64,000 nucleotides of DNA. Source: an uncultured Hormoscilla sp. (lineage in GTDB: Bacteria > Cyanobacteriota > Cyanobacteriia > Cyanobacteriales > Desertifilaceae). Of the stretch, positions 1 through 64,000 are shown in pieces. Within the stretch, counting starts at the first letter, position 1. Each line of letters starts with the position of its first letter. The position numbers were made by a program, and so were the translations under genes. The stretch lies in contig OZ001293.3 in NCBI GenBank assembly GCA_963921275.4, positions 4,128,001-4,192,000 of the forward strand. Direction: 5' to 3'. The notes beneath the pieces were generated by a model that was given only the letters and a program-made list of their open reading frames with translations, was not told the origin of the DNA and searched no databases.

Positions 1-1290
1 TCAGGGGCCGATTTAACCTTGTCAGAAGCAGCGACCTTGGTGGGAATTTTGCCAGCACCCAATAGTTATAATCCAGCTAGAAATGAAGAGTTAGCTCGCA
101 GGCAGCGGAATGGGGTGATCGAGCGGATGCTGGATTTGGGGATGATTACCACCGAAGATGCCAGGCGGGCCAGGCGATCGATAATAGAAGTGAGCCCGAA
201 AGCCAAACTGGAGTTTCAGTCCACGATCGCGCCTTATTTTTACGATTACGTGTTCAGCGAACTGGAGGATTTGTTAGGAACGGAGGTAGCCAGAGAAGGG
301 AACTTTATCATCGAAACAGGTCTGCACCCAAAGATGCAAGCCCAGTCGGAAGTAGCGCTGCGCGAAACGATGAATAATCAGGGGAGATATCTGGGATTTG
401 ACCAAGGAGCAGTCGTTACCCTTGACGCTAGAACAGGCGAAATCATGGCGATGAACGGGGGTGTAGATTACACGAAAAGTCAGTTCAATCGCGCAACCCA
501 GGCCCTGCGACAGCCAGGTTCTACTTTCAAAATATTTACTTATGCAGCGGCGATCGCCCAAGGAATTTCCCCTAAAAAGACCTATTCCTGCGCCCCCTTA
601 CCCTGGGGAGGTGTAAGTTATAGTGCCTGCGAACGGAGTGCGGGCTATGTAGATATGTACACGGGGATGGCGCTGTCAGAAAATGCGATCGCCCTGCGGG
701 TGGCGCAAAATGTGGGTCTAGACAAAGTGGTGGAAATGGCAAGACGACTGGGCGTGCGATCGGAACTTAAAGCCGTACCCGGTCTAGTATTAGGTCAAAG
801 TGAAGTCAAGCTGCTGGAGATGGCGGGAGCTTATGCAGTCTTAGCAAATAGAGGTATCCGCAATCGTCCCCACGCAATTAGAGAGATTCTCGATAGTAGT
901 GATTGTAGGGATCCTAACGATCTGGGCACTTGCCGGGTAATTTATAAATACAACACAGAGGCAAACCAGAAGGTGATAGATCCAAAGATTGCCGATACCA
1001 TGACCAAGATGCTCCAGGGAGTCGTGCAAGGGGGAACTGGTAGCGCCGCTTATATCGGACTGGGAGAAGAAGCAGGGAAAACTGGCACCACGAATGATGG
1101 TGTGGATTTGTGGTTTATTGGTTACCTATCCAAACGGCAGATTGTGACTGGCGTCTGGCTAGGCAACGATAACAACTCTGCCACCAACGGCAGTAGCTCG
1201 ATCTCGGCCCAACTCTGGGGCCAATATATGCGTAAATTCTTCCCCCCACCAAAAAAACCTGGTGCTTCCTCACCTCCATCGGTAGAGTAG
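1..1290 (+). CDS. Class A penicillin-binding protein (PBP1A family), 5'-partial: end of transglycosylase plus transpeptidase
   Basis: QPGSTFK (SxxK), SEN (SxN) and KTG motifs; LSEAATLVGILPAP transglycosylase motif; frame open from the window edge. Confidence 0.9.
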   Translation, partial: SGADLTLSEAATLVGILPAPNSYNPARNEELARRQRNGVIERMLDLGMITTEDARRARRSIIEVSPKAKLEFQSTIAPYFYDYVFSELEDLLGTEVAREGNFIIETGLHPKMQAQSEVALRETMNNQGRYLGFDQGAVVTLDARTGEIMAMNGGVDYTKSQFNRATQALRQPGSTFKIFTYAAAIAQGISPKKTYSCAPLPWGGVSYSACERSAGYVDMYTGMALSENAIALRVAQNVGLDKVVEMARRLGVRSELKAVPGLVLGQSEVKLLEMAGAYAVLANRGIRNRPHAIREILDSSDCRDPNDLGTCRVIYKYNTEANQKVIDPKIADTMTKMLQGVVQGGTGSAAYIGLGEEAGKTGTTNDGVDLWFIGYLSKRQIVTGVWLGNDNNSATNGSSSISAQLWGQYMRKFFPPPKKPGASSPPSVE

Positions 1291-1584
1291 GATAGGCACA
1301 GATCCTGTCCGATGAGGGACTGGGCATCATCTGGTCCGGGTACTGAGCCCCAAGATAGCACCGGTTATAAGTGTAATAAAAGTTAACATATTTGGGGCAG
1401 CCAAAGCCGAATGCCAAGGCTATCATGAGAAAATAGCTGTGGGATAATGCCTATATAGTCGAGGAAGTAAGGTTCGGCAACAGAGCAGTAGAATTGCTAG
1501 TAATAGTAAAACGCAGGTTCCCATGGGACCGGATCTAGCGCCTGGCGCAGTACGTAAACGAGAATCAGTTTGGTGGAGAGAAAC

Positions 1585-1884
1585 GTGACGATTTACATTG
1601 GGAACTTGTCCTTTGAGGCGGAAGAAGACGACTTACGGAATATATTTGACGAATACGGGAAGGTAAGCCGCGTTAGCATGCCGAAGGACCGGGAGACGGG
1701 AAAGAAGCGAGGTTTTGCCTTTGTGGAGATGGATTCAGACGAGGAAGAAGAAAAGGCGATCGAGGAACTAGATAACGCCGAATGGATGGGTCGCATCATC
1801 AAAGTGAATAAAGCCAAGCCAAAAGAAAATAGGGGGGGCCGATCGGGTGGTGGTGGCTTTCCCAGAGAGAGAACGCGCTACTAA
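1585..1884 (+). CDS. rbp: RRM RNA-binding protein (cyanobacterial Rbp family)
   Basis: IYIGNL (RNP2), RGFAFVEM (RNP1), Gly-rich tail; GTG start at 1585. Confidence 0.9.
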   Translation: MTIYIGNLSFEAEEDDLRNIFDEYGKVSRVSMPKDRETGKKRGFAFVEMDSDEEEEKAIEELDNAEWMGRIIKVNKAKPKENRGGRSGGGGFPRERTRY

Positions 1885-1966
1885 CCGCTGCATCACCGTT
1901 AATTGCCAATAGCTAAGAGCAAAAACAAATTAGCCTCGTTACCACTGGCGACCCCTGGGAACGCAA

Positions 1967-2485
1967 TTAGCCAAGAAAACGACTGGCCATCTTCATAGCG
2001 TCAGCAATGTCAACATCACCATCCCCATCGGCATCCAAAAAGCTGCTCAGTACAGAATTGCCACCTTCGGGATTATCAGTTTCGCTGCCAGTTTGCAGCA
2101 GATTCAGGACCAAAGGGAGGACAGCCGGTAGCAGAGATTGAATGGTGTCCTCTGGCAGTCCGGTCTTTTGAGATGCAACTTCTACGATCTGTTGCACTTG
2201 AGGTAAGGTAAAAAGTGCCCGAACTGCTAGGGGGTTGGCTAAAGTGCCGCTAAATTGATTGACAAGAGACTGCACCTGGTTGTCACCTTCAGAATCTCGT
2301 TTTTCTTTTAAGGAAGAGCGGGTAAAGCTGCCGACAATTGACATCAGAGATTGCATTTGGTCAAAACTGGCACCAGAGTTGCCAGAGAGCATCTGTGCCG
2401 CGCCGAAAATATCACCCAGCTGACTAGGACTAGTTTGCTTAGTAGGGCTGCTGATGGCACCCATAATACTGTCGAAAAGTCCCAT
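1967..2485 (-). CDS. Conserved cyanobacterial protein (DUF937-like, C-terminal EF-hand-like DADGDGDVD)
   Basis: MGLFDSIMGAI start; LDADGDGDVDIADAM tail. Confidence 0.65.
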   Translation of the reverse strand: MGLFDSIMGAISSPTKQTSPSQLGDIFGAAQMLSGNSGASFDQMQSLMSIVGSFTRSSLKEKRDSEGDNQVQSLVNQFSGTLANPLAVRALFTLPQVQQIVEVASQKTGLPEDTIQSLLPAVLPLVLNLLQTGSETDNPEGGNSVLSSFLDADGDGDVDIADAMKMASRFLG

Positions 2486-2871
2486 AATTTTTACCTCCTG
2501 TTGCGGTTGAATCTTTGTTAATTGGGGTGGTGTCACACTGGTAGTGGGACCGATGAGCAATCATTACTCAATCGGGAATTACTTCCCCACAATAGCGAGT
2601 AGAAGAAAATTATACAGTTGAATAGTGAGCGATCGTCACTTCTTATTAATGAAAATATAGGGAGTAAACTAAAACAGCACTCTCAATCATGGCCGAGATC
2701 CTGTGGGCTGTAACCGGACGGGAGCGGTTGTAGCTAAAATATATCATAGATCCCTCCTAACCCCCGGATCCCCCCCTAACCCCCCTTAATAAGGTTAATA
2801 AGGGGGGGAACCGCTTATTAAGGGGGGGACCGCTTCCCCCGATCGCCCGCTGATAGCTGCGCACTGCAATC

Positions 2872-4497
2872 ATGAAACTGTCTCGCCTGTTGACGCTGAT
2901 TATCGGTCTGACCGTAATCTTAGGGCTAATGCTGTGGATGATCGATACCCTGCGTTGGTTCTACTGGCAGATTTCTTATTCATCTCCCCTGCTGGGTACT
3001 ATTGTGCTGCTGTTGCTGATCCTGCTGCTAGGACTGGTAATCGCAGCTTTTGTCTATTACGTGCTGCTGTTTGGGGGGGCTGGCAGCAAAAAGGGCCAGC
3101 GCTATGTGAAGCCGAAAGTGCCTCAAGCTAAGAATGAGGCGGCTTCCGAAACACTCCGGGCCGTGCGCAAACAGGCCGAGCAAATTCAGGATAAGGTGGC
3201 CCGACAGGCTTTAATTGAGCGATCGCGCCAGATAGAAGGTAGCCTGCAAGCAGGGGTGTTGCGGGTGGTGGTGTTTGGCACTGGTTCAGCGGGGAAGTCT
3301 TCGGTGGTGAACGCGCTGCTGGGCCGGATGGTGGGGCAGGTGTCCGCACCCATGGGAACTACGGAAGCGGGGCAAACCTACAGCCTCCAGCTGAAGGGGT
3401 TGGACTGGCAGATTTTGATTACCGATACTCCAGGGATTTGCGAAGCAGGTGTGGCGGGAACCGAGCGGGAACAGCAGGCCCGAGAGTTAGCGACAGTAGC
3501 AGATTTACTGTTGTTCGTGGTGGATAATGACCTGCGCCAGTCGGAATACGAACCCTTGCGGACTTTGGCACAGATTGGCAAGCGATCGCTACTAGTGCTG
3601 AACAAAACGGACCTGTATCCCCCGGAGGAAATGGAAGCGATTCTGGGGCGTCTGCGGGAACGGGTGCAGGGGTTGATTCCTGGCAATGATGTGGTAGCCT
3701 GTGCGGCTAATCCCCCAGAGGTGGTACTGGACAGCGGCAGTATATTTCAGCAGGAACCGGACGTGATGCCTTTAATCCGCAGGCTAGCTGCGGTGCTGCG
3801 AGCCGAAGGAGAAGATTTGGTCGCGGACAATATTTTACTGCAAAGCAGCGCCTTGTCAGAGGAAGCAAGGCGGATTATCGACGCCCAGCGCAAGCGTCAG
3901 GCGGACAAAATTGTCGAGCAGTTTCAGTGGATAGGTGGTGGCGCGATCGCGGTCACGCCATTGCCAGTGGTAGATTTATTGGCAACTGCGGCGGTAAACG
4001 CTCAGATGGTAGTAGAAATCGGCAAAATCTACGGCTGCGAGCTCAATATGGAACGGGGACGAGAACTGGCCTTGTCTCTGGCGAAAACTTTGGCCAGTTT
4101 AGGCATTGTCGAGGGAGCATTAAAGTTGGTGACTGCGGCATTACAATTGAATGTGGCCACTTTTGCGATCGGGAAGGCAATTCAGGGAGTGACTGCGGCT
4201 TATCTGACCCGGATTGCTGGTAAGAGTTTTATAGAATATTTTTGTCACGATCAAGATTGGGGTGATGGGGGGATAATTGAGGTGGTGCAGCAGCAATTTC
4301 AGCTCAACCGCCGGGATGAGTTTGTCAAGGTCTTTATTCAAGATGCGATCGCGCGAGTCGTCCAACCTTTGAGCGATCGATTCTATTTCGTAGAAGAGGA
4401 AAAGGAACAGTCGGAACCGGCGTCACCCGCACCTATAAGCAAGTTTGAGCCCCTGGATGATTGGTCCGAACCGCCACAGATCCAGGATGATTGGTAG
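2872..4497 (+). CDS. Membrane-anchored Era-like GTP-binding protein with DUF697 domain (YcjF-like)
   Basis: Two N-terminal TM helices; GTGSAGKS, DTPG and NKTD motifs; PLPVVDL motif. Confidence 0.8.
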   Translation: MKLSRLLTLIIGLTVILGLMLWMIDTLRWFYWQISYSSPLLGTIVLLLLILLLGLVIAAFVYYVLLFGGAGSKKGQRYVKPKVPQAKNEAASETLRAVRKQAEQIQDKVARQALIERSRQIEGSLQAGVLRVVVFGTGSAGKSSVVNALLGRMVGQVSAPMGTTEAGQTYSLQLKGLDWQILITDTPGICEAGVAGTEREQQARELATVADLLLFVVDNDLRQSEYEPLRTLAQIGKRSLLVLNKTDLYPPEEMEAILGRLRERVQGLIPGNDVVACAANPPEVVLDSGSIFQQEPDVMPLIRRLAAVLRAEGEDLVADNILLQSSALSEEARRIIDAQRKRQADKIVEQFQWIGGGAIAVTPLPVVDLLATAAVNAQMVVEIGKIYGCELNMERGRELALSLAKTLASLGIVEGALKLVTAALQLNVATFAIGKAIQGVTAAYLTRIAGKSFIEYFCHDQDWGDGGIIEVVQQQFQLNRRDEFVKVFIQDAIARVVQPLSDRFYFVEEEKEQSEPASPAPISKFEPLDDWSEPPQIQDDW

Positions 4498-4620
4498 CTA
4501 CTCTACGCCCCGCGCCCCGACGCCCGAACCCTAAAGGGTCCGGCAGTTACAAAGCCCGCCTGCGCGGGCTAGATTATATTAAAGTGCGATCGCATTTTTT
4601 GTAGGTTGGGTTGAAGCATG

Positions 4621-4745
4621 GATGCTGTTGGCGAAATCCATCTCGAAAGACGAATAAGAGCGTGCTACAAGAACGAGAAATCTTTACTTGGGCGATTAGT
4701 AATACTCAATGTAAGATGCTTGGTAGCACATTCGCCAACAGTATC
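4621..4745. mobile_element. 125-bp MITE
   Basis: TIR GATGCTGTTGGCGAA / TTCGCCAACAGTATC; 7-bp TSD AAGCATG (4614-4620, 4746-4752); empty site present in the repeats at 5646-5916. Confidence 0.85.
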
Positions 4746-4878
4746 AAGCATGAAACCCAACCAGAACATCCTGTCGGACGGACAATAATTCCTGGCAGCA
4801 GAATAACGATCGCTTCTCTCAATCCTGGGATATAATAGAGGCGATCGATACCCACCCTAAAGCAATAAGCAAGTCGCT

Positions 4879-5127
4879 ATGACCAGAAAAAATCTATTAT
4901 CTCGGATTTCTATCGATCCGAATATCTGCTTTGGCAAACCTTGTATTCGGGGGCATCGCATTTGGGTTTCCCTAATCCTTGATTTCTTAGCCAGCGGGAT
5001 GACAATTTCCGAACTGCTTGAAGAGTATCCGGGTATAGAACGAGATGACATTCTTGCTTGTATTGCCTACGGCGCTGAGATGGCACGGGATCATTATATT
5101 GAGATTCCTCTGGAGGCGAAAAAGTGA
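4879..5127 (+). CDS. DUF433 family antitoxin
   Basis: ISIDPNICFGKPCIRGHRIWV...DDILACIAY; overlaps the downstream toxin start. Confidence 0.9.
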   Translation: MTRKNLLSRISIDPNICFGKPCIRGHRIWVSLILDFLASGMTISELLEEYPGIERDDILACIAYGAEMARDHYIEIPLEAKK

Positions 5128-5495
5128 ACATAAAGCTTGACGAAAATCTTGGTAGCGGTCGAGTTGTAGCACGGTTACGTCTGGCAGGGCATGATGTAGC
5201 TACAGTGGAAGAACAAGGTCTGAATTCTACGCCTGATGTGGAATTAATTGATATTTGTCGCCAAGAAGGCAGATGTTTAGTTACTTTAGATCGGGGCTTT
5301 GGTAACCGCATCCGCTATAAACCTTCTGATTATGCTGGAATTGTTGTGCTACGCTTGCCACCGCAACCCACCCCAGAAAACTTGCGGGAAGTAGTGGAAA
5401 CCTTAATCCGTGGGTTGGATGCCGCAGAAATCGAGGGTAAACTATGGATTATCCAGCGCGGGACTATTCAGGAGTATCAAGCATATTCAGAATAA
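5124..5495 (+). CDS. DUF5615 (VapC45-like) PIN toxin
   Basis: IKLDENL, GHDV and LVTLDRGFG motifs; coupled to the DUF433 gene. Confidence 0.85.
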   Translation: MNIKLDENLGSGRVVARLRLAGHDVATVEEQGLNSTPDVELIDICRQEGRCLVTLDRGFGNRIRYKPSDYAGIVVLRLPPQPTPENLREVVETLIRGLDAAEIEGKLWIIQRGTIQEYQAYSE

Positions 5496-5645
5496 TTTGT
5501 CTTGCCCGGGGTGAGGTTAATCTACAAAAAAGAGAATTTGTGAGAAGCAGCGCGACAATAAGCGGAGATATTTTTGGGAGGAAAAGGACCATATAGTAAC
5601 GTGGGCATTGGGAGATCCGTCATTCGTGCAGGATTTGTGAAAGTG

Positions 5646-5916
5646 CGATCGCATTTTTTGTAGGTTGGGTTGAAGCATGAAACCTAACATTGACATCCTG
5701 GAGGGCGAACAATAATTCCTGGCAGCAGAATAACGATCGCATTTTTTGTAGGTTGGGTTGAAGCATGAAACCCAAAATTGACATCCTGGAGGGCGGACAA
5801 TAATTCCTGGCAGCAGAATAACGATCGCATTTTTTGTAGGTTGGGTTGAAGCATGAAACCCAAAATTGACATCCTGGAGGGCGGACAATAATTCCTGGTA
5901 GCAGCAGAACGATCGC
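5646..5916. repeat. Three tandem 88-bp repeats bounded by CGATCGC
   Basis: CGATCGC at 5646, 5734, 5822 and 5910 (88-bp period); near-identical units. Confidence 0.9.
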
Positions 5917-5971
5917 TTCTCTCAATCCTGGGATATAATAGAGGCGATCGGTACCCACCCTAAAGCAATAA

Positions 5972-6200
5972 TACCATTTGCAAAAAATGTTGCTACAATT
6001 CGTACCCTCTAATTTGCTCTCTTCGCTATCAGCCCGCCTTCGGTGTATCGTGGGAGCGCTATTCGCACTACCCACGATACACCGAGGGTTCAAACCCCCT
6101 ACGTTCTCAGGCGGGAGCCAGGGAACGAGGCTAAAGTCGGTTAAAACCGACTAACAGGATACTGCTCAAAAAAATGTAACATATTTTTTATGAAATGGGA
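5972..6200. mobile_element. Composite MITE with nested palindromic elements
   Basis: Ends TACCATTTGCAAAAAATG.../...TTTTTATGAAATGGGA with TAA duplicated; absent from the paralogous site at about 4860-4878. Confidence 0.7.
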
Positions 6201-6213
6201 TAAGCAAGTCGCT

Positions 6214-6432
6214 ATGACCAGAAAAAATCTCTGATCTCGGATTTCTATCGATCGCAATATCTGCTTTGGCAAACCTTGTATTCGGGGGCATAGGATCTGG
6301 GTTTCTCTAATTCTTGACTTCTTAGCTAGCGGGATGACTATTTCGGAACTGCTTGCAGAATATCCTGGTATAGAACGAGATGACATCCTCGCTTGTATTG
6401 CCTACGGCGCTGAGATGGCACGGGATTCCTAT
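6214..6432 (+). pseudogene. Duplicate DUF433 antitoxin pseudogene
   Basis: Near-identical to 4879-5110, but codon 7 is TGA instead of TTA and the 3' end diverges; no toxin downstream. Confidence 0.85.
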
Positions 6433-6725
6433 GTCGAAAGCAACTAAAGGCAGAGTCTTCAGAAATCGGGCGATCGATCGCCTGTTGCGGTATGGTAAGA
6501 TTTGCGATCGCAGGGCAATAAAAAGCGGGGATATTTTTTGCTGCCAGCACATTCACCAGTAGACCAGAAACCCGGTAGGTCGTAAAAAGGGTGCGGTCAC
6601 AAGTAGTTTGAAGTCTGCAGACTCATAACCGGTTTGGTGCGACCTGCTGCAGGTGCTGAGAGACCAAAATTGATAAAGAAACCCGGTTTCACCGCTTACC
6701 GCCCCCACGGGAGTATCCTCCGACA

Positions 6726-6866
6726 AGCGCAAATATGATTTACTCCGAAGCATATTTACTTTATCTCTCAGCAAATATGATTGGCACCGAAGCATATTTG
6801 CTTTGGTCATTTTAAATAATATTTGCCGCCGAGCAAATATTATCTGCCGCCGAGCAAATACCATCT
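6726..6866. repeat. Degenerate 21-bp tandem repeats
   Basis: Recurring GCAAATAT/GCATATTT...CCGA units with about 21-bp period. Confidence 0.6.
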
Positions 6867-7126
6867 AGGCCTGCCGATCTATGTAATGATCCGGAGTTTT
6901 CCCGGGATCCCCCGACTAGATAGATACTAGACCTGGCGTCCGCCAGTCAGATGACGACGGGTGTAGTCTTGCACCAGTTGGTAAAAAAATACTACACCCA
7001 CTTCTGGTGGGCAGTGCTGGCAGTGCCCCACCTTAGGAATGCAACGACAAATGAGCCGCACCCTCGTAAAAACCGGGTTTCTTGATTCTTTATTGCGATC
7101 GGACCGGGGGAGAATTATTTCGGACA

Positions 7127-7666
7127 CTACTCCCTGGAATCTTTGGCAAAACCATTCTCAGCAGGAGCATTTCTTAAGTTTACATCCTGCTGAGAATCTG
7201 CCGCCGGGTTTTGGATAGAGAGTTCTGGGGGTAGCGGGATAGTTATTTGCAGGTTTACACCAATTTTTATTTGATTGTTATCAAAACTTATATTAGTTAT
7301 ATTAACCACATTATTTCCTAGCGAACCATCACTGACTGGTAATTTAGTAGGGAGCTGCGTTTGATATCCAGCATCATCAAGCCACTCAGCAATATCTCTC
7401 CAGTTTTCTATCTTTTCACCGCTTTTGTCTACTAGACTTTTAACGTACTTATATATAGTGGCGCAGAGATCCGTTTCCACGCCCTTGCTATTTTTGCCCA
7501 GCGTGTCAGCGATTTTTGTTGGACTACAGCCACAAAGCAGCCCCCGCAGGTGCAGCTTCTCAACAGGTGTCAGTCGCTTGCCCTTAGCGGAGGCCAAGTC
7601 AGTGTAGAGAGTTTCCAAGTCCCAGTGCTGTGCGGCCTGGGCAAACTGCTCGTTAGTAGATTTCAT
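7127..7666 (-). CDS. HTH protein of the cyanobacterial type often found N-terminal to NB-ARC/conflict proteins
   Basis: LTPVEKLHLRGLLCGCSPTKIADTLGK...IYKYVK...IENWRDI pattern. Confidence 0.65.
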   Translation of the reverse strand: MKSTNEQFAQAAQHWDLETLYTDLASAKGKRLTPVEKLHLRGLLCGCSPTKIADTLGKNSKGVETDLCATIYKYVKSLVDKSGEKIENWRDIAEWLDDAGYQTQLPTKLPVSDGSLGNNVVNITNISFDNNQIKIGVNLQITIPLPPELSIQNPAADSQQDVNLRNAPAENGFAKDSRE

Positions 7667-7995
7667 AGTTGGTCTCTTCTAAAATTACTGATAGGATCCT
7701 AACACAATTCCTGATACACACCCGGAGATTACTGTATAAAGCTAGCTTATGATGAATATACAGTAGTTGACAGCGGTGCGATGCTACAGGGAAAGAGGGC
7801 GAGAGAGTCGAAGCTCAAGCAGCCGGTGATGGAAATGGCCATCCGGACGTTACCTCAGCCAAGATACTGTCCAACTGCCGGTGTCGTGCCGCCAAACTGC
7901 TCGTAAGCAGATTTCATAGCTAGTCTCCGCTCAAATTCCTGATTGAATCCTAACATAATCACTGATATCCACCCGGTAATTACTATGTAAAGCTA

Positions 7996-8894
7996 GGGCG
8001 TGTCATCAGTTAGATTAACGATATGGGTCCCCACCAAAAATATATAACAAGATGATTGAGTTGACAACCAGGATATATTGGTGTAATATAAGAGGGTAAA
8101 GGTTAGAGCAGGAGAATTTGAGAAATGCGTCGCTATGCTTTAAGAGATGACCAGTGGGAGAGAATCAGGGATCTATTGCCAGGTCGGGAGGGTTATGTGG
8201 GGGGGACAGCTAAGGATAACCGCTTATTTGTCTATGCTGTCTTGTATCGATATAGAGCTGGGATACCTTGGCGGGACAACTTACCCGAGCGATTTGGGGA
8301 CTTGAGGGTAATTCATACGCGCCATAGTAGGTGGTCAAAATCCGGGGTATGGGAAAGAGTATTCAAGGTACTTGCGTCCGATGCCGATAACGAATATGCG
8401 ATGATTGATGCCACGATATAAAGGGCTCATCAACATAGTGCAGGTGCTCAAAAAAAAGATTGCGACCCAAGCCATCGGACGCCGTAAAGGGGGTTTGAGT
8501 ACCAAAATTCACGCGACCTGTGACGCATTGGGGAACCCAACGGGTTTTCATTTAACAGCCGGTCAAGCTCACGATTTGGAAGGGGCTGATGTGTTACTTG
8601 ATAATATTAAGGCTGATGCGTTACTCGCAGACAAAGCTTCTGATGCTGACGAACGGGTTTTGAAACGTCTTGAAGCCCAGCAATGCGAACCTGTGATTCC
8701 GCCTAAATCCAATCGAAAAGAACAACGCCGTTATGACAAATATCTATACAAAGCACGTCATTTGATTGAGAATTTTTTTGCCAAACTCAAGCAATATCGA
8801 GCCATTGCCACCCGTTACGATAAGAGGGCTCAGAATTTCTTGGGTGCTATCTACCTGGCTGCTACTGTTGTTTGGCTTAACTGATGACACGCCC
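7996..8894 (+). mobile_element. IS5 family element (IS427-like, two-ORF transposase), probably inactive
   Basis: TIR GGGCGTGTCATCAGTTA at both ends; TA duplication; orfA 8125-8421 (extra 1-bp loss in DATI-VRAHQHSAGA), A-run slippery site near 8450, orfB to 8884 with IATRYDK. Confidence 0.92.
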
Positions 8895-8947
8895 TAGCTT
8901 ATGATAAGTAAAGTAATGGGAAAATCATACGAAACCGGTCTCTAAAA

Positions 8948-10101
8948 GTGGACTTCTTTGAAATTACTGCCGAGGCTGAAAGCCGCTATGACAGGCACAA
9001 CCTGATTGACTGGTGGGACCAGGCAAAACTCAAGGCTGCCAGAGTGCTGGTGACTGGTGCTGGTGCTTTAGGCAACGAAGTGCTGAAGAATTTGGCCCTG
9101 GTGGGTGTCGGCAATATCACCGTCATTGACTTCGATACGGTCTCGGTCACCAACCTAACTCGGTCCGTCCTGTTTCGAGAATCAGATGTCGGCTTGCCGA
9201 AAGTAGAAGTTGCCCGTAAACGCGCCCTTGAGATTAACCCAGAGATAACAATTGAGGCAATTCACGGCGATCTGGAATTTGACATCGGCATTGGGGATGT
9301 TCGGGAACATGACATTATTATAGGTTGCCTGGACAGCATTAATGCGCGGTGGGCGATTAATCAGCTTGCTTATCGTGCAGTCATTCCCTGGATCAACAGC
9401 GGTATTGGCGTTACTGAGAAGGAAGTAAGTTTTTTCGATCCCAAAACAGAAGCAGCTTGTTATGAATGCACCATATCTAACCGGATGTGGGAGAGGCGCA
9501 ACCAGCGATACTCTTGTCAGGGGATGAAACGGAATCTTCCTGAAGCTGCCATGCCCACGACAGCCCCAATAGCCTCCATAGCTGGTGCGATGCAGGTTCA
9601 CCAAGCACTCCTATATTTCACGGCAAAACAGGACTACTCGATCCAGGGGAAAAAATATTTCTGGGATTAAATCCTTGGACAGCTCTCAAAATGCAAATTC
9701 AGCGTCAGGAGACTTGTCTTGCCCACGACTTATCCATTGAACCGGCAATAGAGATCGAGTACGATCCAAATATGAAGGTGCAAGAAGTTCTGAAACAGTT
9801 AGATACATCGGGATATGCCGAACCAGTTCTCTGGCTACGCAATGAAGTGATAGGCAAGATGACCTGCCATAAGTGCGGGTATGAGGAACAGGCGAACGCT
9901 CCCCTACGCAAATATCAAGAATCCCAGCAAGCTTGCCCCAAGTGTGGTTATGAATCAAGGGATTTTGAAGTAATCAGGAATCTGACTCTAGAAGATTCCT
10001 GCGCCAGCGTTATCTTAGAAGAGTTATGTCTGACGACGAACGAAATACTACACTGCGAGACCGCGAAAGGTCAAATAGCAATTCAATTTCGCCCAGCATA
10101 G
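8948..10101 (+). pseudogene. E1/ThiF-family ubiquitin-activating enzyme with C-terminal Zn ribbon, frameshifted at about 9615
   Basis: GAGALG, DFDTVSVTNLTR, CYEC, YSC (candidate catalytic Cys), PTT; the other frame continues HGKTGLLDPGEKIFLGLNPW...CLAH...CHKC...CPKC. Confidence 0.85.
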
Positions 10102-10112
10102 GAGGAGTAAAT

Positions 10113-10373
10113 ATGGCTGATGCACTTTCTGTAGTTGTTCGTATGGCTGATGGAACCCGTAAAGCAGCCGTTAACTTGCCTGGTACTCTCATAATTGGAC
10201 AGCTTGTGCAAACCACACAGCAAAAGTGGAATCTTCCCGCTAATTCCAACTATGCTGTGCGTCTTGAGCGTACAGGTCAACAGTTAGACGCTTCTGCAAC
10301 TCTTAATTCAGTAGGAGTTCAGCCAGACGATGTGCTCTTAATTTTCCCAGTTTTAGAGGCCGGTCAAAAATGA
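10113..10373 (+). CDS. Ubiquitin-like (EsaB/YukD-type beta-grasp) protein, 86 aa
   Basis: GGAGGAG RBS; LDASATLNSVGVQPDDVLLI Ubl signature; C-terminus LEAGQK. Confidence 0.8.
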   Translation: MADALSVVVRMADGTRKAAVNLPGTLIIGQLVQTTQQKWNLPANSNYAVRLERTGQQLDASATLNSVGVQPDDVLLIFPVLEAGQK

Positions 10374-10888
10374 GTGTACGAGAAAAAAGACTCCAAAATG
10401 ACTTTCAAAATTTATCGGCACTGGTTGATAACTCTGGTGGTACGCTAGCGATTATTTCAACGAGTGGCAATCCGCCGTATCAATATGTTATCGAATATCG
10501 ATGTCGAGGCATAGAGCAGTTGCGAAGATATGAGCCAGATGAGCCAGTGTTCCGCAATACTCATCGGGTATAAATTACTCTAGGCAGCAATTATCCAAGA
10601 GAACAACTGGCTGCTAAGTTTCTTACTCCCATCTTCCATCCCAATGTCTATAGCAGTTTAATAATTTGTCTTGGCAATGATTGGACAATTTCAGAAACCT
10701 TAACTGAATTAGTTATCAGAATTGGCAAAATAATTCAATATGCAGATGACATAACCAATTTGAAAAGTCCAGCTAATGGGGAAGCTAAAAGCTGGGCAGA
10801 AAGGAATAAGCTGCGTCTTCCAGTAGATACTCAGACATTCAAATCCCAAATTTTTTCTTGGGATGAACAACCGGTCAACATTAGTTGA
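10370..10888 (+). pseudogene. E2/UBC ubiquitin-conjugating enzyme with in-frame TAA at 10571-10573
   Basis: REKRLQNDF start; after the stop the same frame reads ITLGSNYP...FLTPIFHPNVYSSLIICLG..W...NLKSPANGEAKSW to TGA 10886-10888. Confidence 0.88.
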
Positions 10889-10958
10889 CAAGATTTATAG
10901 GGTGATAGTCATGAACCAATTTATCCAATTTATTTCCAATATTATTAGGAGGATACGC

Positions 10959-11483
10959 ATGTCACAAGGACCGGAGTTACCATTTACTCGACGAAATAAC
11001 CCTGAAAGAAGAAGAATTCCAGATTCAGAACAGCAAGATCAAATTGTCTGGGAAGACAGTGCTCAAATTGTTTGGGAAGACAGTGAGGATGTTTATAGGC
11101 CGATTCCCAAAAGACATAGTAATTTTCAAGCTGAACGCGGCGTCGCAGCACCACGAGTGTATATCAAAGCGAATGCTCTTCATGAACTAAAAGATCATCT
11201 AGCATCTAATACACGAGTTGAACAAAGTGGTATTCTTTTTGGGAATGCCTACCAAGACCAGCAGCATGGAGTCTACGTTGAGATTACAGCAGCCGTAGCC
11301 GCCCCAGCAACAATTGGAACAAGCGCACACCTAGACTTCACGCCTGATTCCTGGCAGGGAATTATGGATTATGCGAAGTCTAAGCATTCCGGAGAAAACA
11401 TTGTAGGCTGGTATCACTCTCATCCGAATATTGGCGTGTTCATGTCAGGAACGGACTTTTTTCTCTATGACAACGCTAAATAA
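10959..11483 (+). pseudogene. JAB/MPN+ metalloprotease (deubiquitinase-like), apparently 3'-truncated
   Basis: EQSGILFG and VGWYHSHP...MSGTD JAMM motif; ORF ends 8 codons after the Asp; AGGAGG before ATG 10959 (alternative ATG 10911). Confidence 0.75.
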
Positions 11484-12099
11484 ATTGGTATTAAGGATAA
11501 CCATAAATTGTCGAGATATGAATGGGAAAATATTATTTTATTCCGCTGCGATCGCGTATAAAGAATAGCTAAAATGACAATGTTTTTAGTCGGTTTTCAA
11601 CCGACTTTAGCTATTAGCCGGGGGTTTGAACCCCGGCGGGCTATCGGAACAGATACAAGATATATTTGAGAACAGATTTTGGGATTAGACGTGAGCGAGG
11701 TTCGGCGATCGCCCCAAATACTTCCCCCGAAAACAGAGATGCGATCTGGTACTTTTGTTTAATATAATTTAGGCTGCGTAGGCGGACTTGGTTTGTATAG
11801 CCCTACCCTTTAGGGTTAGGGCGGGGTAGCGGGCGCAAAAGTGAGGTTCACCCGAGGCGATTGCCTCTTGCTGGGATAGGGTGCAATATGCTAAACTACA
11901 CAACAGACTTGCCTTGCATGGGTCTTAGGGGCACGCCAGCAACACCTGACCGCAGTAGAGAGAGTTTGGGTCCTCTTCCACCAGACTACTCTTAGCATAC
12001 AAGGGGCACGGCATCAATAAATTATCGGGTGATTGAATTAATTAACTCACGCCATGCCCCGGACGGCACCGCATATTATTGCCGATAACAATATAATTG

Positions 12100-12180
12100 G
12101 CGATCGCCCTAAATCCTTCCCCGAAAACTCCAGATGCGATCGCCCCAAATTCTTCCCCGAAAACCGAGATGCGATCGCCC
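12100..12180. repeat. About 35-bp tandem repeats bounded by HIP1
   Basis: GCGATCGCCC(C/T)AAAT..TTCCCCGAAAAC...AGAT twice; related copy at 11705-11746. Confidence 0.7.
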
Positions 12181-12279
12181 GTAAAGAGGAAAGTATCGGG
12201 GTTGTTACCATTGGTCATATTAATTAAAAAACGACGAGCAGTTTCGTAATCCATCTCCAGTAATATCTGGCGCAACACT

Positions 12280-12947
12280 CAGGGTATACTGCTGGTGGAG
12301 TGGGTATGGCAGCAGCCTTTAGCTTCTATCCCAGCAAAAATTTGGGAGCTTGTGGGGATGGTGGTATGGTTTTGACCAACAATGCCGAAGTGGCCCAAAA
12401 TGTGCGATCGCTCTGCAACTACGGAGCCCCGCACAAATATTATCATACCGAGTTCGGTATCAACAGTCGGCTGGATAACTTACAAGCAGCCATACTCAAT
12501 GTTAAACTTCCCTATCTGGAGCCGTGGAACCAATCTCGTCGGGAAGCAGCAACCATTTACGACGCCCAACTAGAACCATTGCAGGATCTAGGAATTCTTC
12601 CCATTCAGAACCACAGCAATACGGGGCACATTTATCATTTATACGTAATCCGCCTGCTGTCCACTTGCTCCATAGACCGGGATATCCTAGCTGAGAAACT
12701 GAACGCCCAAGGCATTCAAACTGGCATCCATTATCCCATTCCCTGTCATCTACAACCAGCTTATAAATATTTAGGCTATCGTGCTAGTGACTTTCCCCAG
12801 GCCGAAACTCTCTGCCAGCAGATTCTCTCCTTACCCATGTATCCCGGTCTGACTACCGATCGGATCGGGGGCATAGTCGCTACCATTAAATCAGCGATCG
12901 ACGCCTCCGGGGTTTTTGCGTCAGCGCAGCGGCTGCGCAGCCGCTAG
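12280..12947 (+). pseudogene. DegT/DnrJ/EryC1/StrS aminotransferase, C-terminal half only
   Basis: FSFYPSKNLGACGDGG PLP-lysine motif, NSRLDNLQAA, LSLPMYP; N-terminal half missing; 3' end carries a palindromic insertion. Confidence 0.85.
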
Positions 12948-13056
12948 CATCCCGGAGGCGTCGAAGGTGTGTCATAGGACTGCGCGTTTGTCTGTCCGAG
13001 GTAACCAATAACTGATAACTAACAACTGACATGGTGGGCAATGCCCACCTACCAAA

Positions 13057-13550
13057 TAGACATCTCCAAAATAGAAATTTATGCTATAATAAGATTTGAA
13101 AATTTAATTTTGTGACGAGTATTACCTGGACATATTTGCAAGCCAAGCCTAAAGAAGCAAAACGGCTCATCGGTATCAGCTATGAAAACTTAATACAACT
13201 TATTGCAATTGCTAAAAAGTTGGATAAAAATCATAAAGAAAAGGTGGAAGAACACAAAACTAGATTGATAAGTCGGAGGGGTGAAAGCTAAATTATTAGT
13301 AGAAGAGCAAATAATTTTAACTTTGATGTATCTGCGTCAAGGATTAACATTCCCAGTATTAGCTATACTTTTGTCAGTGAAAGCTAATGATATTTTTAAT
13401 TATTGGCAAGATATTTTCCGCTTTGCCGTTTACTTGAACAAAAAAATGGAGAAGATGAAGAATATTTATCTAAACTTTTAACAGAATATGAGTTGATAGT
13501 CGATAGCGCAGAGCAAGCCATACCAAGACCTAAAGACTATGAAGAGCAGT
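13057..13550 (+). mobile_element. IS5-family (ISL2-like, HTH_Tnp_4) transposase remnant
   Basis: AT-rich; starts TAGACATCTCC; KRLIGI and EEQIILTLMYLRQGLTFPVL; frameshifted and truncated. Confidence 0.65.
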
Positions 13551-14254
13551 AGGTGACCCGTCCAAGTCACGATTACCGGGGAAGTCGTCAGACAGGGATT
13601 CTATCCCCTAGCTCAGCCTTCCCTCTCTACCGCTTTGCTGATCTCCGGTGGCACGAACCAGCAAGCAGACCTGCGAAGGGTACTGGTACGTCGGACTTTA
13701 ATCGATGGTTCTGCGATCGAGAAAGAGATTGACCTGTTTAGCGCTCTGAAAAACTCCGAGCCAATACCCGATTTACGCTTAGAAAATGGAGATGTGGTGA
13801 TCTTGCCTCAACTGCCACCGGACGATCGCGATTATGACCGGGCATTGATCGCTACTACTAACCTGGCTGAACCACAGATCAGGCTCAAGCTTTTGAGATC
13901 CCCTGGTGGGATTGGTAATCTCACATTGCCAAACGACAGTACCTTTGTCGATGCGCTGCGATCGGGGCAAATCCTGACATATCCGACATCCGAAACATTG
14001 CTTTGATCCGGTTTGAGCCAAAAGAGGGCAGAACGGTTACCTATATCTTAGATGGTAAAAGTGCTCTGCTGGGTGACACCGATCAAGACCTGCTTTTGCG
14101 CAATCACGATGTCATTGCCGTAGGTCGAACCCTGATCTCTAGGATTAGTTTTGCCCTGATGACTATAACCCAACCATTCCGAGATATTTTGGGATTTCTG
14201 TTGTTCTTCAATCAATTTGATAATGTCTTCAACGAAGATCGCAGAAGAAACTGA
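13551..14254 (+). pseudogene. Polysaccharide export protein (Wza/SLBB) C-terminal fragment
   Basis: VTITGEV, ADLRRVLVRR, DLRLENGDVV, LRNHDVIAVGR...TQPFRDILGFLLFF; frameshifted. Confidence 0.8.
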
Positions 14255-14303
14255 TCGGTATTAAAATAATTTAACATCAAAAATTACCAAGGAAAATGCT
14301 ACC

Positions 14304-15450
14304 ATGACTTCACCCATTGTTAAGCGCTATCTGATTGCCTTAAATAAATACTGGTTTTTGATACCAGTGGGAATTTGGGTCGGTGTAGCTGGGGGCTTTG
14401 TTTACGATCTTTTTTTGCAATCGACTACCCAACAAACTGAATACACGATTACAGGAGTGCTGCGGTACACTCGTCCCCCAGTGACATTTTCTGAAATAGG
14501 TAATGTGATTCAAGACCAGGGACAGAAACTGACCCTGGAGGAACTGCTGGTTCCTAAGGTGCTGGAGTCAGTGATAGCATGAGATGGAGTGAAAACCGCG
14601 CCAAAAGATATTGTAAAAGCGATAAATGTCACACCTCCTAAAAAAGATAACTCAAAGCTGATGGTTATCTATAAAACGACTGATGAGTCGGAAGGACTGA
14701 TCGTAACGACAGCATTAATGGAGGAGATGGTAGAACGGAGTCGCGAAATCAATATAACCCTTTGGCGATTGGTGATTGACGAAATTAACAAACGCTTGCC
14801 AGCAGTGCTGGAGGAAATCCGGGCCGCAGAGCAAGATTTGGAACAGTTTATCCGACGAGAGCAAACGGCACTCTTAGCGATCGAAGCTGGGCAATTACCA
14901 GGCTCAATTGTCAGCAGTCAACAACAGCAACGACAGATTCAACTCCAGCTAGAGGGGATTGAGGCCCAAATGCAAAGCCTGTCCGAGCAACTGGGGTTGA
15001 CACCGGAAGAAGCCTACGCTTCAGCAGCCCTCAGTGCCGACCCGATTATTGCCGATCTGCGGGCCCGATTCTATCAAACTGAAACTCAAATGCAGCTAAT
15101 GAGTCAAGATTTGCGACCCGATCATCCATAATGATGCAGTTGCAGCGGGAACTCGAATCCTCTGAGCAATTGCTAGAGCAGCGAGCAGATGAGGTGATAG
15201 GCGGCAATGGCCAAGGGACACCACTTGTCAGTGAGACGATTCGCCAAGACAGCAACCTGGATCCAGCACGGCAACAGCTGGCTCAGACTCTAGTAAGTTT
15301 ACAAACACAGCGGGAGTAACTGCAACGGCAATTGCAGGTGGCGAGTGACCGAGAGCAGGAACTAAGACAACGGTATGAAACTCTGCCCAACAAGCGACTG
15401 GAAGAAGCGCGGTTGCAGCAACAGCTGGAGTTGAAAAAGAGTTTTTACAT
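14304..15450 (+). pseudogene. GumC/Wzc-like polysaccharide chain-length/export protein
   Basis: MTSPIVKRYLIAL, ALSADPII, DLRPDHP; stops at 14580 and 15317, frameshift near 15129, truncated. Confidence 0.8.
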
Positions 15451-15678
15451 GGCTGAGTCCATCAATCTCCTCGCCTCTACGTGTGAATTCCGATTTTTGG
15501 GAGCCATCATTAACGGAGAGTATATGCCTCTGCACTCACTATCACCCATCGAGTCTCCAGCTTGATCGTTGTTCATTGAAAATTGAAAATTGGCGTTCCC
15601 AGGCGGGAGCCAGGGAACGAGGAAAATTGCCAATTGTGAATTTGTGATTATTTATTCATGTCCATTTTCCATTTGCCA

Positions 15679-17236
15679 TTATTCATCATAGTCAAATGGA
15701 TGGGGTCGAGCCGGGAATCGCTTCCCGACCCTCCCTTGAGGAACCGGACTTGCGATTTTCACCGCATCCGGCTACTGGGTACTAGGCCCTTTTCATAGGT
15801 AGACTTAATAGGAATTACTTCCGTTAGCCCTTGCCGCCTGTCTTTTCTTCCCTTTCCTGGTTTAGCGAGTGGTTGTTCTGATAACCGTTAGTATCACCAT
15901 TTTCAAGTCAGTTTTACCAGTTATCCATACCTTATCCTCCACTTGCGTTTCGGATTAGTTCCGTGGCTTTTTAGGATTACTCATTCCAGCAGCTTCCTAG
16001 TATCACCGACCCACGTCAGCGCTGGCTACCCAGCATCATCTACATTACTGTAGATGTTATCCCAGGAATTACCCCGGGCATTCGCTTCTTGGGCCATCCC
16101 TCCCCCCGTGGCTTGCGCTTAACATCTAACTTGTCCTGATGGACAGCACACGAGAGGTTACTTCGTTCCCTAACAACATTTCGCGATACCTTTAGGTCCA
16201 CACTATACCCCGGGAGCTATTTGAGTACTATATTAGCCAGAGTCTAAAACTAATACTAGCTACCATTTCCTTTTTAGGCCAGCGCATATAGCCTTATTTC
16301 GCTGGTTCCTTATAACGAGGCTTGCACATGTTTGCCTGCTCTAACCTTGGATATCTTTCCTAGCGGCGTCACCGGCTTAGGCTGCCAGTTATCCTACATT
16401 TGAGTCCTCGCTTAGCACCACGATGATGTCGCTTCGTAGCACCGAGGACCGGTGTCACCCCCGTACCTGGGGGGAGGGGAATTTAACCCCCATGCGGTCA
16501 GAGTTCCTGGCTAATGAAACCGGGCTAGCGTTCCGTGTTTGACCACGTTAGGCTAGAACGAATCGCACAGACCCATCAAGGGTGCTAAAAGCGCCCCAAA
16601 CACAAATCCACCAGCATGGGCCCAGTATGCAATTCCGCCCATATTAGCGGGTGCATTCAGACTGGCAAAGCTAGAAATCGCTTGGGTGACAAACCAAATA
16701 CCCAGAAAAACCATCGCTGGGATGCGAATGGTAGTGATAAAATACCCCAGGAAAACCAATGTGAGAACTTTAGCCCGGGGAAACCTGATAATGTAGGCTC
16801 CCATTACACCTGCGATCGCCCCTGACGCGCCCAAGGAAGGGATATCAGAAGACTGGGAAAAGAACCACTGGGTCAATGCCGCCAACATCCCGCAGATCAG
16901 ATAGAAGATGATAAATTTGACATGACCCAGTTTATCTTCCACATTGTTGCCAAAAATCCAGAGAAACAACATATTCCCTAACAGGTGCATCCAACTCCCG
17001 TGCAGGAATTGGGAGGTAAACAGAGTCAGCCACTCTGGCACCGGTTGGTTTACTGCCACGCCAGTAAAGCTAGCAGATAGCTCCCTGGGAACCACTGCAA
17101 ACAGGTGGTAGAATTCTCCTAGTTCTTGGGGTGCCAAACTAACTTGATACAGAAAAATCAGGATATTCGTAGCAATCAGCCCATAGGTAAAATAGGGGGT
17201 TGATTGGGTGGGATTTTCGTCATGTAAGGGAAACAT
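15679..17236 (-). CDS. Rhomboid family intramembrane serine protease; exon 1 17236-16569, exon 2 15697-15679
   Basis: HLLGNM, GASG and AHAGG motifs; removing the intron gives ...LMGLFDYDE*. Confidence 0.85.
15698..16568 (-). ncRNA. ORF-less group II intron (871 nt) in the rhomboid gene
   Basis: 5' GTGCG; domain V AGCCGGATGCGGTGAAAATCGCAAGTCCGGTT; domain VI hairpin; EBS1 AGACTC pairs with IBS1 GGGTCT; no RT ORF. Confidence 0.9.
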
Positions 17237-17641
17237 TGTAAATTGTAAATTGTAAATTTTTGATTATTTCTTTGCAATACTCCGGACACTTTGGGGAACT
17301 CTTAACTCTTAACTCTTAACGGGAAACACTCCTTCGTAGTCCTTTTGCTGCAACCCTTTAGGGTTGCGGCAATGGGACATTAATTTTTTCGGAAGTCAGC
17401 CCCCCCGGCTAACAAACCCAAAAATTGCTCTGTATAGCATTGGCTTACCCTGCAAGGCTTACAGCGGAGTTGTCAAAATTGTCCGGACTATTGTCTTTGA
17501 CAATTCGCCATTTTCCATTATTATACTTCTGGTTAGGGCCAGATAATTGCGGCGGTGACACAGTTGGTTGACATTGGTTGCCAATCAAGCTATGGCACCG
17601 CCGCTGCGAGGGTCTAGCTGACCGAAATTGGCTAGTGCATC

Positions 17642-18130
17642 TTAGCGAGCACTTTTACCCCCTGCCCACCGGGACTCTATCTGCGGTTGGGTGAGCAGAT
17701 AACCGGCAATATCTACCAGATCGTCTTCTGTCAAGTTTCTCATCTTAGGAAAAATATCGGCACTGTTGATGCCAGGGTGCTCCTCGGAAATGTCCTCTTC
17801 TCCGTCGAAACTCATGGGGGCCTTCAGAAAATCCACTATCCCTTGAATGTTGTCGCGCGGTGGCGTTGCCAGAGATAGAGTTTCCAGGTCCAGTCCGATA
17901 TTGGGATTAGTTTTAGTCATTCCCTGGCCGTGACAGCTTGAACAGGCATAGTTAAACTGCTTTTTCCCGTTGTCAAGCTGCTTCTCGGTCAAGACGATCG
18001 TCTCACCATCTTCATTCTGTGGCACAGTACGGGTGGCTTCGTCTAGTTCGAGGGCAGTGACACTGCTGACAAACATGACAAAGGTCAATAATACAATGGC
18101 TACAGCTAGCCAGGTGTATTTTTTTAGCAT
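17642..18130 (-). CDS. psbV: Photosystem II cytochrome c550
   Basis: Signal peptide, LELDEATRTV, CSSCH heme motif, ADIFPKMRNL. Confidence 0.95.
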   Translation of the reverse strand: MLKKYTWLAVAIVLLTFVMFVSSVTALELDEATRTVPQNEDGETIVLTEKQLDNGKKQFNYACSSCHGQGMTKTNPNIGLDLETLSLATPPRDNIQGIVDFLKAPMSFDGEEDISEEHPGINSADIFPKMRNLTEDDLVDIAGYLLTQPQIESRWAGGKSAR

Positions 18131-18606
18131 GGTTCTCCCTAAAAATTTTTGTTCTTTTATGGCTTGGGCAACCCCAGATGCAGCATCAGGACACACCGAT
18201 AACCTTATCCCGGACTGAACAATACCAGTTGTCTGGCGGTCTAGCCCGGGCGGAGCCAGTAGATGACTGGCTCTATGGCTAGTAATCTGAAGCTATGTTG
18301 TCAGCTTCTTTGTCGGCTAGCGGGCGGCATGGTTTGTACCCTAAAGCTAGATCTAGAGTTGCACCTCATATGAACATCATGCCATTGCGGTGCTCTTTTC
18401 CCAAGCCTCTTCCCTGCCAGGCAAGGTGAGTATGTCTCTTGGATGTCTCAGGAGTAGTGCGACTATGATGTCCCCGGGTTTCGCCGTGCGCCTGGGGGAC
18501 ATCAAGCTCTGGTGGAGACATCGAACGCTTCCAAGATTTAGGGGTGGCGATCGCCATTCGGGCCCGTGAATTATCCAGTTGGCTTATTCCTCTGGTCGGC
18601 AGCTAG

Positions 18607-19563
18607 CTAGTTGATTATGGTCATACTGTTGATTAATTGAGAGTTGGTTAATGCCGTAGCATGGTGATTTCTTGGCAATGATTGTCCATCCTTTGCTAGC
18701 ATGGGCCCAGATTGATGGAGGCCGATCAGCTGGGCGAGGGTTTTTTTGAGCTGGGTGCGAGGGACGATGATATCGACAAAGCCATGCTCCAGGAGATACT
18801 CCGAGGTTTGAAAACCCTCTGGGAGCTTTTCTCGGAGGGTTTGTTCGATCACCCGGCGACCTGCGAAGCCAATGGTAGCTTTCGGTTCGGCGATAATAAT
18901 GTCTCCCAACATGGCAAAGCTGGCTGTTACGCCGCCGGTGGTGGGGTGAGTCAGCACGGGGATGTAGAACAGTTTAGCTTCTCGATGTTTTTCTAAGGCT
19001 CCTGCGATTTTTGCCATTTGGATCAGACTCAGCATCCCTTCTTGCATCCTGGCACCGCCGGAAGCACAGACAATAATGATTGGCAGACTCTCTAGGGTGG
19101 CCCGTTCGATCAGGCGGGTGAGTTTTTCCCCGACTACCGACCCCATACTACCACCCATAAACCGAAAGTCCATAACGCCGAGGGCGACTTTAAAGCTTTC
19201 TAGTTGACCCAAACCTGTCTGTACGGCGTCTGGAAGGTGGGTTTTTTCTTGGTATTCCCGCAGGCGAGCGCTATATTTTTTGCGATCGCGAAACTTCAGC
19301 GGGTCATCGGGATGCAGATGCCGATCTAGGGGTTGCCAAGTCTGGGCATCTATCAGCTGGCGGATGCGCTCATCGCTATCGACTGATATATGATGACCAC
19401 AGTCAGGACAGATCATTTGGGAAGCTTGCAGGTCTTTTGTATAGGCGATCGCCTCACAGGAGGGACACTTGGTCCACAGTCCATCAGCTACCTCACGTTC
19501 TTGTCGCTCTCGACTAATTGGCTCTGATTTTTGTTGATTTGCAAACCAATCAAATATAGACAT
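18607..19563 (-). CDS. accD: Acetyl-CoA carboxylase carboxyltransferase beta subunit
   Basis: GLWTKCPSC Zn finger, [20 protein letters not shown]. Confidence 0.97.
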
Positions 19564-19636
19564 GAAAACGGCTATTTCCCTTCTATTAGAGATTTTATAA
19601 GTAGAGGAACCACCATCCGACTCAAACACTATCCTA

Positions 19637-20425
19637 TCAGGTGACTGGGAAGAATAACCGTAAGTATGTCGATAAAATAGCTTCTCCCCAGAGGGCTGTT
19701 ACTGCTGCACCGAGGGCCAGAAATGGTCCAAAGGGCATGGCTTGACGCCGCTTGAGCCACCCGAGGGCGATCGCCCCTCCACCGGCAAAAGCCCCGAGGG
19801 CACAGGCGAGAAACCCTGCTAGCAGCAAATATTTCCAGCCTAACCAGGCCCCCATCATGGCCGCTAATTTGGCATCGCCGCCACCCATTGCTGCTTGTCC
19901 CAAGGCGAGAGACCCCAACAAGATAATGGCCTCAAACAACCATAGACCCAGAACTGCCCCAAATATCCCATTCATCAGGGGATAGACATCACCTGCACCA
20001 GTAGCTGCCTGAAACAGCAAGCCCGCCAATAATCCCGACTGGGTGAGAGAATTAGGTAAGGTCATCGTATCCAGGTCGATCAGGGACAATGCCAGCAGCC
20101 AGCTGAAGAATGCCCAATATCCCAGAGTTTGCCCAGATAGGCCAAAGCGCCAGTAAATCAGTAAAAATAGGATGCCAGAGGCAGCTTCTACCAGGGGATA
20201 GCGCCGGGAAATAGGGAAGAGGCAGTTGCTACAGCGCCCCCTTAACCATAGCCAGCCGAAAATTGGCACATTCTCAGAGGGCTTTAGCTGGTAGGAGCAT
20301 TTGGGACAGCGACTTGGAGGCCATAGTATCGATAACCCTGCTGGTATCCGATAAATTACCACATTTAAAAAACTGCCGATCGCCGATCCGAGGATAAAGA
20401 CAATTATAGCAGCAAATATTTCCAT
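19637..20425 (-). CDS. pilD: Prepilin peptidase / N-methyltransferase
   Basis: [14 protein letters not shown]...CSNC, GGGDAKL, PFGPFL. Confidence 0.95.
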
Positions 20426-20446
20426 AGGTTAGCGATCTATTACTGC

Positions 20447-20839
20447 TCAGTCATACTGTTGTGATTCCATATAATCAAGGGGCACGAAGCATTCTTGGGG
20501 CAATAATATCGGTGTGCCCTTAAATATTAGTAGGGATCGATAGGTTTCGCGATTAATCACCACACCTAGGGGACGCCGCGTTTGTAAGTGAGGGATTTCC
20601 AGGTAAATATAATAAAGCTGTCGAGCCGCCTGAAGCAAGACTGGATCTCTAAACTTCGAGATCTCCTGCAGTGATCTCACCTGTTCGGCATGGCACCCAG
20701 GAGACATCTTCGGTGCCTTCGGGATGTATGCAGCCGCGGCTGCACTGCGCTGACGCAAAAACCCCTCAGGCACCGAGGCAACATCGATTCTGTCTGGACG
20801 ATTATATGGCGATTGTGCTGAAGTTTGCACCACTTGCAT
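20447..20839 (-). CDS. Conserved cyanobacterial hypothetical protein carrying an in-frame palindromic insertion
   Basis: DPVLLQAARQLY...PLGVVI...PILLPQECFVP; repeat-derived segment about 20700-20797. Confidence 0.6.
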   Translation of the reverse strand: MQVVQTSAQSPYNRPDRIDVASVPEGFLRQRSAAAAAYIPKAPKMSPGCHAEQVRSLQEISKFRDPVLLQAARQLYYIYLEIPHLQTRRPLGVVINRETYRSLLIFKGTPILLPQECFVPLDYMESQQYD

Positions 20840-21009
20840 CTCCCTCTAGTCTCTACCCGACTTTAGCCGATCCGGGAGATTCCGACAAGGATTCTGCTCA
20901 GGGGTGTGGTCATACATTGGTTTAGTGGAGAACAGGGAACGGGGAACTCTTAACGCCGAACAGTTGCCAACTGGTGCGAGGTCACGCCCGTTTCCCCGTG
21001 ACCTCAACC

Positions 21010-21250
21010 CCGATAATGGAGAAGGGATCCTCATCGTTTTCTAGCACTGGGATGCTGACTGCTATGTTTACTATAGTTTCGGCAGTGTCGTCGTTGGCGA
21101 GGGGGGGGTCTGACAAGATTTCCACTTCCACATAGCCGGTGTCGGTAAACTCGTCAGCAGCGTCAGTGATAGTGTAGGCGAAGAAGTCAGAGAAGACTGG
21201 GAACTCGTTCGCATCTTCTGCTGGAGGAGTATATTCCAGCTTATCGTCTG
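21010..21250 (-). pseudogene. Orphan fragment of an Ig-like/cadherin-like adhesin repeat
   Basis: LEYTPP...DFFAYTITD...VEVEI / (frameshift) ANDDTAETIVNIAVSIPVLENDED. Confidence 0.6.
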
Positions 21251-22393
21251 TCAGGTCATTGGGTGTCCAATAGCAGGTTTTGCTTGTGCCTTTTGTTGCA
21301 GCAGGCGGGAAATGTGGGCTTTTTCTAGGAGTCCCACTAGCACGCCATTATCACGAACTACGGGTAGCTGAGATAGCTGTAACTGTTCTAGTAGTTGTAC
21401 CACTTCTAGCAGGGATTGATCGGCTCGAACTGTTGTGGATACTGCGAGCGCTTGGGTCAGTTGCTTGACCTGAGTTTGGGGCCAGTTAGATGTGGGGATA
21501 GTTTTCATGTCCTCTACCTTGATGTTGCCGATCAGTTGTCCCCACTCATTGATGACCAGGAATTTGCGCCACTTCTCATTGCCAATTACGAAGTCGTTCG
21601 CAAATTCTCTCAGGGACAAGTTAGCTGCCACAATTGGGCTATTGGGAGTTACCGCATCTTCGGCTTTTAGTCCTGCTAGTGTATCCGCGATCGCGGCTGA
21701 CTGGGCCGATCGCCCGGCGTTTTGCAGCAGGAACCAACCGATTAACATAGTCCAGAAGCTACCGTAGTTGCTAATGCCTAGGAATGATAAAGAACCAATG
21801 ATGATGCCAACCCAACCCAGGAATTGACCGACGCGGCTAGCAAAAACGACTCCTTTGTAAGGATTGCCCGTGATTTTCCAGACTAGGGCCTTGAGGATAT
21901 TACCGCCATCCAGGGGTAAGCCGGGAATCAGGTTAAACAGCGCTAGCACTAGGTTGATATAGGCTAGCAGTCCGAAAATCGCTGCTACTGGCCCGGTGAA
22001 TGGGGCTGTCAGGTTGATGAAGGTCAGCAGACCAAACAGGATTATGCTGACCCCAGGACCCGCGATCGCTACCCAGAAGGCTTCCCCTGGGGTTTTGGAC
22101 TCTCTTTCTAAGCTGGCTAAACCGCCGAACAGAAACAGAGTGATCGATCTGACTTCTATTCCCTGGCTGATGGCGACAAAGCTGTGTCCCAATTCGTGGG
22201 CTAACACCGAGGCGAACAGCAACAGTGCTGCAACCAATCCCCACAGCCAGGGTAATGGCCAATCTATTGCTGGAAATTGAGCCGCCAGTGCGCCGCCATA
22301 GTTCAAGGTCACTAAGCCCAAGACTAAAAACCATGATGGATTCACATAGAAGGGAATCCCAAATATATCGGCTACAAGAATGTTGCCGTTCAT
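21251..22393 (-). CDS. Site-2 protease (M50) with CBS domains
   Basis: HELGH, NLIPGLPLDGG, C-terminal CBS pair. Confidence 0.92.
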   Translation of the reverse strand: MNGNILVADIFGIPFYVNPSWFLVLGLVTLNYGGALAAQFPAIDWPLPWLWGLVAALLLFASVLAHELGHSFVAISQGIEVRSITLFLFGGLASLERESKTPGEAFWVAIAGPGVSIILFGLLTFINLTAPFTGPVAAIFGLLAYINLVLALFNLIPGLPLDGGNILKALVWKITGNPYKGVVFASRVGQFLGWVGIIIGSLSFLGISNYGSFWTMLIGWFLLQNAGRSAQSAAIADTLAGLKAEDAVTPNSPIVAANLSLREFANDFVIGNEKWRKFLVINEWGQLIGNIKVEDMKTIPTSNWPQTQVKQLTQALAVSTTVRADQSLLEVVQLLEQLQLSQLPVVRDNGVLVGLLEKAHISRLLQQKAQAKPAIGHPMT

Positions 22394-22644
22394 TTTCTCT
22401 ACCTCTGTTCTCAGCTGCGAGGGGCTTGTCCCTCTCGTGATGTTTTTATTGTAACGAAATGTCAAACCAGCTTTCATCTCTGGGTGGTGGTATTATCCGT
22501 CCTCTGGAGTTCGGTTTCAAAAATCCCGATATCGCCCGCTTATGTGACGTCAGTTCGGGCACAATCTAGTTGACAATCCTGTTGCCTTTCCCGCTATAAT
22601 TACCTTGGGAGCTAATGCACTCTTATCATATCACAGGTCTAATT

Positions 22645-23136
22645 ATGTCAGTATCCCCAACACCCCCATCTTATCGCCAAGAAGATCTCCAGCAAATTTT
22701 GCAGTTGGCGATCGCCCGTCAAGCTCACAATGATGATTTTTCTCGGGAACAGCTTTGGGAAATCGCTGCCGAGTTAGGTATTTCCGAGGAAAATCTCCAA
22801 TTAGCCGAACAGGAATGGTTATCTCGCAGAAGTGAACTGCAACAACGGCAGGAGTTTAATCTCTACCGCCGCCGCATGTTTCAGAAAAAGTTTGGCACCT
22901 ATCTGATCGTCAATACTTTTTTGCTGCTGCTCAATTTCCTCACTTCTGGCACTATTTCCTGGTCTCTATATATTTTATTAGTCTGGGGACTAGGGCTTGG
23001 CCTTAATGTCTGGAATCTGTATCAAGAGACGTCCGAAGAGTACGAACAGGCTTTCCTCAAGTGGAGTAACAAGAATCAACTCAAACGCTCGATTAACAAT
23101 GTTTTGGATAAGGTAAATAAGTTTTTGCAGAGTTAG
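22645..23136 (+). CDS. 2TM domain-containing protein
   Basis: YRQEDLQQILQLA...EIAAELGI followed by two TM helices. Confidence 0.75.
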   Translation: MSVSPTPPSYRQEDLQQILQLAIARQAHNDDFSREQLWEIAAELGISEENLQLAEQEWLSRRSELQQRQEFNLYRRRMFQKKFGTYLIVNTFLLLLNFLTSGTISWSLYILLVWGLGLGLNVWNLYQETSEEYEQAFLKWSNKNQLKRSINNVLDKVNKFLQS

Positions 23137-23413
23137 ATGAGCAGCATTTTTAGGGCTATTTCATTCTATCAAAACGCGCCGCACCCTCGTTCCCACGGCT
23201 CGGGGCCCTCGGAAAGTAAATCTTTAATGACGTGCAGCGGGTTCTGTGGTAATCCCGGTCTCGCTAGGTTTATGACTGGTCGCAACCGGTGGGAGATGGC
23301 TAGGGTCGGCTGCTGGACGATCGGGGGTTGTCTGATTTTTCGGGCCGTCCGCAGACCGTAGATGGTGGATTTGAGCTAAACTAAGCTATAGGTACTATGA
23401 ATCTAGGGGAACT

Positions 23414-25198
23414 ATGGACGCGCTGATTGGCAAAACATTGCAGGGAGGCAAATATACTCTCGATCGACAACTGGGGCAAGGTGGTTTTGGGGTCACCTTC
23501 AAAGCTACTCATCACTACCTGAATCGGGTGGTGGTAATTAAAACTCTGAATGAGTCTGTGCGCCAGCATCCCAAATTTGTTGACTACCAGCGCAAGTTTC
23601 AGGATGAGGCCAGACGTTTAGCTTTATTTGTCCATCCCTATATTGTCCGCGTCAGTGACTTTTTCTCTGAAGATGCCATTCCCTACATGGTGATGGATTA
23701 CATTCAGGGTCAAACTTTGGGAAATCTGGTGTTTCCTAACCATCCTCTACCGGAAGCGACGGCTATTCAATACATCCAGCAGATTGGTTCGGCCTTGCAG
23801 GTAGTTCATGAAAATGGCTTGCTGCATCGGGATGTGAAGCCGGATAATATTATGCTGCGCCAGGGGACTGATGATGTGGTGCTGATTGATTTCGGTATTG
23901 CCCGAGAGTATCAAGCTAATTTTACCCAGACTCATACTAGCTTCGTTTCTGATGGTTATGCCCCGATCGAACAGTATATGCCCCAGGCTAAACGCACTCC
24001 CGCTATCGATGTTTATGCTTTGGCGGCTACTCTCTATGCTTTGTTGACGGCAAAATCACCGGTATCGGCTGCTTTGCGCGATCGCCAACCCCTTCAGTCC
24101 CCCAAGGAGTTGCAACCCCAGCTGAGTGAGGCTGTTTCTCAGGCGGTGATGCAGGGAATGGCGGTCGAAGCGGGCGATCGACCCGCTACTATTGATGCAT
24201 GGCTGCAATTGTTGGCCGATGCATCAACAGGGGCGACGAGAATCCAAATGCCAACACCCCAAGAACCAGCTGGCCCAGGAGAGTTAAATGCCACGCAAAG
24301 CGCTACAACTGTCCGAGTTGCCAACCACCAATCTGGACCGCAGACAGTCCCCCATGCTAAACCCTCAAGTTCCTCTCGCAAAGGGCCTGGCCTGCTGCCG
24401 ATCTCTGGTATGGTGGCGATCGGCCTCTTCCTGGTCATGGTTGCGGTTAATTTGTTCAAGCCCCAAGATCCTAAACCCATTGTCCGATCGCCAAGACCCG
24501 CACCATCTAATCGGACGCCCGTCACACCTGCACCAGATACTCCTCCGGTAGCAGAGGAACCGACAGAGGAACCGACAGAGGAACCGACAGAAGAACCGAC
24601 AGAGGAACCCGAATCTTCTGCTTCCCTCGTAGCAGAAGCACCTCCGACATCAGAACCCGATCGCCCGAAAAGACCGCCCGTCGCCCAGGTTCCCCCAGAA
24701 CCAGTCCAGTTACCGGAAACTCCCTCACGACCTGTACCTCCGGCCAAGAAACCAGAACAGCCAGAAATTCCACCAACTGCTAAGAATACAATCAATGTTC
24801 CACGAGGCTATTCCATTGGTATAGATGAAAGTGAGATTCTAGAGGATCTGGGTCAGCCAACTCAAATCTCTGCTGGTTATGGTAATAGCCGCGCCTTAAT
24901 TTATCAGGTAGTGCCCAGTAACATTATTTTACGCTACTATGTAGACCTCAATTCTCAACAAGTGTGTCGAGCTGAGGTATTCTTTCCCCAATCTGTAGAC
25001 CGACTAATGATGCGCACGACTGTCAATGGCATGCTGCTTGGCAGTGGCGCACTTAGCAAGATTCCCAGGGAACTCAAAAAAGTGCGTCAGGGTAAGTCCG
25101 ATTTCTACGAGTTTACACACAAAAACTTAAAAGGCGTCATCCAGAGAATAGATGGCGATCGCATTTACTTCGCTGTCTGGGATGCTAAATTCAAGTAA
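23414..25198 (+). CDS. Hanks-type Ser/Thr protein kinase with TM helix and Pro/Glu-rich external region
   Basis: [22 protein letters not shown] 12-bp repeats at about 24553-24610. Confidence 0.93.
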
Positions 25199-25289
25199 AT
25201 TGTTCGAGTAAATTGTTCGTAGTAAGGACTTTAGTCCTTGCGATCGGAAGACACTAAGAGACTTCCAAACACCTCATACCTGACAACCC

Positions 25290-25470
25290 ACCTCTGCGCT
25301 AGCGACAACGAACCCATGGAGACAACCAGGAGTCCCGAGAAGCATCCAGCGGAGACACAGGGAACCGTAGTGTGATACATCGGTACATTTTTGCCTTCCT
25401 CAACCTGTCTGACTGGTAACCCTGCTTGCACCATGGCCGCCTCGAAGGTAAACGAGCAGCCGATTAACTG
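25290..25470 (-). pseudogene. DUF1445 (putative hydro-lyase) fragment
   Basis: [37 protein letters not shown]. Confidence 0.6.
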
Positions 25471-26059
25471 GAAAAGCGCGTGCTATTCGCTGAGACTTGA
25501 CCACTGCGTTGAGCGTCGTAACCAGTTCACCGCCTGCGCTCGCGCCCCTTAACAATAGAGATATTTTATCCAGGAATAACTGAATCATTCCACCAAGTAC
25601 GAGAGTCATTCGGTGGTGTCACAACTTTTTGCTTTGACGTGAGACAAGATTACCGAAAGGCAGTTGAGTAACTCCAAAGCCAGAGTAAGCACATCCAAGG
25701 CTGGAGTAAGATCGGGGGGTGGTCTTGCGCCCATTGGTAAGACGATCCCTTCCAGTCCCCCGGAGACAAGTTGCTGAATAGCGCCGGTTGAAAAGGCTGG
25801 GGAGAAAGCGCCAGCAAATATGATGTATGGCAATATGCTGCTGTAAGTTTGGTCGAGATCGCGAATGCGCTGCGCGCACGCTACGCGAACGGGATACAAG
25901 AATGGGGCATAACCGGCGATCGACATGGGAACTACACGGACATCGTTATTGAACAGAGACACCCAACCCCGACAGTATAGTGGCAAAAAATTTATTTATG
26001 ATAATTTCCGGAAAATATGTTTTAATGATTGTAGTCCAAGCAAGAAAGCTACTATAATA

Positions 26060-27071
26060 ACTCAAGTTGCGACCTATAAAAATTGGATACAAAAAGCTAT
26101 GATAAAGAGAATTATTTTTAACTCTAATCCCTTAGATGTAACAGCATGAATTGACTTGGGAAACAAATTGGTGATTCGACTAAAACAGGTTTCAACTTGT
26201 TTTCTTGTTACTTTTTGTATATATTCAAAACAAGAATATTCTTTTCTTTTTGAGTTCTTTTTTCGCAAAGGTTTTAACATTATACTTGACGACTCTTTTA
26301 GTAAATCCTCTAATTGATAATCATTATAAGCTTTATCTCCATAAACTATTGAATTTGATGGTAAGTCAAAGCCAAAAGATTGCAAAACTTTAACATCATT
26401 ATAACTACCAGGATCTAGATAAAATTCTATTGGCTTTCCATTTTTGTTTACCAACATATGAACTCTTAATCCATAAAAATAACGTTTTTTACTGGCAATA
26501 TACCCTCGATATTCTTCCTTGTTATAAATTTGGCATCTATCAATCCTAATATTATCACATACTGGCACCGGGAAACTATCAAGAATATATTCTTGACCCG
26601 GATTGAGCTCTTTAAATGTTTGAGCTATAACTTGGAAGAAAAACATCCAAATTGGTTCCTCAATATTGTGTAATCGACGATTGAACCTACTTTTACTTAA
26701 CAGATTTTTTATATACTTGTGTTGAACCATAAATTGACAAGAGCGATCGTGGTGTCCTCCGAAAAAATATGCAGCAACTAATCCGACTGTCATCACTTCG
26801 GCATTGTTCATTTTTACTTGTGGATCTTCTTTTATATTTAACGCTTTTAGTGGCTCGTCACAAAGAACAAAAATTGTTGTAATCATATCTTCCATCATCT
26901 ACATCCCCCAGCAATTAACTATTATTTTAGTACATTATAACCTATAAACAGCCAACCCGCCGTCTAGCACAAAAAAAATATAATTTTGTATCAAAAGCTA
27001 CGAAATATCCCAAATATCTGTAAAGTCTAAGTGGGTAATTCATATTTTTTTTAATAGGTCGCAACTTAGGT
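26060..27071 (-). mobile_element. IS982 family element with intact-looking transposase (26074-26898)
   Basis: TIRs ACTCAAGTTGCGACCTAT / ACCTAAGTTGCGACCTAT; 7-bp TSD TATAATA; LDSFPVPVC, GDKAY, RKQVETCFS; low GC. Confidence 0.93.
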
Positions 27072-27156
27072 TATAATAGCTAAAAGCTGACTTCCCTCAA
27101 GGTCGCCAGTGACCAGCCCCTAAAAAAGTTCATCATTCCTTACATCAGGAGAAATT

Positions 27157-29283
27157 ATGGCCATATTTAACGTAGACACACCAGCAAAACTATCTGATGC
27201 CATTACCAGTTCTAGTAATAACGGTGCTAGCGATGTCATTAACATCACGTCAGATATTACCCTGACTGGGTTGCTGCCCCTTATTGACGAAGACATGGGG
27301 CTGACGATAAATGGGAATGACAACACTATTAATGGTAATAACAAATTCCGGCTGTTCTTTGTCTTAGACGGTACAGTCAATTTCAACGAGCTGAATTTTA
27401 TGAACGGCGTGGCCCGGGGAGGCAATGGTAGCGGCGGGGCCGCAGGCATGGGCGGTGGCCTGTTTATCCATGACGGGACCGTCACCGTGACTGATAGCAC
27501 TTTCCAGAATAATAGCGCCATTGGTGGTAATGGCTATAGGGGCTTTGACATCAGCATCAGTGTGGGTGGTAATGCTAATTTCATCACTCCTATGCCTGAG
27601 AATAATGGCACGGACGGCATACCCGGCATACCCAGCAGCCCCGACGGCGGCGACGGCGGCGACGGCGGCTTCGGCGGCGACGGCGGCGACGGCGGCTTCG
27701 GCGGCAACGGCGGCAACGGCGGCAACGGCGGCATCGGCGGCAACGGCGGCCGAGGCGGCAACGGCGGCCGAGGCGGCTACGGCTACGGCAACGGCAACGG
27801 CGGCAACGGCGGCAACGGCGGCAACGGCGGCAACGGCGGCAACGGCGGCATCGGCTACGACAATTCCGGCAATGGCGGCTTCGGCGGCGGCGGCGGCGGC
27901 GGCATCACTGGCAAAGGCGGCTTGAGCGGCTTCGGCGGCGGCGGCGGCGGCTTCGGCGGCGGCGACGCAGACAATTCCGGCAACGGCGGCAGCGGCGCAG
28001 GCATGGGCGGAGCCATATTCGTCCGCACCGGCGATCTCATGATTTCGGACAGCAGCTTCAACAGCAATGATGCTCAACATGGCACTGGCTCCGGCTTCGG
28101 CCGAGGCCTGGGGGGCGCCATTTTCGCCCTGCACATCACCGCTAATACCAACGGGAACGACCAGGGCATGCCCGACGCCCTGCCGAGCGTGGTCCTCGCA
28201 GATGTAACCTTCTCGGACAATACCGCCACTAATGGTATGGACCCCACTCCAGCGGACATCACACTGGGCACCATGGTAAACAGTGGAGACCTGTTCGGCA
28301 ACCAATTCCGCCGCGACTCCTCTCCTACCGACATCGAACTCAGCAACAGCAGCATCAATGAAAACTTCGCAGCTAATAGCGTTGTGGGGACTTTCTCTAC
28401 TACCGACCCCGATAATGGAGATACCTTTACCTACCAGTTAGTCACAGGCGACGGTGCCGAAGACAACGCCGCCTTCACTATAGTAGGGGACCAACTGGAA
28501 ATCAACAGTTCCCCTGACTTTGAGGCTCAGTCGAGTTACAGGATATTCGTTCAGACTACCGACTCGACTGGGAACAGTTACTCGGAGGCTTTGATTATTA
28601 ATGTGAACAATGTTGCCGAGTCTCCTACTGATATAGTTCTTAGTAATGGCAGCATCAATTCTAATTACCGTGCGGGTGCGATCGTGGGGACTTTCTTTAC
28701 TAGCGATCCGGACGGGGGAAATACTTTTACCTACCGGTTAATCTCGGGTTTTGGTGACGATGATAACGCTGCTTTCACTATAGTAGGAGACCAACTGCTA
28801 ATTAATAGTTCTCCGGCTTTGGAGATGAGGTCGAGTTACAGCGTCCGCGTTCAGACTATTGACGTTACTGGGGCCAGTTACTCGGAGGCTTTGATTATTA
28901 ATGTGAACGATGTTGCCGAATCTCCTACTGACCTTAACTTCAGCAATACTCGTCAATCCCTAACTCTCAACCCCCAACGCCTAACTTTATCACTCTTTGA
29001 GAAGGAGGAGGACACTCTGATCGGCGGGGAGGGAAGCGATCGCGTCTACGGAAACCATGGAAGCGATCTTCTCTACGAAGGATCAGAGGCCAATATTTTT
29101 GTTCTGGAGTCGGACATGATGGGTACTATCATAGACTTTGAAGATGGCACGGACTTTATCAGGCTAGCAGGAGGTTCTCAGGGCCTCGATACCTGGATTA
29201 ATTTTGAATCGAAAACCATGGCCACCCTGCAGGGGATTGATGAGACCCTGATTAATGTCGATGATTTCACTGTGGTTAATTGA
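27157..29283 (+). CDS. Gly-rich (GGN/GGD) surface or secreted protein with two cadherin-like repeats and an RTX-type tail
   Basis: GGNGGNGG repeats, PTDIxLS...FSTTDPD...DFE cadherin repeats, DTLIGGEGSD / IIDFEDGTD tail. Confidence 0.8.
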   Translation: MAIFNVDTPAKLSDAITSSSNNGASDVINITSDITLTGLLPLIDEDMGLTINGNDNTINGNNKFRLFFVLDGTVNFNELNFMNGVARGGNGSGGAAGMGGGLFIHDGTVTVTDSTFQNNSAIGGNGYRGFDISISVGGNANFITPMPENNGTDGIPGIPSSPDGGDGGDGGFGGDGGDGGFGGNGGNGGNGGIGGNGGRGGNGGRGGYGYGNGNGGNGGNGGNGGNGGNGGIGYDNSGNGGFGGGGGGGITGKGGLSGFGGGGGGFGGGDADNSGNGGSGAGMGGAIFVRTGDLMISDSSFNSNDAQHGTGSGFGRGLGGAIFALHITANTNGNDQGMPDALPSVVLADVTFSDNTATNGMDPTPADITLGTMVNSGDLFGNQFRRDSSPTDIELSNSSINENFAANSVVGTFSTTDPDNGDTFTYQLVTGDGAEDNAAFTIVGDQLEINSSPDFEAQSSYRIFVQTTDSTGNSYSEALIINVNNVAESPTDIVLSNGSINSNYRAGAIVGTFFTSDPDGGNTFTYRLISGFGDDDNAAFTIVGDQLLINSSPALEMRSSYSVRVQTIDVTGASYSEALIINVNDVAESPTDLNFSNTRQSLTLNPQRLTLSLFEKEEDTLIGGEGSDRVYGNHGSDLLYEGSEANIFVLESDMMGTIIDFEDGTDFIRLAGGSQGLDTWINFESKTMATLQGIDETLINVDDFTVVN

Positions 29284-29330
29284 AGTTGGCTCAATAGCTG
29301 TTTTGGGGAACTATGGAAGCAGAGTCTTCC

Positions 29331-29575
29331 TTTAGCTATTAGCCGGGGGTTTGAACCCTCGGTGTATCGTGGGTAGTGCGAGTACGATGTCCCCGGGGTA
29401 GTGCTCAGACGATGTCTTCTGGGTAGTGCGATTAGCGCGAGGTGTCTCCTGGGTAGTGCTCAGACGATGTCCCCGGGGTAGTGCGATTAGCGCTCCCCGG
29501 GGACATCGAGCCACCAGGAGACACCTCGCCCCAGAAGACATCGAGTTCCCCGGGGACATCGAGCGACCACGAGAC
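29331..29575. repeat. Array of nested palindromic repeat modules
   Basis: Recurrent CGATGTCCCCGGG, GGGTAGTGCG, CCAGGAGACAC and GGGGACATCGAG modules. Confidence 0.8.
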
Positions 29576-29613
29576 AGGGAAGGCGGTCTGACAGCGAAGT
29601 AGAGTGGGCATGG

Positions 29614-32600
29614 TTATTTCACCTTTCTCCCTATGAGCCAATAGGTGTTCATTTTACCCTTGCCCTTAACATCGATCGCCCCCCGTTCCTTAAATAAGAA
29701 TTGGGACTTTAAGCGATCGTAAGTAGCAGCAGTTACTTGAATGCCGCCTACAGAACCGTGAGATTCCATGCGACTAGCAACATTAACAGCATCGCCCCAC
29801 AAATCGTAGGCAAACTTTTTCAGCCCAATCACGCCAGCTACAACTGGTCCTGTATTGATGCCAATGCGGAGGTGAAAAGGTTTGCCATCATCCCGCTTAA
29901 ACTGAGTGATTTTCCGTTGCATGTCTAATGCCATCTCGGCGATCGCCTGTGGGTGGTCTGGCCTGGGGGTAGGGAGACCGCCTGCGACCATATAGGCATC
30001 TCCAATAGTCTTAATTTTCTCCAAACCATGGGCGAGAGCCAGTTGGTCGAAGGCAGAGAAGATTTCATTCAGTTGGCATACCAGTCTTGTGGGAGAGATA
30101 TCGGCAGAAAGACCAGTAAAGTCAACAATGTCCGCAAACATAATGCTTACGTCATCAAAGCGCTCCGCAATAGCATGTTGGTCTTGTTTTAATCGTTGCG
30201 CGATCGGATGGGGTAAAATATTCAGTAACAAGCCCTCGGACTTTTCCTGTTCTGCCAGCAAAGTCTCTTCTGCGCCCTTGCGCTCAGTGATATCTTCAAC
30301 AATGCCTTCATAGTAAAGCAGTTTTCCTTGCTCGTCGCGAACAGTACGAGCATTCTCAGAAGTCCAGATAATGTTGCCATTTTGGCGATAGACCTGAGAT
30401 TCAAAATGCGACACCGCATCATCCAGTTCCAAAGCCGCAATAAATTCCATCCTACGGTTTGGGTCTACATATAGTTCCGCTGCGACATTAGTCAGGTGAC
30501 TCATCAGTTCCTCTGGCGAGGAATAGCCAAACATCCGTGCTAGGGCCGGATTGACACTCAGGTAGCGCCCGTCCGGTGTAGACTGATAAATGCCTTCCGC
30601 CGCATTCTCAAAAATACTGCGGTACTTCTCCTCCGCTTCCTGCATGGCATCAATCATCCGCTTGCGCTCTGTAATATTACGAGCTACCCAAATCACGCAA
30701 TTGTCCGGCATCGGTGAAACGCTGGCCGAAAACCACACTTCCTGGGAATTGGAGCTTGTCGATTTTGCAATTGGCGATTGCGCTCCGCTCCCGCAAGGGA
30801 TACGGGAATATTTCCCTTGACTGTTTTCAAAGGGTAAGCAGTATTCTAAATTTACCGTTTGCCCTGTATTCAAGACATGCTGGATATTGCGAACAAAGAA
30901 GTCAGCTTGTTCGGCAGGCAAAACCTCATAGACAGTCTTACCTAAACGTTCGGCCTTGGGACTATACAAAACCTCAGAATTCGTCGAGACAATTTTGATA
31001 TAGCGTCCGCTAGCATCAAAGACGGTAATAATGTCAGTCATAGCGGCAAACAGAGCCCGCAGTTCCGCTTCCGAGACTCGCAGGGCCGCTTCCATTCGCT
31101 GGCGCTCGGCAATTTCAATCCGCAACTGATGGTTTGACTCTCTCAGGGCTGCTGTCCGCTCGGAAACTCTGATTTCTAGCTCTTCATTCGCTCTTTGCAA
31201 AGCTAACTCTGCCTGCTTGCGTTCTGTGATGTCTTCAACAGTTCCTTCATAGTAAAGCAAATTGCCATTTTCATCGAGCACCGCACAGGCATTTTCCGAG
31301 ATCCAAGTGATCCGACCGTCCCGGTGCTTGATTTGCGACTCAAAGCTCATCACCCCATCACCCGACTGTAGCAATTGGATGAATTCCGAGCGACGATCAG
31401 GGTCAAGGTAAAGTTGATCTTGGATGCTAGTGATATTTGCTATCAGTTGTTCGGGGGACTCATAGCCATAGATCCGAGCCAAAGCTGGGTTAGCACTCAG
31501 ATAATGACCATCAGGCGTAGTTTGGAAGATCCCTTCAACTGTATTTTCAAACAGATGGCGATATCTCGCTTCTGCCTGCCGCAGATCCGACTCGACCCGC
31601 TTGCGATCGGTGATATCAATGCCGATGGTGAAAACTGCCCGATCGCCATCGTATTTCTGGGCGACAATCAAATAATTGCGCTCGGAGCCCTTGATAACAG
31701 CAGATATCTCTCGGAAAGCATCCTGTTGAGGACGACTAGCGAAAAAGGAGCGGACAAACTCCTTAAACTCATTGCTAGTGCCTAAAAAACCAATATCTTT
31801 ACCAACAAAAGCTTCTGGGGGCAAGTCGAACATGTTAGCTAAATGGCGATTTACCTCTAGATAGCGTAAATCTGAACTAATCCACGAAACAATTCCCGGC
31901 ACTGCTGCCAAAACAGCTTCTAACTGCTCTTTGGTAGCCCGCAGCTCCTCTTCTGCCCGCTTGCGCTCAGTGATATCAATGCCAACGGTAAAAGCTGCCC
32001 GATCGCCATCGTACTTCTGAACGACAATCAGATAATTGCGGGGCTCGCCGCCAACAATAGCCGAGATTTCTCGGAAAGTCTCCTGTTGAGGGCTAGCGAA
32101 AAAGGAGCGGACAAACTCCTTAAACTCACTGCTAGTGCCTAAAAAACCAATGTCTTTACCAACAAAAGCTTCTGGGGGCAAGTCGAACATGTTAGCTAAA
32201 TGGCGATTTACCTCTAGATAGCGTAAATCTGAACTAATCCACGAAACAATTCCCGGCACTGCTGCCAAAACCGCCTCTAACTGATCTTTAGCAGCCCGCA
32301 GAGCATTTTCTGCCTGCTGGTGTTTAACAATCTCCGCCACCAATTGATCGTTTGATTCTTTCAGAGCAGCTGTCCGTTCCTGGACTTTATCTTCGAGGGC
32401 GGCATTAGCTGCTTGCAGAGCCTCTTCTGCCCTCTTGCTGCTATGTCTCCCATCGCTATTCGGACTACCCGGGAGACACAGCTCCGTAATATCCTGTGCC
32501 ACAAATAATGCCCTCTGTTTCCCCCCATCTGAGCGCAGTGTAGCTTCAATCTCTGATGTAGAGAAGTTAGACTGTTCAACCCCTAACCAGGGCAGAGGTT

Positions 32601-33894
32601 TAATGGGGCGATCGCTGCTGAAAACTATTTCCACCTTTCCTGTAGGCATTATCCGCCCGATGCGGTTAGTTCTAGCAACATGGTGATTGGCAGAAATAGT
32701 GACTAAGCCACTGGGAGCCAGGAAACTACTACCCAGGGCCGCCACCCCCACGCGATCGACTTCAAAGGACTCAGCTAATTCAACAGCACCCTTCCAGAGG
32801 TAGATTTGGGTATATGCAGCTTCTATGGCGCTACTAATCACTCGTTTATTACCATACCGTTGCTGAAAATTATTGATAAATTTCCGATTGCTAGGTAGAT
32901 CTAGGCTTGGGAAATAGCTAGCACTGACGTAAGTACCCTGGGCATATCCACCTATCTCGTTCAGTTCCGCTGCCAAGACATTACAGGCTACGATCTTAAT
33001 TTCATCTGCTGTCATGCCTGACTCAAAATACTGGCGATAGAATGCCTGATTATTTTCTCCCGATAGAGTATTGACTATCGCATCAGGTTGGGTATGTTTT
33101 ATGTGGGCGATTGTTTCAGTGAAATCAACAGCATCTTTGGGCATGTAAGCCTCGCCAACCACAGTGCCACCTTGAATAGGGAGTTGGGATTTAATGATTT
33201 TGCTAGCCCTATGGGAGAAGACATCGTCTGCACCCAGGAGGTAGAAACGTTTTCTCCGGTGCTGTAGCAGCCAGGCGATCGCCGGTTCAACTTGTTGATT
33301 GATACAGGCTCCCGTATAGAATATATTTGGGTAGCATTCTAGACCCTCATACTGTAAGGGATACCAGAGTTGAGCATTAAACTCTTCTGCCACCAGCAAC
33401 AGTCTTTTCAGACTGGCCGATGTCGAGCACCCGAAGATCGTGGTAATCTGATTTTCTGCGATTATTTTTCTGGCTTTCTGCTCAAACCGATCTGAGTCAG
33501 AAACCTCGTCTGCTATCACCGGCCCTATCTTATGACCCAGTACTCCACCGGTTTCATTGATTTCGGCGATCGCCATTAGTTGAGCTTCCAGCATGGGGGC
33601 ATCGCCCAATGCCAGTGTTTCCTGGAGAGAGTGCAAGATGGCAACGGCCACCCGCTCAACCACTGCCGGTTTTGTATAAACCCGATCGCGCGCAGCTCTG
33701 AGAGCTTCTACACCTTGATATTGCGAACTGTTAATAAATGACATAGCTTGTGCCGGGAGCATCATGTACGGACTGACTCTACCTACAGACCGATGTTGCG
33801 GCTGCAAAATCGGATTATCGACAAGATGCTTCCCTGAGTGCCTGAGCTGGCGGTCTGTCCAAATGAGCGTCAAACCACCTTTGGTCACTGGCAC
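29614..33894 (-). CDS. Adenylate/guanylate cyclase with N-terminal UrtA/AmiC-type binding domain and multiple PAS domains (start uncertain)
   Basis: AIAEINETGGVLG / LWYPLQYEGLEC; PAS/PAC repeats; FADIVDFT, KIKTIGDAYM, YDLWGDAVNVASRMES. Confidence 0.88.
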   Translation of the reverse strand: MPVTKGGLTLIWTDRQLRHSGKHLVDNPILQPQHRSVGRVSPYMMLPAQAMSFINSSQYQGVEALRAARDRVYTKPAVVERVAVAILHSLQETLALGDAPMLEAQLMAIAEINETGGVLGHKIGPVIADEVSDSDRFEQKARKIIAENQITTIFGCSTSASLKRLLLVAEEFNAQLWYPLQYEGLECYPNIFYTGACINQQVEPAIAWLLQHRRKRFYLLGADDVFSHRASKIIKSQLPIQGGTVVGEAYMPKDAVDFTETIAHIKHTQPDAIVNTLSGENNQAFYRQYFESGMTADEIKIVACNVLAAELNEIGGYAQGTYVSASYFPSLDLPSNRKFINNFQQRYGNKRVISSAIEAAYTQIYLWKGAVELAESFEVDRVGVAALGSSFLAPSGLVTISANHHVARTNRIGRIMPTGKVEIVFSSDRPIKPLPWLGVEQSNFSTSEIEATLRSDGGKQRALFVAQDITELCLPGSPNSDGRHSSKRAEEALQAANAALEDKVQERTAALKESNDQLVAEIVKHQQAENALRAAKDQLEAVLAAVPGIVSWISSDLRYLEVNRHLANMFDLPPEAFVGKDIGFLGTSSEFKEFVRSFFASPQQETFREISAIVGGEPRNYLIVVQKYDGDRAAFTVGIDITERKRAEEELRATKEQLEAVLAAVPGIVSWISSDLRYLEVNRHLANMFDLPPEAFVGKDIGFLGTSNEFKEFVRSFFASRPQQDAFREISAVIKGSERNYLIVAQKYDGDRAVFTIGIDITDRKRVESDLRQAEARYRHLFENTVEGIFQTTPDGHYLSANPALARIYGYESPEQLIANITSIQDQLYLDPDRRSEFIQLLQSGDGVMSFESQIKHRDGRITWISENACAVLDENGNLLYYEGTVEDITERKQAELALQRANEELEIRVSERTAALRESNHQLRIEIAERQRMEAALRVSEAELRALFAAMTDIITVFDASGRYIKIVSTNSEVLYSPKAERLGKTVYEVLPAEQADFFVRNIQHVLNTGQTVNLEYCLPFENSQGKYSRIPCGSGAQSPIAKSTSSNSQEVWFSASVSPMPDNCVIWVARNITERKRMIDAMQEAEEKYRSIFENAAEGIYQSTPDGRYLSVNPALARMFGYSSPEELMSHLTNVAAELYVDPNRRMEFIAALELDDAVSHFESQVYRQNGNIIWTSENARTVRDEQGKLLYYEGIVEDITERKGAEETLLAEQEKSEGLLLNILPHPIAQRLKQDQHAIAERFDDVSIMFADIVDFTGLSADISPTRLVCQLNEIFSAFDQLALAHGLEKIKTIGDAYMVAGGLPTPRPDHPQAIAEMALDMQRKITQFKRDDGKPFHLRIGINTGPVVAGVIGLKKFAYDLWGDAVNVASRMESHGSVGGIQVTAATYDRLKSQFLFKERGAIDVKGKGKMNTYWLIGRKVK

Positions 33895-34200
33895 AATTTA
33901 CTGCTATTATAGCTTGAATAGCGGTTCTTTGAGAGGTTTTTACACCCTCGATCCCCGAAAATCCGTAACTTTCACTACTTTTGTACCTATTCCTACTTAT
34001 GTTCCCTAAATTTTTTCTCCAAGAGGATGCAACCATACCCGGTCATTTTACCCATAGCTTCTTCATTCCTTAAATTCGGTCTGTTCGATATGATTTCAGG
34101 AAAGACTGAAAAATTTGGAACTTCGAGGTAGTTGAGATGAGTGCATCCAGTTTAGCAATGAGCAAAAATACTCAGATATTTAACTATCACTAGCAGGCAG

Positions 34201-34350
34201 TATGATTAGTCTGTCGATTGTAATGTCAATAAGTACATAGGCAAAATTATTTTTATATAATATATAGACAACGCAAGCGTTTCAGGTATGTCCGATATAA
34301 AAATAATTTTGCATAACTACTTATGATTAGTTTGCCGATTGTAATGTCAA
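34201..34350. repeat. About 92-bp hairpin MITE between 29-bp direct repeats
   Basis: TATGATTAGT(C/T)TG(T/C)CGATTGTAATGTCAA at 34201 and 34322 flanking TAAGTA...GCAAAATTATTTTTATA / TATAAAAATAATTTTGC...TACTTA. Confidence 0.65.
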
Positions 34351-34416
34351 GTTTGACTCCTTGAGAATACTCCATTGAGATCAGCACAGCGATGCAGCAG
34401 AACCTGGGGGACATCT

Positions 34417-34832
34417 TTAGGCGTTCCACTGTCTCCCAGAGATCAAGAGGTCCGCCATCTGCTTAATAGTTGATTCCACCTCTCCCGAGCCAATCTTGCA
34501 TCCCCTCGGCTTGATAATAGCCATAGTTGACAATGCGGTGGCGATGCTTAGTGACATAGGTTCTGAAGTTATCCACGAGTGGATAGTCCCAGTCGTCAAA
34601 TTCTTTGAGGGCCGCTTCTACCTTGCCAGACCAGAGGAGGGCTTTTACTCGTGCCAGTCGCTGACAAGACCCGCCGACAATTTCTACGGTTTTCCATCAA
34701 GTGATACCAATCGAGGATTTCAAGACGGAAGGTGGTCGGACCAATCAAGGCAAACAGGTTCCAAACACCATCATGGCCATCCCCGAGACTTACTAACGGA
34801 TTCGCGGCTGGGCTGCTGATTGACCCATTCAA
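34417..34832 (-). mobile_element. ISKra4-family transposase remnant
   Basis: LGDGHDGVWNL, EILDWYHLMEN, IGSGEVESTIKQ. Confidence 0.75.
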
Positions 34833-35142
34833 CTAGTCGAGCATTGTATACGCCATGTTTACTAAATTGTCAGATATAGTACGTATTACAAAAAATCGTG
34901 CAGTTGTAATCTGACCGATAAATTACTTATTACAAGATATGTTACAACTTGTCGTGCGGAAAGTGGGTTACACAGTTGCAAGGCTGGATTTAGCATCCAC
35001 TCCACATCTTCAGAGAATATTTAATTTTTCTGCGGTCGTAGCTAAAACCTTGACCTTTTTTGATGTAGCAATGCAGCATGTATAGTCATTTGCTACATAA
35101 ATCTAGTCTAACTAACGGTCTAGAAGTCCCTCGCCACCCTCA

Positions 35143-36120
35143 CTAACTAATCGTAACATTTTGGCCTACCACCGCTCTCACTCTATAGATAGGTCTGTCC
35201 TGAGATTCGTGGTAAGTCCGCATCAACAGTTCCCCCAGCAAACCGAAGCAAAACAGCTGCACTCCGGTCACTAGGAGTACCACCGCCAGAATCAGCAGTG
35301 GTCTGCCGCCGATCTCCTGTCCTAATGCTAGCTTGAGGACCGTCAGATATGCCCCGAGGACCACTCCCAACAGCAGGGAGAGTAAGCCCATCGAGCCAAA
35401 GATATGCATGGGGCGAGTAAGAAACTTTTTCATAAACCAAATGGTTAATAAATCCATCAACACCCGGAAGGTCCGTCCCAGGCCATACTTACTGCTGCCA
35501 TGGCGGCGGGCGTGGTGACGAACTGGTAACTCGGCAATTCTCGCTCCTTCAATAAATGCTAGGGCGGGTAAAAATCTGTGCAACTCTCCATAGAGATTCA
35601 TGTCCGCCACCAGTTCCTCACGGTAAGCTTTGAGGGAACAACCATAGTCGTGCAGCTTTACCCCAGTGACTTTCCCGATCAGGAAGTTGGCAATTTGGGA
35701 AGGAAGTAGGCGGGTGAGGGCAGCATCCTGCCTGTTTTGACGCCAACCGCTCACTAGGTCATACCCCTCGGCCAACTTGTTGACAAGCAGGGGAATATCA
35801 GCAGGATCGTTCTGTAAGTCCCCATCTAAGGAGACAATGACTTGGCCTTGGGCATATTTGAACCCAGCGGCCATTGCCGCTGTTTGACCGTAGTTACGGC
35901 GTAGCAGGATGCCTTTGAGGTTTGGGGTCTTCTCTGCCAGTTGGGTGAGTAAGGCGGTTGACCCATCGGTTGAGCCGTCATCGACGCAGATGATTTCGTA
36001 ACTTAGCTGAGTTTCTCTCAAGCTCAGGCCGATCGCCTCTATCAGGTGGGGCAAGCTCTCCACTTCATTGTAAATTGGCACAACCACTGATAATTCTGGC
36101 TTGACAGGGGGTTCTGGCAT
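35143..36120 (-). CDS. Glycosyltransferase family 2 (ArnC/GtrB-like)
   Basis: SVVVPIYNE, VDDGSTD, DGDLQNDP, two C-terminal TM helices. Confidence 0.92.
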   Translation of the reverse strand: MPEPPVKPELSVVVPIYNEVESLPHLIEAIGLSLRETQLSYEIICVDDGSTDGSTALLTQLAEKTPNLKGILLRRNYGQTAAMAAGFKYAQGQVIVSLDGDLQNDPADIPLLVNKLAEGYDLVSGWRQNRQDAALTRLLPSQIANFLIGKVTGVKLHDYGCSLKAYREELVADMNLYGELHRFLPALAFIEGARIAELPVRHHARRHGSSKYGLGRTFRVLMDLLTIWFMKKFLTRPMHIFGSMGLLSLLLGVVLGAYLTVLKLALGQEIGGRPLLILAVVLLVTGVQLFCFGLLGELLMRTYHESQDRPIYRVRAVVGQNVTIS

Positions 36121-36138
36121 GGGGACTGTTCGTTATAT

Positions 36139-37149
36139 CTAATCGGGCCTTTCCGGGGGTCCGTCGCTCCCTGGTTGATGCAGCCAGGCCAAAAGAGCAC
36201 CGCAAGCTTCTGCCAGAATACTGACAAGACGATATAAGGTGACAGCACTAAGCACAATGGCTGGGGAATATTCTCCAGACAGTTGGGCGATCGCCGTTGC
36301 TTCAAACACTCCAATTCCTCCGGGGGCTCCTGGGAGCACCAAACCTAGCAGCCATGATAAACTAAAAGCACTCATTAGTTGCGGGATCTGGAGCGGACTG
36401 AGGGGGCCGAAAGCATGCATAGTTAACAAAAATCCCATGGCTCGCAGTTCTAAGAAGCCCAATTCTCCCAGCAATGGCAGCAGGGGGTAGCAGTTTACTC
36501 TGAACGTCCGGTCACTGCCCTTGAATAAAGCCAACTGCTTCAGCAGTGGGTTCAAAACCAAAGGATGCACTGCCATTAACATCATAGCAACCATCGACAC
36601 CCCCGTCAACCCCCGATTTAAGAGTGGACTGCCGATGGCGGCGATGGATAAGGCAGCTGCTGCCATCAGTAGCAGTTCCATTAACAGGCTCAGAGTCCCC
36701 ACTGTCAGGGGAACTCCTGTGGCCGTTGCTGTCCTAACTCTACCGTAGAAATGCCAAACGTTCCCAGGCAAATACTTGGCAATGTTAGTTTTCAGGTAAA
36801 CCCCCACGCACCACATCCTGTCTACCGGTTGGTCAAGGAACCGCAGAATCCAACTCCAGACCCAGCCTGACCAGATATGGGCTACCAGCGTTACCAAAAG
36901 GGCGATCGCCATATATCCCCACCCTGACTTCCCCAGCTCGAGCCCTAGCACTTCCTGCCAGTTATCCTTCAAGGCTTTGGCCAAGAAGAATATAGTCCCA
37001 CCCAATAATACCCATCCCAGGTAGGGTTTGAGGCGCTTGACAATTCCGAAGGTGGCTTTCATACCTAATTTATGATGATCTTTCCATTTTTCCATTTTCC
37101 ACAGCCATGCTAGCCCAGTCTTGGGGTTTTTACTCGAGCTGACTAGCAC
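36139..37149 (-). CDS. Lysylphosphatidylglycerol synthase-like (UPF0104) flippase membrane protein (start uncertain)
   Basis: AKYLPGNVW, PGAPGGIGVFE. Confidence 0.8.
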   Translation of the reverse strand: MLVSSSKNPKTGLAWLWKMEKWKDHHKLGMKATFGIVKRLKPYLGWVLLGGTIFFLAKALKDNWQEVLGLELGKSGWGYMAIALLVTLVAHIWSGWVWSWILRFLDQPVDRMWCVGVYLKTNIAKYLPGNVWHFYGRVRTATATGVPLTVGTLSLLMELLLMAAAALSIAAIGSPLLNRGLTGVSMVAMMLMAVHPLVLNPLLKQLALFKGSDRTFRVNCYPLLPLLGELGFLELRAMGFLLTMHAFGPLSPLQIPQLMSAFSLSWLLGLVLPGAPGGIGVFEATAIAQLSGEYSPAIVLSAVTLYRLVSILAEACGALLAWLHQPGSDGPPERPD

Positions 37150-37189
37150 TAGATTGTACTGCTACTCTATTTCCGATATTAAGCTTGGG

Positions 37190-39385
37190 GTGCGATTCGT
37201 TTAGCGTAAACTACCGGCACTAGCTGGATAGGGGACCGCTAGCAGGGTTCCATTTGCCCTGATAACTTACAGATGATGGTGGTGAAAGTCCACCCCTCCA
37301 GGTGCAGGAGTGACAGCACCATCCCTACGGTAGAGATGGCATCAATCCGTAAAGCGGGAAGGAAAGGCGCAATGACTGGTAGCCTAAGCCAGTCACCGTC
37401 GAGCAAGTAGTCATGATGAGTATAAAACAAAGATTTGCAGCGTCGTTACGATAAACCAGTGAAATAAGGCTGACACACTGGCCCCAAAAGGGGGGAAGGA
37501 TACAGGTCGTTGGCGGATTCCCAAGCCGACCAACAAGCACTGACAACAAACCCGGCGCATGGAATCCATCTAAAGCTACAACCAATCATCTGTAGGAACG
37601 AAGTAACCCGGTTATGTACTCTCTACCACCGGTCGATAGGTAGAGTAGCCACCAAAGGCGTAACATCTGCTTCCATCAGGCAGGTCATAACCGGGAAGGA
37701 TTTCGTGGAGAAGCTAACGCCTATCTGTAATGGATAGGATATGCTGACGCCCTCACGGTAATGTCAAATGTGAAGTCTTAAGTAGTGGTATATACGTTAT
37801 GAGCACGGCGTTTAATAAGCGACCGATGAATGAATGGAAAACCATCCTCTGGCGAAAGCTAGAGCGGAGGGTTTTCAAAGCTACAAAAAAGAATTTACAG
37901 AGCGGCACAACGTGGTGATAAGCGGATAGTTCGCAAGCTCCAGAGGTTACTGGTGAAATCCTGGTCAGCCAAGTGCTTGGCAGTACGACGGGTAACACAA
38001 GACAATCAGGGAAAGAAGACTGCTGGTGTGGATGGTGTGAAAGCACTAACCCCAAAGCAGCGACTAGAACTGGTAGGACAGCTAAAGGTCTCAAACAAGG
38101 CTAAACCCGCGCGGCGCGTGTGGATACCAAAGCCAGGGAGAGACGAAAAGCGTCCATTAGGGATACCGGTGATGTATGACCGTGCACTACAAGGGTTAGT
38201 CAAACAGGCGCTAGAGCCCGAATGGGAAGCGTACATGGAACCTAACTCATATGGCTTCAGACCAGGCAGAGGATGCCATGACGCAATAGAGGCAATATTC
38301 AACAGCATCAAACAAAAGCCTAAATGGGTGTTAGATGCGGATATCGCCAAATGCTTTGACAGGATTGACCATAATGCACTGCTCAGAAAATTAAATACCT
38401 CGCCTATCTTTCGTAGACAAATACGCGCCTGGTTAAAAGCCGGTGTGATAGACGTAGGACAGATGTTTGAAACACCCGAAGGAACCCCTCAAGGTGGGGT
38501 TATATCACCCTTACTGGCCAATGTGGCCCTACATGGACTGGAGGGAGAGGTCTTATCTATAGCTGGAAACGGAATCAACAAACGGAACGAAATGACAGTA
38601 GTCAGATACGCCGATGATTTTGTAGTACTGCATAAAGACCGCAACACAATAGATCAAGCGCAGAAGGTCATAGCAGAGTGGCTGAAAGGAATAGGGTTAG
38701 AACTCAAGCCCGAGAAAACGAATGTAACCCATACGCTGCACGGCGACACCCTGGGATTTGACTTCCTAGGATTCAATGTAAGGCAGTATAAGGTTGGTAA
38801 ATATCATACCGGAAAAAACACAGGCGGAAAACCCCTAGGATATAAAACCCTCGTCAAACCCAGTAAGAAAGCCATAGACAAACACAAGAAAGAGTTAGCA
38901 AGGATAGTAACTGGCCACAAGGCAGCCCCACAGGCAGTCCTAATAAGCAGGTTAAACCCAGTGATACGAGGATGGGCTAACTACTTTAGAACAGGAGTGA
39001 GCAAAGAAACTCACTCCGACATGGACAATTATCTATGGAAAATTCTGTGGAATTGGGCGAGACACCCCAACAAATCAAGGCACTGGATAGCCAGGAAATA
39101 TTGGTCAACTGACCAAGATGAAAAATGGCGATTCCGATGTCAGGTAGATGAAGGGGAGCTAGAGTTATATCAACACGCAAGTGTAGAGATAGTCAGGCAC
39201 GTCAAGGTCAAAGGAACGACCAGCCCATACGACGGGAACCTCACCTACTGGAGCACAAGGCTAGGCAAAAGCCCAGAGCTAAATACCCGAGTGGCCAAGC
39301 TGCTCAAGAGGCAAAAGGGCAAATGCCAACACTGCGAACTAATATTCATGGATGGTGACAAGTGGGAAGTAGACCACATCAAGCG
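37190..39385 (+). mobile_element. RT-encoding group II intron, 3'-truncated (no domains V-VI)
   Basis: 5' GTGCGATTCGTT; EBS1 CCCAAG (37520-37525) matches IBS1 CTTGGG (37184-37189); RT ORF inside. Confidence 0.88.
37799..39385 (+). pseudogene. ltrA: Group II intron reverse transcriptase/maturase, +1 frameshift near 37877, HNH domain truncated
   Basis: WRKLERRVFK / LQKRIYRA, GTPQGGVISP, YADD, NPVIRGWANY, KGKCQHC...EVDHI. Confidence 0.9.
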
Positions 39386-39822
39386 TATCCCAAGTATTAC
39401 TCCGGGCATTTGCTTCTTAGGCCATCTCTCCCGCTCGCGGCTTGCGCTTCACATCTGACTGGTCCTAACGGACAACACACGAGGGGTTACTTCGTTCCCT
39501 GGTCTCCGGAGCGCGATGCCTTTAGGTTCCTACTATACCCCAGTAGCTATTTGAGTACGTTGTTAGCCAGGAGTGATAACTAACACTAGCTACAGTTACT
39601 TTTGTGCTGGCGCATAAAGCCTTATTTCGCCAGTTTTGGTTGACGAGGTTTATATAGGTTCGCTTGCTCTAACCTTGGACATCTGAGAGCGCGGAGTTAC
39701 CAGCCGTAGCTGCTAGCTATCCTACATTTGAGTCCTCGCTTAGCACCACGGTGATGTTATTCCGCAGCACCGAGGACCGGTGTTACCCCCGTACTTGGGG
39801 AGGGGGAATTTAACCCCCATGG
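39386..39822 (-). ncRNA. Fragment (about domains I-III) of another group II intron, inverted
   Basis: Colinear similarity to 16058-16495; lacks the GTGCG 5' end and domains V-VI. Confidence 0.8.
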
Positions 39823-40470
39823 TACTGGCATCAAGAGTTGCCGACCTTTATTCATTACTCCTTTAAGCCAGCGCAGACCGCTCTTGAGATAGCTGATACC
39901 TCGTAGCAGATGGGGATCTACCTCTCGTCGTAGACCAACAAGAAGAACAGCCATGCCTTGGGTCGTGGCGTAAAGCATGGCTACGGCAGTAACGGGTGTA
40001 GAGCCGCGATTGGTGCTGGGGCTGAGCGAATGCGGGAATCTTCAAGTTCAAACGCTCCCGACTTGCTATCCAAAAACAGTTCTTCTACCTGAAACCGCAA
40101 ACCGTATTGCCATAGAGTTTGTAAGCTAGGGGGCTCGGAGGTGATAAGCCCAGGGCTCCTTGACTCCTTTAACATTAGCTAATACAAGATGGAGCGCGAT
40201 GCTTCCCATCAAGCCAGAGACCAACATTGCGCTTCTTCGACCGCTTCCCCTTTAGGTGGCCACAGATAGCTGACTTCAATGGGATAACGACTCCGGCCAT
40301 GTAGCAATACATCACAGGGCAATCCCAGGCAGTAGTGCCAACAAAAGGCTTGTAACTAACCCATCGATGTCTCCTGTGTGCCGAGTCCCCTGGGACGAAA
40401 GCAAGGAGCAGAGATATCGAAAGATCGTGGTTAGCTTTGCCCCGGTCTGCTAACAACATCACATCTCTAT
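39823..40470 (-). mobile_element. IS4-family transposase pseudogene
   Basis: LLADRG, YGLRFQVEELFLDSKSGAFELEDSRIR; multiple frameshifts. Confidence 0.75.
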
Positions 40471-40489
40471 GTTGACGCTTCGGGCCACG

Positions 40490-40761
40490 GATTTCACGTG
40501 ATTACAAGATATGAAGATGCTCGCACTATTCTCACCAGTCTCAACTTCAGCGCCGATCGTAGTGCGTTCCTTGTCTCCCAAATGGCGAATGTCGATCTCT
40601 CCATAATGAAGGATTGGTTTCCCATCATTCAGAGAATGATGGTGACAAGTGATGGTAAAGAGCATGAAATACGTCGCCAAAGTGCTTCTATGGGGATTAG
40701 TGATCGTTGGGTTGACTATTTTAAATCTACAACCCGCAAAATTGTCAAATCACTCTTATGA
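40490..40761 (+). pseudogene. Cytochrome P450 N-terminal fragment
   Basis: ITRYEDARTIL...FSADR...MMVTSDGKEHEIRR pattern. Confidence 0.55.
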
Positions 40762-40774
40762 ATGAGGATTTAAT

Positions 40775-41186
40775 AAGATTTAGGGGTACTCAACCCGGCC
40801 ATTCCTGAAAATCGCGAAGGCTTAATTGTGGCCACCTTCTTAATACTCGTGGCGATCGCAGGTAAAGTGATTACAGGTTGGACAGTCTTTGGCAAAGTCA
40901 AACTTAACCGCTTGGCGATCGGGATCGGCATGATTCCCCGGGGAGTACCACTTGACATGCGTGATAATATTTTATATCACGCTATGTCAAGTGATACTGG
41001 GGGGAAGTAGGACTGGTATTTGCTGGCATTGGTTCAGCCAGTGGGGTCCTCAGCGAATCTTTAGAAGCTGCTATTATCATTATGGTGATTCTCACTACCT
41101 TTTTAGCACCTCCCCTTTTACGGCTGACCTTTAAGGAACCCGCTGCTGTTCTAGAACCCGTGCAAGAAGCAGAGAAGGTGAATTAA
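40775..41186 (+). pseudogene. Na+/H+ antiporter (CPA2, NhaS3-like) C-terminal fragment interrupted by a 55-bp hairpin
   Basis: DLGVLNP...LAIGIGMIPRG [insert 40944-40998] EVGLVFAGIG...MVILTTFLAPPLLR. Confidence 0.8.
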
Positions 41187-41242
41187 AATCCCGAGGGGCG
41201 ATCGCTCCTATAATAGCAGGGGCTGCTATTATAGGAGTGAAA

Positions 41243-41355
41243 GGCGTTGCACATTTTGGGGATGATGTCATTGTTTGCACATAACTGAAAGTGGCTTATA
41301 GTCTACGTTTAAGACTTATGCAAAGAGACCCATCATCCCGTGATTGTGCAACGCC
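41243..41355. mobile_element. 113-bp MITE
   Basis: TIR GGCGTTGCACA / TGTGCAACGCC; 9-bp TSD GGAGTGAAA. Confidence 0.85.
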
Positions 41356-41367
41356 GGAGTGAAAAAT

Positions 41368-41697
41368 CTAATCATCACGGACATGATGGTGCGATCGCTC
41401 ACTATTTACCCTAGGGTCGAAGCTTGCCATTGCTTTAGCTAATCGATGCAGATTTGCCTGAGAGCGATGATAGTTTACCAGGAATGTCTCTATCGCACCG
41501 ATGCAAGCCTCCCTTGTGTTAGCAATCAAGGCTTCGTAATGCTCTGGTGTCAGCATATAAGCCACGGTTTCGCCATTACGGATAATCAGCAGATCTGACT
41601 CCTTGACCATCTCGGTTATCTTGGCAGTATTTTTTAGATCGGTTATTTTAACGTGCTGCATGGGGAAGTTGGGGTCTTTAATAACGTTGCTGGCCAT
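41368..41697 (-). CDS. Phd/YefM-like antitoxin (no partner toxin seen)
   Basis: VKITDLK...LLIIRNGETVAYMLTPEHYEAL. Confidence 0.6.
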   Translation of the reverse strand: MASNVIKDPNFPMQHVKITDLKNTAKITEMVKESDLLIIRNGETVAYMLTPEHYEALIANTREACIGAIETFLVNYHRSQANLHRLAKAMASFDPRVNSERSHHHVRDD

Positions 41698-41857
41698 AGG
41701 TATGGTATAATTTGGATAGTTCTCTTGTGATGACGTTTAGTTTGGCGATAAATTTCCTAAGCTGTCGCGCTATTAAATTGCATAGGTCGAAAAGCTGAGA
41801 CCCAAGTTAAAAATTGCTTTCCCTATTTTGAATTTTTTATTTTGAATTTTTAATTGC

Positions 41858-42397
41858 TTAAGTACCTGCTCCCGGGGGCCAGGTAGTGAGCAAGAAAACC
41901 ACGACAGCAGAGAGGGCCAACAAGCCCTGAATCAAGTTTCCCACCAGGGAACCCACGACAATGCCAATTCCTGCTCTAAAGGCTAGCTGAACTCGCGGCC
42001 CGAATTCCAAATTCTTGCGGTAGAGAAACTCGCAGACAAATGCGCCCAACAGGGGTCCGACCAACATTCCCACCAAGGGTCCGCCAAAGGGCAAAGCTGG
42101 CAATAACCCCAAAATTCCTAGCACTAAGCCGATCATCGCTCCAGTTTGCCCCCATTTGCTAGCACCTGCCTGTTTGGCTCCCACATAAGTTGCGACAACA
42201 TCAGTCACGATATTCAGCAGCACTACTATGAAAGTAAATCCCAGGGCCCAGGTGACCGTGCTAAAACCATTCAGCATGCCCCAAATGGCGATCGCCGCTA
42301 AAATCAAGATGCCTCTGGGAAGACTGGGAACAAAGGATCCGATAATGCCCGCAAGCATGACCACCACTAACAGCCAATAAATAACTACTGTACTCAT
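41858..42397 (-). CDS. DUF456 family membrane protein
   Basis: GAKQAGASKWG, GPLLGAF. Confidence 0.85.
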   Translation of the reverse strand: MSTVVIYWLLVVVMLAGIIGSFVPSLPRGILILAAIAIWGMLNGFSTVTWALGFTFIVVLLNIVTDVVATYVGAKQAGASKWGQTGAMIGLVLGILGLLPALPFGGPLVGMLVGPLLGAFVCEFLYRKNLEFGPRVQLAFRAGIGIVVGSLVGNLIQGLLALSAVVVFLLTTWPPGAGT

Positions 42398-42607
42398 ATT
42401 TCAGTTTTTTACATCACTACCGGGATCCCCCCCAACCCTCCTTACCAAGGGGGGAGAAGAATTATCGCCCCCCTTTTTAAGATACTGTGGGGTAATCGAC
42501 TGGGGGGCGACGCCCCTCATCAAGCCCAAAGGACCACCAAGAGAGGAATTTCTCCCCACTCCCCACTCCCCCCTAGCAGATATCTCGTAATTCGCCCACA
42601 GTATCTT

Positions 42608-43291
42608 TTAAGGAGGGGGGTTGGGGGGATCCAATTTTCTTGACAAATAGCCTAGTAGGGTGTCTGCCAGTTTATCAGCAATCCCCTCTATCCATATTTC
42701 ATCCTGACGGGTGTACGATCGCGGGGCATTTGCTGCCAAGATCAGCACCCCCTCTTTGTCGATGGGTTGACAAATTACGCCTTGTGTGTTATGAGGCAAA
42801 TAATCAAATTCAATTTTGCCAGGATAAAGCTTCAGATTCACCAGGTAGATGGGTTTTTGCTTGTCTAGAACCCGTTGGACGATCGGGCCAGGCTGGACTG
42901 GGGCCGATGAGCCCAAGATGCCGCGACGCAATAGCACCTTTCCTTGATAATAGACCAGGAGCGATCGGGTTGCCGTATTGGTCAGCAACAAATTGGAGGC
43001 CCAGGCAAGTTCAGTTAGCACCTGGTCTGGCAACTCTGGTGCCAACTCAAAACCCTCTTCACCCACCAGCTGCACGGCATCAGGGGTTACTGGCTGTACC
43101 TGCTGCCAGAGCAGACCTGTTAAGATCAGCACGGCACCGATCATCACCCCCAAGGCATCAGAACGGGTCTGGGAAGCCGTCAGCTGGGGGGTCGCCAAGC
43201 GGTTAATCATCAGCAGCGTACCCCCTAGGGCACCTACCCCGATGGGCATCAGCCGCAATAGGTAATTTGGATCTGGTTTTTTATTTGTCAT
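42608..43291 (-). CDS. Cofactor assembly of complex C subunit B (CCB2/CCB4 family)
   Basis: ELAWAS, YPGKIEFDYLP, QGVICQP. Confidence 0.8.
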   Translation of the reverse strand: MTNKKPDPNYLLRLMPIGVGALGGTLLMINRLATPQLTASQTRSDALGVMIGAVLILTGLLWQQVQPVTPDAVQLVGEEGFELAPELPDQVLTELAWASNLLLTNTATRSLLVYYQGKVLLRRGILGSSAPVQPGPIVQRVLDKQKPIYLVNLKLYPGKIEFDYLPHNTQGVICQPIDKEGVLILAANAPRSYTRQDEIWIEGIADKLADTLLGYLSRKLDPPNPPP

Positions 43292-43500
43292 TCCCGTTCC
43301 GACAGGCCATACCGATCACTTCGGGTGCATCGAAATGTTGGCTTTCGATATGCTCTGTGCGCACTACTCGCACTGCACATCGCACATCGCTGCCATATTC
43401 ACTCTTTTGCCCAGAGCCCAGAAACCAGGTTTTGCTGGAAAAACCTGGTTTCTTAATTCATGATGCTTCCCTCACTTCTCTTTTATCGCAAAATTATCTA

Positions 43501-43653
43501 TAATCACAACCCACCAGGGTTCTCTAGAGGCTCTGCCTCTATCTTGTGGTTCCCAGGCTGAGCCTGGGAACCAGGTTAATAATCACAACCCACCAGGGTT
43601 CTCTAGAGGCTCTGCCTCTATCTTTTGGAGTCTCAGGCTGGGAACCAGGTTAA
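43501..43653. repeat. About 79-bp tandem duplication
   Basis: AATCACAACCCACCAGGGTTCTCTAGAGG at 43502 and 43581. Confidence 0.8.
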
Positions 43654-43680
43654 ATCGTTGGAAGGGAGCGAAGGGAAAGT

Positions 43681-44973
43681 ATGTTAGAGTTGCTGAGTTC
43701 CGGGGTGATTCATCTGTGGCTAGATTTGGCAGGAGTTAAGACTGCTCCTGAGAATTTGCTAGCCTGGCAGCAGACAACGCAGTTCGTATTACCCAGCAAG
43801 TCAGAAAAAATCGAAAAGATATTGCAGCCATACCTCCAGGACTGGGGGAGACATGGCTTGGGTAAAGCACAGCAGGGTGTGTGGATACAGTCTGGCTATC
43901 AGCTGCTAGCCAGTAACCGGGGGGATATTGCCCTGCCAGCAGCTTCTTTGACCAAGATAGCGACGACTCTGGCCGCCTTGAAAACCTGGCACCCACATCA
44001 CCAGTTTGAAACCACGCTCTGCGGCACTGGACCAGTTAAAGATGGGGTGTTGCAGAGAGATTTGGTGGTAAGTGGCAACGGCGATCCCTTCTTTATCTGG
44101 TCCGAGGCGATCGCCCTTGGGGTAGCGCTGAATAAAAAGGGCATCACCCGGGTGACTGGCAACCTCCTCATAGCTGACAAATTCTCTATGAATTACAAAT
44201 CAGATCCTGCGGTAGCTGGTGAAATGCTGTTCAAAGCAATCAACCCCAAGCTCTGGTCCTGGGAAATTAAAAATAGCTATTGGGAATTACCACCAGATAT
44301 ACCTCAACCGCAAGTAAAAATTGAGGGTAAAGTGCTTGTGCCCAGCAATATTGTACCCCATCAAGACTGTTTGCTGCGGCGCTTCTCCAGGCCGCTGATG
44401 GAAATTCTCAAGCAGATGAATGTCTACAGTAAGAACGAGCTGTCAGAGGCGATCGCCTCTAGGTTGGGCGGCCCCGCTGAGGTGAGAAAACTGGCGGCCC
44501 AAGCTGCGGGGGTTCCGGTGGCAGAAATTCAGCTTGTTAATGGTTCAGGACTGGGGGAAGAAAATCGCATTTCTGCCCGGGCGGCGGTGGCCATGTTAAT
44601 GGCAATTCAACAGGAACTGACGAAATATCAGCTCAATATTGCTAACTTGTTTCCCGTCGCTGGTCGCGATCGGAGGGGCACCCTATCAGGTCGGCTGACT
44701 CCAACTCATACTGTAGCGAAGACGGGAACTCTGCGCCATGTCAGTTCTTTAGCTGGCGTCCTGCCAACGCGCGATCGGGGTTTAGTCTGGTTTGCGATCG
44801 TCAATCGAGGCTGGGATCTGCATACCTTCCGGGCACAACAAGATCAATTGTTGCAAGAATTAGTCAAGGAATGGGGGGTGGCACCTTCATTACCAAAGGC
44901 GATCGATCGGCATGCAGTTTTTACGGGCGATCGGGTAAAGATCGGGGCCCTAGGACGCAATGAAATATTCTGA
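43681..44973 (+). CDS. dacB: D-Ala-D-Ala carboxypeptidase/endopeptidase (peptidase S13, PBP4)
   Basis: ASLTK (SxxK), SKN, NGSGL, KTGTL. Confidence 0.88.
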   Translation: MLELLSSGVIHLWLDLAGVKTAPENLLAWQQTTQFVLPSKSEKIEKILQPYLQDWGRHGLGKAQQGVWIQSGYQLLASNRGDIALPAASLTKIATTLAALKTWHPHHQFETTLCGTGPVKDGVLQRDLVVSGNGDPFFIWSEAIALGVALNKKGITRVTGNLLIADKFSMNYKSDPAVAGEMLFKAINPKLWSWEIKNSYWELPPDIPQPQVKIEGKVLVPSNIVPHQDCLLRRFSRPLMEILKQMNVYSKNELSEAIASRLGGPAEVRKLAAQAAGVPVAEIQLVNGSGLGEENRISARAAVAMLMAIQQELTKYQLNIANLFPVAGRDRRGTLSGRLTPTHTVAKTGTLRHVSSLAGVLPTRDRGLVWFAIVNRGWDLHTFRAQQDQLLQELVKEWGVAPSLPKAIDRHAVFTGDRVKIGALGRNEIF

Positions 44974-44987
44974 AATTATCTACTATT

Positions 44988-45198
44988 CTACATTCCGCAC
45001 GGACAAATATTACGTAATGATGACAAACAGCTTGTGATGAAAACGAACAGAAAAGTCCATATACGTATAAATAAATATACGTCCTGTTTCCTAAATTATC
45101 AGAGCTAGTACGGATTACCAAAAGTAGTGCAATAGTAATCTAACCGATAAATTACGTATTACATAGCATTTTACAACTTGTCGTGCGTAAAGTGGGTG
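44988..45198. mobile_element. Degenerate MITE; partial second copy at about 34848-34968
   Basis: Ends CATTCCGCACGGACAA / CTTGTCGTGCGTAAAGTGGG; internal sequence shared with 34848-34968. Confidence 0.6.
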
Positions 45199-45210
45199 TT
45201 ATACTAGAAC

Positions 45211-45576
45211 GTGAAATCTACTTCTTATGGTATGACCAATCAACAGGAAGTTTCAAAACTACAGATTGACCGCAAACCAGCGGTGATCGCCCTCGCATCA
45301 TTATTGGTGGCGTTAATCGCTATGTCCTTCGCGGGAATTTTTATCAGATTGAGCGAATTTGTCGTCTTAGGGTTGTGGTCCCTGTTAAATACCGCCAGTC
45401 AAAAACGTCAGGAAAAATTATCACTATTATCACTTGACAATCATGAAACGAGAGAATATAATGGTAGCAAAGTGAAACACCAGAAGGTTTACAGGAGGAT
45501 AGACTTAGCGTTGTTGGTAGCAGCAGGGACTCTCTTTTGGGTTTATCTAACTGGCTCGCATTTGCAGTTGTTTTAA
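45211..45576 (+). pseudogene. DMT/EamA transporter fragment
   Basis: AMSFAGIFIRLSE N-terminal EamA motif; truncated. Confidence 0.55.
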
Positions 45577-45670
45577 GTGGCTTATATTTAGCGATATTTA
45601 GCAAATCAGCGGTCAAAGAATAATCACAAAAAATACCCAGAGTATACAAAAGCTAATTAGGAGCAAAAAG

Positions 45671-46933
45671 ATGAAAATATTCGATTAATTGGAATCAAAT
45701 GTACGCAGTTACTGCCGGACATTTCCCACCGTGTTCGAGAAAGCACAAGGGGCAATTATGGAAGATGAAAGCGGTCGCAAGTATATTGATTTCTTTAGCG
45801 GGGCAGGAACCTTGAATTACGGACATAATAATCCGCATTTCAAGGAACGCCTGTTAAATTATCTAGAGTCGGACAGTATTGTTCACAGTCTGGACATGGC
45901 AACTGTGGCCAAACGGGAGTTTATCGAAGCATTTGAAGGCATTATTCTCAAACCCAGGCAATTGAACTACAAGTTTCAATTCAGCGGACCGACAGGAACA
46001 AATGCCGTAGAAGCTGCTCTGAAAATTGCCCGCAACGCCACCGGACGGAAAAATATCATCTCCTTTGCGGGTGGTTTTCACGGCGTCACCTTTGGTTCCT
46101 TGGCGACGACATCCAATGCCTACTATCGAGAAGCTTGCGGAATTCCTACCACAAGTGCGACGTTTATGCCCTACGACGGATACATGGGAGCGTCTCTTGA
46201 CACCACAGAATACCTAGATCGCGTCCTCTCGGACAGAAGCAGTGGAGTAGATCGTCCCGCAGCAGCGATCGTGGAAACGGTTCAGGGAGAAGGGGGAGTA
46301 AATGTGGCAAGTTTTTCCTGGTTGCGATCGCTCTTAAAGGTCTGCCGCAAGCACGATGTCCTGTTGATTGTTGACGACATCCAGGTGGGATGCGGACGGA
46401 CCGGAACCTTTTTCAGTTTTGAAGAAGCTGGCATTTCTCCTGACATCGTTACCCTCTCGAAATCCTTGAGTGGTTTCGGTCTTCCTTTCTCACTGGTACT
46501 GATGAAACCAGAATTGGATAAGTGGAAACCGGGTCAACACAGTGGTACGTTCCGGGGACATAACCTAGCCTTTATCACTGCCAAAGCGGCTTTAGAAAAA
46601 TATTGGCAGGACTCGTATTTGTCTGACTCTGTAAAAGAAAAAGGAACAAAAATTCTTACCCGTTTAGAGCAAATCGTCAAAAATAACGGGGAAGCCCCTT
46701 TTGCAGTCAGGGGACGGGGTATGATTCAGGGATTGGACTGCTCAACGGGAGATTTGGCGAGTAAAATCATCGCCAAAGCCTTTGACAAAGGGCTAGTCAT
46801 TGAAAGTTGCGGTTCGCGGGGGCACGTCCTTAAATATCTTTCGCCTTTAACGATCTCCGAAGGCGAACTGGAACCGGGACTGCAGATTTTAGAAGAGAGT
46901 GTAAAGGAAGTGATGCAGTCACAGCAAAGTTAG
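45671..46933 (+). pseudogene. ectB: Diaminobutyrate-2-oxoglutarate aminotransferase (EctB-like) with TAA at codon 6
   Basis: ATG AAA ATA TTC GAT TAA TTG GAA TCA AAT (MKIFD*LESNVRSY); GAGTLNYGHN, GPTGTNAVE, LSKSLSG. Confidence 0.8.
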
Positions 46934-47091
46934 CAATTAGCATCGTTACGCACGGCTCTGCCTAAGAACGCAATTAGCAATTTGCAAGGCTACCAACATA
47001 ACGCGGGACAAATTAGCCCCTCGGAGCGGCTTCTATCGCTGTGGGCTGGAAGCCTTGCACCATGAGCTGTCCCGGCTTAAGTTGGTAGCCC

Positions 47092-48250
47092 CTAAGGAAT
47101 AATTTCCGTGACCACTCTCCCACCACTCTTACCGCTTTTAACCACAATATTTTGCTCTGGGAGTCTCCCGAAAGCTTTAGCACCCTTTAAGTTCAATGGT
47201 GGATCGACCTGACGATAATTAACATTCCCTTCCGCTGCCATTTCTTCCGAGGCAATGTACCAGGTAATTTTATCTGCCTCCAGTTGAGATTGATTGCTTT
47301 CCCCAATGCCCCGCACGTTACCAGTCAAAGACGCAATTTGCTTTTGTAAGTCTACCTGTCCCTTGTTACCTGTGAGGGTAACTTGCTGCTGAGGATAATC
47401 TATCTTAACTAATTGGTCTGATGCGATCGTTTCTGTTGCTAAATTCCAGGTCATTGACTCACTTGTCACATGCACGGGTGGTTCTGATAGGGTCAGTTTA
47501 GCATCTTGCTTCAGGGTGAGAGTATTGGCTTTCAGATCCACTAAGGAGGCATTGGCAACTGCTTTACCTGTCACTTTCTCCCCCTCATAGCGATCGATCT
47601 GGATGGGCCGATCGCCTATCACCTGCTCGTCCTGCATCTGCCAGATCAATTTCTCAGTTTTCATCTGTAACTTGGGAGACTTCGTCGTCGCGGACACCTG
47701 GCCGAGTAACTCCATGCGGCGATCGCGGCTCAAAACTCTGGCCTCAGCAGCGGATGCTGACACTTGCGGATGAGTACCAGTCAAATTATTGCGGACAATT
47801 AAAATATCTTCCTGAGGACTCCACTCCAACTCCTCGCCCCGCAATATAGCTCCATCTGCAACCGCCGTAGCCATAATTTCTCCTTTCAGGAATATTTTTT
47901 TCCCATCCTGATGAATTTCTCCTTTCTGCGACATCACCTGAAACGCTAACTTCCCATCCTGATAAAGTTCACTATTGGAATGATGAACAATGGCAATTTT
48001 CTCATCTCGGCTGTAAGTAGCCTCTTTGGCCTCCACTTTCCACAAAAGACGCCCCCGAACATCCACTTGCTCAAGAGTAACATCATTAAAAATCAAGCTG
48101 TTTTCCAGTTCTTGTGAGTCAGAACCATCCTCAGTCAACTTGTTCCCTGTCTGCTTTTCACCTGCACAACCACCTACCAGCAGCGCCATCAAAACCAAAG
48201 ACAGCGCTACAGTCCGCGTCCCGTTGGAGAAAAGATGCCGTATATAGCCC
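47092..48250 (-). CDS. lptC: LPS export ABC transporter periplasmic protein LptC (start uncertain)
   Basis: Lipobox-like LLVGGC, repeated beta-jellyroll segments, conserved metG-NYN-lptC order. Confidence 0.8.
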
Positions 48251-48506
48251 GCGCAGGCGGGCTTTGTGTTTGTAGCCCTACCCCCTCGTTCCCACGGCTC
48301 TGCCTGGGAACGGGTGGGGATGGGGGTGGGGATGACAATCTTCGGAATTTGCCAATTAGAAAAGTTCAGCATTATTGGTAATTTGCTAATGGCGTTCCCA
48401 GGCAGAGCCTGGGTTTACAAAGTTCGGGCACTGGCGATGGGAATTGCCAATTGAAAATAGCACAGAACAATTCTCAAATTCTCAATTAACAATTCTAAAT
48501 TCGCAA

Positions 48507-49124
48507 TTAACAATGTCCGTCCTCTACCTCCTTAATTAAGCCGATGCCAGATAGGGGACGGCAGGAATAGTCATTTGGGCGATAATTCGTCTTTTGGATA
48601 TCATATTTTACATGTTCCAAGTCAATGTAGCGGTCTGCTACATTAATCAAGCTGTCACTGGTCATCGATCGCAGACTCACCACCTCCACCCGCACGCCGC
48701 GATAACTGACCGCATCTACAGCATAAGCCAGATCCCCATCTCCACTGACTAAGACTGCTGTGTCGTAAGCACCCACCAGGGCCATCATGTCTACAGCAAT
48801 TTCCACATCCAGATTAGCTTTTTTCGAGCCATCCGGTAATTGTACCAGATCCTTCGCGATCACGCGATAGCCGTTCCGACGCATCCACAACAGGAAACCC
48901 TGCTGTTTCTCATTTGTGCGATCGACACCGGTGTAAAAGAAAGAGCGCAGCAATCGGGAGCCAGCGGTCAAGCGACAAAGTAGCTTGGTATAATCAATTT
49001 CTATTCCCAATTGCAGAGCTGCATAAAACAGATTAGAGCCATCGATGAATATGGTAACTCTACCTCTATTTGACAAAACCTGTTCTGCTGAGAAAAGGTC
49101 ATGATTTTCCGGATGTTCCAACAT
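48507..49124 (-). CDS. NYN domain protein (LabA/DUF88)
   Basis: IFIDGSN, LDVEIAVD, VSGDGD. Confidence 0.9.
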   Translation of the reverse strand: MLEHPENHDLFSAEQVLSNRGRVTIFIDGSNLFYAALQLGIEIDYTKLLCRLTAGSRLLRSFFYTGVDRTNEKQQGFLLWMRRNGYRVIAKDLVQLPDGSKKANLDVEIAVDMMALVGAYDTAVLVSGDGDLAYAVDAVSYRGVRVEVVSLRSMTSDSLINVADRYIDLEHVKYDIQKTNYRPNDYSCRPLSGIGLIKEVEDGHC

Positions 49125-49177
49125 TGTTAAATTTCTCATTTGTTAAATTTATTTGACTTTGACGCTTTGCCTGTCAG

Positions 49178-49448
49178 TCGGTGTTTCTTGGGAGCGCGAC
49201 GCGCATTACCCAGGAGACACCTTCGATGTGCTCTACGCGCGCTACCCGCACTGCTTAATGTGCTCTGCTGCTGTGTCTCCTGGGAGCGCTACTCGCACAA
49301 AAGGAGACACAGCGCGCGGTTGAGCACTGCGCGGCTGTGTCCTTGACACGCATGAGAAGATAGTATCTCATGCGTGTCAAGGGACACAGGGAGCACATTA
49401 ATCGCACATCGCCGAGACATCGTACTCGCACTACCCCTCGCACATCGA
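49178..49448. repeat. Array of nested palindromic repeat modules
   Basis: CCAGGAGACAC, CGATGTG, CTACCCGCACT and GCACATCG modules, plus an inner TTGACACGCATGAGA hairpin. Confidence 0.8.
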
Positions 49449-51122
49449 AGCAGCATTCACAAGTTCCAAACGCTCAAACGCTGGCTGAGCTTTGCCTAAC
49501 TTCTGGTTGGCCGGTAATGCTCCCCAGCTGGCATGAGTATCAAAGGTCGATGTCTCCGGAGTAGTGCGAGTATGATGTCCCCCGGGTTTCGCCGTGCGTC
49601 CGGGGGACATCAAGCTCTCCGGAGACATCGAAGCCGACAAGATTGAACTTTGCCGATCGAAGTCGATGCTAAAACCCAGTTGCTGGTAGATAGCACTGCT
49701 GACACGGGGAATGACTGGCGAGAGCAGATAGGCGGCCAATCGCACCGATTCTAAAACTGCGTAGAGCACCTGTTCGGTAGCTGACTGTTTTCCCTCTTTG
49801 TACAGCTGCCAAGGGGCCTGCTCGTCAATGTACTTATTGCCAGCTTGTACCAAAGCCATAATTTCTGCGCAGGCTTTACTAAATGCTAGCACTTCGTAGG
49901 CAGCACAAACCCGATCGCCCAATCCTGCACCTATCTGTTGCAACAGGTTGTCTTCAGGAATTTCCGCAAGCTCCGGCACAGTGGAGCCGCAGTATTTCTT
50001 GGCCATGCCCAAGGTGCGATTCAGCAAATTGCCCAAATCATTTGCCAAATCCGCATTCAGGATATTGACAAACCTGGTTTCCTTAAAATCCCCATCCTTG
50101 CCAAATTCAATTTCCTTCATAAAGTAGTAACGAACGGCATCAGCTCCATAAGCATTGACGAGAGCGATCGGATCTACAGTATTCCCCAAGCTTTTGCCCA
50201 TTTTCATGCCATCTTTGGTTAAAAAGCCATGTCCAAATACGCGCTCTGGTACTGGCAGACCCGCTGACATCAGCATTGCTGGCCAGTAAACTGCATGAAA
50301 GCGTAAGATATCCTTGCCAATCAAATGCAAGTTAATGGGCCACCATTTGGCTAAGGCATTTGCCAAAGTCGGCGGCTCCTCTGGCTCCAGGAGTGCCGTT
50401 ACATATCCTAACAAAGCGTCAAACCAGACATAGATAGTATGATCTGAATCTACTGGCACCGGGAATCCCCAGTCGAGATTCACCCGCGAGATGGAAAAAT
50501 CTTGCAGTCCCTGCCTGACAAAGCCGAGCACTTCGTTCCGGCGGCTCTCTGGCTGGATAAAATCCGGTCGTTCTTCGTAAAGGGCTTCTAGCTGCTGTTG
50601 GTACTTGGAGAGTCGGAAAAAGTAGTTCTGTTCGTTTCGCCACTCAGTTTGTACGTTCTGGTGGATCGGACAGCGGTTATCTGAAGCGCGATCGCGTTCT
50701 TCTTTGAATTCTTCGCAGGATACGCAGTACCAGCCCTGTTGACGTCCTAAGTAAATGTCTCCTTTTTCCCACACCAAATTAAAGAATTCTTTAACAATTG
50801 CCTCGTGGCCAGGGGCTGTGGTGCGGCTGAAGCGATCGTACTGGATGTTCAGCAACTGCCAAATGGCCTCAAAGCCAGTGACAATTTGGTCGCAATGCTC
50901 TTGGGGCGATCGGCCCTTAGACTGAGCTGTGCGCTGAATTTTCTGTCCATGTTCATCCGTCCCTGTAATCATCAGCACCTCGCCGCCCCGCAACCGCTGG
51001 TAGCGAGCCCACACATCTGCCGCCATCGTCGTATAGGCACTACCGATATGAGGCAAATCATTGACATAATAAAGAGGCGTCGTAACAGCAAATCTCCGTT
51101 TTTCTCGATCGGTATAATTCAT
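49431..51122 (-). CDS. metG: Methionyl-tRNA synthetase with an in-frame 27-aa repeat insertion
   Basis: HIGS, GTDEHG, KMGKS motifs. Confidence 0.97.
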   Translation of the reverse strand: MNYTDREKRRFAVTTPLYYVNDLPHIGSAYTTMAADVWARYQRLRGGEVLMITGTDEHGQKIQRTAQSKGRSPQEHCDQIVTGFEAIWQLLNIQYDRFSRTTAPGHEAIVKEFFNLVWEKGDIYLGRQQGWYCVSCEEFKEERDRASDNRCPIHQNVQTEWRNEQNYFFRLSKYQQQLEALYEERPDFIQPESRRNEVLGFVRQGLQDFSISRVNLDWGFPVPVDSDHTIYVWFDALLGYVTALLEPEEPPTLANALAKWWPINLHLIGKDILRFHAVYWPAMLMSAGLPVPERVFGHGFLTKDGMKMGKSLGNTVDPIALVNAYGADAVRYYFMKEIEFGKDGDFKETRFVNILNADLANDLGNLLNRTLGMAKKYCGSTVPELAEIPEDNLLQQIGAGLGDRVCAAYEVLAFSKACAEIMALVQAGNKYIDEQAPWQLYKEGKQSATEQVLYAVLESVRLAAYLLSPVIPRVSSAIYQQLGFSIDFDRQSSILSASMSPESLMSPGRTAKPGGHHTRTTPETSTFDTHASWGALPANQKLGKAQPAFERLELVNAASMCEG

Positions 51123-51522
51123 CTATTTTTCAACAGTCCCTTGTCAAATCTCAGACTTAAACTGATATTTCGGTATTCTACTGGTTATTCTCTAGAACTG
51201 AGCGAGATTTCCCAATAAATACTTAATTATTTTAGCTTTCCGTTCGCCCAGGGACGACCGGGAGCTGGTAGCGTAGCGTGCAGCCATGGGAGCAGGCAGC
51301 AGTATTATTCTGACTGCCGTCTCCCCAAGCAGCCACACCTGTTCTCATCCCTATGGTCTAGGTCAGCGCTGGTTGCCCTCCACTCTCGCCGGTGGTTCAG
51401 GAGGGGGAGGATAACTGCATTACGCCCCCAATCCCAGCCAGATAATGTAAAGTAATGTCAATGATGATATGGTGATCGATTCAAAATTCAAAATTCAAAA
51501 TTCTTGCATTGACAAATGCCAA

Positions 51523-52380
51523 ATGCCAAACCTGAAAAATTGTCTTCGTTTTCTCACCCCTTGCCAACCCAGACCCGAATATCCCCTGTTTGTCTTCCTG
51601 CCAGGAATGGATGGCACCGGGAGGTTGTTACACAGACAAATACCTAGCTTACAGAAAACCTTTGATATTCGCTGTCTGGCCATCCCACCTGATGACCTAA
51701 CTGACTGGGATGCTATGGCCAAACAGGTAATTGCCCTAATTGAAGCCGAGTTGAAACCACGATGTGCGATGCGCGCGCTACCCGCACTGCGCATCGCACA
51801 TCGAAGACGTGCAGTTTATCTATGTGGCGAATCCTTTGGCGGTTGCTTAGCTCAAAAAGTGATAATGCACGCCAAAGGACTAATAGAGCGACTGATTCTC
51901 ATCAATCCCGCCTCATCCTTTAAATTATATCCCTGGATGAGTTTAGGAGAGCCAATTACTCGCGCATTGCCCTCAGCCCTCTACAGAGTCTCTAAACTGG
52001 GGATACTGCCCTTTTTAGCTGACTGGGGACGGGTTGCCGACTGGGAAGTCCGCGCCCTGTGGTCAGCTATCCACTCTATACCGCAAGCAACCTTCATTTG
52101 GCGTTTGTCTTTGCTCGGAGAGTTTCATATCAGTGAAACCCAGCTGAGTTGCATCACTCAACCCACGCTGCTTCTTGCTAGTGGTGCAGACAGACTCCTT
52201 CCTTCTGTCACAGAAGCTCAACGCCTCAACAGCTGCCTCCCTAAGGCCCAGATGGTAGTGCTGTCTGATAGCTGTCACGCCTGTCTATTGGAAAGGTCGG
52301 TTGACCTCTATCAAATTCTCCAAACACATAACTTCTTGTCTTCTGGAAATGCCGTTTCCCTAGTTAGAGGAGCGTCATAA
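51523..52380 (+). CDS. Alpha/beta hydrolase with an in-frame 14-aa repeat insertion
   Basis: PGMDGTG, GESFGG nucleophile elbow, HACLLE. Confidence 0.88.
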   Translation: MPNLKNCLRFLTPCQPRPEYPLFVFLPGMDGTGRLLHRQIPSLQKTFDIRCLAIPPDDLTDWDAMAKQVIALIEAELKPRCAMRALPALRIAHRRRAVYLCGESFGGCLAQKVIMHAKGLIERLILINPASSFKLYPWMSLGEPITRALPSALYRVSKLGILPFLADWGRVADWEVRALWSAIHSIPQATFIWRLSLLGEFHISETQLSCITQPTLLLASGADRLLPSVTEAQRLNSCLPKAQMVVLSDSCHACLLERSVDLYQILQTHNFLSSGNAVSLVRGAS

Positions 52381-52561
52381 ATCTAAGCATTCAGCGGGTG
52401 CATCTCCAGAAGACAGGGGCGAAGCATTCTGTCAGACCACATAAAGATGTTTTTCCTAGATTGACTGCCAGAATGCTAGGAACATATACATTGACAATGC
52501 AGGAGATGCACCCAGGAACAACCTCCGGACAGGCAATCCGCCCGCCCGGAGCAACTAACAA

Positions 52562-53278
52562 CTAACCAATGGCTTGACGTCGCTTTTGGACCTGTTGAGC
52601 AGGTAACTCAGCCAAAGCCTGTTTTCCCTGCGAGGACTCCAATAGCTTCAGCAACTTCTGCAACTTCACCTGTAATATTTCTGCTTCTGTAGAGCCTAGG
52701 AGTTCGAGCAATTCATCCGCTTCTGGGTGACGACAGACGCCAGTATCACAGTTCAAACCTAGCTGACGCCAGTACATAGTTGGCACGGACTTTCCCCGCT
52801 GACCAATGTGTTCCTAATTGAGCAGGCGAGTTTCTAAGTAAGCTTTAGGAGATTCGTAGCAGTTTTGGGAGCGAGTATAGGGGACAGTAAAGCAACCAAA
52901 CACCTTGCGGTATTCTTCGGAGTCTAAAAAAGCAGTGATTAGTTTGTCAACGCCTTCTTTCGTCAGAATATCGCAGTAAATTTGTAATTCTGACTGGTCG
53001 CGCGGGGCCCGACCTAAAAAATGCTTGAAGCACAGTTCGATAAACTTCACGTTAGAATAACAGTGATAAAATGCCTTGTGATAAACTTCCGAGTGACCCA
53101 GTTCCTTGATGAAGCGTCGCACCCAGATTTTATCTTTGAGAAAGTCTTTCTCAGCTTTAGCTAAGATCTCCCGCTCAAAATCATAAGGCTGCACTTGACG
53201 GTAAATTTGGTGCAGCGCCAGTTGGCGTTCTTCTAAGGATGAGCGGCGGTTAGCTGTGAAGGGTTTGAATTGATTCAT
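52562..53278 (-). pseudogene. Phycobilisome linker-domain protein with in-frame TAG at 52814-52816
   Basis: ALHQIYRQV, FKHFLGRAP, DSEEYRKVFG; frame continues *EHIGQRG...YWRQLGLNC. Confidence 0.8.
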
Positions 53279-53359
53279 GTTTTCTCCCTTTGTCGAGTCA
53301 TTTTTGGTATTTCAGCTTTTTATTCTGAGGTTAGTTAATCCCATGCTTGACAAGATATG

Positions 53360-53833
53360 TCAAGCATGGGATTCTAGCGACAGCGTCACAATGTCAATAT
53401 AAGAACGGACTAAACTACTACAAGCAGGCGGCAGAGTCGCGTCTACTGCTTTTTGCAAATAGCGGTACGCCGTAGTGCAATGATTTGTTTTTTTGTAAGC
53501 CCGCATAATTGTATCGAACCATGACATCATCTGTTCCTTAAAGAACAGTTCATCGTTTCGCAAAATTGATAAGGCGATGTAGCGGACCATTTCTGTCATA
53601 TCGTATTTGCAACGCGCTCCATGCTGGCGAATCGGTTCTGGATAAGTCTGCGCAAATTTCCGCAGTGTCTGCATGACTAGCTTTTCGCTGTGCTTACTCA
53701 GTTGCTGGTAAGTCTGCAGTCTGGTAGTGTAACTCCGAATATACTGCTCTAATGGGTAGAGTTCGGTGGAGCTGAGATAGCGACCGTCCGCTTCTATCAG
53801 GCTTTGTTCTAGGGTGTGATTGAGGGTATGCAT
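53360..53833 (-). CDS. Phycobiliprotein-like globin-fold protein
   Basis: EADGRYLS, RCKYD, RYIALSIL. Confidence 0.75.
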   Translation of the reverse strand: MHTLNHTLEQSLIEADGRYLSSTELYPLEQYIRSYTTRLQTYQQLSKHSEKLVMQTLRKFAQTYPEPIRQHGARCKYDMTEMVRYIALSILRNDELFFKEQMMSWFDTIMRAYKKTNHCTTAYRYLQKAVDATLPPACSSLVRSYIDIVTLSLESHA

Positions 53834-54142
53834 CCAACTTACAACTCTATTCTCTATTATTACCAAACTGCCCTAAGAATAAAGATAAATTGCAAATTTG
53901 CAGATATTCTTAATATCTTGGCTGCCAGTGGACTCTGGTTACACCGGCGCTATCGCCTCCCCCGATCCGCTCCTGGTGGGTTGACGATCGGGGGCGATAT
54001 CGACCCTCAACCGACGGTATAGCGGCGATTGTTCCTGTCCGAAAGGCTTATGTATACTATAAGTTAGCTTAAAGTTGCCGATATCTTTACAATTTGTTAC
54101 ATTGAAAGGGAGTCAAGAAAACAATTAGCAACAATCATCCCT

Positions 54143-54940
54143 ATGTTTACTGGCATCACTGGTATATTTCCTTTTTCCAGCAATACGGATATGGGAGAGC
54201 AGCTACTCTCAAGTGTGGCAAGCCAAGGCATCCGCCATTTATTTAGCAGCAGTGAGTCGGTAGATGTCTCGATCCGCTGCCAGCCCTCTAGCAAACTGTT
54301 GCAGGGCAGAATCGACGGATTGCAAATGACTGGTCGCGGTCTGGTCATCCGCAAAGATTTCCCGGTTGAGGAAATGTCTTTTACTACCGACGCCGTTGCT
54401 ATTGATGTGGCCGCTGTGCTCAGGGGTGAAATTCGTCTGTTGCAACCCACCCAAGCGGTTGCCCTGATCTCCCTTTCTGAAGGGGGCATCAACCATGCCT
54501 TCAAGGCCCAACTGGTGACAAAACGCCTGGAAAATCTCTCTGTACCAGCTTTGACCGAATTCTCTGGCGGCAAACCGGTTTCCTTTCAGGACGTGCAGGT
54601 AGAGTTGCTGGCCAACAACAAAATTAGGCTATTTGCCACATGTAATCTAGGTGCTGGTGAACCTGTGCCCATTGTGATGACCTCAACCCTGGCAGTTGAG
54701 CGCAGGCGTCGCATTACCTTTAGTCAAGCTCAGTTTGAGCCAGAATTGGTACCAGACTCTGTCCGGGATATCTCGGAAAAGTTGACAGGGGTACTTGATG
54801 AAATTTTGAATGACATGGTAGACCTCGATCGTTTTGACCTGGATGGAGTAAAATTGCGTATTAATCGCCTAGAAACTCAAGGGAAAAATTTGCTGTTCAG
54901 CGGTTACGCTCAAATTGAGCATTTCCCACGTACATCCTAA
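54143..54940 (+). CDS. DUF2993 (LmeA-like) protein
   Basis: PSSKLLQG, GRGLVIR, VDLDRFDLDG. Confidence 0.75.
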   Translation: MFTGITGIFPFSSNTDMGEQLLSSVASQGIRHLFSSSESVDVSIRCQPSSKLLQGRIDGLQMTGRGLVIRKDFPVEEMSFTTDAVAIDVAAVLRGEIRLLQPTQAVALISLSEGGINHAFKAQLVTKRLENLSVPALTEFSGGKPVSFQDVQVELLANNKIRLFATCNLGAGEPVPIVMTSTLAVERRRRITFSQAQFEPELVPDSVRDISEKLTGVLDEILNDMVDLDRFDLDGVKLRINRLETQGKNLLFSGYAQIEHFPRTS

Positions 54941-55184
54941 GCAATTCAAAATTCAAAATTCCAAATTAAAAATTGGGAAGGCCATTTTTAATTTGGATCT
55001 CAGCTTTTCTCGTTATGCAATTTAAATGGACGACAGCTTAGGACAGGCAACCAAGATCTGTCAGATGCATGAATCAATTACAACCAGCAACAAAATCCTC
55101 TCCGGAAGTGTTCTGTTCTCGCCAGTTGCTCGACTGGATGCGATAGCAACAGATCGGCTTCGCCCTGACGACCTATCAAACCTC

Positions 55185-55344
55185 GATGTGCGATTAATGT
55201 GCTCCGCGCAGTGCTTTTAGCGCGCGCAGAGCACATTGCTCAACCGCGCGCTGTGTCTCCTGGGTAGTGCGATTTGAACCAGTTGCTTTCTGCGGGGCTT
55301 CTGCGGGGCTTCTGCGGGGCTTCTGCGGGGCTTCTGCGGGGCTT
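55185..55344. repeat. Palindromic repeat modules followed by five 11-bp tandem repeats (CTTCTGCGGGG)
   Basis: CGATGTGCGATTAATGTG...GTGTCTCCTGGGTAGTGCG, then 11-bp period at 55290-55344. Confidence 0.8.
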
Positions 55345-55630
55345 GACATTTTGGCAGCATTATGCGATCGCGGGCTTGTCGAAGCCACGGAAAGGAGATA
55401 AAACTTTTTCGGGGTTAGCATTAGACGAGCAGTTAATCGCCAAAGATGTTGAACCCCGCTGTGGTTTAATGGTAATTGATATTAACACTGGTGCTATTGT
55501 TAATTGGCTGCGTCTAAAAGGGGTGATTACAGAATTATATGACGTGCAGGTGTTACCAGGGGTACGGCGACCCATGGCTTGAGGATTTCAAACTGATGAA
55601 ATTAGCCGCCTGCTTACCCTCGATCCTATG
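55330..55630 (+). pseudogene. TIGR03032/DUF4915 family C-terminal fragment
   Basis: LRGL...AGLSKPR...TFSGL...CGLMVID...ELYDVQVLPGVRRPMA*GFQTDEI. Confidence 0.75.
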
Positions 55631-55641
55631 TCGCAGCCTGA

Positions 55642-55735
55642 GAACGGAAGCACGCTTCGTGCTTACTACGAACGGAACGGAAGCACCCTTCGTGCTTACT
55701 ACGAACGGAACGACCCTTCGTGTTTACTACGAACG
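55642..55735. repeat. Three short tandem hairpin repeats
   Basis: CTTCGTG(C/T)TTACTACGAACG three times. Confidence 0.75.
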
Positions 55736-55738
55736 ATT

Positions 55739-57849
55739 ATGAGAAACTCAAATCAAGGACATCTGGGCGAACTGGCAAAATTATTTCTTAAACTAGGGGC
55801 GATCGGCTTCGGTGGCCCCGCCGCCCACATCGCCATGATGGAGGATGAGGTTGTCGAAAAACGCCAGTGGTTAACCAGGGAACATTTCCTGGATTTAATT
55901 GGTGCCACCAACCTCATTCCTGGTCCCAATTCAACTGAAATGGCAATTCATGTAGGCTATCTCTACTCCGGTTTGCCCGGTTTGGTGGTGTCAGGGGTCT
56001 GTTTTATTCTCCCAGCAGTTGCCATCACGGCTATACTGGCCTGGGTTTATGTCTCTTTTGGCAGTCTGCCCCAAGTTGCCCCTTTACTTTACGGCATTAA
56101 ACCTGCTGTACTAGCAATTATCTTGGGTGCTTTGTGGCGTCTGGGGAAAAAAGCAGTTAAAAACTGGAAATTGCTCTCGATCGCCTTGGGGGTAGCTACT
56201 TCCCTATTCTTAGGGTTGAACCAGGTGGTAGCCTTATTATTAGGCGGAGTTTTGGGTACGATCGGGCTGCGACTGGCGGCGGGAGACAATCATCAGAATA
56301 CAGCAATGGTAGCCGCTGGGTTAACTAGCAGTGTGGCCCTGCCAGATATTACTGCTATATCAGTTGCTGCTAGGACTACAACTCACGTGCCCTTGTGGCA
56401 GTTGGGGTTATTTTTTCTGAAGGTGGGAAGCGTTCTATTTGGTAGTGGCTATGTCCTGGTGGCCTTTTTGGAAAATGGATTGGTTAGAGACTATGGTTGG
56501 TTGGTGCGATTCGTTCAGGCGTAAACTGGCGACGGTGAAGTCTGGTCTGGTTTCATTTGCCGGATAACTCTGGTTATCATGGGGGTTAAATTCCCTCTCC
56601 CCAGGTGTGGGGGGTCGAGGGTACTACCGGTCCTTAGTGCTGCGGGGTCACATCGCCGTGGTGCTCCGCTAGGACTTAAATGTAGGATAGCTGGCAGCCT
56701 AACCCAGTGACGCCGCTAGGAAAGATGCTCATGGTTAGAACAAGCGAACCTGTTAAAGCCTCGTTACATAGAACCAGCGGAATAAGGCTTATACGCTGGC
56801 CCAAAAGGGAAAATGGTAGTTAGTGTTGGTAGTCATCTATTGCCAGCATCGCACCCAAAGAACTCCCGGGGTATAGCAGGGGCCTACAAGCATCGAGAAA
56901 TGATACCAGGGAACGAAGTAACCTCACGTGAGCTGTCCTCATTTGGACCAGTTAGATGTAAAGCGCAAGCCGCGAAGAGGAAGGATGTTCTAAGAAGCCA
57001 ACGCCTGGGGTAATGCCTGGGATATGCAGACGTAGGACGGATATGGTAAGAAGCCTTTGGTGAAAGTAGCCCTAACACGTCGCAAAACTTAGGAGAAATC
57101 CAAAAGTATGAATATGGACTAGAGTCTCAGCCGGGTAAAGTTCAGAGCCCCGATAAATTGCCAGAATGGGGAAATGTTAGAGAAGAGCGGCTAGAATGGT
57201 TTGCTGAACTACCCTCCGCGATCGCGCAGCGTGCGCGCAGCGCATACCTTCCGGAGCTGAAATCATTAACGGTCCAATAGGATTGACCATAAGGGGTAAA
57301 ATTACAGAGGGTAAGGGGAATACGGGGTAACCTAATTATTGATGATGATATGCCTAAGGACAAGCCCCAGCGGTGAAAGTCGCAAGTCCGGTTCCGCTCT
57401 TGGAGGGTTGGGGAGTGATTCCCAGCTCGACCCCGACCACTCAGCAGCTGCTGCTGGATGCGATCGCGATCGGTCAATTCACTCCTGGACCTGTACTTTC
57501 CACATCTACATTTATCGGTTACCTAATTGCTGATTTACCTGGTGCCGCAGTTGCGACAATGGGAATATTCCTGCCCTCATTTTTCTTCGTTGCTGCCTTA
57601 AATCCCCTGATTCCACGCTTGCGGGCATCCAAGTGGACATCAGCATTTTTAGATGCGGTCAATGCTGGGGCGGTAGCGTTAATGGCAGTGGTAACAATTC
57701 AGTTGGCACGCGGGACTCTGATTGATATAGCAACTATCCTGATTGCTATTGCCGCAGCTATTGGGGCCATTCGCTTTCAAGTTAACGCTGCATGGCTGGT
57801 TTTGAGTGGTGCTGTGCTGGGGTTTTTAGTTTCAATCAGTAATTTGTGA
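55739..57849 (+). CDS. chrA: Chromate efflux transporter (long-chain CHR); exon 1 55739-56503, exon 2 57439-57849; 391 aa spliced
   Basis: GFGGP, PGPNS, FGSGY in exon 1; TPGP, FLPSF in exon 2; spliced junction YGWL-TQQLLLDAIAIGQ. Confidence 0.9.
56504..57438 (+). ncRNA. ORF-less group II intron (935 nt) in chrA
   Basis: 5' GTGCGATTCGTT; domain V-like AGCCCCAGCGGTGAAAGTCGCAAGTCCGGTT; domain VI; EBS1 CATCTA vs IBS1 TGGTTG. Confidence 0.9.
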
Positions 57850-57973
57850 GAATTGAGGAGTGAGAATTGAGAATGGTAGATTTATTTATTCACGTTCATT
57901 AGCAATTTTTAGTTATTCTTGACATTGTTATACAGAGAGTATAGGATATTTAATCATTAGCTAGATAGACAAA

Positions 57974-60130
57974 ATGAAACAGGAAGTCAAAAAGAAAAAG
58001 AAACAGAAGAAGTGGCAAAAACTGACATTTTACACATCATTGCTCCTCTGCGCCACTACTTTCCTGTTGGCGACAGGCGGGCTGTTCTTGTACTCGCGAG
58101 AAAAACAGCAAATACTTACAGAGGCGAGAACATCAGCCAAGCGACAAACAATCCGGGCGGCTTTGGAAATTGACCGAGAAGTGCGTTTGGCTAAAGACAC
58201 AGCCCTGGCGATCGCCAACGATCTGACTGCGGGCAGATTAAATGACACCGAGGTATTAAACCGACTCAAAGCCGAACTGGAGAAAAAGCCTCAGCTTTTA
58301 GATGTGGGCGTTGCCTATGAACCTTTCGCCTACGATCCGAATGTGAGGCTGTATGCGCCCTATTATGCCAGATTAAAAAATGAACTGCAATCCCTGGAAG
58401 TTACCTACAACTACACTCGTCCTAAGTATGCTTGGTATCGGAACACTCTCACCAAGGGGGCTCATTGGGCAGAACCAGACTTTTGGCAGGACAGCACTTT
58501 ATTCAGTCAGCCAGCAGTAGGATTTTACACGCCTTTTTATAGTCGAGGATCTCAAAACCAGCGTCCGCGAGGAATAGTCTACGCCGAATATTCTATGGAG
58601 ACGATCGCAGATATAGTCAAGTCACTCAATCTCGGTAGAACTGGCTACGGCTTTCTAGTTTCCCGGACTGGGAATTTTCTCTATCATCCCAATGAAGGGT
58701 ATGTCAAAAGTCAGGCAAACATCTTTGACCTCGTATACGATCGCAACGGATCACAAGTTCGTCCTTTAGTAGATTTAGTAGCTAGAGCCTTGCGTGGCGA
58801 ACCCGTAGAAGCAGATTTGAGCGATGACATCACAGGTCAAAATTCCTGGGTATTTCTGCGACAAGTAAATCAGAATGGATGGGTGGTGGGAGTAGTCTTT
58901 ATTCAGGACGAAGTTTTGCCAGACAACCAAACCACGCGACGCCAACTTATCTTTCTCAGTCTCGCATTTATGTGGTTTTTCGTGTTTTTGTTTTTCCTCC
59001 TTTTCCGGGCTGACAAGGGTACTGTCAAGCGTCTTGGGGCACTGTCGTCTACTGTCAGCCTGTTGTTTCTAGCAGAAATCGGGTTTATCTGGAGTTTGGC
59101 GCTAAAAACACGTACCTATACCTCTACCCGGAATCTGCTGCTGAATGAAACTGCTGTAGATCAGTTATTGGTTCCCCAAGTTGAGTTAAGTGCAAAATTA
59201 AACCAAAAACCACCGCTGTTGGTACCTACGGGGGTTTATATTCACTCCCTATATTTTACCAGTTCTAACGATGTGTTTGTGACTGGCTATATCTGGCAGG
59301 AATACCACGAAGGAATCCATGATGAGTTGGAGCGTGGTTTTATCCTACCCGATGCTATTGATGCCAATGATTTGGAAGTGAAGGAGGCTTATCGCCACAA
59401 GGAAGACGAGATCGAGGTCATCGGTTAGTATGTTGAAGCTACTCTGCGTCAGGATTTCGATTTTTCCAATTATCCTTTTGACTATAAAGATGTCAAAATC
59501 AGGTTGTTACACCTGGACTTCAATCGTCGGGAATTAAACCGTCAGGTAATTCTGGTTCCCGATCTAGGGGGCTACGAAGTGATCGATCCCAGAACTAAAC
59601 CTGGTGTAGATAAAGATATTGTCTTGGGCAACTGGAATCTGAGTGATATTTTTTTTGAGTACAAGTTCAAAACTTATGATACAAATTTGGGGATCAAAAG
59701 TAATCTGTTCAAAACTAACTTTCCCGAACTTCATTTCACAATCGTGCTGCAAAGAGATTTCATCGGTCCGTTGATTTCTAGAGTCGGACCACTCTTAGTT
59801 GTCGTCACTCTGCTCTTTGCGATGCTGCTGATCTCCGATGAGGAGAAGGCATTAGAGGTTTTGGCAGCTTGTATTGGTTTTGTCTTTATTGTCATCCTCG
59901 ACCAGATCGCTTTGAGAGAACAGATTGTCACGAAAGGAATTCTTTACTTCGAGTATTTTTACTTCGCGATCTATTTTTACATTTTCCTGGTGACCGTTAA
60001 TGCTATCCTGTTTATCTCTCAGCCTAACACTCCTTTCATCCAGTATAAAGATAACTTGATATCCAAGTTGCTTTACTGGCCCACACTTCTGAAGATATTG
60101 CTAGTAATCACGATTTTAGTATTTGCTTGA
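57974..60130 (+). pseudogene. Cache-domain / pentameric ligand-gated ion channel-like fusion with in-frame TAG at 59426-59428
   Basis: dCache motifs (YAPY, WY, WAEP, GYGFLV, YHP); across the stop VIG*YVEATLRQDFDFSNYPFD, then four hydrophobic segments. Confidence 0.75.
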
Positions 60131-60145
60131 TTGAGATTCTCGCTG

Positions 60146-60289
60146 CGATGTGCAATTAATGTGCTCCGCGCAGTGCGAGTAGCGCGCTGTGTCTCCTGGG
60201 TAGTGCAACTAGCGCGAGGTATCTCGCCCCAGGAGACACAGCAGCAGAGTAAATTAAGCAGTGCGGGTAGCGCGCGCATCGCACATCGA
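60146..60289. repeat. Array of nested palindromic repeat modules
   Basis: CGATGTGC ... GCACATCG ends with inner GTGTCTCCTGGG / CCCAGGAGACAC. Confidence 0.8.
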
Positions 60290-60364
60290 AGGGAACTCAG
60301 AAACCTGGTTTTGGCAAAAACCGGGTTTCTTAATTATTGCAGATCGAGATCCTGATGAGGTTAA

Positions 60365-61450
60365 TCAATTCCCGTTAGAGTCAGGGCTGCTGCTTGGTTT
60401 GGGCTGCAGCTTCTCAGCTAGGTTGACACCAACTGAAGACCCATCTGCAAACATCGAACCAGTGATGCGATAGTCAAGACGGGCCCGAACTTTTGGCAAC
60501 AGATTATCTGGCAAAGGTAAATAGCCTGCTTCTGAGATTATAGGTTTGTGTTCAGCATTCAGAAGGTACTCAACAAAGGCTTTGACCGCAGGTCTTTTTT
60601 CTAGAGACTCCTTGTTGATATATAGAAATAGGGGACGCACCAAGGGGTTGTAAGTGCCGTTGGCGATCGTCTCTGCACTTGGTTCGGTGCATTCGCCGCT
60701 TTCATTTTCAATGGCAATCAGCTTCAAAGCATCCTTGTTTTTTTCATAGAAGGACAAGGTGAGAAAGCCCAAAGACCCATACTCAGACTCGATACCCTGA
60801 ATTGTGACGATATCATCTGGACTAGCGGTGTAGTCACTGCGACTTTTACCCTCTTCCCCCGTGGTAGCATCGGCAAAGTAATCGTAGGTACCAGAATCAA
60901 TTTCAGCACCATAGAGACCCAGACGTACATCGGGGTACTCCTCATCGATCTGCTGCCAGTTGACCACTTCGCCCTCAGCAGCAGGTTCCCAAATTTTGCC
61001 CAACTGCTGTGGGGTAAGGCAGGTTGTCCAGTCATTGTCGCGGTTGACTGCCACCGCGATCGCATCGAAGGCCACGGGAATTTCCACGTACTCGATTTTG
61101 TTGACCTCGCAAAGTGCCATCTCAGATTTCTTGATGGGACGAGAAGCATTAGAGATATCAGTGTCTCCAATGCAGAACTTCTTGAACCCAACTCCCGAAC
61201 TAGATATGCCCACGGTTACCCCGATGACCGGATTAGCCTTCATAAACTTTTGTGCCATGGCTTCCGCGATCGGGAAGACGGTACTGGAACCATCGGCCAG
61301 TACATACTTAGTCAACTGCGGGTCGGCTGCGGTTTCCTCTGAGACAGTTGTCTGGATAGTAGAAGTTTGGTTTTGATTGCCGCCACAGGCGGTCGCTGTC
61401 ATGAATAGCACTCCTGCTAAAAAACCGATAGACTGGCCTGGCCTTCTCAT
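60365..61450 (-). CDS. pstS: Phosphate ABC transporter substrate-binding lipoprotein
   Basis: Lipobox ATAC, DGSSTVFP, SGTYDYF. Confidence 0.9.
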   Translation of the reverse strand: MRRPGQSIGFLAGVLFMTATACGGNQNQTSTIQTTVSEETAADPQLTKYVLADGSSTVFPIAEAMAQKFMKANPVIGVTVGISSSGVGFKKFCIGDTDISNASRPIKKSEMALCEVNKIEYVEIPVAFDAIAVAVNRDNDWTTCLTPQQLGKIWEPAAEGEVVNWQQIDEEYPDVRLGLYGAEIDSGTYDYFADATTGEEGKSRSDYTASPDDIVTIQGIESEYGSLGFLTLSFYEKNKDALKLIAIENESGECTEPSAETIANGTYNPLVRPLFLYINKESLEKRPAVKAFVEYLLNAEHKPIISEAGYLPLPDNLLPKVRARLDYRITGSMFADGSSVGVNLAEKLQPKPSSSPDSNGN

Positions 61451-61599
61451 ATTTCTCTTCGTCGAGCGTCATTTCATGGCGATCGGGTACTATACTGGTG
61501 AGTACCCTGCTACCTTAGCACTCCCATCCTTTCTTTGTCAAGTACCACCAGGGTCGGATGACTTGACTCTGCTGGTCAATTCCCACTTTTGAAAGATGG

Positions 61600-61648
61600 C
61601 CCAAACCTGCCCCCAAACCTGCCCCCAAACCTGCCCCCAAACCTGCCC
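61600..61648. repeat. Four 12-bp tandem repeats (AAACCTGCCCCC)
   Basis: Read directly from the sequence. Confidence 0.8.
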
Positions 61649-61675
61649 TAGACAAAACCAAACCAAGAGATGTTC

Positions 61676-61825
61676 TTAGCGTCGATCTTCTGGGTGGGTT
61701 CCGGTTGTCAGTTCGTCGTAAACTTCCTGAGGAATAATGACTTGTCCAAAAATCCGCCGTAGCAAGTCCATTTGTCCCACTTTTGCTAGTTCACTAAATG
61801 GTGTAGTGTTCGAGACAACAGTCAC
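61676..61825 (-). pseudogene. DUF3368 PIN-like toxin, truncated at 49 aa
   Basis: VVSNTTPFSELAKVGQMDLL...IIPQEVYDEL; GTG start overlaps the UPF0175 stop. Confidence 0.75.
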
Positions 61826-62124
61826 TGTTTGCGCTTCTCCAACATAGCTATGGTTTCCTCTACTTCCTGTTCTAGTTCTTCCCTAGTCTGTGGTGCAAAG
61901 ACAGAGATCCCGTACTCTCCCATGAGGTCGATCGCCTCTAAGCGAGATATTCCTAAAAGCCTTGCTGCCCTTCCACTAGATATCTCACCATATCGCAGCA
62001 TAGTCATAATGTAAGCTTCTTTAGCTTTCCGTTCAGCTTCTCTGCGAATAGCTTCAGGACTATCAGGCATTTCCAGAGTAAATTGGATTGTGGTTGAAAT
62101 ATTTTGGGTTGGCATTGTTTTCAT
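61822..62124 (-). CDS. UPF0175 family antitoxin-like protein
   Basis: GEISSGRAARLLGISR. Confidence 0.85.
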   Translation of the reverse strand: MKTMPTQNISTTIQFTLEMPDSPEAIRREAERKAKEAYIMTMLRYGEISSGRAARLLGISRLEAIDLMGEYGISVFAPQTREELEQEVEETIAMLEKRKQ

Positions 62125-62179
62125 CTAGCAATTATCCATTAACAATAGCGATCCGACGTCGCGCACTGCGTATAAGCCA

Positions 62180-62395
62180 TTAGCATCTGGACACCTCAAC
62201 ATACTGACACAGACTAGATAATTCGGGAATCGACTCACCCCTCAGTTGCATTCCTTCCAGATGAAACTCAATTGCCTCGCGAATCATCTGCTCAATTTCT
62301 TCTAAAGTATCCCCGACAGCAACACAGCCTGGTAAATCTGGTACATAGGCTGAGTAATTTTCTGATGCTTTCTCGATTACCACAGCATAGCGCAT
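62180..62395 (-). CDS. hicB: HicB family antitoxin
   Basis: YSAYVPDLPGCVAVGDTLEE. Confidence 0.9.
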   Translation of the reverse strand: MRYAVVIEKASENYSAYVPDLPGCVAVGDTLEEIEQMIREAIEFHLEGMQLRGESIPELSSLCQYVEVSRC

Positions 62396-62589
62396 TAGTC
62401 TTCCTCCTCCAATTGTGCCTGTTTCCAGATACTTTTAAGAGTGCCTATAGCTACATCTTTAGACATCTTACCGGGAACTGTGACGGTTCCTGCTTTTTCT
62501 GGATGTGCGTATTGTCGATGACTACCCTTAGTCCGTGCCAAATACCAGCCATCCCTTTCTATTATCCTGATTACTTCTCTAACTTTCAC
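62395..62589 (-). CDS. hicA: HicA family mRNA interferase toxin
   Basis: DGWYLARTKGSHRQY, GTLKSIWKQA. Confidence 0.9.
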   Translation of the reverse strand: MKVREVIRIIERDGWYLARTKGSHRQYAHPEKAGTVTVPGKMSKDVAIGTLKSIWKQAQLEEED

Positions 62590-62717
62590 CTTTCAGTTTT
62601 TTCCGCACTCTACCACCTTGTCGTCAGGAACCGCCGCAAATTGAACCGTTATACCGTACCTATCGTAGCGGATGGTGGGCACTGCCCACCCTACATTTAG
62701 CTATTAACCATTATCGA

Positions 62718-64000
62718 CTATCGGCCAATACCCACATAGCGGAAACCAGCAGCTTCTAAAACCTTCCGATCGAGGAAATTGCGACCATCAATCATGACTG
62801 CATGACTCATCCGCTTTGCCATCTTGCCGTAGTCTAAAGTCAGAAACTGCTGCCATTCTGTCACGACGACTAAGGCATCGCAACCATCTGCTAGCATTTC
62901 TGGTTCCGTTTCCACGATCGCCCCGGACAAACCGTGACGCATTCCCGTTTGAGAAATAATCGGATCGTAAGCTTTCACCTTAGCACCCAGGCGATTCAGT
63001 TCTTCAATCAAATTCAGTGAGGGGGCATCTCGGAGATCGTCCGTATCGGGTTTGAAGGTTAAACCCAAAAGTCCCACAACCTTCCCCTTGAGGATTTTCA
63101 GTTCCTGCTGCAGTTTATCCACCGCGATCGCCCGCTGGCGTTGATTAACATTGACTGCGGCATTCAGCAGTTCCGTGTCATAATTATAGTCCTTTGCGGT
63201 ATGAATCAAAGCCGAAACATCTTTGGGGAAGCAGGAACCGCCCCAACCTATGCCTGCTTGCAAAAACTTGTTGCCAATTCTCGAATCTAAACCAATTCCT
63301 TTAGCCACCTGGGTCACGTCCGCACCCACCTTGTCGCAAATATTGGCAACTTCATTGATAAAACTAATCTTAGTTGCCAGGAAGGCATTCGCCGCATACT
63401 TAATCATCTCCGCCGAACTCAGATCCGTCACCACCACTGGCACGGGAGGTAAGGACTTATCTTCGCCAAACTTGCGTTCCACGATCGGGCGGTAGAGTTC
63501 TTGCATCATGGCGATCGCCTTGTCGCTATCACTGCCCAGCACGATCCGGTCTGGATTAAAGGTATCATAAACCGCCGAACCTTCCCGCAGAAACTCGGGA
63601 TTACTGACCACATCAAACTCAGCCTTAATTTGCGTCAGGGCCTCTTCTCCAGAAACCCCATCTTCTCCCGCTTTCTGTCGGTCTTTAATTCCATCCAACA
63701 CGATCATCCGCGCCCAGTCCCCAGACCCGATCGGCACGGTAGATTTATTCACAATCACCTTATAACCTTCTGTCAGATGCTGACCGATGCCCCGCGCCAC
63801 AGCTTCCACGTAGCGGGTATCGCTATCACCGCTAGGCAAAGCTGGCGTTCCCACGGCGATAAACAAAATCTCTCCATAATCCACACCCATCGCCAAATCT
63901 GAGGTGAACTCCAGATTACCCGCCTGACTCGCACCCTGCATTATCTCCGACAGTCCCGGTTCGTAGATCGGCGACTGTCCCGACTTCATTAATTTTACCT
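62718..64000 (-). CDS. ugd: UDP-glucose 6-dehydrogenase, 5'-partial
   Basis: IAVGTP, KSTVP, NPEFLREG, GGSCFPKD, FKPDTDD. Confidence 0.93.
   Translation of the reverse strand, partial: VKLMKSGQSPIYEPGLSEIMQGASQAGNLEFTSDLAMGVDYGEILFIAVGTPALPSGDSDTRYVEAVARGIGQHLTEGYKVIVNKSTVPIGSGDWARMIVLDGIKDRQKAGEDGVSGEEALTQIKAEFDVVSNPEFLREGSAVYDTFNPDRIVLGSDSDKAIAMMQELYRPIVERKFGEDKSLPPVPVVVTDLSSAEMIKYAANAFLATKISFINEVANICDKVGADVTQVAKGIGLDSRIGNKFLQAGIGWGGSCFPKDVSALIHTAKDYNYDTELLNAAVNVNQRQRAIAVDKLQQELKILKGKVVGLLGLTFKPDTDDLRDAPSLNLIEELNRLGAKVKAYDPIISQTGMRHGLSGAIVETEPEMLADGCDALVVVTEWQQFLTLDYGKMAKRMSHAVMIDGRNFLDRKVLEAAGFRYVGIGR

Follow-up and report, generated by a model that had tools for sequence, protein, structure and literature searches.

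Four co-oriented genes on the + strand, encoding in this order an E1, a ubiquitin-like protein (Ubl), an E2 and a JAB protease, were found at positions 8948 to 11483 of the window, by which is meant the whole 64,000-nucleotide stretch of DNA from an uncultured Hormoscilla sp. that was analysed. A previous reading of the same DNA, hereafter the sequence-only reading, had placed such a gene set at this position, and it was confirmed by open reading frames and Pfam matches. The E1 pseudogene (8948..10101, + strand) codes for a ThiF-type adenylation domain followed by a C-terminal Cys-rich, possibly UFD-like, domain. From a GTG start codon at 8948 the frame is open to 9618, resumes in the next frame at 9619 and ends with a TAG at 10099-10101. 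This change of frame is caused by the loss of a single G after 9618, where the window has TATTT-CAC and three relatives, one of them of the same genus, have TATTTGCAC. The ThiF domain is readily recognized in the window fragment (PF00899, E 8.4e-53, 179.4 bits against a Pfam cut-off of 28.1). Intact E1 orthologs, which are 384 aa long, with one ThiF domain and 80-85% identity, are present in many filamentous cyanobacteria, with Kamptonema, Planktothrix, Nostoc and Calothrix among the host names given by the sources. These orthologs are labelled HesA/MoeB/ThiF there, and among solved structures E. coli MoeB is the best match of the E1 (6e-30). It had been claimed that the E1 ends in a zinc ribbon, which was upheld in part, as four Cys in the C-terminal part are nearly invariant among the orthologs but the zinc-ribbon matches of this part in Pfam were only sub-threshold. 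A possible UFD at the same place was hinted at by language-model scores (E2_bind 0.83, UAE_UbL 0.80/0.76), all of which are below 0.9. In the E1 tree the terminal branch of the window copy is of unremarkable length (0.15; median 0.21), suggesting that the decay is recent or that the tree is insensitive to it.

The Ubl gene (10113..10373, + strand) is the sole intact gene of the four and encodes a beta-grasp protein of 86 aa that ends in LEAG followed by QK. It is preceded by a GGAGGAG Shine-Dalgarno sequence, and its TGA overlaps the ATG of the E2 gene as ATGA. With its intact frame and good Shine-Dalgarno sequence, the Ubl could still be made. The proposal that it is of the YukD type was sustained only in that the protein is ubiquitin-like by profile, while the YukD match (E 0.069) as well as that to ubiquitin (E 0.097) was below the Pfam cut-off, and no ThiS match was found in Pfam. 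When the Ubl profile was searched against solved chains, the best PDB matches were to ubiquitin, with the terminal Gly aligned with G76 of ubiquitin, and not to ThiS or MoaD. The C-terminus is exactly ...AG in 11 of the 13 cyanobacterial orthologs listed, in the form ...EAG for most of the cyanobacterial orthologs, and ..EGGxx or ..VAGxx in other clades.

The E2 pseudogene (10370..10888, + strand) has the UBC fold with an HPN...Cys active site and is interrupted ahead of that site by an in-frame TAA at 10571-10573, which stands in the place of Glu; all 14 aligned orthologs have a sense codon at this position, for Glu in most. The part located 3' of the stop was matched to UQ_con (PF00179, 2.1e-7, 31.1 bits, cut-off 27), its HPN and Cys align with those of the orthologs, and the best PDB matches of the E2 are eukaryotic UBCs (8e-10). 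A 3-aa insertion and a degraded C-terminal W motif were also found in the window E2. The last gene is a JAB/MPN+ remnant (10863..11483, + strand), in which an N-terminal IVWEDS motif and the JAMM motif (E...HSHPxxxxxxSGTD) are kept and which was matched to PF01398 (9.8e-10) and Prok-JAB (2e-7) in Pfam. In its N-terminus an in-frame 24-nt tandem duplication (11039..11085, + strand, 96% identity) doubles QIVWEDS. Likeness to 14 orthologs stops directly after SGTD, near nucleotide 11457, and the window JAB is without the final portion of the MPN fold, which is kept in 14 of 14 aligned orthologs, and without any C-terminal extension. The interruption of E1 and E2 and the truncation of JAB, already noticed in the sequence-only reading, were thereby traced to the missing G, the TAA for Glu and the end of JAB homology.

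An IS4/IS5-family insertion sequence (7990..8900, + strand) lies upstream, its right end being 47 nt from the E1 start codon. It is bounded by perfect 23-nt terminal inverted repeats (7990-8012 and 8878-8900, 100% complementary), and its transposase is split over two frames, 8125-8421 and 8405-8884 (DUF4096, 2.8e-22; DDE_Tnp_1, 1.4e-19). Just past the JAB breakpoint is a high-copy short repeat (11569..11636), over which the summed contig depth is 105 to 2746, while that of the genes is 4 to 82. The locus is found within a 14-kb stretch (4497-18607) that has no ORF of at least 250 aa. Fragments of a DegT gene, a transposase and a group II intron were also observed in this stretch. When 7600-11800 was scanned for promoters and terminators, the outcome was no better than chance, with 10 promoter-like sites as compared to 8.1 expected, and an Rfam scan gave nothing within the four-gene region. 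When operon proteins from four intact loci were used in tblastn searches against all 7 contigs of the genome, E1, Ubl, E2 and the first 190 or so residues of JAB were matched at the window locus only, with no second copy of the operon in the 7 contigs and no match in them for the JAB C-terminal extension, either of the RING proteins or the PIN-like protein. A differently decayed copy is carried by a same-genus genome, in which only E1 residues 187-386 and JAB to about residue 130 remain.

The sequence-only reading had named intact orthologs as the ones to study. The E1-Ubl-E2-JAB order was found to be kept in 12 intact cyanobacterial loci, as well as in loci of Acidobacteriota and Armatimonadota, which shows that the four genes do occur together elsewhere; the distribution of the class is sporadic, over several phyla. 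In all 12 cyanobacterial loci there are also one or two RING-like proteins with a membrane anchor, encoded directly 3' of JAB and in some cases fused to TPR or Big_2 domains, and 7 of the 12 additionally encode a PIN-fold protein. The statement that no E3 or effector is visible does not hold for the system, and their absence from the window is due to decay. In Foldseek searches no match of the RING model had an E below 0.4, and the best E for the PIN model was 1.5e-3. The PIN-fold protein, encoded by the last gene of the loci that have it, shows conserved acidic residues, is sometimes fused to a Ser/Thr kinase and belongs to a tiny family (27 representatives among 1.84 billion proteins).

It was also considered whether the cluster might be a member of Bil, Bub or type II CBASS Cap2/Cap3, which are characterised bacterial systems. 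The PADLOC CBASS models 'E1-E2' and 'JAB' do match the E1 (1.5e-19) and JAB (1.1e-7). However, these matches are confined to the adenylation and MPN domains that the systems have in common (about positions 157-320 of 426 in the E1-E2 profile), the E1 and E2 are separate proteins, the former being a 384-aa protein with a single adenylation domain unlike the E1s of Bil, Bub and Cap2, and no PADLOC or NCBIfam model was matched by the Ubl, E2, RING or PIN-like proteins. Likewise, no nucleotidyltransferase (CD-NTase) match was found by Pfam in the ORFs that flank 11 of the 12 loci or in the scanned neighbours of the remaining one. Membership in any of these systems is therefore very unlikely. The suggested role in defence was not substantiated either, since PADLOC gave only generic CBASS domain matches and the flanks of the 12 intact loci are mostly housekeeping, with defence-like or mobile neighbours in only 5, an association with defence islands that is too weak to call.

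Another explanation would be that living cells carry an unbroken operon and that the breaks are errors of sequencing or assembly. A single-base deletion beside a run of T is indeed a common type of long-read error. Nevertheless, in each of four public runs compared, independently assembled Logan contigs span 8900-11596 without a single differing letter or gap and repeat all lesions, and neither a nonsense substitution nor the loss of downstream genes over several kb is a homopolymer error, leaving this explanation with an extremely small probability. The four runs represent 3 samples of 1 study, possibly of the source strain, at depths of 4.2, 43, 18.2 and 81.7. The lesions are not assembly errors; strain-level variation is possible, as the runs may be of the source strain. 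It could also be argued that the cluster functions as it stands, by programmed frameshifting in E1, read-through of the E2 stop codon and a short but active JAB, given that the two E1 halves abut exactly and that the E2 is interrupted by just one in-frame stop codon. Yet TATTTGCAC is uninterrupted in the relatives, the E2 codon is a sense codon in every aligned ortholog, the JAB has lost an end of its fold that none of these orthologs lacks, and the RING partner is absent from the genome, so that such function is just as improbable as an error of sequencing. A MoeB/ThiF-MoaD/ThiS sulfur-carrier pair with chance neighbours, which E. coli MoeB as best solved relative and the ortholog names might bring to mind, has the slightest chance of all, since the E1 ortholog does not reach the curated cut-off of any NCBIfam model for ThiF or MoeB (147.5 against 275; 138.7 against 266), the Ubl profile leads to ubiquitin and a UBC E2 and a JAB co-occur with the pair in fixed order across phyla. 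MoeB/ThiS, Bil, Bub and CBASS identities were accordingly rejected on the basis of E1 scores, Ubl profile, separate genes and domain architecture.

The window locus is very probably a pseudogenised remnant of a cyanobacterial ubiquitin-like conjugation operon of the seven-gene type. All of its genes except Ubl are dead and the copy is unable to run the cascade, owing to the base loss in E1, the nonsense codon in E2, the cut-off of JAB, the disappearance of the RING and PIN-like genes and the insertion sequence 47 nt upstream. The window copy of what is now a dead accessory operon matters little in itself; together with the second decayed copy in the genus, it indicates that such systems are dispensable and easily lost.

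A feature common to several of the operon proteins is a short tryptophan motif, [IV]xWx[DE][ILVMSC], which was found in 13 of 13 JABs, at the C-terminus of 9 of 12 E2s, in 9 of 15 RING proteins, in 7 of 8 PIN-like tails and in none of 12 E1s, meaning that the strict pattern is absent from 6 of the RING proteins, 3 of the E2s and 1 of the PIN-like proteins. It occurs at a rate of 2.8-7.3 per 1000 aa, while the rate for 3363 long ORFs of the window genome is 0.063 per 1000 aa. In JAB the last position is Ser or Cys and not a hydrophobic residue, and in the PIN-like proteins the C-terminal tail carries a double W, both Trp being invariant in 27 of 27 members and also present in two kinase fusions. 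In the window the motif survives in decayed form, at the JAB N-terminus and the E2 C-terminus. A 'DDLxIEL'-type motif was found on + strand ORFs of only 5 of 87 loci, all outside the cyanobacterial clade, with no operon-wide pattern. A W-x-[DE]-hydrophobic motif common to E2, JAB, RING and PIN-like proteins is possibly new. By analogy we tentatively propose, while considering it somewhat doubtful, that in the intact cyanobacterial, acidobacterial and armatimonadotal operons this peptide, located on flexible ends, may be a putative AIM/LIR-like handle by which the enzymes and the effector grip the Ubl. If true, a bacterial ubiquitin-type pathway would be organised like the eukaryotic Atg8 pathway and would bring a nuclease or kinase to membrane targets that carry the tag.

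From the domains we infer the most likely mode of action of the intact form. The JAB protease would trim the residues beyond the terminal Ala-Gly of the Ubl, after which the E1 would adenylate the terminal glycine and take the Ubl onto a cysteine, likely the conserved Cys in RYSCQG, which we take to sit at the place of the crossover-loop Cys of ThiF/MoeB. The Ubl would be handed on to the Cys of the HPN-type E2, and the membrane-anchored RING-like proteins may steer it onto targets on the cytoplasmic side of the membrane, a mark that could also be reversed by JAB. The PIN-fold protein, the product of the last gene in many loci, would be the likely effector or reader and is a candidate nuclease. 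The Ubl may be the docking partner of the W-x-[DE]-hydrophobic motif of E2, JAB, RING and PIN-like proteins, in the way that Atg8 is for AIM/LIR motifs.

Of greater importance are the intact relatives, as compact E1-E2-RING-DUB cascades that are complete and belong to filamentous cyanobacteria which can be cultured. A bacterial cascade that is tractable and has membrane RINGs, a shared putative docking motif and a PIN-type partner could help to reveal the role of ubiquitin-type tagging where there are no proteasomes, and it bears on how much of the eukaryotic logic, such as E3 adaptors and short Ubl-binding motifs, predates eukaryotes.

The system had been presented as perhaps uncharacterised, but the class as such is not new. 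Operons of E1, E2, RING and JAB with YukD-like Ubls were reportedly predicted by Burroughs, Iyer and Aravind in 2011 (Mol Biosyst), in work that is also said to be the source of the Pfam family Prok-RING_1 (PF14446). The cluster fits this kind, as the window genes include a Gly-ending beta-grasp Ubl, a ThiF-type E1, an HPN/Cys UBC E2 and a JAMM JAB. Like the predicted class, the intact form has a separate single-domain Ubl, an extra C-terminal domain on the E1 and, next to the HPN-type E2 and the JAB, a small prokaryotic RING; unlike it, the window copy is dead and its operon encodes no RING-type E3. Bacterial Ubl/E1/E2/RING E3/DUB operon families also appear, as uncharacterised ones, in passages of the preprint of Chambers et al. 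2023. In our literature search no bench test of such a bacterial E1-E2-RING-DUB operon was found.

Like the cyanobacterial operons, the antiphage system Bil (BilABCD) has a separate Ubl, E2, JAB and E1, with a JAB that trims the Ubl and conjugation by thioester, according to portions of two reports (PMC11601596, PMC11601603). In contrast, Bil as outlined there uses an IAD-AAD-CYS E1 and no E3 (PMC11601596), whereas the cyanobacterial form has the 384-aa E1 with one ThiF domain and RING-like genes 3' of JAB. Bub (6E/DUF6527) is also a bacterial E1/E2/Ubl conjugation machine, described in sections of PMC11601596 as having a DUF6527 serine protease, oxyester intermediates for which Ser replaces the catalytic Cys, and fusions of the Ubl-E2, JAB-E1 or E2-E1 kind. 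Unlike Bub, the genes described here are separate, the E2 keeps a Cys after HPN and no DUF6527 match was found among the operon proteins scanned. The Cap2 of type II CBASS is, in the excerpted sources, an E2-E1 fusion, whereas the window-type E2 is a gene of its own. In that system the fusion protein is encoded beside a CD-NTase.

For the tryptophan motif the Atg8 system is an analogy only, with no homology claimed. In the pages of a review on AIM/LIR motifs (PMC8255673), a [W/F]-x-[D/E]-[L/I/V] core is described on flexible parts of the E2 and other pathway proteins, with the WEDL of yeast Atg3 as an example. The cyanobacterial motif differs in the Ser or Cys at its last position in JAB, and its docking to the Ubl is putative. 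The PIN-like protein may be compared to the PIN-domain endonucleases SMG6/EST1A, Nmd4, the Rrp44 PIN and VapC, from which this putative nuclease is set apart by the lack of a Pfam PIN match, its tiny family and its double-W tail. The Candidatus Caldiarchaeum subterraneum ubiquitin operon has been reconstituted in vitro, as related in parts of PMC5654768. That operon comes from an archaeon, its small RING is soluble and its modifier ends in Gly-Gly, whereas the cyanobacterial form, as predicted from sequence, has an Ala-Gly end, membrane-anchored RINGs and a PIN-like gene. Both share a ubiquitin-like modifier with a cleavable C-terminal extension, an E1, an E2, a RING E3 and a JAB, which in Caldiarchaeum is Rpn11-like and both matures and removes the modifier (PMC5654768, in the parts referred to).

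On the forward strand of the window, four genes of one orientation are tightly packed between positions 8948 and 11483, which confirms the E1-Ubl-E2-JAB cluster (activating enzyme, ubiquitin-like modifier, conjugating enzyme and JAMM protease) described in the sequence-only reading. The ThiF-type E1 gene starts at 8948 (PF00899, E 8.4e-53) and loses its frame after 9618; the remainder continues from 9619 in the next frame, up to a TAG at 10099-10101. The frame is broken because one G is missing: in a DNA alignment with one same-genus genome and two other cyanobacteria, the window has TATTT-CAC vs TATTTGCAC in all three relatives. The Ubl gene (10113-10373, 86 codons, + strand) is intact; it starts 12 bases past the E1 stop, is preceded by a GGAGGAG Shine-Dalgarno sequence, and its TGA overlaps the E2 start codon as ATGA. 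The E2 gene (10370-10888, + strand; UQ_con 2.1e-7, above the Pfam cut-off) is interrupted by an in-frame TAA at 10571-10573, where 14 of 14 aligned orthologs have a sense codon, mostly for Glu; the HPN and Cys, as well as the UQ_con match, lie 3' of this stop. The JAB/MPN+ protease gene (10863-11483, + strand; PF01398 at 9.8e-10) carries an in-frame 24-nt tandem duplication at its N-terminus, and its similarity to 14 orthologs stops directly after the SGTD of the JAMM motif HSHPxxxxxxSGTD, near nucleotide 11457, beyond which the sequence is unrelated to them. The interruption of E1 and E2 and the truncation of JAB, all proposed earlier, were thereby borne out.

Assembly error was ruled out as the source of these lesions, as the Logan contigs of all four public runs examined showed no other letter and no gap over 8900-11596, at depths of 4.2, 43, 18.2 and 81.7. 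Strain-level variation remains compatible with these data, since the runs represent three samples of one study, possibly of the source strain. The surrounding 14 kb (4497-18607), in which no ORF reaches 250 aa, is a gene graveyard holding fragments of a DegT/DnrJ aminotransferase (12300-12947, profile positions 162-359 of 360) and an HTH_Tnp_4 transposase (13281-13478); on its minus strand a group II intron domain is also matched (15700-15776, 44.4 bits). A complete-looking, 911-bp IS4/IS5-family element (7990-8900), bounded by perfect 23-nt terminal inverted repeats, has its right end 47 nt upstream of the E1 start; its transposase is split over two frames that overlap (8125-8421 and 8405-8884), a split that programmed frameshifting or decay might explain. 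Adjoining its left side is a 104-nt direct repeat of 82% identity (7642-7745 and 7893-7996), and upstream lies a 179-aa ORF on the minus strand (7127-7666) with no Pfam match at E 0.001. Just past the JAB breakpoint, a possibly MITE-like short repeat (11569-11636) has a very high genome copy number and many different flanks, with a summed contig depth of 105-2746 vs 4-82 in the sequence next to it. A 43-nt repeat is present in three copies (11704-11746, 12099-12141 and 12134-12176) bounded by GCGATCGC (HIP1-type) palindromes, which mark the DNA of the window as cyanobacterial.

A protein search returned many 384-aa E1 orthologs with 80-85% identity to the E1 fragment of the window, from Argonema, Floridanema, Kamptonema, Planktothrix, Nostoc, Calothrix-type and other filamentous cyanobacteria. 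Scanning one genome per species gave at least 598 pattern matches, at least 570 of them encoding an E1 relative; the best 80 loci were fetched, and gene order was read by comparing every ORF in them with the six protein pieces of the window by BLAST. Among these 80, the E1-Ubl-E2-JAB order recurs in 12 cyanobacterial loci (L008-L016 and L018-L020) and in Acidobacteriota and Armatimonadota (e.g. L025-L027, L031 and L034), so that the four genes do co-occur elsewhere; the Planctomycetota loci are mostly Ubl-E2-E1-JAB. Three further cyanobacterial loci looked broken by ORF scan, with a split E2 (L017), an E1 fragment only (L021) or E1 in pieces (L029). A quick maximum-likelihood tree built on 78 E1 rows places the window in a 13-row clade with full support, in which 12 rows are cyanobacterial; L008 (87% identity) is the closest relative of the window. 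Directly 3' of the intact operon of L020 (4740-7751), WYL/WCX, HD_4 and NYN-domain proteins form a defence-like neighbourhood. With an intact E2 as query (E <= 1e-10), matches were found in 15 of 401 genomes and 9 of 156 genera sampled across the phylum, in which the system is sporadic.

It was also suggested that the system has no visible E3 or effector, which does not hold for its intact relatives. Intact cyanobacterial operons continue past JAB, in the same orientation, with genes for one or two membrane-type RING-like proteins, composed of an N-terminal hydrophobic segment, a low-complexity linker and a terminal domain of about 50 residues, in which Cys37, His45, Cys56 and Cys59 are invariant and position 40 is Cys or His; fusions to TPR repeats (L010, L011, L014 and L015) and to Big_2 (L018) are also present. 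The Pfam family Prok-RING_1 matched 8 of 15 such domains (best E 1.8e-4, below the gathering score), and a Foldseek search with the AlphaFold model (pLDDT 84.7) gave no significant match. Judged from its sequence and model, the terminal domain is probably RING-like, of a degenerate form with a single zinc, and a probable E3. The last gene in 7 of the 12 intact loci, as well as in the broken-looking L017, encodes a PIN-like protein of about 200 aa without a Pfam match. It belongs to a very small family (a word-indexed search gave 43 clusters, and 1.84 billion proteins included 27 representatives at E <= 1e-3), with conserved acidic residues following strands 1 and 4 (E8, D10, and E128 in 27/27) and a C-terminal double-W tail, predicted to be disordered (pLDDT < 50), both Trp of which are invariant in 27/27. 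In two members, P0166 (498 aa) and P0175 (440 aa), the PIN domain is followed by a Ser/Thr kinase domain and then by the tail, which is kept at the extreme C-terminus. In the three loci nearest to the window (L008 7866-9389, L012 8016-9557 and L013 3511-5109) JAB is 508-532 aa long, its MPN domain being followed by a hydrophobic segment and then by a C-terminal region of about 250 aa without a Pfam match.

When the proteins of intact operons were compared by tblastn with all seven contigs of the window's own genome, only the four remnants were found, at this locus only, with the JAB match limited to residues 1 to ~190; no RING-like gene, PIN-like gene or JAB C-terminal region was found, these extra parts having been lost. 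The copy in the same-genus genome G003 (C83 4280-6061) has an open 171-aa E2 and a Ubl and is otherwise decayed, retaining E1 residues 187-386 only and JAB to about residue 130, with no RING or PIN-like gene; at the DNA level it is 89% identical to the window over the E1 C-terminal part and Ubl, and only 73% over E2-JAB.

A W motif, counted on operon proteins as [IV]-x-W-x-[DE]-[ILVMSC], recurs at the ends of these proteins: ahead of the MPN domain in the N-terminal region of JAB (13/13), at the extreme C-terminus of E2 (9/12), in the linker or C-terminus of RING-like proteins (9/15) and, usually as two copies, in the tail of PIN-like proteins (7/8), with none in E1 (0/12). Its rate is 2.8-7.3 per 1000 residues vs 0.063 per 1000 in a background of 3363 ORFs of at least 200 aa from the window's genome, 74 of which have at least one copy. 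The motif occupies the same places in Acidobacteriota/Armatimonadota loci of the same order (JAB of L025 and L027, E2 of L026), is also found in upstream ORFs of L027, L028 and L031, and has left traces in the window (QIVWEDS twice in JAB; a disrupted SQIFSWDEQ at the E2 end). A similar core, W-x-[DE]-(I/L/V), is described for Atg8-interacting motifs, such as WEDL of the E2 Atg3, in the available text of PMC8255673. By analogy, the W motif would be a putative dock of the operon proteins to Ubl.

The Ubl C-terminus is exactly ...(I/V)(L/V)EAG in 11 of the 13 cyanobacterial orthologs listed; the window adds QK, L013 ends in GGQQ, acidobacterial proteins in EGGxx and those of planctomycetes in VAG plus 0-6 residues. 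The reactive end is therefore the conserved Gly with an optional propeptide, which JAB would remove. The earlier assignment to a YukD type was only partly backed: single-sequence Pfam matches to YukD and ubiquitin are below cut-off. Among solved chains, a profile of 25 Ubls matches ubiquitin and Ubl domains best (di-ubiquitin at ~1e-4, UHRF1 Ubl at 6e-4) and aligns the terminal Gly with Ub G76. The closest solved relatives of an E2 ortholog are eukaryotic UBCs (8e-10 to 1e-6), and those of E1 are MoeB (6e-30), then UBA7, UBA1, SAE2 and ThiF. A sulfur-transfer identity was rejected, E1 reaching the cut-off of none of the NCBIfam models for MoeB or ThiF and the Ubl profile finding ubiquitin. Language-model leads connect the C-terminal 140 residues of E1 to E2-binding/UFD families, with scores of only 0.76-0.83. 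For the Ubl, E2, RING-like and PIN-like proteins, the models of PADLOC and NCBIfam gave no match.

The intact system may be an accessory conflict or defence module, a role that would fit its sporadic distribution, its variable flanks, its PIN-type partner and its repeated decay (in the window, in G003 and possibly in L017, L021 and L029); a 2012 review, in its available text, suggests a restriction-modification-like selfish role for this operon class. However, defence-like or mobile neighbours occur in only 5 of 12 intact loci, the others lying among housekeeping genes. Control of membrane proteins would fit equally well, given the membrane anchoring of RING and JAB and the TPR and Big_2 fusions.

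The earlier interpretation was partly right, the observation itself being confirmed. The locus in the window is dead, a remnant of a kind of operon already known from computational prediction, and is therefore of low interest itself; the leads worth following lie in its intact relatives, namely their PIN-like partner and the W motif that their proteins share. Such bacterial operons were reportedly first predicted in 2011 by Burroughs, Iyer and Aravind, whose abstract is said to describe prokaryotic RINGs acting with E1, E2, JAB and YukD-like Ubls, E2s with an oxyanion-hole Asn and E1s with a C-terminal UFD. The description of the system as uncharacterised held in that full-text searches found no experimental study of an operon of this type in bacteria (supplements and subscription papers may hold more), but not in that its kind had already been predicted. 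Bacterial operon families with Ubl, E1, E2, RING E3 and DUB genes are likewise referred to as uncharacterised in the available passages of a 2023 preprint by Chambers et al. Judged by published descriptions of their architectures, in the available passages, the operon fits none of Bil, which has a multidomain IAD-AAD-CYS E1 and no E3 (PMC11601596, PMC11601603), Bub, with fused proteins, oxyester intermediates and a DUF6527 serine protease (PMC11601596), or CBASS, in which Cap2 is an E2-E1 fusion (PMC11601596, PMC11601603). According to the available text of PMC5654768, the Caldiarchaeum operon, comprising Ub, E1, E2, a small RING and Rpn11, has been reconstituted, and it is the closest tested system to the cyanobacterial operon.
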